From NCBI RefSeq assembly GCF_009914755.1, contig NC_060944.1: a stretch of DNA of 64,000 nucleotides. One strand, 5' to 3'. The notes below the pieces were generated by a model. It did not search any database, was not told the origin of the DNA, and saw only the letters and a list, made by a program, of their open reading frames with translations. Of the stretch, positions 1 to 64,000 are shown piece after piece; positions within the stretch are counted from its first letter, which is position 1, and each line of letters begins with the position of its first letter. Source of the stretch: the human T2T-CHM13v2.0 reference genome, Homo sapiens. The translations under genes and the position numbers were made by a program.

Positions 1-994
1 CTCCTTCCCTAGGAGCTGTTCAGGGCCAGGAACTAGCTGTCATGCTCAGCAACCTTTTGCAGGGTTCTCAGCTTCCTTCCTCTTCAGCCTTGGTGTCTGC
101 ATTGTCTGTCTATCAACTCTCAGTGTTTTTTCTCTGAAGATGTGTTTGAAGTATGTTGGTTTACTCCATATTTTCGTCTCTCTTGGTGGGAGTGGCACTT
201 CTTGGCTGCGTCTAGCCATCTTGTCCTGCATCCTTAAAAATTACTTACATATTTTTATTTAGAGTCTTCCAGTGAAGTTGACCCTCCAGAAAGATGGACC
301 AAGGATATTCTGCTCTTTGCATCCTCCCTGCACAGAATTGAGTCTGTGCCTACTCCCGTTTCAGAAGCATGTATTAGTGGAGTACTGAGTTAATCTGGAA
401 AACTTGCTGGTCTGTGAGAAATCAAACTTCAGGCAGACAAGTCAGGAAGCCAACATCTTGTGGGGATGTGGTGTCACTGTTACAGGGGAGAACAGCCACC
501 CTGACCATCCTGGCTCCCCACAGGCAGGAGAGATTTAGGAACCCGTTGGGTGGCTTTTTAAACCATGGTTATTATCAGGACTTTGGTAGGGGCAGTCCCT
601 GACTTACATCATTCACCGTATTTGAGGATGGTGAGGTGGTATTAAAATAGAGAGTAGTTTCAGTTCATGGCATCATTCTAAAACACTTACTGATCTACAG
701 AGTTTGACTCAGAGATACCTGGTCAGGTGTATTGAGGTGTCCTCTCAGGAAAATGATGAGCACATCAATATATCCCTGTAAATAAATACCCAGGGTCTTT
801 GTTTACCCAGCCCTCCCCACATAGCTCTTGTTTGGAGATGTGCAACTGAAAATATGGGATGGATTTTACTATAGAAATGATGTCTAAAATGGAAGTTACG
901 TGTTGGTAAAAGATAATGCTTCAGGCTCAACTTCCAGTAAAGTGGATCTGCCACTGAAGAGGCTTTTGTAGAATAGCCTGGAGACCACTTTGTT

Positions 995-1240
995 TCTCAC
1001 TTTCAGTATTCAATCAATTACATTAGATATTCAACATTTTATTATAAAATAGGCTTTTTGTTAGATGATTTTGCCCAACTTTAGGCTAATTTAAGTGTTC
1101 CGGGCACATTTAAGGTAGGCTAGGTTAAGCTATGATGTTCGGTGGGTTAGGTGTATTAGATGCATTTTTGACTTACAATATATTCAACTTATAACGAGTT
1201 TATTGGGAGAAAGCTTCATTGTAAGTTGAGGAGCACCTAT
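995..1240 (-). mobile_element. Tigger3-type (TcMar) DNA transposon fragment
   Basis: Matches the reverse complement of the recalled Tigger3b end (…ggtaggctaggttaagctatgatgttcgg…gtaagttgaggagcacct). Confidence 0.7.
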
Positions 1241-1274
1241 ATGTACGTGTGTGTGTGTGTGTGTGCATGTGTGT

Positions 1275-3255
<1,981 letters not shown>

Positions 3256-3674
3256 ACATTTAGGTTTGTGAAGCACATCAGGGTAGATGTTTATGTCCTA
3301 GAATGAGGGTGGTCTAGTGGATCGCATGGGCATGACGTTAGAAGATTTAGATCTGGCTTGAGGGAACTGTCACTGACTCAGGAGACATCCTTATTTGTTA
3401 GATGGGAGTTGCTGAATCCAACACAGAGTGTCACGAAAGAACAAATGTGACAATGAGAAGTGTTACAAGGTCTTTCTGTCAGTGTTAAGACAGCTACACT
3501 TCACTTCCCTGGAACCAATGCCTCTGGTGTGGCAGAAAGAAGGCTTCAGCTTTCTGTGGCATTGGCTTTCTTGGCTATCCTTCCTGTCTTTTTTGACTTG
3601 CTCCCTTATCATGTAGTCAGCTCTACATTTATTAAAAAAGCAGTAGCCTGGTGCCAGGATTCTTTCAGGCTGCC

Positions 3675-3698
3675 TCTCTCTTTCTCTCTCTCTTTCTC

Positions 3699-3745
<47 letters not shown>

Positions 3746-3781
3746 TTTCTTTCTTTCCTCTCTTTCTCTCTTTTTCTTTCT

Positions 3782-3826
<45 letters not shown>
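3675..3826. repeat. Compound microsatellite (CT)n/(CTTT)n/(CA)n
   Basis: Directly visible. Confidence 0.95.
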
Positions 3827-3828
<2 letters not shown>

Positions 3829-6800
3829 CAGCGTTGGACTCTGGCCATCAGAAACATGCATTCTGTCAGTTTAAAAGGGAGTTGACAGGAATCATTGTGA
3901 AAACACACTTGTTCTGGAATCTGGGCTCATGGAATTTGCTCCTGCTGGACATTCCCTGGACCCGGAGTGATGCCAAAGTAAGGCAAGGCCACAAGCAGCC
4001 CCACTTTGCCTGACCTTTCCTCACTCCATGCCTGTGGGGCTTGGAGAGCAGCTGCGGAGGATTGGGTGACTTCCAAAGTCAGCTCTTGAGAGGAGGTTGC
4101 CAGGGAATTCTCTTGAACAGGGCCGTCCAAGGGATGGACACATTTCCTGGTCCTGAAGCAGAGAAATTAGAAGCAAAAATAGGCATGGAAAGATGCTCTG
4201 CCCAAAAGAAGTCCCCCCTCTCTTCCCCAGGAGTTGAATAACAGTTCTCTTTCATTTGGGTATATTTTACTTTTAAAAGCTTAATTTAGTCGTTTTTAAC
4301 AACAAAGTAGAATAGTTCAGAGATTTATAAAAACAGCAGCAATAACAACAAAAAACTTTGCTGCAGTGTTTGCTTTTCCTGCAGGCCCTCCTGGTGAGGC
4401 TGCTCTTTGAAGCACTTACACAGGTTCTCACAACTCTGCTTGGGCCACCTTCCCAAAAGCAATGGCCTTTTATGCCCCCAGGTGACCCATCGCCCCCACC
4501 TTCTTCATTCTCCTGATCTATGTCATTGTCCCACTTACTTCTCCTCAAGGCAGGAAAAGGGCTGTGGGATGAGCTCATTGATATCATTCAGGTGAGCAGC
4601 AGACTCCTTTGTGTCCAGGTGAGAACATGGGATGGCTCCTTCACGTGGTTTGGGAATAAGTGTAGACTCCTTTTCCACTTTTAGGGAACCCTTGCTCAGT
4701 TTCCTGGGAAGAGTTGGGATAAGAACAGATCCTAGGGATGCTGATAGAATCCATCTGCAGTTGGGGTCTTACCAGCTCAGGGCTTGTCCCAGATAAAGCC
4801 TCCGGGGAAGGAAGTGTGGTTCTTTTGCTCCCTCTGCTTTAAAGCACATGTCCTGAAAATTCCCATTGGCATCTTCTTCCTTTTCAGTCCCTTTGCCTCT
4901 CGTGGACATGAGTTGCCTGTGTGTATTTGTTTATGTGATTATTTGTTTAGGGCTTAGGGTTTGCCATTCTTTTGTGCTAGGCTCTAACAGGGGTCTTGAT
5001 CACTAATCATTACTGTGTCTTTGGGGTCTAGTATACTCCCCAACACATAGTAAATTCCTGAATACCTCAGTGGCATTGTTTTAATTTAATCCTCACATAA
5101 TTTAATAGAGCCTAGGAATAGCTCTACCACTATTCCCATTTTAGGGATGAAGAAATTAAGACTTTGAACAACTCACTCAAGTCCCCCAAATGAAATCTAG
5201 ATCTGAGAGTTTGATTCTTAAGCCCATGTTCTCAATGGACACCGAAAAATCCTCCTACTAGGCAAGGGAGTGAGAGAGAAAATGAACACAATATATGATC
5301 ATATGAGAACTCAACGGGAACAGAAAGACAAAATATACCTGAAGGACCAGGAAAAAGGAGGGCTTAAAAATGTATTTCAGGCAAGAACTTTCTGGAAGAC
5401 CCTTTCAAGTGGCAAGCACCTACTCTGAACCGCTTTTGGTCAGACTGCTCACGTTAATATTCATTTTGGTGAATCAGAGTTAGAAACTTTTGTCTTTTGG
5501 CAATCATTGGAATTTTGAAAAAAAAGTTCTATAAGTGGATCTAAAGATTTGATAGTTTATTTCAATGAAATTTTTTTTTGGCTAAAAATGTGGGTTAACG
5601 GTCTATTTCAAATGTATTTGACATTGCAGCCTTTAAGTGATACTTTACCAGCTAGAATTCAATTTGCTTACTTAGGGGAAGGGTAGGCACTATCATTTTT
5701 TGAGCATGCATTGTATGCCAGGCCCTTCACATTGAACCATGTTAGGACATCTTTGAAGACAGACTGTATCTCCTCCCTTGCTTGACTGTCTCCTACAGTG
5801 CTCAATAAGTGGCTGGGGTTGAGAGGTCCAGGAAAAATTCTGACTTCTACCTTTGGTAATCCCAGGCAAATCTTGTGATCTTTGCAGGGCACCATTTTCT
5901 TCTGAAATGAAGGAAGGTGGGGGAGGTAAGGTAGATGGATCTTTAAGGATTCTTCTGGGTTAAAAGTTCAGAAAGTCTGTGATTCCAGATGGGTGTTCTC
6001 GTCCTTCTTTCACAGTCCTTTCTCTTTAGGAATCATGGAAGGGCCAGAGAGGCAAAAGCACTGTTCAGCTAACACCTGCACAGCTTGGCTGACAGGTGGG
6101 CCCTGAGAATGAACAGCGTCTGTGTGCGCTGGCCAAGTGCTGAGCCTGCAGCCTGCAGCTGGCCTTCTTGGCTTCTGTCGACCCCTTGGCTGCCTGAGTC
6201 TCCGGCAACTGTTCAATCATTTGTTTTTTCCCCTCCGAAGAGACAGTCAAGGGTGCTGGGGGGCTTGTTGCTTTGGGAATTCTGCCACATTTACAAATGC
6301 CTTGTAACCCTTATTGAGTGACAGATTTATTTGACAATTTTTGATAAGTGGGTTGTTTGCGACTTGCTGACGGAGGGAATTATTTGTAATTCCAACTTGA
6401 AAGGCTGGCCATCTGAAAGCCATGACTAAGCGAGCACATGTATTAAAAGGTCATTCATAGTTGCTTAACATCTTGGCATATATCATCTTCTGATCTCTGT
6501 TTTTATTGTTTTGATCTCAAAAAGAAACTTTAAAAAATGTGAGATGTGGAAATTGGGAAGTGACAGAACTATTTATGGTCCCCATAAGCAGCTGACCTAC
6601 TTCAGTGACAAATGTTATAAACATGTCGTGTTAAAAGCCCAATCTTTTGCTCTCAATTCTAATTACTTGGAATTCACTGAACTTGAGGGACCCTGGATTT
6701 TGTTTCCTGCTGGGATTTGGTAATGGCGACATTCTGACTTGGCAGAGTGAGAGCCACTCTGCTGAGTCACAGTCCTCTTAACTTCATCCAGGTCTCTACA

Positions 6801-7566
6801 AATCTAAGAACTAGAATTTGGTCACTTTGCAGGTGTCTGGAACTGTTCCCAGTGCCTATTGCTGAGTTAGGAGACTGACCATAAACTTTTTGCTTTAAAG
6901 AAATGCAAAGCATGTTCTTGTCTCCCACCAGGGTGCTGCTTCTGAAAATTGAAGTGTTTTGTGTCCTGTACTGTTAAAGGTTGGTTCTGAGGCTAGTTGA
7001 TCAGCTGAGCTCTAAGCAGTTTATATGGATTTTTCTCATTTAATCCCCAACATACCCTTTGGAGATAATTGCTGTTACTGGTCCCATTTTCAGGTGAAGG
7101 CTGGTTAGCTAACTTGGCTTAAGTCATTCAGCAAGTAAACAATGGAGCCAAGATGTAAAGTCTGGGAGGTCTGATGCCAGGACTTGTATTATTATCCATG
7201 ATTCATTCAAGTTAAAATGACTCTAGTTCTTGGCCACTTATACCAGGAAGCCACCTGGGAGATGTGTACAACTGGTCATGGTTAGGGAAGAGGGAACATG
7301 TGGTAAAGACCATCAGATGGAAGAAGGGAGCGACCCAGAGCAGCTTCTTCCAAGTTACTGGAAAACCAACCAACCTACCTACCAACCTAAAAAATCAGGG
7401 TGAACTCATCAAGATGTAGCATAATTTTTGTAGACAAAGTACATTACTTTGGGGTTCAAAGACCCCCAAATAATATGAATATCTTGTTCCTAAAAAAAAA
7501 TGGACAGAAGGAAAGAATAAGATTTCAGAGGTGGAAGCCAGGCTACAGACTAAGAACAAAGTTGTG

Positions 7567-7885
<319 letters not shown>

Positions 7886-8062
7886 TCAATGGCTGATTCT
7901 TCTCCCCTGAAAGACAGAAACTTCTATTGAAATATATTTTCAAAGGCCTCAGTCAAACAGTGCCTGAGAAGAGAAAAATGGAAAAGTAATGATGACAAAT
8001 CAATTAGCACATCAATTCATGGGTTTACCAAAGACAGCTAAAGAATAATGTCACGTGTGTAA

Positions 8063-8315
<253 letters not shown>

Positions 8316-8592
8316 GTGTCATCAAAAGGAATAATGCTTTTTGTAATTAAACCAGGTTTGTTTGTTGTCACAGAAAAAAGAGAAGAATTCTGCAATTTCT
8401 TTTGTTATTTTCACTCAATGATGTCTTGGATATTTGTTCAGGTTAGCACATATAGATGTACCTGGTTCCTTTTAACTGCTTTTTAATGTTCTACAATGTG
8501 GATATGTAGTTATTTTGTTACCTCTTTACCACTTGACCACTGGGGTTGTTTACTTCTTTGCTGGTACAACCAATGTTGCAAAGAACGTTCTT

Positions 8593-8837
8593 TTTTTTTT
8601 CTTTTTTTTTTTTTTTTCATTTTACTAAGTTCTGGGATACATGTGCAGAACGTGCAGGTTCGTCACATTGGTATACATGTGCCATGGTTGTTTGCTGCAC
8701 CCATCAACCCATCATCCAGGTTTCAAGCCCTGTATGCATTAGGTATTTGTCCTAATGCTCTCCCTCCTCTTGTCCCCAACCCCCTGACAGGCCCCAGTGT
8801 GTGATATTCCCCTCCCTGTGTTCATGTGTTCTCATTG
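8593..8837 (-). mobile_element. L1PA7/8-like 3' end with TSD
   Basis: Poly(T) plus antisense L1PA 3'UTR; TSD gcaaagaac(g/a)ttctt at 8578-8592 and 8838-8852. Confidence 0.85.
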
Positions 8838-8889
8838 GCAAAGAACATTCTTAGTGCATGCGTCCAGGGGTGGCCGTTGCCCTTGGAGA

Positions 8890-9290
8890 GACCCTGCTGT
8901 GGGAACAGAGCTGATTGATGTTCCAGCTGCCACACCTCTGGATCCATTACAGCCAGGCCACATTTCTACCATGTTGCTCCCAGTGAGTGACAGCATGGCA
9001 GCAGTACTGTAACTGGGACTGATGTGTGGTTCCAGGGCAACTTTGGCTGAACTACTCCCCATCAACTTGGCTTAAATTTTCTCAGAATTGTTCTCTGCTC
9101 TGAAGCACATCCTACTTAATTTTTCCTTCTCTCTCTCATAGATATCAGATCTTTATCATAGCCTGAAGGGTCTTCCTGCTTTCTTCTGCTCCTTTTCCCT
9201 TTATTCTTCATAGACATTTCTCCCAATAAATCATTTGCATGTCCAGTCTTATCTTGGCACCTACTTCTCAGAGGACTTGCACTGAGCTAC
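8890..9290 (+). mobile_element. ERVL LTR (LTR16-like)
   Basis: 3' end …cccaataaatcatttgcatgtcc…cttctcagaggac resembles the recalled LTR16 consensus. Confidence 0.55.
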
Positions 9291-9392
9291 CCCCGAACAT
9301 GTTGGTCAGCATTTCTCTAGAATGAAACTTGGAGAAATAAAGTTTTGGGGCCTTAAAGTATATAAGCATATCTGTCCACATATTTCCTTAAC

Positions 9393-9428
<36 letters not shown>

Positions 9429-9580
9429 TATATATATAAATAAATATATGAAGTGCACATATCATTAATAAGCAGCTCAACAAATTTCACAAACTGAACA
9501 TATCCATGAAGCCAGCACCCAGATTATGAAACAGAACATTATCAGCCTTTCAGAATCAGAAACCTCCTTATACCGCCTTC

Positions 9581-10095
9581 TGATTCAGGACACGCAGGCC
9601 TCCAAACTGGGGCTTAGCCTGGGAGGGTTCTTGGCTTTGCCCAGGAAAATATTCAAAGGTGAGCCAGTGGTGTTAGGCAGGAATCTTTTATTGAATGGCA
9701 CTGCTCCTTGTGGAGCACAGATAACTCATAGGCAATGCACCCAGAGTCAGCAAGGTATGGGCTCTTGACAACTGCATTTATACCCACTTTTAATTATATG
9801 CAAATTAAGGAGTAGTTTAATGCAAATTGAAAATATGGGTAGAACTTTCTTGGAAAGGGGCAGTAACTTCCAGATTGTTGCCATGGAAAGATGTAACTCC
9901 CAGGTTGTTGCCATGGCATTTGTAAAGTGTCATGGTGCTGGTGGGAGTGTCCCATGCTAATGAACAATGAGGGAAGCTGGGGATTACTGTCATTGCCATC
10001 TGCTGATTTTGGCCAGTTTCTTCACATTATCCTGTCTGGACCAGATCCTCCTTTGGTCAACAGGGTTGTGACTAAAAAACAAGTCTCCTACCTCA
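9581..10095 (-). mobile_element. ERV1-class solo LTR inserted in an old L1 3' fragment
   Basis: TG…CA termini; 4-bp TSD cttc at 9577-9580 and 10096-10099. Confidence 0.75.
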
Positions 10096-10449
10096 CTTCC
10101 AGTCATTTCCCACCTCCCCAAGGCTACATCTGACTCTTAACACCATAGATTAGTTTTGTCTGTTCTTGAGTAAGTTATACAATCATACAATGTGTTTTAA
10201 AATAATACAAGATGTATTCTTTAGTGCTGGCTTCTTTTGCTTAACATTATGCTTGTGAGATTAATTCATGTTCATTTATTATCATCGCTTGTAATATTCT
10301 GTTGTGTGATGCGACTAAACAACAGTTTATTCATTCATTTTTTACTGTTGTAATTTCCAGTTTTTGGCTTCTAAAAACAGTGCTGAAATGAACAATCTTG
10401 TACAAGTCTTGGTGAACATACGCATACATTTCTGTTGGATGTGTGCTTA

Positions 10450-10635
<186 letters not shown>

Positions 10636-12866
10636 TCAAAGCCTTTCTTGCCCAAAAGTTTAGTGTTAAATACCTGAAAACAAACCCAAACTACTGTATC
10701 AATCAGGGTCCAACCAAGAGATAGAAAGCACACAGTAATTTGAACCTGGAAAGTTTTGTATGAAAAATTATTAGCTATAACAGAGGGTTGATGTAATGAG
10801 GATTGTCTAGTAAAAAGTAAAGAGAACTGTAAAGAATGGAAGAAGCAGATATGAGAAGTAGCTTCTACCCATAGATAGCACTCCCAAGAATGTTCCTTCC
10901 TCCCCTCAGGGAGGATCCAACCTTATTGGGCAGACAAGGCCATGGCTTTCTGCATGGTGAGTAAGTTGGCTGAGATGTCATGACAGTGGAATTTACTGGA
11001 AATCATCCCTCTGAGATGCTGGGTGTCCACAGAGAGGTCCCTGGTAGTGTTGAGTGAACTGCCAGCCACTGGGTGCTGCTATTGCTACATGCTGAAGAAA
11101 TCATTCACTTCAGAAGCCAGACACTGGAGCAGCCTCACACCATAGAAGCTGGGTAGGGGGAGAACATAAGACCTGAAAGAAAAAAACCCCTTCCTCTTAT
11201 GTCCCCTTCTTTCCCATTCCCTCTACTGACAAGACTTAATATCATGCCAGCTGGTAAAGGAGAAATATTTTCAGGGTCTAGCTCAATTTTTGCAGAGCAG
11301 GCAATGAAAGATGAATTTAGAGCTGAGAGACCTCAAACTGTTAATTGGCACACTATTATCTATGATAAACAGATATACAATAGAAATAGTGAAATACCAA
11401 TTCTGTTAAATATTGTCCATTGTCAATAAATATGCTACAGTGTGTTTTGAGGAATAGCTTTCTAGAAAGAATTGATGTTATTGTATGTGGTCCGGGCGTG
11501 GGATTTGGGATGCTGGACAAATGGTTATTATGACTTACTTCCAAAGGCCCTCTTTGCTTATTTGCTTCACCAGCTTTGAATTTCTTGGCAAATCCTAATG
11601 GAAACTCACCTATGTAATGGGCTTGAATTTGACTACACAAACTCAGATGTGCAAGACATGCATGTCATGTTATTTTTCAAGAATAAATTTAAATCTGTAT
11701 CTGAGTCCTAATCTTTCTGAGCTGCTGGGATAGTACATCTCATTCATTGTTGGAGTTTCCTGTCTGCCCCCATCCCAAGTCAGGTATAAGCCTCAGAGCA
11801 GACATTTGCAGAGAATCCCATGGTATCCATTAACAAGCTCATGGTTTAAGTGCACATTATCTTTTAAGAGTGGACATCCTTTCTGTGGAAATGAGAATCT
11901 TTGTGGAACCCTGGTGCTTTGGTCCAGTTGTACTGGGGGCATCAAGTAGTCACTTCTCCTGAGATCCTGCCTCTAGCTTGAGGTGTGGCAAAGAAACACC
12001 AACTAATTTCTCATTCCAAAGCTTGGACAACCTCACTCCTTTTCTCTCTGCTTCTGCTATACTGTATCAAAGGCACCTGTTTCTCCCCCATTTCTCCAGT
12101 AACCTCAGGCTTTTAAAAACAGAGGGCAAACAGGGAGATGTTCTTATATACCTTTTTGTGTTGCGTCCAGAAAATACATCCTATCTGATTCTTCTATAAA
12201 GAAAACACAGTATCTAAATACGTTTTCCTAGCACAGTTATTTCTATGTTTAGTTCCTCTTACAGGATAGCAGATGTGATATGTGTAACCCCTTACTTCTT
12301 TAAGCTTCAGCAACATATCAAAAAAGATGAAGAGGTATGAAGAGCCATTATACCAGGCAGGGTTCTTAGTTGCTATATCAGTTAGTTTAGTTGCTAGGTA
12401 ACAAATTACTCTAAAACTTAGTGGCTTTGCATAACAATCATTTATTATTCTTAAAAAATGTATCGACTAGCTGAGAGATTATTCTAGTTTAGCTGAAATC
12501 ACTCCCATGCCTGAAGTCAGTTATGTTTCTGATGGCCATCTCTTCTGATTTGGGCTGGACTTTCTTTACGTGTTTGGAGTCAACTAGCTGTAGGCTGGTG
12601 TAGGTTGATCTTGGTTGAGCCAACAGGCTATCTTGCATATGGTCTCTCATCCCCAAGCAGGATAACTTTGGCTAGTTCTCATGGTAGGAGCAGGGACCCA
12701 AGAACGAGAGAAGTATGAAAGCCTCTTGAGGCCTAGGCTTGGAGCAAGCACACCACTACTTTCACCACATTCTACTGGACAAAGCAAGTCACAGGGTGAG
12801 GGAAAACAGACTCCCTCTCTTGACGGGAAGAGCTTCAAAATCATATTGCAAAGGGTATGGATTTAA

Positions 12867-13192
<326 letters not shown>

Positions 13193-13426
13193 CTCCATAT
13201 TTCTAAATATCAAGGATATACAGCTCCATCTTGATTTGTTTTTTTAGTTGTAGGTATTATCTGCTCATTTTCTACTGTGGAATATGATGATTTAAGCTGT
13301 CAAAGTCTCTCTCACATGCACTCTTTTATACACATGCACATGTGTGCACACAAACATTTTCCTCTCTTCTTCAAATACATATAATTTTTGGTTAGCTCAA
13401 TAGTATTTATATTATTGATACCCAAG

Positions 13427-13892
13427 TGTTATGGGTTGAATTGTGTCTCTCTAAAACTCAGATGTTGAATTCCTAACCCTCAGTACTCACAATGTAACCT
13501 TCTTTGGAAATAGTCTTAACAGAGGCAATGAGGTTAAAATGAGGTCATTTGGGTGGACCCCAATCCAATATGACCAGTGTCCTTATGGAAATTAGACATT
13601 TTACGAAATTTAGAGACAGGCATGCACACAGGGTGAATGTCACATGAAGACTAAGGCAGAGATTGGAGTGATGCTTCTACAAGCCAAGGAATACCAAGGA
13701 TTGCCAGCGAACATCAGAAGCCAGGAGAGAGGAATGGAACAGATTCTCTCTCATAGTCCTCAGAAGGGACCAGCCCTGCTGACACTTTAATATTAGACTT
13801 TTAGCCTCCAGGAATGTGAGACAAGATATTTTTGTTGTTTAAGCTACTCAATTTATGGTACTTTGTTATGGCAGTCCTAGCAAACTAATACA
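13427..13892 (+). mobile_element. MaLR LTR (MLT1B/C-like)
   Basis: tgttatgggttgaattgtgtc…gcaaactaataca termini. Confidence 0.8.
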
Positions 13893-14379
13893 TAGAGTCA
13901 TATAGTATATGCTATTATTATGCTTCCTTTCTTAAACTACTTTTTTTTTTGTTTTTCTGGATATTAATCATTCTTTCTCTCTCTGTCTCTTCCCTTACTT
14001 TTCTATAGATCTATTACCAATGCACCCCAAACTCCCACCTTAAGTGTATATCTCTTTTCAATTTATTAGAAAAAGATTAGATCACCATTCAATGTCCTCT
14101 TCTTCCCTTGGATCTGTCCCTTCTGGGGTTCTTTATCTTTGTGCTCCACCTTGAACCTTATTGATTTCTAGAACTGTCACTCGGCTGATGTTCTGGAATC
14201 TCCCCTTTTAAACTCATCTTGGGGATCCCCTTTCCCTGTCTCTTGTGTTGGCTCCCATGTTTTCATAATTCCATGTGTTTGTTTCTAAGAAAAAATAGAG
14301 CAAGGGAGGTAAATTCTTTGAAACGTTGAATATTTGAAATTGTCTTTAACTATACATTTGATTGATAGTTGTTTTTTGT

Positions 14380-15490
<1,111 letters not shown>

Positions 15491-18377
15491 GGGTCCTGCC
15501 TATATTTCAAGGGAAAGAGATTATACATGGTCATGAATACCAGGAGGCAAAGAATAACGAAGGCCGTTTTAGAGGATGCCCACCGCAACCGGAGTATAAA
15601 ATTCTAGATAGAAAAGCACTGTTTTTTAGAGTTCATTGTTGCTATTGATAAATCTAATGCCATGCTGTCTTTAATCTTTCAATATGACCAACTCTTTTTC
15701 TCTTTTGGAAATTTCTTTGTCCACAAAGTTCTGAAAATTTGTGGTGCTGCACCTTGGTGTGAGTCTATTTTCTTCCATTTTGCTTGATGCTCAGGGGACC
15801 TTTTCCATGTGGAAACCCATATCTCTCTGTTCTGGGAAATTTCCTGAATAATCAGGAAATATTTGATTATTTTTTTTCCCCTGAGCAGATAAATTTTCTT
15901 ATTTTTTATCTACGTTTTTCTGTCTTTTTGTTTGGTTTTCTGGGAAATTTCCTCATCTTTATTTTTCAAATACTTTATGGATTTTTAAAATTTCTGCTTA
16001 GTTTTAATTCTAAGATATCCTTTATTTTACTCCCAAGTGTTTCTTCTTATAGATTCCTGTCTATTATGGATGCTATAATACCTTCCCTTATTTATGAGAA
16101 TTTTCAAGACAGTTCATAGAAAAACATTTTTTTTCCTGAACCCCATCCTACTTTGTCCATGTTTCCTCTGGTGTTCTCTTATTCTGTTAGTTTATTTTAA
16201 TCTCATTTTCATGGTGGAAGTTTCCCTCAAAGGTGACTCTTGGTTGTATTGAGAGTGAGGCTAGGCATGGTAAGGATTGTTGATTGGTGGCCTTCACTGT
16301 GGGGTGATCGATTGGGCTATTTTACTGAAAAATCTCTATATCTCAGTATCTCTAGGTTTGTTTTTTCTCATTAGTTGGTTTATTTTCTAAAAATTGTGTT
16401 GATTTTTTAAATCAATACATTTAAATCTGCTTTCTCCAGTAAATAAATTTCAATTCTCCTGCTGAAGAGGGTATAGACAGGCCTGCCTGTATCCTCGTTG
16501 CTGAGAAGGGAAGGGGAGCCAGGACTTTTACTCTTTTCTCTGTGGACTTTTTGCTCAACGACTCTGTTTTCAACATGGCACCTCACCTTTGGCTGTGCAT
16601 GGGCTCTACCAACTTTATGCTCTTTAGAAACTGAACAACTAATTATCTGCTATAATCTCTTCTGTTTTCTTTGTCCCTTTGGATGTATGCCTTAGAAATC
16701 CTGTTACTACTGTTTTAGGGAGGTTCTGGCCAGCAGCCTCAACATCAGCCTCACTTTCCTGCTAGTAGCTACTTTGACCTCATGCAACCAGCTCTTCTGT
16801 AGGCCCATCTCGGTTTTCAGAAGTCTTAGGCTGGGATTTCCATTTTGTGTCAATTAGAGAAACCCTTTATGCTTAAGTTTAGCCAAACTGTACCTCATTA
16901 TCTCTGCCTCTTGCTAAACCAATGCCAAAACAAGGATGAAAGTGGTTTGGGCATCTTCAGGTAGTGACTAGAACTAACCCTGGGGCCAAGTGAAACCCAC
17001 CACAATCAACCATTTGCTGAAACAAGTAGATGACAAATGTTCTTAGGCAGTGTGATCTTTAAATCATAAACTACTCAGAAACAACTAAGAATCTCAGGAC
17101 ACAAAGTTAGTGTTTTCCAAAATTGTGTTTATCTTCAGATTCTTTTCCTGTAAGCAATGGAACTCATGTTATGAATAGCTATGTCTTATGCCATGGAGCC
17201 ATTTCACTCTCTATAACCTGAAAGCCCTTATACAGCATCTAAACATGTAAGAGTCTGTGGAACCCAGGTATGAGATATTAACTGCCTCTCTTCTGAGACT
17301 TGCTCTGGAGCAGTATGAGAACAAAAAGTCCAAATTTTAGCCTCTCAGCTGCTCACTGCCTGCTGTCCCTGTAAATATATGTGAAAATGTTTGCCAGATC
17401 ATTATGGTGGCTAATCAAATACCACCCTCCCTGTAATTTAATGATTTTCTGTATATATGTAATACTTCTTCTACATTGAAAAATGCTTTATTTTTGTTAA
17501 TTTTATGGGTAATATATACTTCTTGGAAACATTAAAACAACATACAAACCACAGTTTTCTGAGGCTTACTCACTTCCCTGGGATGATACCCTGGGAAACT
17601 TTGTAAATGTACAAAGGCCAATCCTCTTCTACTTCAACCAGCCAGGGCTTCTGTGCACTTTATCAGCTCTCCAGATGATTCTGATGTACATCACTGTGTG
17701 GGAGCCACAGCTTTAGCTCACTGACTTGTATTCTGGTTCTATTTGCAAGACTCTTTCTCCAGGGAGGACACAGCAGGCTATAAGTACAGTTGATTCTTCT
17801 AACCCCCTTTATGCTGATTTCAGCCCCAGTAAATCATCTTCTGATTATGATTCAGCTCCCACATATATCCAGACAGGTAAAGAATGCAATGATCCTATGG
17901 ATTCATGCCTTTCCTTTCCCATGACAATGATTTCTCATTGTCAACTGAGAAGATGTCCTTGAGCTTGATTAATGTGAGTCTATGCCATTGGCCATTAGAA
18001 TGAGAATCCCATTAGAATCCATTAGAATCACCTGGGAAAGCTTCTAAACACCCAAATGGAAGGCCACCCCCAGATCAATTAAATGAGAATCTCTGATGGT
18101 GTGATTCAGATGCCATACTTTTTGGAGTTCCCCAAGTGATTCCCAGGTGAATCCATTCCCAGTGTGCTGACAAAACCCGGTACTGAGACTGAAGGGGCTG
18201 AGGGCCAGGCTTCACTTTAGGATACTCACAAAGGCAATCCGTGTGTCCCTCTGAGACCTTTGGATGGACATCCAGCTGGCCTTTTCTGGAGAGGAACAAC
18301 ATACTACCCAAATAATCCTATTGACCAGTCCCCAGAAAGGCTCTGTACAATTTTATGCAATGTTAACCCAAACCAGC

Positions 18378-18821
18378 TGTATTGGTCAGGGTTCTCTAGA
18401 GGGACAGAACTAATGAAATATATATATATGAAGGGGAGTTTATTAAGAATTAACTCGCACAATCACAAGGTCCCACAATAGGCCATCTATAAGCTGAGAA
18501 GCAAGGAGCGTCAGTCTGAGTCCCAAAACTGAAGAACTTGGAGTCCAATATTTGAGGGCAGGAAGCATCCAGCACGAGAGAAAGATGTAGGCTGGGAGGC
18601 TTGGCCAGTCTAGTCTTTTCACGTTTTTCTGCTTGCTTTATATTCTAGCTATGCTGGCAGCTGATTAGATGGTGCCTACCCAGATTAAGGGTGGATCTGC
18701 TTTTCCCAGCCCACTGACTCAAATGTTAATCTCCTTTGGCAACACCCTCACAGACACACCCAGGATCAATACTTTTCATCCTTCAATCCAATCAAGTTGA
18801 CACTCAGTGTTAACCATCACA
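18378..18821 (-). mobile_element. MLT2A1-like solo LTR (HERV-L)
   Basis: tgtattggtcagggttctctagagggacag…taaccatcaca; 5-bp TSD ccagc at 18373-18377 and 18822-18826. Confidence 0.85.
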
Positions 18822-20374
18822 CCAGCTTAGCTAAACTAAAATTTGAACACCTTCTCTGTGAGATTTGCAAGCAACTCTGGGGTTTACTTTCCCAAGGAAC
18901 TGGGCTGAGGGGGATTGGTGGGTGGGCTAGAGTCAGAGCATCCTCAGGAGGAAGGTTCCGAAGGATAGGAGATGAGAGAGATGGGAAAAAGGGCACTTGA
19001 GTTCTTGCATTACAGACCCTCTTTTTTCCTAGAAGGGTACTCCTGAGGCACTATTCCCATCCTAAAGACTAGCTGACTATTCTTCAGTTATTTGCTCCAA
19101 TCCAAATTGCAAAGGTGAAAATGAGAGTTTTAACTGAACCTCAGAACTTGTTTCCAAGTAAGAAATTATCCATTCCAGCCACTTCTGACACGTCCATGTC
19201 AGCACTTCCTGTGGTTCCTGCCCCCTACTCTTTTGGTTAGTGCTATGGCTGCTGGGCTGTTGGTTTTAACCCTTCATATGCTACTGATGTCAAAGTCTAA
19301 TAGGAGAGAATTTCTCAGTGTCCTTGCAGAACAGTAAAAGATGAACAGCTTCCCCAAAGGAGGCTTCCTAGAAACATTAATTTATGGGACATAAAACAAC
19401 CAACTAGAATACAGAGACACAGAAGGAGGATGGAGAAGAGAGGGAGAACAAGAAATAAAGGGGCTATCTAGATTTTAAAAGTCAATAATTAGTCTGCTTT
19501 TAGCATTACTAAGATCAGATTGGGCCAGGAGGTGAGCAATCTCCTGAAATATAAGGAAAAATATCAGGATATAATTTCTGTAGATGAAATTCAACCAAGA
19601 GACTGGACTTAGTGCTTCTGATCCTAAACAAATCCTGAAAAACAGTCTCAAAAGGCAGGATTGATGGGATAAAATTGAGCACATATGAAATGTTCTGAGT
19701 GCTAGGACCTGAACACCTTTCTGAAGTTTATCTTTTAAGATTTCTTTCTTCTTGTGCCTTACTTTGAAATGACTCTACCTAAAATGAGAACAATGGCATT
19801 CTAAGATTACTCCTCAGTGTTTACAAGCCTTTTGACACATTAGGGTTTCAGATTTAGGCTCTGTGGGCCTTTTTCTCCTTTGGTAAGGAAATGTGAAGTG
19901 TAGGTGAACCCATGAAGCAAGTTCGTCCTTTGTGCTTCATGGAAAAGTGTTTTCCAGCAGAGGGCATCCTTATGCAACGAATTTCTCTACCCTCAGAATT
20001 ATTTGCGGATATTGAAGTGCATTAGGGAACAGATTTTGCTTTTAAAGGCTTTGCAGTTCAGTTTGTTTTTGGCAAGTCATTTATACATAAGGTGCTAAAG
20101 TGTTAAGAGGACTTGTTCCAATTTTTTTTAAAGTTGGGTAAGTGATAAGTTGTGCTATTAATGATGATGGTAGCAGATCATAAAATGGTTTAACTAAATT
20201 TCTGCTGTTTTATTTACTCATAAATTCAACAAATACTGATTGAGTGCCTTCTGTGTGCAAGACACAGGGGTAGAAGTGGGTATATGAAAGTGAGCCTGAA
20301 TCAAACCTTCCTGGAAAAAAGCTTACTATATATAAAAGGGATAGGACACAAATGCAGGAAAATAAAATACAAGA

Positions 20375-20376
<2 letters not shown>

Positions 20377-20456
<80 letters not shown>

Positions 20457-20470
20457 TGTGTGTGTGTGTA
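20377..20470. repeat. Compound microsatellite (CT)n(AT)n(GT)n
   Basis: Directly visible. Confidence 0.95.
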
Positions 20471-23400
20471 TTCTTATTAGAAGCACTGACTTCTCTAATA
20501 TTAATTGTTAGTAGGCTTTCACATTTTTTCCATTTCCTGCTAGAGGGCAGCTAGAATATTCAAGTTGTTTTCGAATGTTTTAACTTCTGCCAAAATTGAT
20601 TTGTTTAGGCTTCCTTTCTTCCTATTTTCAAACTCCATCTATATTTTAGGAGGAAATTAATCTGTACATTGCAATTCTGCCTGCAATTTTAAAAATAGAT
20701 TATTTGGAAAGACTTGTTCATTGTCTCGGTATTCTCTAAACTCTTTCCATTTCTAGTGAAAAGGAGGAATTATTGTAACTTGGCCCTCTTCAACCCAGAG
20801 GAAATCTGGAGTGAAATCTGAAAGCGGCAGACTTGCTTAACCTTTTCCTATCAGATTGCTGGCAGTGGAAAGTTTGTTAAAAGTGTGTGGATTGAGTGAA
20901 ACACCATGGGTCTCAGACTGGGCCACAGGTTCTGGGAGATGCATCTTGACCTCACTTCAGCCTGACACCACTGGATAAAAGCAAGCAACATTCCAAGTTC
21001 AGTTGCTTTTGTCCCAAGGATGAGACCACTCAGACCCACAAGGCTCTGTCAGAACCAGCAGTTTCAGGAGCTTGTTAGCTTGACTGTGTGGCTTGCAGCA
21101 CCTTCCAGAGAATGCAGCAGGGCAGGTATGAATATGTGATGCTTTTCATCTTGGGTTCCATGTCCGGTAAACGCTCTAGAAGCTGTATCTGAAACTCAGG
21201 CTGCACCATGGGAGCTAACTGCTGGACCTTAGAACATAGTAGTAGATTTGGGCTCCTTCAGAGGAAACACAGATATTTTGCTCAGTGGCCTGGGTTGACC
21301 ACACTTTCTGTAATTGTCCTGCTACAGGAGAGACCAGAATGGCTCAGTGTGCCAAGCATCTTGAGGAGAGTGCCATTCTAGAAGCCGGTTAAGTTTTTCA
21401 GTCCTCAGGTCTATTTTCAGTGAGAACATCTATGGCAGATACTGTTAGTGCTCCACCCAGATCCCTTCTACTGGACTGGGGCACACATCCTCATATGTAC
21501 AAGTTGATGCCTAGTGACACATAGTTGCTTCTTTCTCCAGAGAATTGTCCCCCATTGAAGGAAGTTACTTCATCTTTTTTTTTTGGGCAGAAACCAAAAT
21601 TGGGGCATCCAGCAATTCAGACAATGACAGACTGAAAATGGGATACAAAATGTTGGTCCTTTGCCCAAAGGTAGAAACAATTTTGTGATATTACGCACAC
21701 TCCAAGGTTCCCCATGAAATCAGGCTGAAAGTAAAGTCCAGCTGAGACTACCTCCTACTTGCGTAACACGATTCCTACTCCATCCTGCTTTTCCCACTCC
21801 CCTTTCCCTGAGAGCCCACCTGCAATAGATCATGTCTCAGACTGCTTCCAGAAACCTTACCCGAGACGGCACCTCTTTTCACTTGGTAGTGCAAATAGTC
21901 CTCTTTTCTTTACATAATGTGTTTGTTGCCTATCAGCAGTTGCCACTTCCTCTTTTTTTAAGAGAACACACTTTATTCATGTATCAGGTGGCTATGGGCT
22001 TCAGTCCATTCTGGTCCCCAAGGGTGAATCTTGTTAAATTCAAGCCAATAGTGATAGTTTTATTCTCATTTCTAGTGAGTGATTTAAGAATAGAATGTGA
22101 CCCAATTCTTGTCAATAGCACTGAAAAGAAGTCAGCTGGAGAGCATCTGGACATGTTTTCTTTGATCTTAAAAGGGGAGCAGAGAAAAAGATATGCTTAT
22201 ATTCCTATCTCTGGATATTGCCAAGTGGGAATGTGTTAGCAGAGCTTCAGCAGCCATTTTGTGACTATGAGGGAAATCCAGGATAATCTCAGACTTTGAG
22301 GGTTATGATGTGATTGAGCCTTGAATTAACTGATCCTGCAGCTGCTCCACTTTAGTTATGTAAAATAGTGAAAGTTGTATTTGTTTAAACAAATTAGTTG
22401 AGTCTGTTGCTATTTGTAAATGACAGTGTACTAGATATCTGCAAAGCTAGCCTCAAGAAAAGTTACTTTCTAAAGGCCAAGTGATATTGAGAATATAGAA
22501 CAGAAAAAAACAATTTATGTTCTCCATTCTATTTTCCTATCATAAAGAGAAGAATGGGCTGGTAAGAATTTGTATGACATTTTGTTTTGGCTTATATAGC
22601 TGGTTTATTGAATGGGCTTAACTTGATGGAAGCAAAACAGGAAATAGGCTTATTTTCTATCCATTACTGACCTCAAAATTCTCTGTTGCATTTGCCTTGC
22701 CTCTCCTTCTCCTAATGACAGCTTTTTGTTCACTTTTAGCTGTAAGAACAATCTCATTTTTGTATTATAAAATGTAGTCTCAGCTACACCAATACGTTCA
22801 ATCTTGCATTCAGTTAAAAATGTTATTTTTCCATAGCTCAGGCCTCAAGACTCATGGCTCAGGGTCTGGAAAAGGGGAAGGAATGGTGGTTGATTCTTTT
22901 AATATCCCATTCCTTATCCCATTTCCTGATTTTTTTTTTTTTTTTTTTTTAAGTGGGTGTTCAGTGTAGTTCTCTTACCCGTTGGCCACCATTTTCACTG
23001 TGATGGCTGGTGCCCAAATGCTGACTCTTCTGTGGGACACATTTATGGGTTCGTTGGGTACCTTCCCTTGGGAACTCCTGTGCTTTGCATACGTGAGGCT
23101 AGTGATTCACCCTCTGCTTGATCTTCTGGAACCCCCTCCTTAGCTCCACTGGGAGGCACGTGGATGGCTAAAATTCCCCGTCTCCTTTGAGTTAGTCGTG
23201 GCAATGTGACTTTCTGAAATATGAATAATAAACATACATTTCACTTCTGGATGGAAGTATTTAATTGCCAGCACTTCACTCCCCAGCCCATCTTTTTCCT
23301 TAATGGCAAACTGCAAAGACTTGCTTTCGAAATATTGGAGTTGTAAGAAAACAGTCCCTGAGTGACATGGCGCAGAGCCTTCCACAAACCTACCTTAGAC

Positions 23401-25404
23401 GTGCTGTCTAAGCAAAACCCCAAATCTTTATTTTAAGCCACTGAGATTTTGAGGCTGTTTGTTACTATAGATTTACCTTGCCCATCTTGACTGATACGGT
23501 TCTTTGCTTTGGGATTTACACTGAAATTTTGAGACATGAGAAAAAGTCTCATTGAGCATGCTGTCACTCCTATAACTGAAGGATTTTTTTTTTTTGGAAT
23601 ATTTTTATATACTTCCTGAGAGTACCTATGTCTTAATCTCATAATGCTAAAATAACTTTAATAAGCTAATTACTTTTAGCTGTTCTACAAAGAAATCCCA
23701 TGAGAAAACCTCTGAGCATTTATTTCATGGGGGAAGACCATCATTTAGAAATCTGGTCTCATGTGGTCTACCTGTTCAGCTTTGACTGCCCCTCTCTCCA
23801 GCCTATAACCTCCAGACCGAGAAAATCTCAGCATCCACTTGTTCATTTTTGCCTCTGGAAATTTATCCTAACATTTATCTTCCTTTCTTGGAGTTTTCTC
23901 TTTCTTTTTGGTCTCACCTCTTCCATGAATTTAAGTCGACTAACCAAATGGTGATATTTATTCAGCATTGTCTTAGACTGAATTCCTCTAGACAGACTCC
24001 AAAACAAGGATTCCAGAGCAGGTATTTATTTGAGAGGTGATTTTGGGAAATGCCAACAAAAATGTAGAGAGTAAGAATGAGCTGGGAAGAGGGCCAATAC
24101 AGGGTTCATTAATGAGCTCAAGACAACTAGGACTCAAATCTGGTGGGGACCTCTCAGAGACTGTGTAGAACATGCACCTCAGGGTTGTTCTGTCAAAGAG
24201 ACAAGGGAGCTTCGGGTATTAATCCACCAGTCCATGACTATAATTGGCTGAGGGATGTTCCCAGGGGCATTTATTCCATAGTTCTTTTTTTTTTTTCTGC
24301 CCAGGCAAGCACAATCTAGTCACAAGACAAAGCCCCCGAGGCAGGTCCACAGGCACTTATAGTAGAAAGTCTGGATCTGAAGGAGAATGGTGAGTTCAGA
24401 GAACCCAGCAGCATCTACTACCAGCCATGTCTTGAGTTCAGAGTGCTGGTTCTTTGCCTCAAGTACTTAAGATTGAGGCAGGCAGGCAGGCACCTGTTTA
24501 CCATACCATAAGGCAGGATATTATATGTTAACAGAATGACTAAAAATAAACAACATAATAAGCATGAAGGAAGGAGAAATTAATTTTACTTTGAGAAAGC
24601 AGAGAAGATGGATTTTCATTTGGCTTTAAAGGGTGGAAAGGATTCAGTAAGAGGAGTTTCTTTCAAGTCAGGGACTAATGTTAGCACAGGCTTGGCTGCT
24701 GTAGCATCAGTTTATGTTTTGGGAAAATCGTAAGCAGTGGGTTTGACTGGACAAAAAGTGGTTAAGATGGAATAGGAAATTGAGGTGGAAGGAATGTAGG
24801 GCCAGATGATGAAGGGCCAAGAGTTCCATTTGTGATTTTTTTTTGATAGAAAGTACAACATTTGTAAAACTTGCAGGGAGATTTAAACTCTTGCCTCTGA
24901 ATCCTTCAGACCATGCCAGTTCCTTCTATTTGTCTCCTCCACTTCCTCCTCTTAGAGCTCTGGGTTTGCCTTTTCTGGTCCCTCTATCTGAATATTTCTT
25001 TCTAAATTCGTTTAGCCGATTCCCCCTTAGCTCATTCCAGGTCCAGTGTTCTGGGTGTTGGTCTTTTGCTGGCTTTGCCTCCCAGAGTTGGAGGCAGGGG
25101 TGGCCATCTTGGATCTGGCAGGCCAAGGGTCCCATTGTCTTTCAGCCTGCACTTGGGTTTCGTCTTCTTCCTGCTCCAAAATGCTCTGTCCTGACATTCT
25201 CATTTCCTTTTCCTGTCATGCCATAGCATGACATAGTCCTTTGATGCCATAGCATGTATTAAACTCTTGTTTAATAATGAGAGTGTATAAGTGATTTTAA
25301 AGAACACTTTTGATTCTGTTGTAGCTACAGACTTAGGACAAAATCTGCTTATACCTTCTGGAATATGTTCTTAGTCACAGAAAATTATGTTATTCTCTCA
25401 TTTT

Positions 25405-26259
25405 TGATATGGGAAATGTTTCCTTATCCCCCTTGCAGTGCGTGCCATGGGGGTGTGGCTCACTTATTCAGTGCCCTGCTGCTCAAACCTCTAGGGGGAG
25501 CATGCAGACGGATGGGTTGTGGGGCGTGTGGGCTCTGACCCCCGGGCAGCATCTAGGGGTGATATTTACAGCTCCTGAAGCCCCAGTGGGCGTGTGTTAC
25601 AGGGTGCTCTTTTAATTTTGCTCTCTGTAGGGGGCTTGTGTTAACTAGCTCAGTGAGACCCTCTGTCTTATCTCAAGAACAGAGGGCTTTCTGTATCCCG
25701 GGGTTCTTGCCTTAGTGTACCAGAAAAATCAGATCACATGTGAGTTTGGAGAATGAGTGCAAGGTTTTATTGAGTGGAAGTAGCTTTCAGCAGATGGATG
25801 GGGAGCCAGAAAGGAGGATGGAGCTGGAAGGTGGTTTTCCCCTGGAGTTGGGCAGCTCAGCAGCTGGACTCTCCTCTGACTTCCCCCCCACCGCCAAATT
25901 CCCCTCTGTGTCCATGTCATTCTGCTGGTCGATGGCCTGCTGGTGTCTGCTGGTGTCGGCCGGTGTGTTCTTCTGCTCCTCTGCTCCTCTCGATGTCCAG
26001 CTGCCTGTGTGCCCTTCTGCCAGTGTGTTCCTCTTGACATCCAGCTGCTTGTGGTCTGTGCCTACTAGGGTCTCGAGGATTTTTAATAGGCATAGGATGG
26101 GGATGTGGTGAGCCAGGGTGGTCTTGGAAAATGCAACATTTGGGCGTGAAGGCATGAGTGCCTTTTCTTACCTAGGTCTGTGGGCACAGGCCTAAGGGTG
26201 GAACCCTCGCCAGGGACCCTGCCCTTCTCTCAGCACTTCCCTGCTCATCTCCTGTATCA
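25405..26259 (-). mobile_element. ERV1 solo LTR (LTR1/LTR27/LTR28/MER52 group)
   Basis: TG…CA termini; GC-rich; gcaaggttttattgagtgg and ggaaaatgcaacatttgggcg motifs. Explains the cluster of spurious ORFs at 25.4-26.2 kb. Confidence 0.7.
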
Positions 26260-27814
26260 ATTTGATGGATTATTGTTTTATATGTAGTATTTGCAAACAA
26301 GATTGATAATTGTATTTACAATAAAATAACTGAAAGAATAAGTAAATAATATGGATTAATTATGCTGGGTAAAGCTACTACAAAAATAAATTTTTTGTTT
26401 TTAACATGCTTTGGCGTTAATGGCTGACATTAAGAGAGCTTTTCTAATTTGCTAAGCACTGTTCTGTGCCATTTAGATAAATTAACATTTTAAATAATTA
26501 TGACAATTCTAAGAGATAGCCCTGCTGTTGCCCTCATTTTACAAATAAAGAAATGGAGACAAAGAGAGGTGAAGTAACCTGTCTAAGGTCACACATTTTG
26601 GAAGAAGCAGAGTTGAGATTTCAACCATGACACTGGCTCAGAGTTCCAGCTCCTTAACACTAGGCTGTAGTGTTGCTCTTTGTGCTGTACTGCAGTGGTT
26701 CTCAACGTGTGGTCCTGGGACCAGCAGCATCAGCATCACCTGGGGACCTTTTAGGAAGGCAAGTTCTCTGGCTACAGCCCAACTTACTAAGTCAGAAATT
26801 CTGGGGATAGGGGCCGGGAAGCTGTGTTGAAACAAGCCCTCCAGGGAATCAGATGGATTCCAGCGTTTGACAATACCTGTTACACTGCCATCTATGTTGC
26901 AAGTGTTTTTGGATTTACCTTTTAAGTTATGCATCCTTTTGGGAAAGTAGTAGAAACTTATACTATCCCAGCAGCTATATGGGGCATGGGTTCTACTACC
27001 CTCTTTTGAGGTAAGAAGATGCTACGAGTAGTCTCCCTAGAACTTTATTTTCTCATGTATAGATTGATAGGACACTCTCTTCCCACCTTCCTGGAAGCCT
27101 TGTGGAGGAAAGAGGAAATGTCATATGTGATTGGCTTTTTAAATGACAGATGGCACTGATAAAATTTAAAGTCCATGGGTAAGTCATCAAGCTGGCCATC
27201 TTTAACTGAGGATTAATTATAATTATACTACTGATAACTGAACAGGGCAAAAGTAAGTTCTGTTCCCTCCCTTTTAAGTTGTTAACTTTTACTGGCATGT
27301 TATTTACTGTAGACAGATAAGGGTAGAATAAAGCAGTTTTTCACATTCCTTTCACAAAACCTCCGAAGTCATACAGTGAATATAGAGTTACCCCTGGCCT
27401 CAAACGGATGAGAAGCAATTTTGCCGTCTCGTTTGATTTTTTTGTCTTTTAAGGCAGGCCTTTTCTGACACCCTAATTTTTACTGATCACCCCCTGGAGT
27501 TCTTTATTTCTCTTTGACACAGAAAAAAGTTATTTGTTCTCTTCTGCTTTTGTCACCTGTCTCTTCAAGTTTTCTTTCTTCCTATCTTTTTGGCATTTTG
27601 AAGAACCACTGTATAAAATATTAAGCTTAGGTTTTTCTCTATGCACTCAATTTCAGTTCCTGCAGCAAATACCATATGTGTCAACCTGTTTGATGTTCAG
27701 CTGCTGCCCATTACCAGGTATAGCCTGAGGTAGGGATTACAGTAGTGCTTCTCAAACTTTAATGTTATAAAAGGTACCTGGGCAATCTTGTTGGAATACA
27801 AATTCTGCTTCTAA

Positions 27815-28181
<367 letters not shown>

Positions 28182-29179
28182 TGAGGCTGGGCATTGGTAA
28201 AAGTTTTCTAGGTGACCCTAAAATGCAGCCAGAATAAGAGGAAGCCTTCTTTCCTTCAGTGGCTCTCTGAGCTGTCCTCCATGCTACCCCCAGAAATGTG
28301 TTCTAACCGATCTGAGATAGAGCAGTGTAGTGGTTGAAAGCAAGACTCTGGATCCTAGCCTAATGAGTTTGAATCTCTATTCCTATGCTTACTGGATGTG
28401 TGACCATAAACAACTTAATTAGCCTCTCTGTCTTGGTTTCCCCATCTATAAAATGCAGATAAGATGGTAGGTCCCATTAAAGGGTTATCGTGAGTTAAAG
28501 TATGCAAAGTGCTTACAATAGTATATTAGCTATTTATTGCCATGTAACTAATTACTCAAAAACTTAATGGCTTTTATTATCTTACCATTTCTTTTTTTAT
28601 TATTATTTTGACTCTGCTTGATATTATCTTACCATTTCTATGGGTCAGGAATTTGGGAATAACTTTGGTTCAGGGTCTCTCATGAAGTTGCAGTCAAGAT
28701 GTTAGCTGGGGATGCACTGATCTCAACAGGAACGGGAGGATTATCTACTTCTAAAATAGTTCATTCACGTAGCTGTTGACTGGAGCCTAGTTTCTAGTTT
28801 CTCACAGCATAGGAACCTTCACAGGGCTGCTTAAAATGTCTTTACAACATGGCCGCTGGCTTCCCTCAGAGCGAGTGACCCCAGGGAGAGAGAGCAAGGA
28901 GAAAGCCACAGTAGCTTTTTATGACTGAGATTGGAAAGTCACACCATCACATCTGACACATTTTACATATTTTGTTCATTAGAAATGAGGCTCTACCTCT
29001 TAAAGGGATGAGTATAAAAGAATTTATGGACAAATTTTAAAACTACCACAAATGTTTTTTGGCTCGTGGCAAGCAATGTGTTAAGAAAGTTGCTATTTTC
29101 ACTAGCTGGTATTATATCCCTTTCTGAATGTACTTAATGGTGCTGTGTTGTCCTCTAGAATCAATGGAACTTTCACTAT

Positions 29180-29530
29180 AACCAGTGGAACTGTCTGTGC
29201 TGATGAGAATGTTTTATTTCTGCATTGTCCAATACAGCCACCACTAGCCTCATGTGGCTGTTGAACATTTGAAGTGTGTTTAGTGTGAAATGTGTTTAGT
29301 GTGATTGAGGAACTAGGCTTTAAGTTTTTTTTTTTTTTTTTTTTTTTTGAGACAGAGTCTCACTCTGTCACCCAGGCTGCAGTGAAGTGGCGCGGTCTTG
29401 GCTCACTGCACTGCAACCTTTGGCTCCTAGGTTCAAGTGAGTCTCGTTAGGCTTTAACTTTAATTGTAAATAGTAATAATTTAAGTTTAACTAGCACATG
29501 TGGCTAGTGGTTACTGTACTTGGTAGCTCA
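29180..29530. mobile_element. MER3-like hAT element interrupted by an Alu fragment (~29325-29446, - strand)
   Basis: ccactagcctcatgtggct / tagcacatgtggctagtgg motifs; Alu flanked by taggctttaa(g/c)ttt. Confidence 0.65.
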
Positions 29531-30422
29531 GTTCTAGTACCTTGTTTTCAAAAGTGTGCTGCTGAGACCAGCAACACCTGTGTCACTTGGGAGCTTATTA
29601 GAAATGCAGAATCTCTGGCCATATCACAGAACTCTTGAATCCAAATCATAACAAGATTGCCTAGTGATTCTAATATACATTAAAGTTTCAGAACTACTGG
29701 GTTATAGTCCAAAATCTTTAAATTGCAAGACTCTTAAGAACCTGGGGCTTCCCACGTTTCAAGTCCCTTTCTAGTACCCTTTCCCATACATTCATTTCAA
29801 TGTCTCCTAAAACAAGGGCTTTGTCTAAGTCATTGCCTATGGCTGGAGGGTCTCAACCTGGAAAACCCTACTCATTCTCCAAGACCTGGCTAAAACGCCA
29901 CCTCTTCCATGACTTTCCCCTTCATCTCACTCAAGAAGTCATTGCTCCCTCATTTGTATTCCTGGAGAACTTGATACGCCTTCCACAAGATTTCCATGAT
30001 GTAATATAGTTATTTGTGTATGTGGGTTGAGGCTTGGGACCACATCTTGATTTGTTTTTCTGTTGTATGCACCTAGCATAATGCCTGTTTTATCCAACAC
30101 CCTTGAATTTTAGAAACTGATCATGGTAAATATATTGCATACTTCTTAACACTGAAGCAGAAATCTGCAATCCAATACATGTCTATATCTATAGAGAAAT
30201 TTATGGATACTCGCACTAAGTGAGCAGTTGGCCTGGTCTCTTCCTAGCTTGTTGACAACTGGATGCCACCATACAACTGTATTGTATGCTCAGACCTGGT
30301 GGTGGCTGACAGGAGCATTTTGAAGCATTAGCCCTCACTTCTTCAGAATCTATAGAATTGAGTCACTCGAGAAACAGAATGAGATTTCCCAGGTCAAGGA
30401 CAAGCTGCATTTTGTCAGATGA

Positions 30423-34314
<3,892 letters not shown>

Positions 34315-35075
34315 AAAATGCACATTAGTGATGTTAGTGCGTCAGGGACAGAAACTGGAGAATTGGGGAGGCCTGAACTGCCAGCCAAGAAACTGGGACC
34401 TTACCCAAGGCTGACATTGTTCTTCTGAATAAGTTTCCTTTTGAATGAAATCCTGAATCTTTTCTTGTTTAGGAGGCAGGTGGTTGAGATGTTACTTTTG
34501 TTTTCACTTGACCCTAAAAGGAGACAGCTGACATAGGTAGTTCAAAGTGGAAATTTAATTCCAAGTCTTAGAAACCAGGCAAAGGTAGGGAAGTTGTATG
34601 GTGCTTTTAAACATAATATCCTTTATTGGTCCCAATGTCCATATGAATAACATCAATTTTAATATTATTTTATTAGCCCTAAATTATTACCTTTTATTCT
34701 TCAAGCACTGTCCCTACAATGCTAGAATTTGCTGAAAAGTTTATATTGGCCCTGCTCAGCTCCAAAATTAAGCATGTCCCATTCACTAAATCTTAATCCT
34801 GAATCCAAATCAAATTCTTTTTCCACTACTCCTTTTCTTATTGCATACCAAACAGAGGCCAAAACTTTAATAAGAATGGCATCAAAGTAAGAAGATGTAG
34901 CATTCTATACTTTGTCAGTTACTGATTTAACCCTATATTGGTCCTGTAATACACAGGTAGCATAACAGGCTATTTGCAAAAGTCCCTAAAATTCTCTTAG
35001 AAGGAAATCTGATGTATTGTATCCAATGCATGAGATTTTGAATGAGCACAGAAGGATAATTAATATACATTGTAG

Positions 35076-35422
<347 letters not shown>

Positions 35423-35939
35423 TAAAATTAAATGTTCAAGTCCAAGCACTTGGGGTCACCTGGTGGTCTAAACAGATGCATGACTCCTTGTATCACCCAC
35501 ATCAGAATTCCCAACTTAACCCCAAGCAGGTGAAACAAGTGTGTTTAAATCAGCAGGAGCCAGTAGTGACTTAGCTTAACACCTGTCTTTTAAGATAATG
35601 CACATGTGAAACAAATGCATTCTTGGGCATTTAGGCTCATGATCTTCCATTTTATGTTTCCTTCAGCCTACATACTAAAGACCCCAAATCTTTGTCCATG
35701 GTACAGACATCTTCCCTCAGTTCCAGAAACATGTTCATCCGCCTGTTGGTATCGACAGCTGAATGTTCTACAGGTATCTGAAACTCTGTCTGTCTCATGC
35801 TGTCTCAGTTTGTCTCATTATACTTCCTCTACTCATCCTTTAACTTACAGAAAGTTGGAAATCCTGTGAGATGCCCCCATCTCCCTAAGACTCCATAATT
35901 ATTAAGTGATCATAGAGGAATACAGGAAGTAGTCTTGTA

Positions 35940-37065
35940 TGACATTTTGCCAAATTGTTTTCCAAAAATAGTTTTACCAGTTTATATTCCTATCAGCAGT
36001 ATATATACATTTCTGTTTTTCTGAATTCTGCTGAACATTTGAAATATTAGGTTCACATTTTTTCCGATTTGACGAGTGTGGAGATGGTAACTCATTTTGG
36101 TTTTATTTTGAATTTCCCTGATTATTCTCAGTGAGACTGAGAATACCTTCATATATTTATTGTATATTTATTTTTTTCCTTCTGTGAATTGCCTATTAAT
36201 ACCTTTTGCCCATTTTCCATTGGATTGCTTCTCTTTTTTCAGTAAAAGTGCTACATATATTCTGAGTACTAATCCTTTGTTGGTGTTATATATGGAAAAG
36301 AACTTTTTCTAGATTGTGGCTTGTCATTTCTTTTCCTATGTTGATTTTCATGAGAGATGAATTAAATAAATTAGTGCAGTAAATTTTTCAATCTTTTGTT
36401 ATCTGTATTTTGCTTTTGCATGTCTTATTTAAAGAGATCCTTCCCTACTTCAAGGTCATAGACATTCTCCTACACATTTTATTCTAATTTTTAAAAAGTT
36501 TTGAGTTTTGTATTTATGTCTTTAGCTCAGCTGGAATTCATTTTGTATGAGGTGAAAATCTAATGTGCTTAAAAAATTTGGACAACTAATTATCCCAGGA
36601 ATTATCAAATAGCCTATTTTTATAGGTCTGCAATGCCCTTTCTATCAAATATTAAGTGTCTATGTATGTTTGGGTCCATTTTTGGGTTCTCTGTTTTGAG
36701 CAATAATCAGTTTATCCATCTTTGTATCAAATACTTTCTAGATTTCTGTAGCTTTAAAATCTTTATATTTGGTAAGGCAAGTTTCTTTACTTATATTTAA
36801 ATATTTCTCGATTTTTTTGCCTTTTCTATGAAATTTAGAATCAGTGTATCAAGTATGACAAAAATTTATAGATTAATTTGACTTTAAAAAATCTTATCTT
36901 CCTATTAATTTTGTATCTTGTTTAAAAAATCCCATTTCCTAACTCTTATGGCTGCATAAAAATACGATTGATTTTATATATTGATTCTGTTTTTGGCAAC
37001 CTTACTAAACTTTCTAATTAATTATGATAAATTATATGCATATTCTTTTGGATTCTCTACCTCAG
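35940..37065 (-). mobile_element. Old L1M(E) ORF2 fragment, continuing after ~50230
   Basis: Antisense L1 ORF2 text ending at …ttttggattctctac and resuming at gtcatacagtctgctaataaggacaatttt. Confidence 0.6.
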
Positions 37066-37069
37066 TAGT

Positions 37070-37572
37070 TGTACTGATTTTAAAAAGTCCACAAATTTTT
37101 TGATACTTCTCAATTCAAGAGGTGGAGCCTAATCACTCTCCCTTGAGTGTGGGTTAGATTTAGGAACACAGTTTTAACAAATAGAAAACGTGGAAATGAT
37201 GGTGTGTCACTTCTGAGATTTGGTTGTAAAAGACACTGCAGCTTCCATTTGGCCCTCTGTCTCTGTCTCTTTGTCTAATGGCTCACTCAGAGGGGAGCCA
37301 GCTGCCATGTCATGAGGACATTCAGGCAGCCTTGTGGAAAGCCTCATGTGGCGAGGAACTGAGGCCGCCTGCCAAAAGTGGGAGGAAGTGAGGTGTTCTC
37401 CCGACAGCCATGGGAGCAAGCCATCTTGAAAATGCATCCTCCCGTCCCAGTCAGCCTTTCAGGAGACTGCAGCCTCAGCAGACATTTCGACTACAACCTC
37501 CTGAGAGACCTGGAGCCTTTAAGCTGCTTCTAGATTCCTGACCCTCAGAAGCTATTTGAAGTAATAAAGATC
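37070..37572 (+). mobile_element. MLT1F-like MaLR LTR, 5' part (3' end at ~50159-50225)
   Basis: MLT1 motifs up to gtaataaagat; the consensus continuation tttgttattttaagc…ttttggggtaatttg is found at ~50164. Confidence 0.7.
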
Positions 37573-39165
37573 TTTTTTTGGGCAGGAAAAATTCAACATA
37601 TATTTTATTCTAACTATATAAATATTATTCACAGCCAAGTCACATAGTGTACTAAGAAGAAACTTATTTTCCTATGTAACCTTTTGCTTTTCCTAGAGCT
37701 AATAATTGTTTCCTCTGTTTTCTGTTTTATTTGCTTGTTTCCTTTGAAGCTCTTAGCAATTCTTTCATCTTTAATGTCTCAATTACTCTCCATCCTCAGG
37801 CCAAGACTTAGATTTGCAAACACAGTAACAACTTTTAACTTTCTTTCAACTTTATAGGAAGCTCACTTTACACTCAGTAAGATATAATTCTTGAAAAAAA
37901 TTATTGACCAAAGAAAGCCTATTTTTTCCTCATTTGTTTTTCTCTCTCCTTCAATAGCTTTATTGGAATATTATTGACATAAAATTTTATGTACTTAAGC
38001 TGTACAATTCGATGTATTGATATATGCATGCATCGTGAAATGATCCCCGCCTTCCAGCCAATTAGTCACCTCTACTGTTGCCATTTTTGTTTTGTGTATG
38101 TGTGTGTTAAGATTTACTTTAAAATCTATCAGTTTAGCAAATTTCAAGTATGCAGTACAGTATTACTCCTATTGTCACCATGATGTACATTAAATATCCA
38201 AAACTTACTCATCTTGCATAACTGAAGCTTTGTACACTTTGGGCAACATAACCCCATTTTGCCCTCCCCCAAGTCTCTGGCAACCACCACCCTACTTTCA
38301 GCTTCTACGAGTTTATTTTAGATTCCAAATGTAAGTGAGGTCATATAGTATTTCTCTTTCTATATCTCACTTATTTCGCTTGGCATAATGTCCCTCAGTT
38401 CCATCTATGTTGTTGCAAATGGTAGGATTTCCTTCTTTTTTTCAGGTAGAATCATATTTCATTGTGTATATAAACCACATTTTCCTTATCCACTCATTTG
38501 TCAAAGAACATTTAGGTTGTTTCTATGTTATGGTTATTGTGACTGATGCTGCAATGAACTTTGGAGTGCAGATAGCTCTTTGACATACTGATTTTATTTC
38601 CTTTAGATATATACCCAGAAGTGGGATTGCTGGAACATATGGCAATTCTACTTTTAATTTTTTGAGGGATCTCCATACTGTTTTTCATAATGGCTGTACT
38701 AGTTTACATTCTCATCAACAGTGTACAAGGGTTCCTTTTTCTCCACATCCTTACTAACACTTGTTATCTTTTTGTTTTTTTTTGAAAACATATCCTAAGA
38801 GGTGTTATACGATACCTTACTGTAGTTTTGATTTGCATTTCCATGATGATTAGAGATATCCAGCACCTTTTCATATACCTGTTGGCTACTTGAATTTCTT
38901 TTTTTGAGAAACATCTATTTTGGTCCTTTGCCTGTTGTTTACTCAGGTTATTTGTTTGTTTGCTATTGAGTTGTAGGCGCTCCTTATATATATTGGACAT
39001 CAACCCCTTATCAGATATATAGTTTGTAAATATTTCCTCTAGTTCTGTAGGTTGCCTTTTCACTCTGTTGGTTGTTTCCTTTGCTGTGCAGAAGTTTTTT
39101 GGTTTGATGTTGTCCTTCTTGTCTAGTTTTGCTTTTGTTGCCTGTGCTTTAGGTGTCACATTTAA

Positions 39166-39510
<345 letters not shown>

Positions 39511-39882
39511 TTTTCCCCATTTTTTAAAAAAGGGTTTTATGGTATCAAGCTTTACACTTAAGTCTTTAATCCATTGATTTGATCTTTGTGTATAGTGTAA
39601 GATAAGGGTGCATTGTCATTCTTTTGCATGTTGATATCCAGTTTTCCCAACATTTTGGAAGAGACTATTATTTTCCCCATTGTGTGTTCTTGGAACCCTT
39701 GTTGAAGATAATTTGACCATAAATGTGTAGGTTTATTTCTGGGCTCTCTCTTCTGATTCATTAGTTGATATGTCTGCTTTATGCCAGTCCCATACTATTT
39801 CAATTACTATAGCTTTGTAATATAATTGATGTCAGGAAGTGTGATGCCTCCAGCTTTTTTCTTTCCCCTCAAGATTGCTTTG

Positions 39883-42800
39883 TGTGTTCGTCTGTTTTTG
39901 TTGCCATTAAGGAATGCCTGAGACTGGGTAATTTATAAAGAAAGAAGTTTAATTGGCTCACAGTTCTGCAGGCTGTAGAGGAAGCACAGCAGCATCTGCT
40001 CCTGGTGAAGGCCTCAGGAATCCTACAATCATGGTAGAAAGCAAAGGGGGAGCCAGGGTATCATATGGTGAGAGTGGGAGTAAGAGAGAAGGGAGCAGGG
40101 GGGCTGGAGGTGTCATACTCTTTTATTATTTTATATTTTTTTCAGCAATAATGTTGATTTACTATCACTTTATGCACCAGATCTGTGAAAACACACAACC
40201 TATGTTCTATGCTCTCCAGAAAAGGACAAGCATCATGAGGATCATATAAAACATGTACAATCAAAATACAATTTCATGATTGACTATACCATTGGAAACA
40301 CATATGACAATACCAGTTGGTGATATCACTGAGATCACTAGAGCCAGGTGAGATAATCTACATAAGTTTCTCCATAGAATTAAATTTTGAGGGCGATTTG
40401 CTGGGATTGAAGATAAACAGAAACTGAGGAAGAATTTCAGGCAATTACCTGGTCCAGCCCCCAACAAGTGCAAATAAAGACCTGGCTCTCAAGGAAAATC
40501 AATACATCAGTTCCCTCTTAGATGTCAAAATCAGAATCTCCAAATGCACTGATTTAATAAAACAGGTTTTATCAACCTAATGATCAATATGTTCTCACAT
40601 ATTCGTAAAATCGCCTTTAAGTCCTTTTTAACTTTTGTGGTACTCTGAAGATGTGAGAAGCTAATTAGTATCATTTTCATAAAATCTAATACATAAGATA
40701 GGAGGCTTATATAGTGAGTGACAGTCAGTGTTGTGTCACCTAATGGCCAAAAATAACCCAAATCATTGAACCTTTTATCACATATCCTGTTTTGATCCTG
40801 ATAATCATTTTTAAAAATTGAAATCAGCTTTATTTAAGAATTTCCAGCATTGACAACTCTTATAAAAAGCATCCAAGCACAGGGCACAGAACTGTAGCAA
40901 ACAGCATTCTTACGGGTAGCTAACAGACATTAGAACTTCCACCCTTCTTTGAGACACCTGAACTCACTGTGAACTCTGCTTCCAAGTACTCCTTCAAAGC
41001 ATACCACAAGCTCAGTTTATATTCTCAACTCATCAGCTTCAGTTCACATTACCACACTTATGTATCAGTAACAGAAGAGAACACACACCATACAGCATTC
41101 ACAGCAGTTGACAAAAGGGTAGGAAAATACAAGTATCGTTTCACTTAACACATTCAACTAATGTAGGTTGCCTAAGAACAAAGCTCACTGAAAGTCTTCC
41201 AACACATGTGGATGTCCTTTGAATACAAAAGACATTCATACATTGTTTATTATTGTTGTCTGTATACTCTCTCACCAAAATTACAGGATTGAGAGACACA
41301 TCTCAACAAGTTAAAAAATATTCATGATGCACCATCAACTCTCTACCTGCACTCTCTCCTTCTCTCACTCATACTAGCCTTCCATGCCTTGGCAGCACCA
41401 CCAATTCCACACAAAGTTTCAAAAGTTCAGACAGCCTCTGGTTCCATATCACAGCCTTGTGTTCATGACGTTGATAAGACTCCATGAAATAAAGCATAGT
41501 GAATCAAAATGGGAACACCCACTGTCAAAGATGCAGCCTGTGAAGTGTGATGACGAATTCTTGAATGAGAAAGCATGTAGACAGAAGTATTTCTATGGCA
41601 GGATATTTACAGCGCTACTTTCAATGAAGTGCTTCTGTAAACATTTGAAATGAGATGCACTGCAGAGATTAAATGAAGGCTTCATATCGTACTTTTCTAT
41701 ATCAGGTGGGTGGAGTGACAAGTGTTAAAAAACAAAACAAAAGAATCAAACACTGTGACACCATGATCTCCCAAAAGGAGATTTTATTAAGGAAAAAAAA
41801 TCATATGGTGGGGTTCAAATGAAGACAAGGAGAAAAGAATGTAGTTCTCATCAATGTTTTCCATTTTGAGCACGCAAAGAGTTCACTTGAGAAGTCCAGG
41901 GATAAAATATTACAGATATCAATTGTAATGTGTTGATTTTCCAACAGACAAACAGCCATTTGCTTTTAACCACTCAATATTTCAACTCTTTATTTATTCA
42001 ACTCTTTGTGTAACTCAACTCTTAATGTATTCAACTCTTCATGTAACTCTACGTCACAAAACTTATACAATTCCTTTATCTCTTCCTCTTTTTCTAAAGA
42101 AAAATGTCAAAAATACTGCTGAATATACTCCACACTGAACAAACCAATTTTGAAAAGTTTTGTATCTTACCATGTACATTCCGTACCAACAAACCATAAC
42201 CCAAAGTCTACATTTCCCAGCCAGAAGATTGAGAATCCATGCTTGAGCCAGAGCCTCCATTAAAACCATTGCCTGATGCTGATTCCCAACCAATTGCTGC
42301 ACCAGAATTAGAACCACTGTAAGAGTTATTTCTAGAACCAAAGACCTGGTTTGGCTCCCTTTGCATGTTGCCTTGACTTTGGTTATTACCTGATGGGCCT
42401 GACTGGTTCTGCTGGCTGGCTAACATGCTCATCCTACCCCAACTGCTCTGCAGCGCTGCCTGGGCTGCAGCCATCATGGCTGGATTAATGCTGAGCACAC
42501 CAAAATTCATCTACCACCTATATTGGTACCTCGATTGTTTTCCAAGCCAGATCCACCCCTCTACTGTTACCAAATCCACTCAGATTCCCAAATCTTCCAC
42601 TTCTTTCTATCTATTGCTGTCGTGTGATTAGGTTTGGCACTGGATATATGCATGCTGAGTCCTTTAATGATCAAGTCCTCTCCACAAAGAGATTGGGCAA
42701 TCTGATCAACTGCAAATGTAACAAAGGCAAAGGCCCTGAATGGCTTGGGGATGAAGACATCCACCACTTCTTTGTACTGACAGAAAAACTGCCATAGCTC

Positions 42801-44253
42801 ATCTGCAGTCATGTCCTCTGTACAGCGCCCCACAAACACTTCTCTGCTTCTCAAAGGCTCATCTGGGCTTTGCTTAGAGTTGGGAAATTTACAGTCATAC
42901 CATCATCCATCTATCATATGTCACTGTGACATTACTTTCACGTGTCTTTCATACTCCATAAAATGAACAAAGCCAAACCCTTTTGACCAGTTTTAATATC
43001 TATCTTGACTTGGACTTCTCCAGAGGTACTAAAATATTCTTTCAGATCCTGTTTCCATAGGAGGAAAAACAAACTGAGAGCAAAAACTCACTAATTACCA
43101 ACGCTATTAAATAAGATATTTTCTGGACTGCTCTTCACTTTCACTGCCATCTCACCCATTTTTCTTTTGTTATCTTTGGGACAGTTGACAACATATACCA
43201 GATTTCCACAGTCAGCATCAGGGCATGCAGAATTCCTTCTACCAGCTGGATACCTCTCATACACTGAGACACTGGATTCTTGTAGTGAAGTCCACATGCC
43301 CCTGGAAACTGGGCTGTAACTGTGGACAGCAGCACCACCCCATTGTCTTCTGATGATATTTCAACGAGCTCCTTATTCTCAACTTCACTTACCCTAGTGT
43401 ATTCAGACATCTTTTATTTCTCTACTTAGGCCACTGCTAGAAAGCCCAACAGGGACACTGAAGCAGTGACAGATCCAAGCACAGCTTAGTTTATTCTCCT
43501 TGATAATCATTTTTATTGTTCTTCCTGGGACTCATTCAAGACTTTCTAGAATTCATATTAACTCATGGCCAAACATGAAAATAAGTTGTAACAAGGGGGT
43601 ACGTAATGTAGAACATTTGGAAGAGCTGTCTCTTTGTTCTTGCCAGCCACGTTCCTTTGGATGTTTAGCTTGTTAGCAGTGATCATCATGGCCAATTACT
43701 TGATCTGCATCATCATCCTACATAAGCAATTGTTATGTCTTCAGTGATGACCTGAGAGGAAAATACACTCCAATGGCATGGTAAATGCCCTTTCTGCAGG
43801 AGGGACAAGTAAGAAAGACTCAGGATGCTGCAATTCAGGAGGCTGAGCTCTAACCCTTAGCCCCTAAACCCACTGTCTATGAGAAGCCATGCTGAAATTT
43901 AGACAGCAGCACATCACAGACCTGCACAGGCATTGAGCTGGCAGGGCATTGCTCAATGATGGTAGGTGCAGTGTTTACAGAAGTGTGTAATGTGAAGTGC
44001 TAGTGCACAAGGGCCCTATGGTTAAATGTGTTTGAAAAATGCTGCATACTATATCCATTGGCCACACTTTTAAACAACCAGATCTTGCACAAACTCAGAG
44101 CACAAACTCACTAATTACTGTGAGGATGGCACCAAACCATTCATGAGGGATCAGTCGTCATGACACACACATCTCCCATCAGGCCTCACCTCCAGCACTG
44201 GGGATTACATTTCAACATGAGATTTGGAGGGAACAAATGTCCAAACCATGGCA
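39883..44253 (-). mobile_element. MST (MaLR) LTR split into 39883-40124 and 44061-44253 by the TARDBP insert
   Basis: TG…CA termini; 5-bp TSD ctttg at 39878-39882 and 44254-44258; the two halves join at gccacactttt|aaacaaccagatc. Confidence 0.85.
40125..43487 (-). pseudogene. TARDBPP1: TARDBP (TDP-43) processed pseudogene; CDS remnant 43410 to 42208, 3'UTR ~2.1 kb, degenerate poly(A)
   Basis: MSEYTRV…[14 protein letters not shown] (N-terminal domain), [11 protein letters not shown]…RAFAFVTF (RRM2), [18 protein letters not shown]…SSGWEM*; intronless with frameshifts. Parent gene is clear; the P1 symbol is from recalled locus context. Confidence 0.93.
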
Positions 44254-47200
44254 CTTTGGCTATTTGGGATCCATATAAATTTAAGGATTGTTTGTTTCTA
44301 TTTCTGCCCTTGGGATTTCGATAGGGATTGCACTAAATCTGTAGATAGCTTAGGGTAATATGGACATTTTTAACAATATTAAGTCTTTTAATCAATGAAC
44401 ATGAGATATCTGTTTATTTGTGTCTTTTAAAACTTTGTCAAGGTTTTGTAATTTTCAGTATACAAGTCTTTTACCTGCTTAAGTTAATTCTTAGATATTC
44501 CATTTTGTTGCTAATGTAAATGAGATTATTTTCCTAATTTTCTTTTTAGATATTTCACTGTTGGTGTATGGAAATGCCACTAATTTTTGTATGTTGATTT
44601 TGTACCCTGCAACTTTACTGAATTTGCTTATTGGTTGTTCCAACAGTTTTTTTTTTTTTTGGTGTAGAGTGTTTAGAGTTTTCTATGTATATGATCATGT
44701 CATCTTTAAACAGAGATAATTTTATTTCTTCCTTTCTGATTTGTATGCCTTTTTATTTCATTTTCTTGCCTGATTGCTCCAGCCAGGACTTCCAATACTA
44801 TGTTGAATAGCAGTGGCAAGAGTGGGCATCCTTATCTTGCTCTGGATCTTAGAGGAAAAGCTTGTTTTCCCCAGTGATTACGACTTTAACTGTAGTTTTT
44901 TCATATATAGTTTTTATTGTGTTAAGGAAAGCTCCTCCTGTACCTATTTGGTTGAGAGTCTTTACCATGAAAAGATGTTGAATTTTGTCAAATGCGTTTT
45001 GTGCATCTATTAAGGTGATTATGTGGTTTTTGTCTTTCATTTTGTTAACATGGTGTGTCACACTGATTGATTTTCATGTTAAACCAGCTTTGCATCCCAG
45101 GAATAGATCCCACTTCATTATAGTGTGTGATCCTTTTAATGTGCTGTTAAATTCAGTTTGCTAGCAGCTTATTAAATATTTTTACATGTATATTCACCAG
45201 GGATAGTGGCCTGCAGTTTTCTTTTCTTGTATTGTTGTTGTTGTTGCTGTTGTTTTTTTCTGGCTTTGGAATCAGGGTGATGTTGTTCTTATAAAATGAG
45301 TTTGGGAGTGTTCCATCTTCTATTTTTGGAATAGTTTAAGAATGGTTAGTATTAGCTATTTTTAAAATGTTTGATAGAACTCATTTATGAAACCATCTTG
45401 ACCTGGGCTTTTCTTTGTTGGAAAGTTTTTGATGACTGATTCAATCTCCTTGCTTGTTATTGGTCTATTTGTCTTTCTAGTTCTTGATTCAGTCTTGATA
45501 GCTTGTGTGCTTTTAAGAATTAATGCATTTCTTCTAGGTTATCCAATTTGTTGGTATATAATTGTTCACAGTAGTCTCTGTGATTCTTTTTGTTTTTGTG
45601 TCATCTATTGTAATGTCTCCTTTCTAAAAAACTTCTGATTGTATTTAAGTCTTCTCTTTCTGTTTTGTATTAGGCTAGCAAAGGGTTGGATAATTTCATC
45701 TTCTCAAATAAAACCAATTCTTAATTTTATTTTTTCCTATTTTTTGCTTATTTTTGCTTCAATCTTTATTATTTCCTTCCATCTGCTAACTTTGAGTTTA
45801 GTTTGTTTTTCTACTTTTAGTTCCTTGAGTTGTAAAGTTAAGTTGTTTAATTGAGATATTTCTTCTTTTTTAAGGTAGGCACTTAACACTATAAGATTTT
45901 GTCTTAATGCTGCCTTTGCTGCATACCATACACTTTGGTAAGATGTGTTTTGTCTTCATTTTTTTCACGGTAATTTTAAAATTTCTGTTTGCTTTATTCT
46001 CTTATTCAATGGTTGTTCAAGTGTGTGGGGTTTAGTTTTCTTGTTCTTGTGTGAATTTTCTTGTTTTCTTGATATTATTGATTTCTAGTTTCATTCCACT
46101 GTGGTCTGCAAGATACTTGATATAATTAAAATCTTTTTAAATTTTTAAAGACTTGTTTTAAGACACAACGTATGGCCTATTCTGGAGAATATTCTGTGTG
46201 CCCCTGAAAATAATATGCATTCTGCTGCTATTGGGTGGAAAATTCTGTCTATGTCTATTGTCCATTTGATTCATAGTGTTACTCAAGTCAGTGGTTTCCT
46301 TATAGTTTTTCAGCCTAGATGTTCTATCCATTATTGAAAGTGGAGTATTGAAGTCTTCAATTATTATTGTATTGTTGTCAGTTTCTTCCTTCAGATATAC
46401 CAATATTTGTTTTATATATTTAGTTGCTCTGATGTTAGGTGCATATATATTTACAATTATATCTTCCTCTTGAATTGACTTTTTTAATCATTATATAATG
46501 ATCTTTGCCAATTTTTGACTTAAAATCTTTTGTCTAAGTATAGCTCTCCCTGCTTTCTTTTGGTTGCCATTTGTATAGAATATCTTTTTCTATCCCTTCA
46601 CTTTCAGGCTATGTGTGTCCTCACATTTAAAGTGAATCGTTTATAGACACTAAGTCACTGGATCATGTTTTTTAATCCACTCAGCAACTCTATGCCTTTA
46701 CATTGGAGAATTTAATCCATTTACATTTCAAGTGATTGTTGATATGTAAGAACTTACAATTTTGTTAATTGCGGTCTGTTTTGCAGTTCTTTTGTAACTT
46801 TCTCTCTTTTGTTATCTCCTTTTGTTGTCTGATTTTTTTTTTTTTTTTGTAGCAGTTTGGTTTGGTTCCTTTCTCCTTGTCTTTTTGTGTATCTATTATA
46901 GACTTTTCTTTTGTGGTTAACATGGGGCTTGTGTAATTCTTCTTGTAGTTATAAGCATCTATTTTAATTTGATAACAACTCAAGTTCAATTGCATACAAA
47001 AATTCTGCACTTTATCCCCTTCCACACATACACTTTGTGTTCTTGAAGTCAGAATTTTTATGTTATGAGTCTGTTCACAATTTTTTAAAAAATGTGCTTT
47101 TTAATCAACACAAAATTGTACATATTTATGGAATACATAGTGATATTTTAATATATGCAGTGTATAGTGATCAAATCAGGGTAATCAGCATATTCATCAC

Positions 47201-47449
47201 CTCAAACATTTATCATTTGTGTTGAGAACATTCAAAATCCTCTCTTCTAGATATTTGAAAATGTATAATAAATTATTGTTAGCTGTAGTCACCCCACAGT
47301 GCTATAAAACACTGGAACTTGTTCCTGCTATCTAGCTGCAAATTTTGTATAATCTAATAGATCCCTACCTATTCCTCTCATTCATCTCAGCCCCTAGTAA
47401 CTACTATTCTACTCTCCACTTCTATGAGATCAACATTTTTAGCTTCTAA

Positions 47450-47802
<353 letters not shown>

Positions 47803-50267
47803 TATAGTTACTCTTAATATTTTTGTCTTTTAACTGTTACGTTAGGCTTATAGGTACTTTGCATACCACCATTACAATGTTATATTATTCTGTATTTGAC
47901 TTTATTTTTACTTTTACTGGTGTAATTTATACTTTTATATGATTTCACATTGTTGTTTAGTGTGTTTTCAATTCCATTTGAAGAACTCCCTTTGGCATTT
48001 CTTTTAAGGAAGGTCTAGTGGTAACAAACCATCCAGGTTTTTTTTGGTCCTGGAAAGACTTAATGTCTCCTACATTTTTAAAAGATAGCTTTGCAGAGTA
48101 AAATATTCTATGTTGGCAATTATTTTTCCTCTTTCTTTTTGGACAAAGAAGAGGAATATACATTATTATTTCTCGATTCCTCCTCACTTAAGGATTAGGT
48201 TGTTATTTGTAGTGTGTACATGGCTCCAGAATATTTTTCTTCTTACAGAATGTTCAACATTACAGCTTGCTCCCTCTGTAATTGGAATATATAATGTTAC
48301 TGTCTTCTTGTCTGTAAGTTTTATGTCGAGAAATCTGCTAATCTTGGTATAGATCTTTTTGTATTAAACCTATTTGGAGTCCTATATACTTCTTGAGTCT
48401 GAATGTCTATTTCCTTTCCCAGATTTGTAAAGTTTTCTATTATTTCTTTAAATATACTTTCTTGCACTTTCTTTTTTGGTAACTCCTATAATATGTATAT
48501 TGGTTCACTTCACAAGATGTATATTGTTTCCATAAATCTCATAGTCTTTTTCACTCTTTTCATTGTTTCAATATTTTCTCCCCTAATTGAATAATTTCAG
48601 ATGATCTCTCTTCCAGTTCATGGATTCCTTCATCTGCTTGATCCAGTCTGCTATTGTAGCTCTCCATTGCATTTTTAGTTCAGCCATTGTATTCTTTAGC
48701 CTCCATCATTTCTAGTTTTAAAAAATGTTTTCTATTTCTTTGTTGAATTTCTCATTTTGTTATTGCCTTGTTTTCCTAATTGTTTTTTGTTAAATTTGTT
48801 TATCTATGTTCTTTCGGGCTCACGGAGCTTCTTTAGAACAATTATTTTGAATTTTTTGTTGCACAATTCATGGATTTTCCTTTCTTTGGGGTCAGGCACT
48901 GGAAGTTAATATTTTTGTTGGTGTTGTTTTCCTGATTTTTCTTGTTTCTTTTATGCTTTCATTGGTATTTGTGCATTTAAATAAATAATCACCTCTTCTA
49001 GACTTATAGACTGGCATTGGTAAGGAAAGACTTTCACTTGCAGGGGAGAGGGAGCATGGGATTCCTGGAACTGGGCATGGGAAGGCATGCTGGAGTGTGC
49101 TATGGTACACCAGATCCAGTGGTGCATGGTGTTCCAATTTGGAGGTATGCAGAAGCTCTGTGTCCAAGGGAACTTGGTGGTTGGTGTCTCAGGTAGCAGG
49201 GGTCTGTGATATGGGAAACTTTGTAGTCCTTGGCATCAAAAGCTTCAAGGGAGTCAACAGTGATTGTAAAGGCTGTTGGAGTCCTCAGTAGTGCCTCTTG
49301 TTACAGTGGCAAGCATATGTAGGAGGGTCAGGGTAGGTGGTGGCATGGGCCAGTGTTGGTGGTTGTGTGCTGGTTTTGGGGTATGGGGCCAGTGGCATGT
49401 GTATGCTCAGCTGTGGAGGCTGGCTGCAAGCACATATGTGGTGGTGGGGACTGGCAGTGGCGATTGAGGTTGGCTACATATGCACACAAGGTGGTTGCAT
49501 TGAATCTCAGGACTGGGGTGACCATGGCCACACTGGCTGGAATGGCTCCAGTGGTGGGACGTAGGGAACTGCAGCTGAGGCAGCCATGGTCTTCAATGGC
49601 AAAAACTGTACTGCCCTCATCAGCAAAAGCTGTGGGATGTCTGTGGCTGCTATGATGGCTATTGGTTTCTTTGGCAGTATTGGGACAACAGGCCACTGGG
49701 GACCGCCATGGCTTCTGTGTGTGGGTAATACTGATAGTACCACCCTTCTTTGTTTCTAGCCATCTCCAGATATCTTGGTACACTGATCTCAGAAATCTGA
49801 GTGGAGTGAAACCAAAGTAAGTTTTTTAGGAAGTACCTTGAAAGACTGGGGAAGCTGATTCCTTATCTTGCTTGTTTTTTTCTCATGAGAGAAATTCATG
49901 GGTTGAAGAGATCTCTTTTGCTACTTAGCTGTCCTTCCCTGGGGATGGGCTGATGTAGGAAAAATGAAACTGTTCTTCTTACCTTTTTTGTGTGGTTACT
50001 CAATTTTCTTTTTCTCCAGTGTGCTGCTGTAGCTTTTTAACTGCACTCTTGAACTCTCCCAGAGCTATTTTTTGTTCAGGGATACCTGCCTTAATTGTTA
50101 TTTTTTGGGGATGTTGAAGGCTAGAATCTCCTACTCCACAATCTTACTGATGTCCTCCAAAGATTTGTTATTTTAAGCTGTTAAATTTTGGGGTAATTTG
50201 ATACATAGTAATTGACAATACTATATGATTAAGTACTCTTGTCATACAGTCTGCTAATAAGGACAAT

Positions 50268-50803
50268 TTTCTTTTCCTTCCTTCCTTCCTTTCTTCCTTC
50301 CTTCCTTCCCTCCCTTTCTTTCCTTCCTTTTCTTCCTCCATGTTTCCTTCCTCCCTTTTCCTCCCTCTTTCCTTCCTTCCTTTCCTCCCTCTTTCTTTCC
50401 TTTCTCTCTTTCCTCTTCTCTTTCTTTCCTTCCTTCCTCCCTCCTTTCCCTCTTCCTTTTCTTTCCTCCCTCTTTCTTTCCTCCCTCTCTCTTTCCTCCC
50501 TTTTTTCTTTCCTTTCCTTTCTCCTTCCTTTCTCCTTCCCTCCCTCCTTCTTTCCTTTCTTTCCTCCCTCTCTCTTTCCTCCTCTTTCTCTTTCTTTCCT
50601 TCCTTCCTCCCTCTTTCCCTCCCTCCCTCTTCCTTCCTTCCTTTTCCTTCCTCTTTCTTTCCTCCCTCTTTTCCTCCCTTTCTTTCCTGCCTCTCTCTTT
50701 CCTCCCTCTCTTTCTCTTTTTTCTCTTTCCTTTCCTTTCTTTTCTCCTTCCTTCCTTCCTCCCTCCCTCTTTCTTTCCTCTCTCTTTCAACCCTCTTTCT
50801 TTT
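50268..50803. repeat. ~530-bp polypyrimidine low-complexity tract (CCTT/CTTT/CT)
   Basis: Directly visible; source of the spurious ORFs at 50239-50855. Confidence 0.95.
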
Positions 50804-51881
50804 GCTAACGACCTCTGCATACAGTGTGCAATTTGTTCAATACTTATACTTTTAATTTCTTTTTCTGTACAAGGTTGGACAGAAACTGTGATAGTAGCTC
50901 ACTTGATTTGGTTCCGATTTTAGAGGAAATGTTTCCCAGCATATCACCTTTAAGTATAATGTTTGCTGCAGATTTTGGGGAGATTCTAATCAGTGGTTGG
51001 TTCCATTTAATTTCTTTTTATTTAAGAGCTTTTATTTATTTACTTTAAAAATCATAAATAGGTCTTATACTCAAAAAGGCATTCAACAAAACTCATTGTA
51101 ATGATCATACGGGGTTCTGTTAATACCTGTTAATATAATGAGTTATAACCCACTCTATTTTAAAAGGTTAAACCATTCTTTCATATATAGTTTGGTCATG
51201 ATATATCTGTTGTGAATGAATCGTATGTATTAATCTGAACCTTGTACTTAAGATTTTTGCACTGATGTTCATAAGGGAGGCACTCCTGTAATTTTCCTTT
51301 CTTTTACTTTCCATGTCTGATTTTGGTTTCAAGTCTGTGATAATATTATAAAAATAATTAGGGATCATTTTCAGTTTTTCTATTTCCTGGATGAGTTGGT
51401 ATAATGTAGAATTAAATATTTCTTAACTGTTTGTACAACTTGCATCTAAAACCATCTGGACATGGGTTTTTATTTGTTCCCCCATAAGTACATTAAAAAA
51501 AAAAAACTGCTGATTCGGTTTCTTTACTGGTCGTAGGATTCTTCTTGTTTCTACATCTTGAGTCTGTTTTGGTAAGCTACATTTTTTCCTAGAAAATGTC
51601 TATTTTATCATAAGTTTTCAAATTTATTAGCATATAATTTTACATAATTTAGTGATTATTGTAATTTTTCTTTCCCTACAGTTTGCCACCCTTTTCACTT
51701 TTGAATTATTTTACCTAATCTGCTTTTCTTGATAAACCATTCTATTATATGTTCATTAAAATTTTTCATTAGTTTCTTCTCTTTGCTTAATTATTTCCTT
51801 CTACTTTTATTTTATTATTTTTTAAACCTTTAAAGATGGGTGCCTAGCATCTTCATTTTTAACATTTTTCTTCTTTCTAAG

Positions 51882-52304
51882 TATATTAGTCCATTCTCAC
51901 ATTGCTACAAAGAAATACCTGAGACAAGGTAATTTATAAAGAAAAGAGGTTTAATTGGCTCATTTCTGCAGGCTGTACAGGAAGCATAGTGACATCTGCT
52001 TGCCTTCTGGAGAGGCCTCAGGAAACTTACAATCATGGTGGAAGGTGAACGGGGAGCAGACACGTCACATGGCCAGAGCGAAAGGAAGAGAGAGTGAAAG
52101 GGGAAGAGCTATACACTTTTAAATAATCATATCTCAAGAGCACTCAGTCACTATCACAAGAATAGCACCAAGAGGATGGTGCTAAACTATTCAAGAGAAA
52201 TCTACCCCCATGATTCAATCACCTCCCACCAGGCCCTCATTTCAACATTGGGGATTATAATTCAATGTGAGATTTGGGTGGGGACACAGATCCAAACCAT
52301 ATCA
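51882..52304 (-). mobile_element. MSTA LTR
   Basis: tattagtccattctcac…gggacacagatccaaaccatatca. Confidence 0.85.
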
Positions 52305-52913
52305 GTAAGATAAGTAATAATAGCCAAGCAAATAATTCTCTTGTCTTAACAGATACATCCCACAAACTTTGGAATGTAGTATTCTCATTTCTCATTATTT
52401 TTTAATTGCAAGTATTTTAAGATTTTCAGTATAATTCCTTTTTAGACAATGGATTATTCAGAAATGTGTTTTTGAATTTGCAAAACATTTTAGTTTTCCT
52501 TTTCTCTACATTTCTACTTAATTATATAATGGCTAGAGAATATTACCTATATGATATATGCGAAACTTAATGGAACTTGCTTTAGGTCCTGGGACGTGGC
52601 CAATTTATGTAAATGTTCCACATGTACTTGAGATAAATCTGTATTTAACAGGATTCTATATATGTCTATTAGACCAAGCTTGTTAATTGAATATACTCTA
52701 TACACTTTTTTTTTCCTGCATAGTTTACTGATTACTGACAGAGTGCATTTAAATCTTCATTTCTCTTTGTTTTTATTCCATGCTTTTGGCTTTACATAAT
52801 CTAGTGCTCTGTTTTTCAGATGCATGTAAGTTTAGACTTACATCACTTTCTGATTAGGTAAATGATTTATCATTATCTCTTATCTTTGATAACTCATAAT
52901 TTGAAAACTTATA

Positions 52914-55900
52914 CTAAATAGAATTAAAAACGAAAACTATATGATCATCTCAATAGATACAGAACAAGCATTAGATAAAATCCAACATCCCTTTATGATA
53001 AAAATCCTTAACAAACTAGGAATTGAAGTAACATACCTCAGAATAATAAGAGCCATCTGTGACAAGCCCACAGCCAATATTATACTGAACAGGCAAAAGC
53101 TGGAAGCATTTCCCCTAAGAACAGAAACAAGATAAGGATGTCCATTCTCACTGCTTCTATTCAGCACAGTACTGGAAGTCCTAACCAGAGCGACCAGATA
53201 AGAGATAGAAATAAAAGGCATCCAAATAGGAGAAGCAGAAGTCAAATTATGTCTCTTACCTGATGATATAATTCTATACCTAGAATACTCTAAAGATTCT
53301 GCCAAAAGACTCCTAGACCTGATAAACAACTTCAGGAAAGTATCAGGATACAAAATCAACATACAAAAATCAGTAGCATTTCTATACACCAATAATGCTC
53401 ACGCTAAGAACCAAATCAAGGGCTCAGTCCCATTTAGGATAACCACTAAAAGAATAAAATTTCTAGGAATGCATCTAGCCAAGGAGGTAAAAATTTCTAC
53501 AAGGATAACTATAAAACATTGCTGAAGGAAATCACAGATGATAGAAACAAATGGAAAAACATTTCATGCTTATGGATTGGAAGATTGACATTGTTAAAAT
53601 GGCCATATTGCCTAAAGCAATTCTACATATTTAATGTTATTTTAATCAAATTACCAATATTATTTTTCACAGAATTTGGAAAAACTATTCTAAAATTCAT
53701 ATGGAACCAAAAAAGAGCCCAAATAGCCAAAGCAATCCTTAGCAAAAAGAATAAAGCTGGAAGCATCACCTCGGCTGACTTCAAACTATACTATAAGGCT
53801 ACAGTAACCAAAACAGAATGGTACTGGTACAAAACAGACACATAGACCAATGGAACAGAAGAGAGAACCCAGAAATAAAGCTACAGACCTACAACCAACT
53901 GACCTTTGACAAAGTTGACAAAATTAAAAAATAGGGAAAAGAGGACTCCCTATTCAATAAATGGTGCTGAGATAGCTGGCTGGCCATATGCAGAAGAATG
54001 AAACTGGATCCCTACCTCTTACCGGATATAAAAATGAACTCAAGATGGATTAAAGACTTACATGTAAGACTTAAAACTATAAAAATCCTAGACAAAAGCC
54101 TTCGAAATACTCTTCTAGACATTGGCCTAGGCAAAGAATTTATGACCAAGTCTTCACGAGCAATCACAACAAAAACAAAAATTGATCCCTCCGCAGCCGC
54201 TGCCGGAGCGGAAGGGCGGGGTCTTGTGCCTCCCCCACCCCCAACCCAATGGGTGAGGAGCGAGGAAGGCAGCGCGGCGTGGGGGCGGAGCCCGCGGGTG
54301 CGCATCCTGAGGCCTAGGCTACGTGGTCACGTCAGCGCGGGAGAGAGAGAGAGAGGAGCTGACTCAGCAGGGACTGGGGTACTGGGTCGAGAGTGCGAGC
54401 AAGCGAGCCAGAAGGGGAAAGGCGGCTGCTCGTGCCTGAGCTACCGCAGAGGGGAGTGGGAACAGTGGGGTAAAGGGGGGGGGGGCGGGAATAAGAAAGG
54501 CCGAGAGAAGGCAGACAGAGGGTGGTGGTGGTGGGGGTGGTGGTGGGGGTGGTGGGGGTGGTGGTAGGGGGAGAGGGAGAGGGAGGAGCTGGAGGAGGTT
54601 AGAAGGAGGAGCTGGAGGAGGCTAGAAGGAGGAGCTGGAGGAGGTTAGGGGCTGAGGGAGTGAGTGAGTGAAGCGGACGCGAGGGAGGGGAGGGAAGGGA
54701 AAGGAAAGGGGGGGATCACGCAGGGGCGCGCGCAAGCACCGGGAGCGCGCTCGGAGACGAGTGGAACTGGATCGGGTTTGCTGTCAGCGGCGTGAGCTTC
54801 GGCCGCCATTTTACAACAGCTCCACTCGCGCCAGACACAGGGAGCAGCGAGCACGCCTTTCTTGCAACCTGGTACCATCGGACAGGATTCCTCCCCCTCA
54901 GTCCAACGGGGAGATCTTTGGAAACATGGCTACAGAACATGTTAATGGAAATGATACTGAAGAGCCCATGGATACTACTTCTGCAGTTATCCATTCAGAA
55001 CATTTTCAGACATTGCTTGATGCTGGTTTATCACAGAAAGTTGCTGAAAAACTAGATGAAATTTACGTTGCAGGGCTAGTTGCACATAGTCATTTAGATG
55101 AAAGAGCTATTGAAGCTTTAAAAGAATTCAATGAAGACGGTGCATTGGCAGTTCTTCAACAGTTAAAGACAGTGATCTCTCTCGTGTTCAGAACAAAAGT
55201 GCCTTTTTATGTGGAGTCATGAAACCTTATAGGCAGAGAGAAAAACAAGGGACCAAAGTAGCAGATTCTAGTAAAGGACCAGATGAGGCAAAAATTAAGG
55301 CACTCTTGGAAAGAGCAGGCTACACACTTGATGTGACCACTGGACAGAGGAAATATGGAGGACCACCTCCAGATTCCGTTTATTCAGGTCAGCAGCCTTC
55401 TGTTGGCACTGAGATATTTGTGGGAAAGATCCCAAGAGATCTATTTGAGGATGAACTTGTTCCATTATTTGAGAAAGCTGGTCCTATATGGGATCTTCGT
55501 CTAATGATGGATCCACTCACTGGTCTCAATAGAGGTTATGTGTTTGTCACTTTTTGTACAAAAGCAGCTCGGGAGGCTGTTAAAACTGTATAATAATCAT
55601 GAAATTCGTTCTGGAAAACACATTGGTGTCTGCATCTCAGTTGCCAACAATAGGCTTTTTGTGGGCTCTATTCCTAAGAGTTAAAACCAAGGAACAGATT
55701 CTTGAAGAATTTAGCAAAAGTAACAGAGGGTCTTACAGACGTCATTTTATACCACCAACCGGATGACAAGAAAAAAAACAGGCTTTTGCTTTCTTGAATA
55801 TGAAGATCACAAAACAGCTGCCCAGGCAAGGCGTAGGTTAATGAGTGGTAAAGTCAAGGTCTGGGGGAATGTTGGAACTGTTGAATGGGCTGATCCTATG

Positions 55901-57925
55901 GAAGATCCTGATCCTGAGGTTATGGCAAAGGTAAAAGTGCTGTTTGTACGCAACCTTGCCAATACTGTAACGGAAGAGATTTTAGAAAAGGCATTTAGTC
56001 AGTTTGGGAAACTGGAATGAGTGAAGAAGTTAAAAGATTATCCATTCATTCATTTTGGTGAGTGAGATGGTGCTGTCAAGGCTATGGAAGAAATGAATGG
56101 TAAAGACTTGGAGGGAGAAAATATTGAAATTGTTTTTGCCAAGCCACCAAATCAGAAAAGGAAAGAAAAAAGCTCAGAGGCAAGCAGCAAAAAATCAAAT
56201 GTATGACGATTACTACTATTATGGTCCACCTTATATGCCCCCTGCAACAAGAGATGGAGGGCGAGGAGGTAGAGGTGGTTATGGATATCCTCCAGATTAT
56301 TATGGATATGAAGATTATTATGATTATTATGGTTATGATTACCATAACTATCGTGGTGGATATGAAGATCCATACTATGGTTATGAAGATTTTCAAGTTG
56401 GAGCTAGAGAAGGGGTGGTAGAGGAGCAAGGGGTGCTGCTCCATCCAGAGGTCGTGGGGCTGCTCTTCCCCGTGGTAGAGCCGGTTATTCACAGAGAGGA
56501 GGACCTGGATCAGCAAGAGGCGTTCGAGGTGCGAGAGGAGGTGCCCAACAACAAAGAGGCCGCGGGCAGGGAAAAGGGGTCGAGGCTGGTCCTGACCTGT
56601 TACAATGAAGACTGACTTGGTATGTGGGATTACACCAGAAGCTTGCAATGGAGTAATGGTAAGGAAATCAAGCAACCTTAAATATCTCGGCTGTATAGGA
56701 GCATATTCTATTGCAGAAGACCTTCCTGTGAAGATCATGGAATCAAATACGGGACATTAAACTAATACTTGGACTTTGATATGAATTTCTTTAACAATTT
56801 TCTCTGCAGTGCAAGTTATTAAACTAAAGCTACTCTATTTTCAAAATGTGTTCCAACAGAAATCCTTCATAACTCCTAGCATGGTATCTTAATAAAGAAT
56901 AAAGTTCTTTAAAAAAAAATTGGTAAGTGGGACCAAATTAAGAGCTTCTGCACAGCAAAAGAAATTATCAACAGAATAAGCAGAAAACCTGCAGAATGGC
57001 AGAAAAATTTGCAAACTATGCATCTGACAAAAGACTATTACCCAGAATTTATAAGTAACTTAAATAAAGCAACAAGAAAAAAAAACTGCATTAGAAAGTA
57101 GGCAAAAGACATGAAGAGACACTTCTCAAAAGAAGATATATAAGCAGCCAATTAACATAAAAATTCAACCTCACTAATCATCAGAGAAATGCAAATCAAA
57201 ACCACAATGAGATAACCATCTCACACTAGTTAGAATGGCTGTTATTAAAAAGTCACAAAATAACAGATGTTGGTGAGGTTGCAGAGAAAAAGGACCACTC
57301 ATACACTGTTGGTGGGATTGTAAATTAGTTCAGCCTCTGTGGAAAGCAGTTTGGGGATTTCTCAAAGAGCTAAAAATAGAATTACAATTTGACCCAGCAA
57401 ACCCATTACTTGGGTATATACTCAAAGGAAAATATATTATTCTACCAAAAAGTCACTTGAACTTGCATGTTTATTGCAGCACTATTCACCATAGCAGAGA
57501 CATGGAATTAACCTAGGTGCCCATCAATGATTGATTGGAAAAACAAAATGTAGTACATATATACCATATAATACTATGTAGCCATAAAAAAAAAAACCAA
57601 ATCACGTCTTTCGCAGCAACATGGATGCAGCTGGAAGCCATTGTGCTGTACAAATACAGAAACGGAGAGCCAAATAATATATGTTCTCACTTATAAGTGG
57701 GAGCTAAACATTGGATACTCATGAACATAAAAATGGGAATAATAGACACTTGTGACTTTAAAAGGAGAGGAAGAGAAGAGGGAGGCAGGGTTTGAAAAGC
57801 TACATATTGTTTACTATGTTCATTGTCTGGACGATGGGTTTGACTGAAGCCCAAACTTCAGCATCATGCAATATATCCATATAACAAACCTGCACTTATA
57901 CCCCCTGAATTTAAAAAAAAAAAAG
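52914..57925 (+). mobile_element. L1PA16/L1PB-like 5'-truncated LINE-1, split by the SYNCRIP retrocopy
   Basis: Decayed ORF2 translations at 52941-54185; ORF2 resumes at ~56925 (aagtgggacc…); 3'UTR and poly(A) at ~57913. Confidence 0.85.
54187..56914 (+). pseudogene. SYNCRIP: SYNCRIP (hnRNP Q1 isoform) processed pseudogene; CDS remnant 54926-56608
   Basis: MATEHVNGNDTEEPMDT…, three RRMs, Y/RGG region, C-terminus QGKGVEAGPDLLQ*; frameshifts and stops; AATAAA at 56891 and 56898 followed by A tail; TSD aaaaattg(a/g)t at 54177-54186 and 56915-56924. The symbol is that of the parent gene. Confidence 0.95.
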
Positions 57926-59029
57926 TGCCTTTAAAAAAAGCAAAGCTGGTGCCATCTGATGTTAATATTGTTATACCAGCTTTCTTTTGATTCAAAGTTA
58001 CTTGGAATGAGCTGTTTATGTCACTGAACTCAATATTTCTGTTTCCTTTTATCTGACATATATCTTTGGTTAACAGCAGATAGATGGATCTGACCTAAGA
58101 AGTCTTCTCTTTAAACTGGCTAATTTAGTCCAATAACATAATTATGGCAACTGATATACTTAATTTATTTCAAGTATATTTTGTATGTCTCTAATTTTGT
58201 ATTTTAAATTTGAACTCAATTTTCTATGTTGCTTTGTTTTTGCTTTCTTGCCCTCTATTTGATTAGTAAGCTTTGTTACGTTTTCTGTCTACCCTTTGAA
58301 AGTTTTATACTCTTTTTCTTTAATGGTTATTATTCAAATACTAATATGCATGTCTAAAGTTAATATTTCTATCCTCCTCCATGGAATTCAAGATCTTAGA
58401 ACACTTTAATCATACGACCATTGTAAATTTTATTGTTTTCCAGTACTTTATTCTAATCCTTAGTTTAAGCACTATTATGGTTATTTTATGTACTTCTTAT
58501 TTGTAGAGGTTATATATTTACAATTTGTTTGCTCACCATTCATTCCTACATCATGGACTTCTATTTATGGATCATTTTCCTGTTTTCCTGGAGTACATTC
58601 CTTTAGTAAATGCATATAAGCTGTAATTTATGTCAGTTTTGGTTTTCTGAAAAGTCTTAATTTTACCCTCAGTTTTGATTAGCCATGTATAGGACAGGTT
58701 GACAATTTTTTTCTCTTAGTATTTGATGATATTACACTAATGTCTTCTAATCTGCATAGTTGTTGTTGAGATGTCAATTTGTGTTAAACTGTTGTGCCTA
58801 CGTAGATAACTAAAAAAAAAAAAAAAGAATCTGACTCTTAAATTCCTCAGTGTTCTCAGAACACCAGGAAGTGTGCCATTTGCCAGATGAAGATGGAGGA
58901 GGAAGAGCTGTAGTTTGAACAAAAAAGAAAATATAAGAAATAGTCATCTGGCCAAGTGAGCCTGTGAATGAGTAAGAGAATTGTATGATCCCTGGCACAC
59001 AAATGATCCACTTAAAAAGAGATCAGTCA

Positions 59030-59340
<311 letters not shown>

Positions 59341-59445
59341 TCAGCATGGTTGCGTATCTTTTGCTCTCCATGTTGAGCAGCCCAAGTATAGGTTTACAGA
59401 AAGTAAAAAATTAGATTTAACAAGGGATGAGGTTCTGCTGTTCTG

Positions 59446-59870
59446 TGAAAGGGCTGTACAGTCAAAGTGATCTACAAATGCTGAAGGTGCCAAGAAACCA
59501 TAGAACAAGGCAGACAAGTCCAGTTTATCAGTAAAAGTTGATTTATTGGGGGAACTCACAGACAGAAGCATGGTCTTGGGCCACTGCAACACAGGTAGAT
59601 CTCCACATCTGTTACTCCCAGACCTAAGACTTATGTACTATGAGAAAAAGGTGTACATGCTCTAGCAAGGCAATTAAAGGTAACCCCTAGAACAGACAAG
59701 AATACTGTGTGCGTCATAGTCTATAATTTGTGTGCTAACATCAAGATGACATGTTCTTATACTAAGGACAGTAAATAAAGTGGGAATCAGGAGACATTCA
59801 CAGGACTGGGGCTAATCAGAAGTCAACGTGGTGGATTAGCACCCATGATGGAACCAATTTTGTCTCCACA
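59446..59870 (-). mobile_element. ERV solo LTR (subfamily not determined)
   Basis: TG…CA termini; 4-bp TSD tctg at 59442-59445 and 59871-59874; minus-strand AATAAA. Confidence 0.7.
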
Positions 59871-60094
59871 TCTGCTAAATAAATTTATTAATAAGAAAAG
59901 GAGGGGGAGCAAGTGGAACAAAGGACTTGAGGGTGGAAGGTGGTGAAAAAGAGAAGAAAAAAGTGCAAAGGTGGTGAAAATGTTGGAAAATCAACAGGTT
60001 CAAGGTCTCAGCAGGTTTCATGGATTGTTCTAGTTGGGGGTACTACAGAGGTGAGCTGGAAAGATAGGAGATGGTGGATGAAAGTGGGATGCTT

Positions 60095-60198
60095 ATTAGT
60101 GGGTGCAGCGCACCAGCATGGCACATGTATACATATGTAACTAACCTGCACAATGTGCACATGTACCCTAAAACTTAGAGTATAATAAAAAAAAAAAA
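60095..60198 (+). mobile_element. L1HS (Ta-like) extreme 3' fragment
   Basis: attagtgggtgcagcgcacc…aaacttaGagtataat plus poly(A). G at 60178 and A before ttagt match the recalled Ta diagnostics. Confidence 0.75.
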
Positions 60199-60543
60199 GG
60201 TTAATTGAAAACTAGATGTTTTTCTATCTCTATGCTAATACAGATGTTTTAAATTATTCCAGTTGTTTAATAACTCTTAGAAACTTTAATGATAAGTCCC
60301 TTTCTTTTTCTTCAAATTGTCTAGGCTACTCTTGTCTTTTGATCCTCCTGAAGAAATTTTACATTCATCTTGCCAAATACCTTGAAAAACACTGTTAGAA
60401 GAGCTTACAGAGGGCTGGCATGCACATGGCAACTTTGTGCAGGCTGTAAGAGGCTTCTGGCCACTTGTTGGTCAGCCAGATATCCAACTTTGGTCACAAG
60501 TGATGCCACAGTGTCTCAAGGAGATGTACTATCACAAATACTG

Positions 60544-60675
60544 GGTTTGTGCTCTGCACTAACATATGATACAAATATTGATGAAAATAATACTGTTGCC
60601 TTCCTGAACAGGAAATTAATTTTATCACTGGATACAGACACTTATGAAGAAAGTGGACTTCAAGGTTGTCCATTT
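60544..60675 (+). pseudogene. RPP40: RPP40 (RNase P/MRP p40) coding fragment
   Basis: GLCSALTYDTNIDENNTVAFLNRKLILSLDTDTYEESGLQGCP versus recalled RPP40 GSCYALTYNTHIDEDNTVALLPNGKLILSLDKDTYEETGLQGHP. The symbol is that of the parent gene. Confidence 0.8.
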
Positions 60676-60834
60676 AAAGAAGAGCTGACACCAATGTTTA
60701 CAGTTGTTGACAAGCTTGTAGGACTCATACAGGACTGTTCACAAGGCCAACCAGAGAGAGACCCTGCAGAAGACCCTGGGCCAGAACTGGGAGGAACATG
60801 TCTCTTTAGTGACTTGGATGGAAGCCAGAATTAT

Positions 60835-60873
60835 GTATATATATAGAGAGAGTGACAGGGAGGGAGGGAAGGG

Positions 60874-60960
<87 letters not shown>
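60835..60960. repeat. Compound (TA)/(GA)/(GT)/(GA) microsatellite
   Basis: Directly visible. Confidence 0.95.
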
Positions 60961-60989
60961 GTTCTGAGAGAGGCCAACATAGAAATGGC

Positions 60990-61470
60990 CCTGGATATCA
61001 GGTAGCATGGACCCTTTGTTTTGAGAGGCCCCAGCTAAATTGGGGCTCCAGTATCAGAGTGGCAAGCAGCCACTGGGCATGGGTGTCCACACGTGCTTTG
61101 CGTCGGATACTTCTTTTACCTGGTGGATGGCCTAATTCCTAGTTGTCTGGACTGTGACCAAGGCGTCCTTCACGTGGGAAACTTATTTATACTGACTGAT
61201 GCCTATAGCTTTTGCTGACCTGTGTCCAGTTTATGCCTACCTAACCATTGCTCTGGCCTGGGAGCCTGCCCTTATATTCTCCTCAGCATCCCAGGGAAAA
61301 CCAGGCCTGAGTAGCCCCTAGTTCTTCAGAGGGAAGGTACAAATTCAATATAACATCACAATAGGAAATAAATTGAAAGATTTACAAGCCCTGAGCAGGG
61401 AGGGCACCTTTGGAAGCCCTTTATCATCAGGTCATATGAGGCTGGAATGAAGAGTCAGGCAGAGAGAGAG
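60990..61470. mobile_element. Probable old ERVL-type LTR fragment (MER54/MER73/MER74-like)
   Basis: Resemblance from memory only (aataggaaataaattgaaagattt; ggaatgaagagtcaggcagagagag). Confidence 0.4.
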
Positions 61471-61537
61471 ACACACACACACACACACACTGACAGACAC
61501 ACACACCAAGGGGCTACATGGAGCCTCAGCTTCCTAG

Positions 61538-61972
61538 AGACCCCTTACTGGACTCCTGGACTTGGCCTCAGTGGATGGCCAAGAAGCTGCTGGCTGTACC
61601 GGCCACCCAACATTTTTGCATTCACTGCCTGGCCACTGACAACTCTACTCCCTGGTCTCCTGGTTGAGGAGCTTTGAGGAGTTCCATGGAAAGCATCACA
61701 TTGGGCATCAAGCTGTGACACCAGCAGTGGAGCCTGGTCATGGAGAGTGTGGTTCCCTTGGACAGTGACCATTCCACCTGCACGGTGGAGAACAAGTTTT
61801 ATAGCATCCAGCAGATGTATATGCTGTACCTGATGGAGACTGCCAGCCATCCAGAGGGTGGTACTGGACAGTGAGGTAGAGTTTCATTTCAAGGTGTACT
61901 GAGACTTAGCATGTAGAGATGAAAGGCAGCAAGGTGGGCTCTGAAGGCACACGCTACCTCACAGTGCTCAAG
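61538..61972 (+). pseudogene. FGFR3P3: FGFR3 fragment (Ig-II to Ig-IIIa), intronless and disabled
   Basis: PYWT…MAKKLLAVPA…[40 protein letters not shown]…[10 protein letters not shown]…HVEMKGSKVGSEGTRYLTVLK; stop at 61716-61718. Not on the ORF track. The P3 symbol is from recalled locus context. Confidence 0.88.
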
Positions 61973-62184
61973 TAGCATGTGGCAAACTTGTGGGGTTTGG
62001 GGCAACTCCAGGAGGAAGGCATTATTTCTTGTTCTGATAAGTGGTGGTCAGGTCCAGTTTGCACTCATGAAAGTTCAGTCTTTGGGATGTGCAGTTCCAT
62101 GGGTCTGAACCAATGTGCTGTGGCTACTTCACTACTTCAGCACCTCAGGTAGCAGCTTCTTCATCCTCAAGGTCACCAGTGTTT

Positions 62185-62490
62185 CTCCTTTGTTGTCAAA
62201 CTCTCTCCACTCTGTCAGCCCCTGGAAACCACTGATTTTTTCTTAGTCCCTATGGTTTAGCCTTTTTCAGGATGGCCTATGAATTGGAACCATGCAGTGG
62301 GTAGTTTTTGGGTCTGGCTTCTTTCACTTAGCAAAATGCAGCTAAGCTTCATTTATATTACTGTAGGTTCAATGGTGTCTTCCCTTTTATCACAGTTGTT
62401 TATGGGTGTACCACCATTTCTTTATTCATTCCCTTGTTGAAGATCATCTTGGTTGCTTCCAAAGTTTAGTGATTATGAATAAAGCAGTGA
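62185..62490 (-). mobile_element. Old L1MC-like 3' fragment inside the mosaic retrocopy
   Basis: ccctggaaaccactg…ctggcttctttcacttagc…gattatgaataaagc. Confidence 0.65.
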
Positions 62491-63061
62491 ATGTGGCCTG
62501 AAAAAAAAAAGGAAGAAAAACACTGTTAGCAATTTTGTTTGGGATTATATACTAATTTGGAGGAGAACTAACTTCTTTTTGATATTGTCTTCCCATCCAA
62601 GGTAATCCGTTTAATTTAGGTCACTGTCTCCAGCTTTTGATTACATTTGTTAGTTTTCCTCATTAAGGACTTTCGTGTCTTTTATTCAACTTTTTTATTT
62701 CTAAATATTTAGATGTTTTTTGTTGCTACTGTGCTTTGTATTTTTTCCCTGATTAAATGTTCTAAGGATTTTTTTTTCTGATGTTTAAAGGGACTTTTAA
62801 TTTCTGCATATTTACCTTTGTCCAGCAACTTTGCTGAACTTAAAAGCTTTTAATAGTTTGGATATTTTCGTGTGTTTTATGTTTAGGCAATCATGTGATA
62901 CGATTTTACTTCTTATATCTTTTATTTCTTTTGTCATCTTAATTTATTATACAACTCAGAAATCTAGACCAATGTTGAATTGAAGCAATGATAGCAGAAA
63001 TCCTTTCTTTTCCCCCTATTAAAGTAATGCATCAATCTATTCCAATTAAGAATGATTTCTT

Positions 63062-64000
<939 letters not shown>

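What the first reader, a model, noticed from the sequence alone, without database searches (positions are those of the whole stretch)
43063..43098. 30-bp insertion in the TARDBP CDS copied from the retrocopy's own flank
Seen: 43069-43098 (acaaactgagagcaaaaactcactaattac) matches 44089-44118 (acaaactcagagcacaaactcactaattac) at 28/30, same strand, 1020 bp apart. The second copy is MST LTR sequence about 18 bp beyond the right-hand TSD. The first copy interrupts the RRM1 LIVLG|LPW codons of recalled TARDBP, next to a small deletion. Inference: a locally templated insertion, either a template jump to target-site DNA during integration or a later polymerase-theta-type repair patch.
Basis: partly seen in the sequence, partly recalled or inferred. 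Interest (0 to 1): 0.7.

Follow-up and report, generated by a model that had tools for sequence, protein, structure and literature searches.

The report
Local DNA repair scar in pseudogene
A dead copy of the TDP-43 gene carries a 35-base patch, 30 bases of which match a repeat 1 kb away, most likely pasted in while a later DNA break was repaired; this is an ordinary, known kind of scar with no predicted function.

Summary
The match is real and local. 43069-43098 equals 44089-44118 at 28/30, and these are the only two places in the 3.1-Gb genome within 3 mismatches. The parent TARDBP exon and 4 of 4 sister retrocopies lack it. It shares four alleles with the local LTR that are rare among 29 other copies.

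The geometry was misread. TARDBPP1 has its own perfect 15-bp TSD (40799-40813 / 43501-43515), so the donor lies 574 bp beyond it. The '18 bp' refers to the decayed TSD of a probably older 1.2-kb A-tailed insertion that hosts the retrocopy and splits the LTR. This removes the main support for an integration-time jump.

The anatomy (donor 1 kb away, 2-3-bp deletion, 5-nt filler, no TSD or tail) fits repair-mediated duplication (Pace 2009). The filler may be a snap-back copy that created 4-nt microhomology with the donor. Dating leans later than integration but is inconclusive (Bayes factor 0.8-18).

Best reading: later microhomology-primed break repair (0.75). Integration-time template switching stays possible (0.15). 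New member of a known kind; low interest.

The parts
43069..43098 (+). 30-nt templated copy (acceptor) of the local LTR segment
   Evidence: 28/30 to 44089-44118; only two genome places at <=3 mismatches; shares 4 locally rare alleles
43064..43068 (+). 5-nt filler; with neighbouring bases (43063-43072) it resembles an inverted copy of a 9-nt parent word just upstream of the break (possible snap-back, one extra A)
   Evidence: background 0 of 2244 parent-exon windows, 71 of 12749 window positions, 0.1% of shuffles; post hoc
44089..44118 (+). donor segment in the right half of the LTR; one substitution (44103) likely arose here after copying
   Evidence: local base shared by 1 of 28 copies, insert base by 26 of 28
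43052..43055 (.). site of a 9-bp deletion relative to the parent; it removed most of the proposed snap-back template
40817..43485 (-). TARDBPP1 processed pseudogene, colinear with parent exons 1-6, many frameshifts and stops
   Evidence: 248 substitutions in 2564 aligned sites and 38 gap events
40799..40813 (+). left copy of the retrocopy's own 15-bp TSD
   Evidence: 15/15 identical to 43501-43515; absent from both parent loci
43501..43515 (+). right copy of the retrocopy's own 15-bp TSD
43486..43500 (-). 15 extra nt at the retrocopy's 5' junction, not clearly parent sequence; 12/15 inverted match to 43059-43073
40125..40798 (-). 3' part of an outer ~1.2-kb insertion, ending in a decayed A-rich tail (40125-40143); source not found
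   Evidence: no Pfam hit
43516..44060 (-). 5' part of the same outer insertion
   Evidence: one weak Pfam hit below its cut-off
40112..40124 (+). left copy of the outer insertion's decayed TSD
   Evidence: 44089-44071 = 18
39883..40124 (+). left half of the solo LTR; 5-bp TSD copy at 39878-39882
44061..44253 (+). right half of the solo LTR, holding the donor; 5-bp TSD copy at 44254-44258

Best explanation
The 35-nt patch holds 30 bases copied from the LTR about 1 kb away, and it most likely formed after the TARDBP retrocopy had integrated, when a germline DNA break in the Gly110 codon was likely repaired by microhomology-primed template switching. Shown: the donor's identity, the loss of 2-3 parent bases, the 5-nt filler, 1 bp of microhomology at the right junction, and no TSD or A-tail. 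Inferred steps: (1) the broken 3' end folded back on the adjacent inverted word and added about 9 nt; (2) the new 4-nt end primed on the LTR about 1 kb away and copied 26 nt; (3) the strand released and joined the other end through 1-2 bp. This is a small repair-mediated duplication. Polymerase theta is a plausible enzyme (perhaps even odds against SDSA or MMBIR polymerases) but is not shown. The patch is predicted to be neutral, since the pseudogene is broken at many other places.
For: Unique local donor. Junction class deletion + filler (+ short microhomology) without tail or TSD matches Pace 2009 Table 1, where MH+Del+Filler is the commonest class (10 of 39) and Filler+Del is 5 of 39; donors were mostly within 3 kb, with a peak near 1.2 kb that the authors say may be an artefact. 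The donor is 574 bp from the retrocopy's TSD, whereas integration-time templates are reported as typically within 15 bp and rare, 22 cases among about 3,600 solo L1 insertions. The patch is internal, 436 bp from the 5' TSD, and the mRNA copy resumes 2-3 nt on. Two mismatches in 30 against 4.8 expected at integration age; four local alleles arose before the copy and one after. Multi-template germline insertions with inverted pieces are described (PMC8421209; snap-back SD-MMEJ, PMC2943611).
Against: Dating is weak: P(<=2 of 30) = 0.12, or 0.18 at non-CpG rates, and the retrocopy's own TSD is also better preserved than expected (0 of 15, P 0.07-0.10). Two of the four rare alleles sit at CpG-like sites; without them the Bayes factor falls from 18 to 0.8-2.4. 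Definite microhomology is only 1 bp, below Pace's 2-9 nt, unless the snap-back step is accepted, and that step is post hoc and needs one extra A. The 15 extra nt at the 5' junction match the patch junction inverted at 12/15; 43 of 6384 background windows score as high. If real, this would place the patch at integration time.
Confidence: 0.75

Rival explanations
1. During L1-driven reverse transcription of TARDBP mRNA, the cDNA end left the RNA, copied 26-30 nt of target-side DNA 574 bp beyond the nick, returned to the mRNA within 2-3 nt, finished, and perhaps folded back on the patch to make the 15 extra 5' bases.
For: Templated insertions during L1 integration are described. The copy's orientation equals the direction of cDNA synthesis (sequence). 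The 12/15 inverted match of the 5' extra bases falls on the patch junction (43 of 6384 windows as good; 27 of 6384 with 6 more bases). Dating does not exclude it. Exon 3 and its borders hold 7 gap events in about 170 bp. That L1 reverse transcriptase lacks RNase H, leaving the RNA tethered, is recalled knowledge.
Against: Reported templates are typically within 15 bp of the site; here 574 bp. It needs three or four switches in one event. The 5' match is A/G-rich, unplanned, and has 12 equally good hits elsewhere in the window. The gap cluster is not unique: 9 events lie in 42017-42316, and two sisters also have deletions just upstream of this site.
Confidence: 0.15
2. The outer 1.2-kb element and TARDBPP1 moved here together as one composite transcript from a source locus since lost, and the patch was copied from DNA 18 bp beyond the outer target site during that integration.
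For: The donor does start 18 bp from the outer TSD, close to the reported 15-bp range. It would explain a patch younger than the retrocopy's divergence.
Against: No source: the outer halves match nowhere else in the genome and flank none of the four sister retrocopies (0 of 8 loci). The outer TSD (2 substitutions in 11 plus a gap) and its tail look older than the patch (2 in 30), though not significantly (Fisher P 0.29). The transcript would have had to read through the TARDBP polyadenylation signal.
Confidence: 0.05
3. The 30 nt were copied after integration from an RNA or free DNA fragment of the neighbouring LTR and captured at the break by end joining, rather than by strand invasion of the chromosome.
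For: Short junction microhomology fits end joining; hybrid synthesis-plus-NHEJ capture is described in yeast (PMC11724301).
Against: A diffusible template has no reason to come from the one copy 1 kb away among thousands.
Confidence: 0.04
4. Chance similarity, a TARDBP-borne sequence, or a copy from some other LTR.
For: The donor belongs to a large repeat family.
Against:: two places only, absent from parent and sisters, best other copy 25/30, and the allele at 44113 is shared by 0 of 29 copies.
Confidence: 0.01

Closest known systems
Repair-mediated duplications (Pace, Sen, Batzer, Feschotte 2009, PMC2671141)
   Same: Germline copy of a nearby segment into an unrelated site; donor within 5 kb (here 1020 bp); small deletion and filler; no tail or TSD; some acceptors have two donors.
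   Different: 30 nt is below their 50-bp floor, and the acceptor is a processed pseudogene, not an annotated TE, so their pipeline could not list it. None of the 42 chr20 entries in Table S1 lies between 4.3 and 9.7 Mb. Definite microhomology is 1 bp.
SD-MMEJ / polymerase-theta templated insertions (PMC2943611) and MMBIR templated insertions (PMC8421209)
   Same: Short insert, possible inverted snap-back piece next to the break, more than one template, return to the original site.
   Different: Those templates are mostly adjacent to the break (the MMB-TI search covers 100 bp); the main donor here is 1 kb away. No genetic test of the enzyme is possible.
Templated insertions during L1 integration (bioRxiv 10.1101/2024.08.27.596794)
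   Same: A short local genomic segment (<250 bp) embedded in a retrotransposed sequence.
   Different: Reported templates are typically within 15 bp of the insertion site; here 574 bp from the retrocopy's TSD. Simultaneity is not shown here.

Membership tests
Repair-mediated duplication (Pace 2009) | Insert has one donor, on the same chromosome, >50 bp and <5 kb away | tested here: met
   one donor, 1020 bp
Repair-mediated duplication (Pace 2009) | Breakpoints show deletion, filler or microhomology | tested here: met
   2-3-bp deletion, 5-nt filler, 1-bp microhomology (4 bp more if the snap-back step holds)
Repair-mediated duplication (Pace 2009) | No poly(A/T) tail at the insert | tested here: met
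   the filler's A-run with the first donor base is 5 nt, at their threshold, but there is no TSD
Repair-mediated duplication (Pace 2009) | Empty (pre-insertion) site in orthologues | not testable with these tools
   no primate relatives are held; parent and 4 paralogous retrocopies show the empty state
Repair-mediated duplication (Pace 2009) | Length of at least 50 bp (their detection floor, not a mechanistic limit) | tested here: not met
   30 nt templated, 35 nt in all; this keeps it out of their catalogue, not out of the mechanism
Polymerase-theta end joining (SD-MMEJ/TMEJ) | Insert templated from sequence flanking the break, direct or inverted, with short primer repeats | tested here: inconclusive
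   9-nt inverted word with one extra A, background 0.1-0.6%, post hoc; main donor is 1 kb away
Polymerase-theta end joining (SD-MMEJ/TMEJ) | Dependence on POLQ | not testable with these tools
   an ancient fixed event
L1 integration-time templated insertion | Template typically within about 15 bp of the insertion site | tested here: not met
   574 bp from the retrocopy's TSD; 18 bp only from the outer element's TSD
L1 integration-time templated insertion | Same age as the retrocopy | tested here: inconclusive
   Bayes factor for later versus integration 0.8-18
Processed pseudogene made by TPRT (host TARDBPP1) | Intron loss, TSD, endonuclease-like site | tested here: met
   exons joined; 15-bp TSD; AT/AAAA-like site; the A-tail is nearly absent
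MST / MaLR solo LTR (donor) | TG...CA ends, 5-bp TSD, about 0.4 kb, many copies | tested here: met
MST / MaLR solo LTR (donor) | Match to the named family model | not testable with these tools
   no repeat library is offered; the name is recalled

The most novel reading that the evidence does not exclude
One ancient L1 reverse-transcription event left the TARDBP mRNA in mid-gene, snapped back, copied chromosomal DNA 574 bp beyond its own nick, resumed on the mRNA within 3 nt, and then folded back onto that patch to seal the 5' junction. That would be a germline fossil of long-range, round-trip RNA-to-DNA-to-RNA template switching.
Probability: 0.12. Interest if true: 0.55.

Novelty: new member of a known kind. 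Interest (0 to 1): 0.22.

Why it matters
As a later repair scar it matters little: hundreds of such local duplications are catalogued in the human genome, and this one lies in a pseudogene that is broken at many other places. Its modest value is methodological. The parent gene gives the exact pre-break sequence, so retrocopies can serve as reporters for sub-50-bp templated insertions that TE-based pipelines miss. If orthologues showed it to be as old as the retrocopy, it would extend the known reach of template switching during L1-driven integration from about 15 bp to over 500 bp, with return to the RNA.

Tried and rejected
Source of the outer 1.2-kb element: four DNA searches of the genome and one six-frame protein search returned only the locus itself. 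Twelve translated frames gave one Pfam hit, E 0.057 and below its cut-off, rejected as chance. The search is seed-limited, so an old diverged source may be missed.

APOBEC editing as the origin of the 15 extra 5' bases: no sense-strand G-to-A excess in the retrocopy (49 of 619 G against 37 of 393 C-to-T, non-CpG); the 15 nt align poorly to the parent 5' UTR. Rejected, though a decayed parent UTR cannot be excluded.

The 5' extra bases as template of the 5-nt filler: needs two substitutions in seven bases against one A-run change for snap-back; set aside.

Clustered deletions as a sign of one error-prone event: not unique to this site.

The all-sites Bayes factor of 18: not relied on, because it collapses to 0.8-2.4 without CpG-like sites.

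A second such duplication in the window: self-comparison found two others of >=88% within 5 kb, both by appearance interspersed-repeat pairs (an L1-type 3' end with A-tail and an Alu-type end; names recalled).

Prior description: searches for TARDBPP1 (3 papers) and TARDBP + pseudogene + chromosome 20 + retrotransposed (1 paper) gave listings unrelated to this feature by title and abstract start; none was read in full.

Primate orthologues and earlier scan findings were not available, so lineage distribution remains open.

Full report
1. Observation. 43069-43098 and 44089-44118 match at 28 of 30 bases, same strand, 1020 bp apart, with no extension on either side. The next-best ungapped match in the window is 21/30, and chance expectation is 8e-11 per 10 kb. 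A search of the whole 3.1-Gb genome at up to 3 mismatches returns these two places only, and none for the reversed control (that tool warns that very common words can be skipped).

2. Not from TARDBP. The parent gene on C1 and four sister retrocopies were fetched. The parent exon translates to TDP-43 residues 81-133 at full identity, and the break falls in the Gly110 codon. The parent and 4 of 4 sisters are uninterrupted here; the best match of the 30-mer in those six loci is 18-20/30.

3. From the local LTR copy. I aligned 29 of the 39 other copies listed (those returned as loci; they are the best scorers of 3607 candidates, so biased towards the local copy). The insert's best ungapped match among them is 25/30, mean 22. 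It shares four alleles with the local copy that are rare elsewhere: 3 of 29, 4 of 29, 3 of 28 and 0 of 29. Of the two differences, one likely arose in the insert (24 of 29 copies side with the donor) and one in the donor (26 of 28 side with the insert). Two of the four rare alleles are at CpG-like sites.

4. TARDBPP1 (40817-43485, minus strand) has a perfect 15-bp TSD at 40799-40813 and 43501-43515, absent from the parent loci. It sits inside a separate insertion of about 1.2 kb with a decayed A-rich tail and a decayed TSD at 40112-40124 and 44061-44071 that begins at a TT/AAAA site. That insertion splits a solo LTR (39883-44253; TG...CA, 5-bp TSD, about 424 bp without the interruption). The donor starts 18 bp after the outer TSD but 574 bp after the retrocopy's own. 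The likely order, inferred from nesting and TSD decay, is LTR, outer element, TARDBPP1, patch. The outer element's source was not found.

5. Junction anatomy. Parent-like sequence runs to 43063. Then come 5 nt of filler (43064-43068), the 30-nt copy, and parent sequence again. Three parent bases are replaced, one of which equals the insert's last base (1-bp microhomology; 2-3 bp lost). There is no TSD. A 9-bp deletion lies 10 bp to the left. The filler with its neighbours (43063-43072) is the reverse complement of a 9-nt parent word just upstream of the break, with one extra A. Such a word occurs in 0 of 2244 other 60-nt parent-exon windows, 71 of 12749 window positions and 0.1% of shuffles. 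If real, snap-back synthesis made a 4-nt end identical to the donor's first four bases. The test was post hoc, so this step is suggestive only.

6. Dating. TARDBPP1 differs from the parent at 248 of 2564 sites; after polarising with sisters, 198 of 2481 (0.080) are its own, 171 of 2400 (0.071) outside CpG. A copy made at integration should differ from its donor at about 4.8 of 30 sites; 2 are seen (P 0.12; 0.18 non-CpG). Adding the four pre-copy alleles gives a Bayes factor of 18 for a later origin, but only 0.8-2.4 without CpG-like sites and 1.9 from post-copy changes alone. The retrocopy's own TSD, which is of integration age by definition, shows 0 of 15 differences (P 0.07-0.10), so small counts here are noisy. 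Dating leans later and decides nothing.

7. A result against my reading. Fifteen bases at the retrocopy's 5' junction (43486-43500) are not clearly parent sequence and match 43059-43073, the left junction of the patch, inverted at 12/15. Twelve other places in the window match as well, and 43 of 6384 sliding windows score as high (27 of 6384 with six more bases). For one named site that is about 0.5%; allowing for the several sites I would have found interesting, it is a few percent. If real, the patch existed when the retrocopy was sealed. I raise the integration model to 0.15 for it.

8. Mechanism. Most likely a germline break in the integrated retrocopy was repaired by microhomology-primed synthesis: snap-back, a jump to the LTR about 1 kb away, 26 nt of copying, and rejoining. 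Shown: donor, deletion, filler, distances. Inferred: timing, the snap-back step, the enzyme. The base-rate argument is my inference: 824 proximal duplications of 50 bp or more were found inside TEs alone, while integration-time templated inserts were 22 among about 3,600 somatic solo L1s and typically drew on DNA within 15 bp (those authors note they may undercount).

9. Known context and what I saw. PMC2671141: parts 1-3 of 8 of the text, passages, and all 42 chr20 entries of Table S1, none between 4.3 and 9.7 Mb; a 30-nt insert in a pseudogene is outside its method. bioRxiv 10.1101/2024.08.27.596794: passages and the end of section 4; its Supplementary Fig. 4d, which holds the distance data, was not seen and may bear on how firm the 15-bp range is. 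PMC2943611, PMC8421209, PMC11724301 and PMC13174262: passages only. Searches for this locus gave four listings, none about this feature by title or abstract start; I did not read them. The library lacks most subscription papers. The names MST, L1 and Alu, and L1's lack of RNase H, are recalled.

10. Verdict. A real, locally templated insertion and a new member of a known kind (repair-mediated duplication below 50 bp), with no predicted function. Interest 0.22. One primate orthologue carrying TARDBPP1 without the patch would settle the timing.

Noticed in passing
window 40125-40798 and 43516-44060 (minus strand): A 1.2-kb A-tailed insertion with a TT/AAAA-type TSD hosts TARDBPP1 and splits the LTR. 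It matches nothing else in the genome in five searches and has no Pfam hit above cut-off; possibly an orphan transduction or a retrocopy of a lost or diverged transcript. It is not in the supplied gene table.
   Followed up: partly
window 38200-45000: Nested insertions: an old L1-like element (name recalled) holds the solo LTR, which holds the outer element, which holds TARDBPP1, which holds the patch; an Alu-like repeat lies at 39204-39510.
   Followed up: partly
window 43486-43500: 15 extra bases at the retrocopy's 5' junction with a 12/15 inverted match to the patch junction; origin unexplained.
   Followed up: yes
window 40813-40820: TARDBPP1 has almost no poly(A) tail: a short T-run on the sense strand stands between the parent's 3' end and the TSD.
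   Followed up: no
window 41982-42060: A 33-bp tandem duplication (88% identity) with shorter internal repeats in the pseudogene's 3' UTR, about 58 bases longer than the parent.
   Followed up: no
L011-L014 (C13, C8, C6, C2): The sister TARDBP retrocopies differ widely in age: 5.2%, 6.2%, 14.0% and 3.7% from the parent, against 9.4% for TARDBPP1. Two have deletions in the direct-repeat stretch just upstream of the patch site.
   Followed up: partly
window 60096-60196 and 63068-63168; 27980-28065 and 29325-29410: Two other close near-identical pairs (one inverted) that look like interspersed-repeat ends rather than templated patches.
   Followed up: no

What the first reader, a model, noticed from the sequence alone, without database searches (positions are those of the whole stretch)
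60384..62529. 2.1-kb mosaic retrocopy joining RPP40, LTR, FGFR3 and antisense L1 pieces inside one TSD
Seen: an exact 15-bp direct repeat gaaaaacactgttag (60384-60398, 62515-62529) brackets the segment. AATAAA (62478) precedes an A-run (62501) at canonical spacing, and the old L1M on either side reads on when the insert is removed. Inside, the RPP40-like coding piece and the intronless FGFR3 piece are on the same strand as the poly(A), alongside an LTR-like piece and an antisense L1 that donates the poly(A) signal. Known: TSD plus poly(A) is the signature of L1 target-primed reverse transcription. Inference: this is not a retrocopy of FGFR3 mRNA but of a separate chimeric source transcript assembled from pieces of two unrelated genes. 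That source could also explain other partial FGFR3 and RPP40 pseudogenes, making this a small family of exon-shuffled retro-cassettes.
Basis: partly seen in the sequence, partly recalled or inferred. Interest (0 to 1): 0.85.

Follow-up and report, generated by a model that had tools for sequence, protein, structure and literature searches.

The report
Multi-template mosaic retrocopy on chr20
A 2.1-kb insertion made by the L1 copying machinery stitches together pieces from at least three unrelated sources, one of them a stretch lying only 84 kb away; it is a rare variant of a known kind of "chimeric retrocopy", not a new class.

Summary
An exact 15-bp target-site duplication brackets window 60399-62514. 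AATAAA lies 17 nt before an A10 tail, and the flanks are one old antisense L1 that reads straight through once the insert is removed.

- RPP40 5'UTR plus exons 1, 3 and 4.
- Part of an MSANTD5-like exon 2.
- Microsatellites.
- 455 nt of an LTR with about 40 nt of its unique flank. These were copied from chr20:6,176,106, 84 kb upstream.
- FGFR3 intron-4 tail plus exons 5-7.
- Two antisense-L1 "exons" joined at exact GT..AG sites, which supply the poly(A) signal.

The FGFR3 piece shares a 23-nt exon-7 deletion with 5 of 5 other FGFR3 pseudogenes examined. It therefore came from a transcribed pseudogene lineage, not from FGFR3 mRNA. The RPP40 piece belongs to a family of RPP40::MSANTD5-like fusion retrocopies at four other loci.

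No other locus carries both RPP40 and FGFR3 pieces, so there is no RPP40-FGFR3 cassette family.

Best reading: a single L1 integration, roughly 35-55 Myr ago, of a cDNA assembled from at least three templates. The joining was probably template switching at purine-rich microhomology. This is a new variant of known chimeric retrogenes and of moderate interest.

The parts
60384..60398 (+). left copy of the 15-bp target-site duplication; native sequence of the host antisense L1
60399..60544 (+). RPP40 5'UTR (from 27 nt before the ATG homologue at 60426) plus exon 1
   Evidence: Matches chr6:4872864-4872989. The gene's exon 1 encodes residues 1-41 of PDB 6AHR chain L. Aligned with other retrocopies.
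60545..60673 (+). RPP40 exon 3 (60545-60610) and exon 4 (60611-60673), spliced. Coding exon 2 is absent and the last ~30 nt of exon 4 are missing.
60674..60809 (+). 3' part of an MSANTD5-like exon 2 (Myb/SANT-like), ending at that exon's donor site
60810..60835 (+). about 26 nt of unassigned sequence
   Evidence: No significant match to MSANTD5 exon 3: score 10 against shuffles 8.9 +/- 1.3.
60836..60962 (.). compound microsatellite (TA)n(GA)n(GT)n(GA)n at a junction
60966..61005 (+). about 40 nt of non-LTR flank shared only with chr20:6176106 (L002)
   Evidence: of 30 other loci scored, only L002 reaches query positions below 46. Also.
61006..61470 (+). first ~455 nt of a ~650-750-nt LTR-type repeat, cut in the element's own GA-rich tract; sister of L002
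61455..61509 (.). (GA)n(CA)n microsatellite at the next junction
61510..61537 (+). probable tail of FGFR3 intron 4, in its pseudogene-family form
   Evidence: Weak against the gene: score 14 against a shuffle maximum of 12.5. Clearer in the family alignment, where it shares an ~11-nt gap with the chr11 and chr19 copies.
61538..61972 (+). FGFR3 exons 5 (to 61712), 6 (61713-61836) and 7 (61837/61840-61972). Introns 5 and 6 are removed, about 30 nt of the exon 7 start is missing, the 23-nt family deletion is present, and the piece ends at the exon 7 donor.
61973..62056 (+). antisense-L1 'exon A'
62057..62500 (+). antisense-L1 'exon B' (antisense to the ORF2 3' end), with AATAAA at 62478-62483
62501..62514 (+). 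poly(A) tail A10 followed by GGAA
   Evidence: L1 relatives read on here
62515..62529 (+). right copy of the target-site duplication

Best explanation
This is one L1-mediated (target-primed reverse transcription) integration into an old antisense L1. It dates to roughly 35-55 Myr ago. The cDNA was built from at least three separate templates.

- Template 1 (3' end): a polyadenylated RNA from a transcribed FGFR3 pseudogene copy. It retained the intron 4 tail and had introns 5 and 6 spliced out. After exon 7 it ran into two antisense-L1 exons, which supplied AATAAA.
- Template 2: RNA, or DNA, of an LTR locus 84 kb upstream on the same strand.
- Template 3: an RPP40::MSANTD5-like fusion RNA, copied back into its 5'UTR.

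The joins lie in purine-rich tracts that have since grown into microsatellites. The most likely joining mechanism is template switching by the L1 reverse transcriptase.

Shown: the TSD, tail and poly(A) signal; the interrupted host L1; intron removal; the family relationship of each piece; and the local origin of the LTR piece. Inferred: that all pieces arrived in one event, the switching mechanism, and the date.
For: TSD, poly(A) signal and tail are present. The target on the bottom strand reads TTTTTC/AA, which resembles the L1 endonuclease consensus (recalled). The host L1 is continuous across the empty site.

There is only one tail and no internal A-run or second TSD. All pieces have the same polarity.

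RNA origin:
- RPP40 exons 1-3-4 and FGFR3 exons 5-6-7 are joined.
- A ~515-nt stretch present in L1 relatives is missing in ours, exactly between CAG|GTGACA and T-run-(C/T)AG|TTTGCAC. The donor is seen in 4 of 4 independent loci and the acceptor in 5 of 5.

Separate sources:
- The FGFR3 piece shares the 23-nt exon-7 deletion in 6 of 6 family copies, ours included. Intron content varies among them.
- The RPP40 piece abuts MSANTD5-like sequence, as it does at chr1, chr12, chrX and chr9.
- The LTR piece is 80.3% identical to L002, against 68-73% to 11 other copies. It alone shares L002's ~40-nt flank. Private changes are symmetric at 8.2% and 8.6%.
- L002 has no RPP40 or FGFR3 sequence within about 1.5 kb.

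Both ends of the L002-derived segment fall in GA-rich sequence that is native to L002.

Double template jumps giving tripartite chimeras are described in print (PMC2104539, abstract read).
Against: Two junctions fall at exon ends: the MSANTD5-like exon 2 donor and the FGFR3 exon 7 donor. Splicing predicts this; random template switching does not.

For the exon 7|L1 junction, none of the L1 relatives aligned across it has an AG acceptor at the matching place: 0 of 6 loci, which are 4 independent copies. Neither mechanism is therefore verified there.

No extant human locus shows an FGFR3P copy followed by this L1, so template 1 is inferred. AATAAA is absent at the matching site in 5 of 5 L1 relatives.

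The microsatellites hide the exact breakpoints. The date rests on the LTR piece alone. At 8.4% divergence a perfect 15+15-nt TSD has a probability of only about 0.07 by my arithmetic. No orthologous empty site could be examined.
Confidence: 0.6

Rival explanations
1. First reader's model. A single source locus produced one read-through, cis-spliced chimeric transcript holding all the pieces in this order, and that transcript was retrocopied once.
For: There is one TSD and one tail. Two junctions lie at exon donor sites. The antisense L1 is spliced. The insert starts in the RPP40 5'UTR, as expected of a transcript driven from that end.
Against: No such locus exists in this genome. All 17 RPP40-piece candidates and all 30 FGFR3-piece candidates were scored, and none holds both pieces.

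The LTR piece with its unique flank comes from chr20:6176106. There the LTR continues ~280 nt past our breakpoint, and the neighbours hold neither gene piece. L002 shows no AG immediately before the 5' edge of the copied stretch, so that edge is not a splice acceptor junction; a GTGAGC lies within the GA-rich 3' edge, whose exact breakpoint cannot be placed. The FGFR3 piece begins inside intron 4, not at an exon edge.
Confidence: 0.12
2. Stepwise assembly at this site. A first retrocopy created the TSD. Later events added the rest: a second retrocopy landing in its A-tail, and/or a DNA-templated repair patch (gene conversion or replication template switch) copied from the LTR locus 84 kb away.
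For: The source of the LTR piece lies in cis, on the same strand and only 84 kb away. The chance that a random source lies this close is about 5e-5 by my arithmetic, which fits DNA-level repair. GA-rich microhomology is present at both edges. The purine-rich microsatellite at 60836-60962 could be a decayed A-tail.
Against: The only tail sits 17 nt after the antisense-L1 AATAAA. The RPP40::MSANTD5-like part stops at the exon 2 end, with no 3'UTR or signal of its own, unlike the chr12 copy. The FGFR3 part has no 5' TSD of its own. Even under this model the second insertion would still be a chimera.
Confidence: 0.2
3. This is not an insertion. The 15-mer pair is a chance repeat inside a rearranged region.
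For: None beyond the low complexity of the A-rich 15-mer.
Against: Expected matches are 0.02, and 0 of 100 shuffles gave 2 or more. The repeat sits exactly after an A-tail. The flanks join into one L1.
Confidence: 0.02

Closest known systems
Chimeric retrogenes formed by LINE reverse-transcriptase template switching, bipartite and rare tripartite (Gogvadze, Buzdin et al., PMC2104539; abstract read)
   Same: Copies of different transcripts are fused head to tail in one polarity. There is one poly(A) at the 3' end, and one pair of direct repeats flanks the whole. More than one jump is needed.
   Different: No sense L1, Alu, U6 or other small-RNA partner is present. The 3' part is a spliced pseudogene/antisense-L1 transcript. 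One part comes from a locus 84 kb away in cis. Two joins coincide with exon ends. That abstract says the two human tripartite elements reported earlier lacked such direct repeats, whereas this one has a perfect 15-bp pair.
Ordinary L1-mediated processed pseudogene
   Same: TSD, AATAAA plus A-tail, removed introns, and insertion at an A-rich L1-endonuclease-like site.
   Different: It is not a copy of one mRNA. The gene pieces descend from already dead, re-transcribed copies (the FGFR3P lineage and the RPP40::MSANTD5-like fusion), and an LTR fragment lies between them.
L1 chimeric insertions with mRNAs and lncRNAs through 5' transduction or proposed trans-splicing (Law and Burns preprint, 10.1101/2025.02.02.635956; abstract and outline read)
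   Same: mRNA fragments arrive together with a retro-insertion. Splice-type junctions raise the question of trans-splicing.
   Different: Those chimeras have a sense L1 as the 3' partner. Here the only L1 sequence is antisense and exonised.
Antisense L1 acting as splice acceptor and poly(A) site in host transcripts
   Same: Antisense L1 sequence supplies exons and the poly(A) signal that ends the transcript.
   Different: Here the result is fossilised as a retrocopy. The AATAAA is not present in the 5 related L1 copies checked.

Membership tests
L1-mediated retrocopy (TPRT product) | Target-site duplication of about 7-20 bp flanking the whole insert | tested here: met
   15 of 15 identical; 0.02 expected by chance
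L1-mediated retrocopy (TPRT product) | 3' poly(A) tail preceded by a poly(A) signal at 10-30 nt | tested here: met
   AATAAA at 62478-62483 and A10 from 62501. Relatives read on at the tail position.
L1-mediated retrocopy (TPRT product) | Introns removed relative to the parental genes | tested here: met
   RPP40 exons 1-3-4 and FGFR3 exons 5-6-7 are joined. The antisense-L1 GT..AG intron is gone.
L1-mediated retrocopy (TPRT product) | Empty site with one copy of the duplicated target | tested here: inconclusive
   Paralogous L1 copies show continuity across the junction. Orthologous sites in other species could not be examined with these tools.
Template-switch chimeric retrogene | Two or more unrelated transcript copies in the same polarity inside one TSD, with one tail | tested here: met
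   At least three sources with separate relatives; single tail and TSD
Template-switch chimeric retrogene | Joins made by the reverse transcriptase, not by splicing | tested here: inconclusive
   The LTR piece is bounded by GA-rich microhomology, and the FGFR3 piece starts inside intron 4. However, two other joins sit at exon donor ends.
Direct processed pseudogene of FGFR3 mRNA | Derived from mature FGFR3 mRNA | tested here: not met
   It shares the 23-nt exon-7 deletion with 5 of 5 other FGFR3P copies, retains an intron-4 tail, and stops at exon 7.
Solo LTR insertion | Complete LTR with its own short TSD | tested here: not met
   Only the first ~455 of ~650-750 nt are present. It carries ~40 nt of another locus's flank.

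The most novel reading that the evidence does not exclude
The insert would be a four-part fossil of L1 integration. It would record that the integration complex sampled a template from its own chromosomal neighbourhood, 84 kb away in cis. It would also record two otherwise lost RNA species. One is a spliced RPP40::MSANTD5-like fusion transcript that seeded at least five retrocopies. The other is a retro-competent FGFR3 pseudogene lineage that was transcribed, differently spliced and re-copied over several generations.
Probability: 0.3. Interest if true: 0.6.

Novelty: new variant of a known kind. Interest (0 to 1): 0.45.

Why it matters
Chimeric retrocopies are one route by which exons are shuffled. 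Multi-part examples with an intact TSD are rare in the human genome.

This one dates itself through a sister sequence 84 kb away, and so gives a concrete case for asking whether L1 integration can borrow local templates. It also shows that the annotated 'FGFR3P3' is not a simple FGFR3 pseudogene. FGFR3P and RPP40-like pseudogenes are families descended from dead but transcribed copies, which matters for pseudogene dating and annotation.

No function is implied.

Tried and rejected
- Earlier findings were not open.
- A genome search with the right flank gave only 3 candidates. Continuity was therefore shown with L1 copies already held.
- Pfam found nothing in 10 frames of an L1 relative. Antisense-L1 identity was shown instead against the window's own ORF2-bearing L1.
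- Window 60796-60872 against MSANTD5 exon 3, and against the chr12 copy, was not above shuffles. I therefore do not claim that the MSANTD5-like part continues into exon 3.
- The intron-4 tail against the FGFR3 gene alone was weak.
- I looked for RPP40, FGFR3 or L1 pieces around L002 and found only the LTR match.
- I checked whether the LTR's extra 5' stretch is part of the repeat. It is not: 29 of 30 other loci start at or after the LTR terminus.
- A literature search for FGFR3P names found 49 papers holding at least 1 of 6 terms. Of the 15 listed (listing only), most were mouse Fgfr3 P244R or P250R alleles, and none was on the origin of these pseudogenes.

Full report
**Observation**

The 15-mer GAAAAACACTGTTAG occurs exactly at 60384-60398 and 62515-62529 and nowhere else in the window, even with one mismatch allowed. 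Chance expectation is 0.02, and 0 of 100 shuffles gave 2 or more matches. It is the only exact 15-nt pair among 13 direct-repeat families in 59500-63500. AATAAA lies at 62478-62483, A10 at 62501-62510, then GGAA and the right repeat.

I aligned left flank, one repeat copy and right flank to two independent L1-type copies. Both alignments run through the junction without a break. L043 gives 187 of 271 identical columns and score 39 against a shuffle maximum of 33.5. L076 gives 169 of 238 and score 46.5 against 38. The host is therefore one old repeat that was interrupted. By recall of L1 sequence it is the antisense of the ORF2 region.

The bottom strand at the left edge reads TTTTTC/AA, close to the L1 endonuclease preference (recalled).

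**Anatomy, 5' to 3'**

(a) 60399-60673 is RPP40. It starts 27 nt before the ATG homologue and matches three exons of the gene on chr6. The gene's first matching exon encodes residues 1-41 of RNase P p40 (PDB 6AHR chain L), and its last matching exon starts at residue 114. By position the middle exon would encode residues ~91-113; this was not searched. The coding exon for residues 42 to about 90 is therefore skipped. It is skipped in 7 of 7 RPP40 retrocopies that hold both neighbouring exons.

(b) 60674-60809 is the 3' part of an MSANTD5-like exon 2.
- A related 197-aa frame on chr3 hits Pfam Myb_DNA-bind_4 at E 1.3e-5. The score of 25.9 is just under the 27-bit cut-off.
- That frame is 77% identical to a protein named MSANTD5 of Homo sapiens by its source.
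- The intron-bearing copy on chr5 (L048) shows GT..AG-bounded exons. Our piece ends at its exon 2 donor.

(c) About 26 nt are unassigned, followed by a (TA)(GA)(GT)(GA) microsatellite.

(d) 60966-61470 is about 40 nt of unique sequence plus the first ~455 nt of an LTR-type repeat. Copies of that repeat are ~650-750 nt long.

(e) A (GA)(CA) microsatellite follows.

(f) 61510-61972 is a probable tail of FGFR3 intron 4 followed by exons 5, 6 and 7. Introns 5 and 6 are absent, and the piece ends at the exon 7 donor.

(g) 61973-62500 is two blocks of antisense L1. Block B matches the minus strand of window 33856-34075, at the 3' end of an ORF2 frame (31387-33990) that carries the RT domain; the endonuclease domain lies in the adjoining frame 30423-31394. 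In L1 relatives about 515 nt separate the two blocks. The missing stretch begins with GT after CAG and ends with a T-run plus (C/T)AG. The donor is seen in 4 of 4 independent loci and the acceptor in 5 of 5. This is the signature of a removed intron.

**Where each piece came from**

*FGFR3.* Six of six aligned family copies share a 23-nt deletion in exon 7 that the gene lacks. The six are ours, chr16, chr11, chr3, chr19 and chr1q44.
- They differ in intron content. Intron 5 is kept in chr16, chr19 and chr1 and lost in ours, chr11 and chr3. Intron 6 is lost only in ours.
- chr11 and chr19 share a further 33-nt deletion, although only chr19 keeps intron 5.
- A dead FGFR3 copy was therefore transcribed, variably spliced and re-copied more than once. 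Ours is one such product, not a copy of FGFR3 mRNA.
- Exon identities to the gene are 73-77% for all six copies.
- Three other copies (chr16, chr11, chr3) continue past exon 7 into ~50 nt of intron 7. They then run into ~350-600 nt (depending on the pair) of sequence found only alongside this family. Ours leaves at the exon 7 donor.

*RPP40.* RPP40 exons abut MSANTD5-like sequence at four other loci.
- At chr1:244.148M and chrX:51.775M, the end of exon 4 is joined to the start of MSANTD5-like exon 2, with the same junction in both.
- The same parts lie 91 nt apart at chr9:88.447M. This rests on search coordinates only.
- At chr12:11.438M, exon 1 is joined to the later part of exon 2, then to the exon 3 end and an A-tail, inside its own TSD.
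- In the shared block ours is 77% identical to chr1 and 75% to chr12, against 64% to the MSANTD5 gene copy (L048) and 68% to its chr3 retrocopy (L040). The three share several states against the gene.
- Relative to chr1, ours lacks about 99 nt across the junction.

*LTR.* Ours is 80.3% identical to chr20:6176106 (L002), which lies 84.3 kb upstream on the same strand. It is 68-73% identical to 11 other copies.
- Of 30 other loci scored, only L002 extends into the ~40 nt before the LTR terminus.
- Using each of the 11 copies as outgroup, private changes average 8.2% in ours and 8.6% in L002.
- L002's LTR continues ~280 nt beyond our breakpoint. Its surroundings hold no RPP40, FGFR3 or matching L1 sequence.
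- Both edges of the copied stretch lie in GA-rich sequence native to L002.

**Is there a cassette family?**

No. With all candidates scored (17 of 17 and 30 of 30), no locus but this one holds both an RPP40 and an FGFR3 piece. The whole insert has no second copy. The best other match is L002, for the LTR part only; 40 of 865 candidates were scored.

**Mechanism**

One TSD, one tail, a common polarity and several removed introns show an RNA-derived insert placed by L1. The pieces have separate relatives, and the LTR piece has an identifiable donor locus with different neighbours. A read-through transcript of one locus is therefore unlikely.

I favour a single integration in which reverse transcription proceeded as follows:
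1. It began on a polyadenylated FGFR3P/antisense-L1 RNA and stopped inside intron 4.
2. It moved to the L002 template at a GA-rich tract.
3. It moved again to an RPP40::MSANTD5-like RNA and ran into its 5'UTR.

Double jumps of this kind are in print (PMC2104539, abstract). L1 chimeras with mRNAs, including a trans-splicing proposal, are described in a 2025 preprint (abstract and outline). A term search in that preprint found only a reference-list hit.

Points against this reading:
- Two joins sit at exon donor ends.
- The AG expected for splicing of exon 7 into the L1 is absent in all 4 relatives.
- The source of template 1 is not found in this genome.
- AATAAA is missing at the matching site in 5 of 5 L1 relatives.
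- The cis position of L002 would also fit a later DNA-templated patch.

**Date**

About 8.4% private divergence corresponds to roughly 35-55 Myr, using neutral rates that I recall and that come from no call. A perfect 30-nt TSD pair then has a probability of about 0.07. This is tolerable and argues that integration is not much older than the LTR copying.

**Verdict**

The finding is real and richer than described, but it belongs to a known kind.

Noticed in passing
L033 (chr1:244148225-244149030), L039 (chrX:51774910-51775135), chr9:88446856-88447104, L043 (chr12:11437844-11437988): A family of RPP40::MSANTD5-like fusion retrocopies. Junctions lie at exact exon ends: RPP40 exon 4 to MSANTD5-like exon 2 start at chr1 and chrX, and RPP40 exon 1 to later exon 2 at chr12. 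RPP40 is on chr6 and the intron-bearing MSANTD5 copy on chr5, so a lost fusion gene or trans-splicing is implied.
   Followed up: partly
L065 (chr16:38.896M), L051 (chr11:95.764M), L053 (chr3:180.503M), L078 (chr19:22.767M), L079 (chr1:246.552M): FGFR3 pseudogenes form one lineage marked by a 23-nt exon-7 deletion, but with different introns kept or lost. The chr16, chr11 and chr3 copies were seen to share ~350-600 nt of non-FGFR3 sequence (by pair) after ~50 nt of intron 7. That sequence was found only alongside this family (19 candidates, all scored).
   Followed up: partly
L032, L034, L035, L036, L041, L046 and window 60399-60673: All 7 RPP40 retrocopies that hold exon 1 and exon 3 lack coding exon 2 (residues 42 to about 90), which breaks the frame. 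This points to a common exon-skipped source RNA or a master copy.
   Followed up: partly
window 30423-33990 (+): L1 ORF2 with an 867-aa open frame (RVT_1, E 8.6e-48), preceded by a 323-aa frame with the endonuclease domain. It is a fairly young L1 in the same window.
   Followed up: partly
window ~60090-60200 (+): A sequence that looks like the 3' end of a young primate L1 with an A-tail (recalled likeness, not tested). It lies ~190 bp upstream of the insert, nested in the same old L1.
   Followed up: no
window 40817-43485, 54824-56566, 61557-61972: According to the hub's gene table, three annotated processed pseudogenes (TARDBPP1, SYNCRIPP1, FGFR3P3) lie within 22 kb. This is a locally dense cluster of retrocopies.
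   Followed up: no
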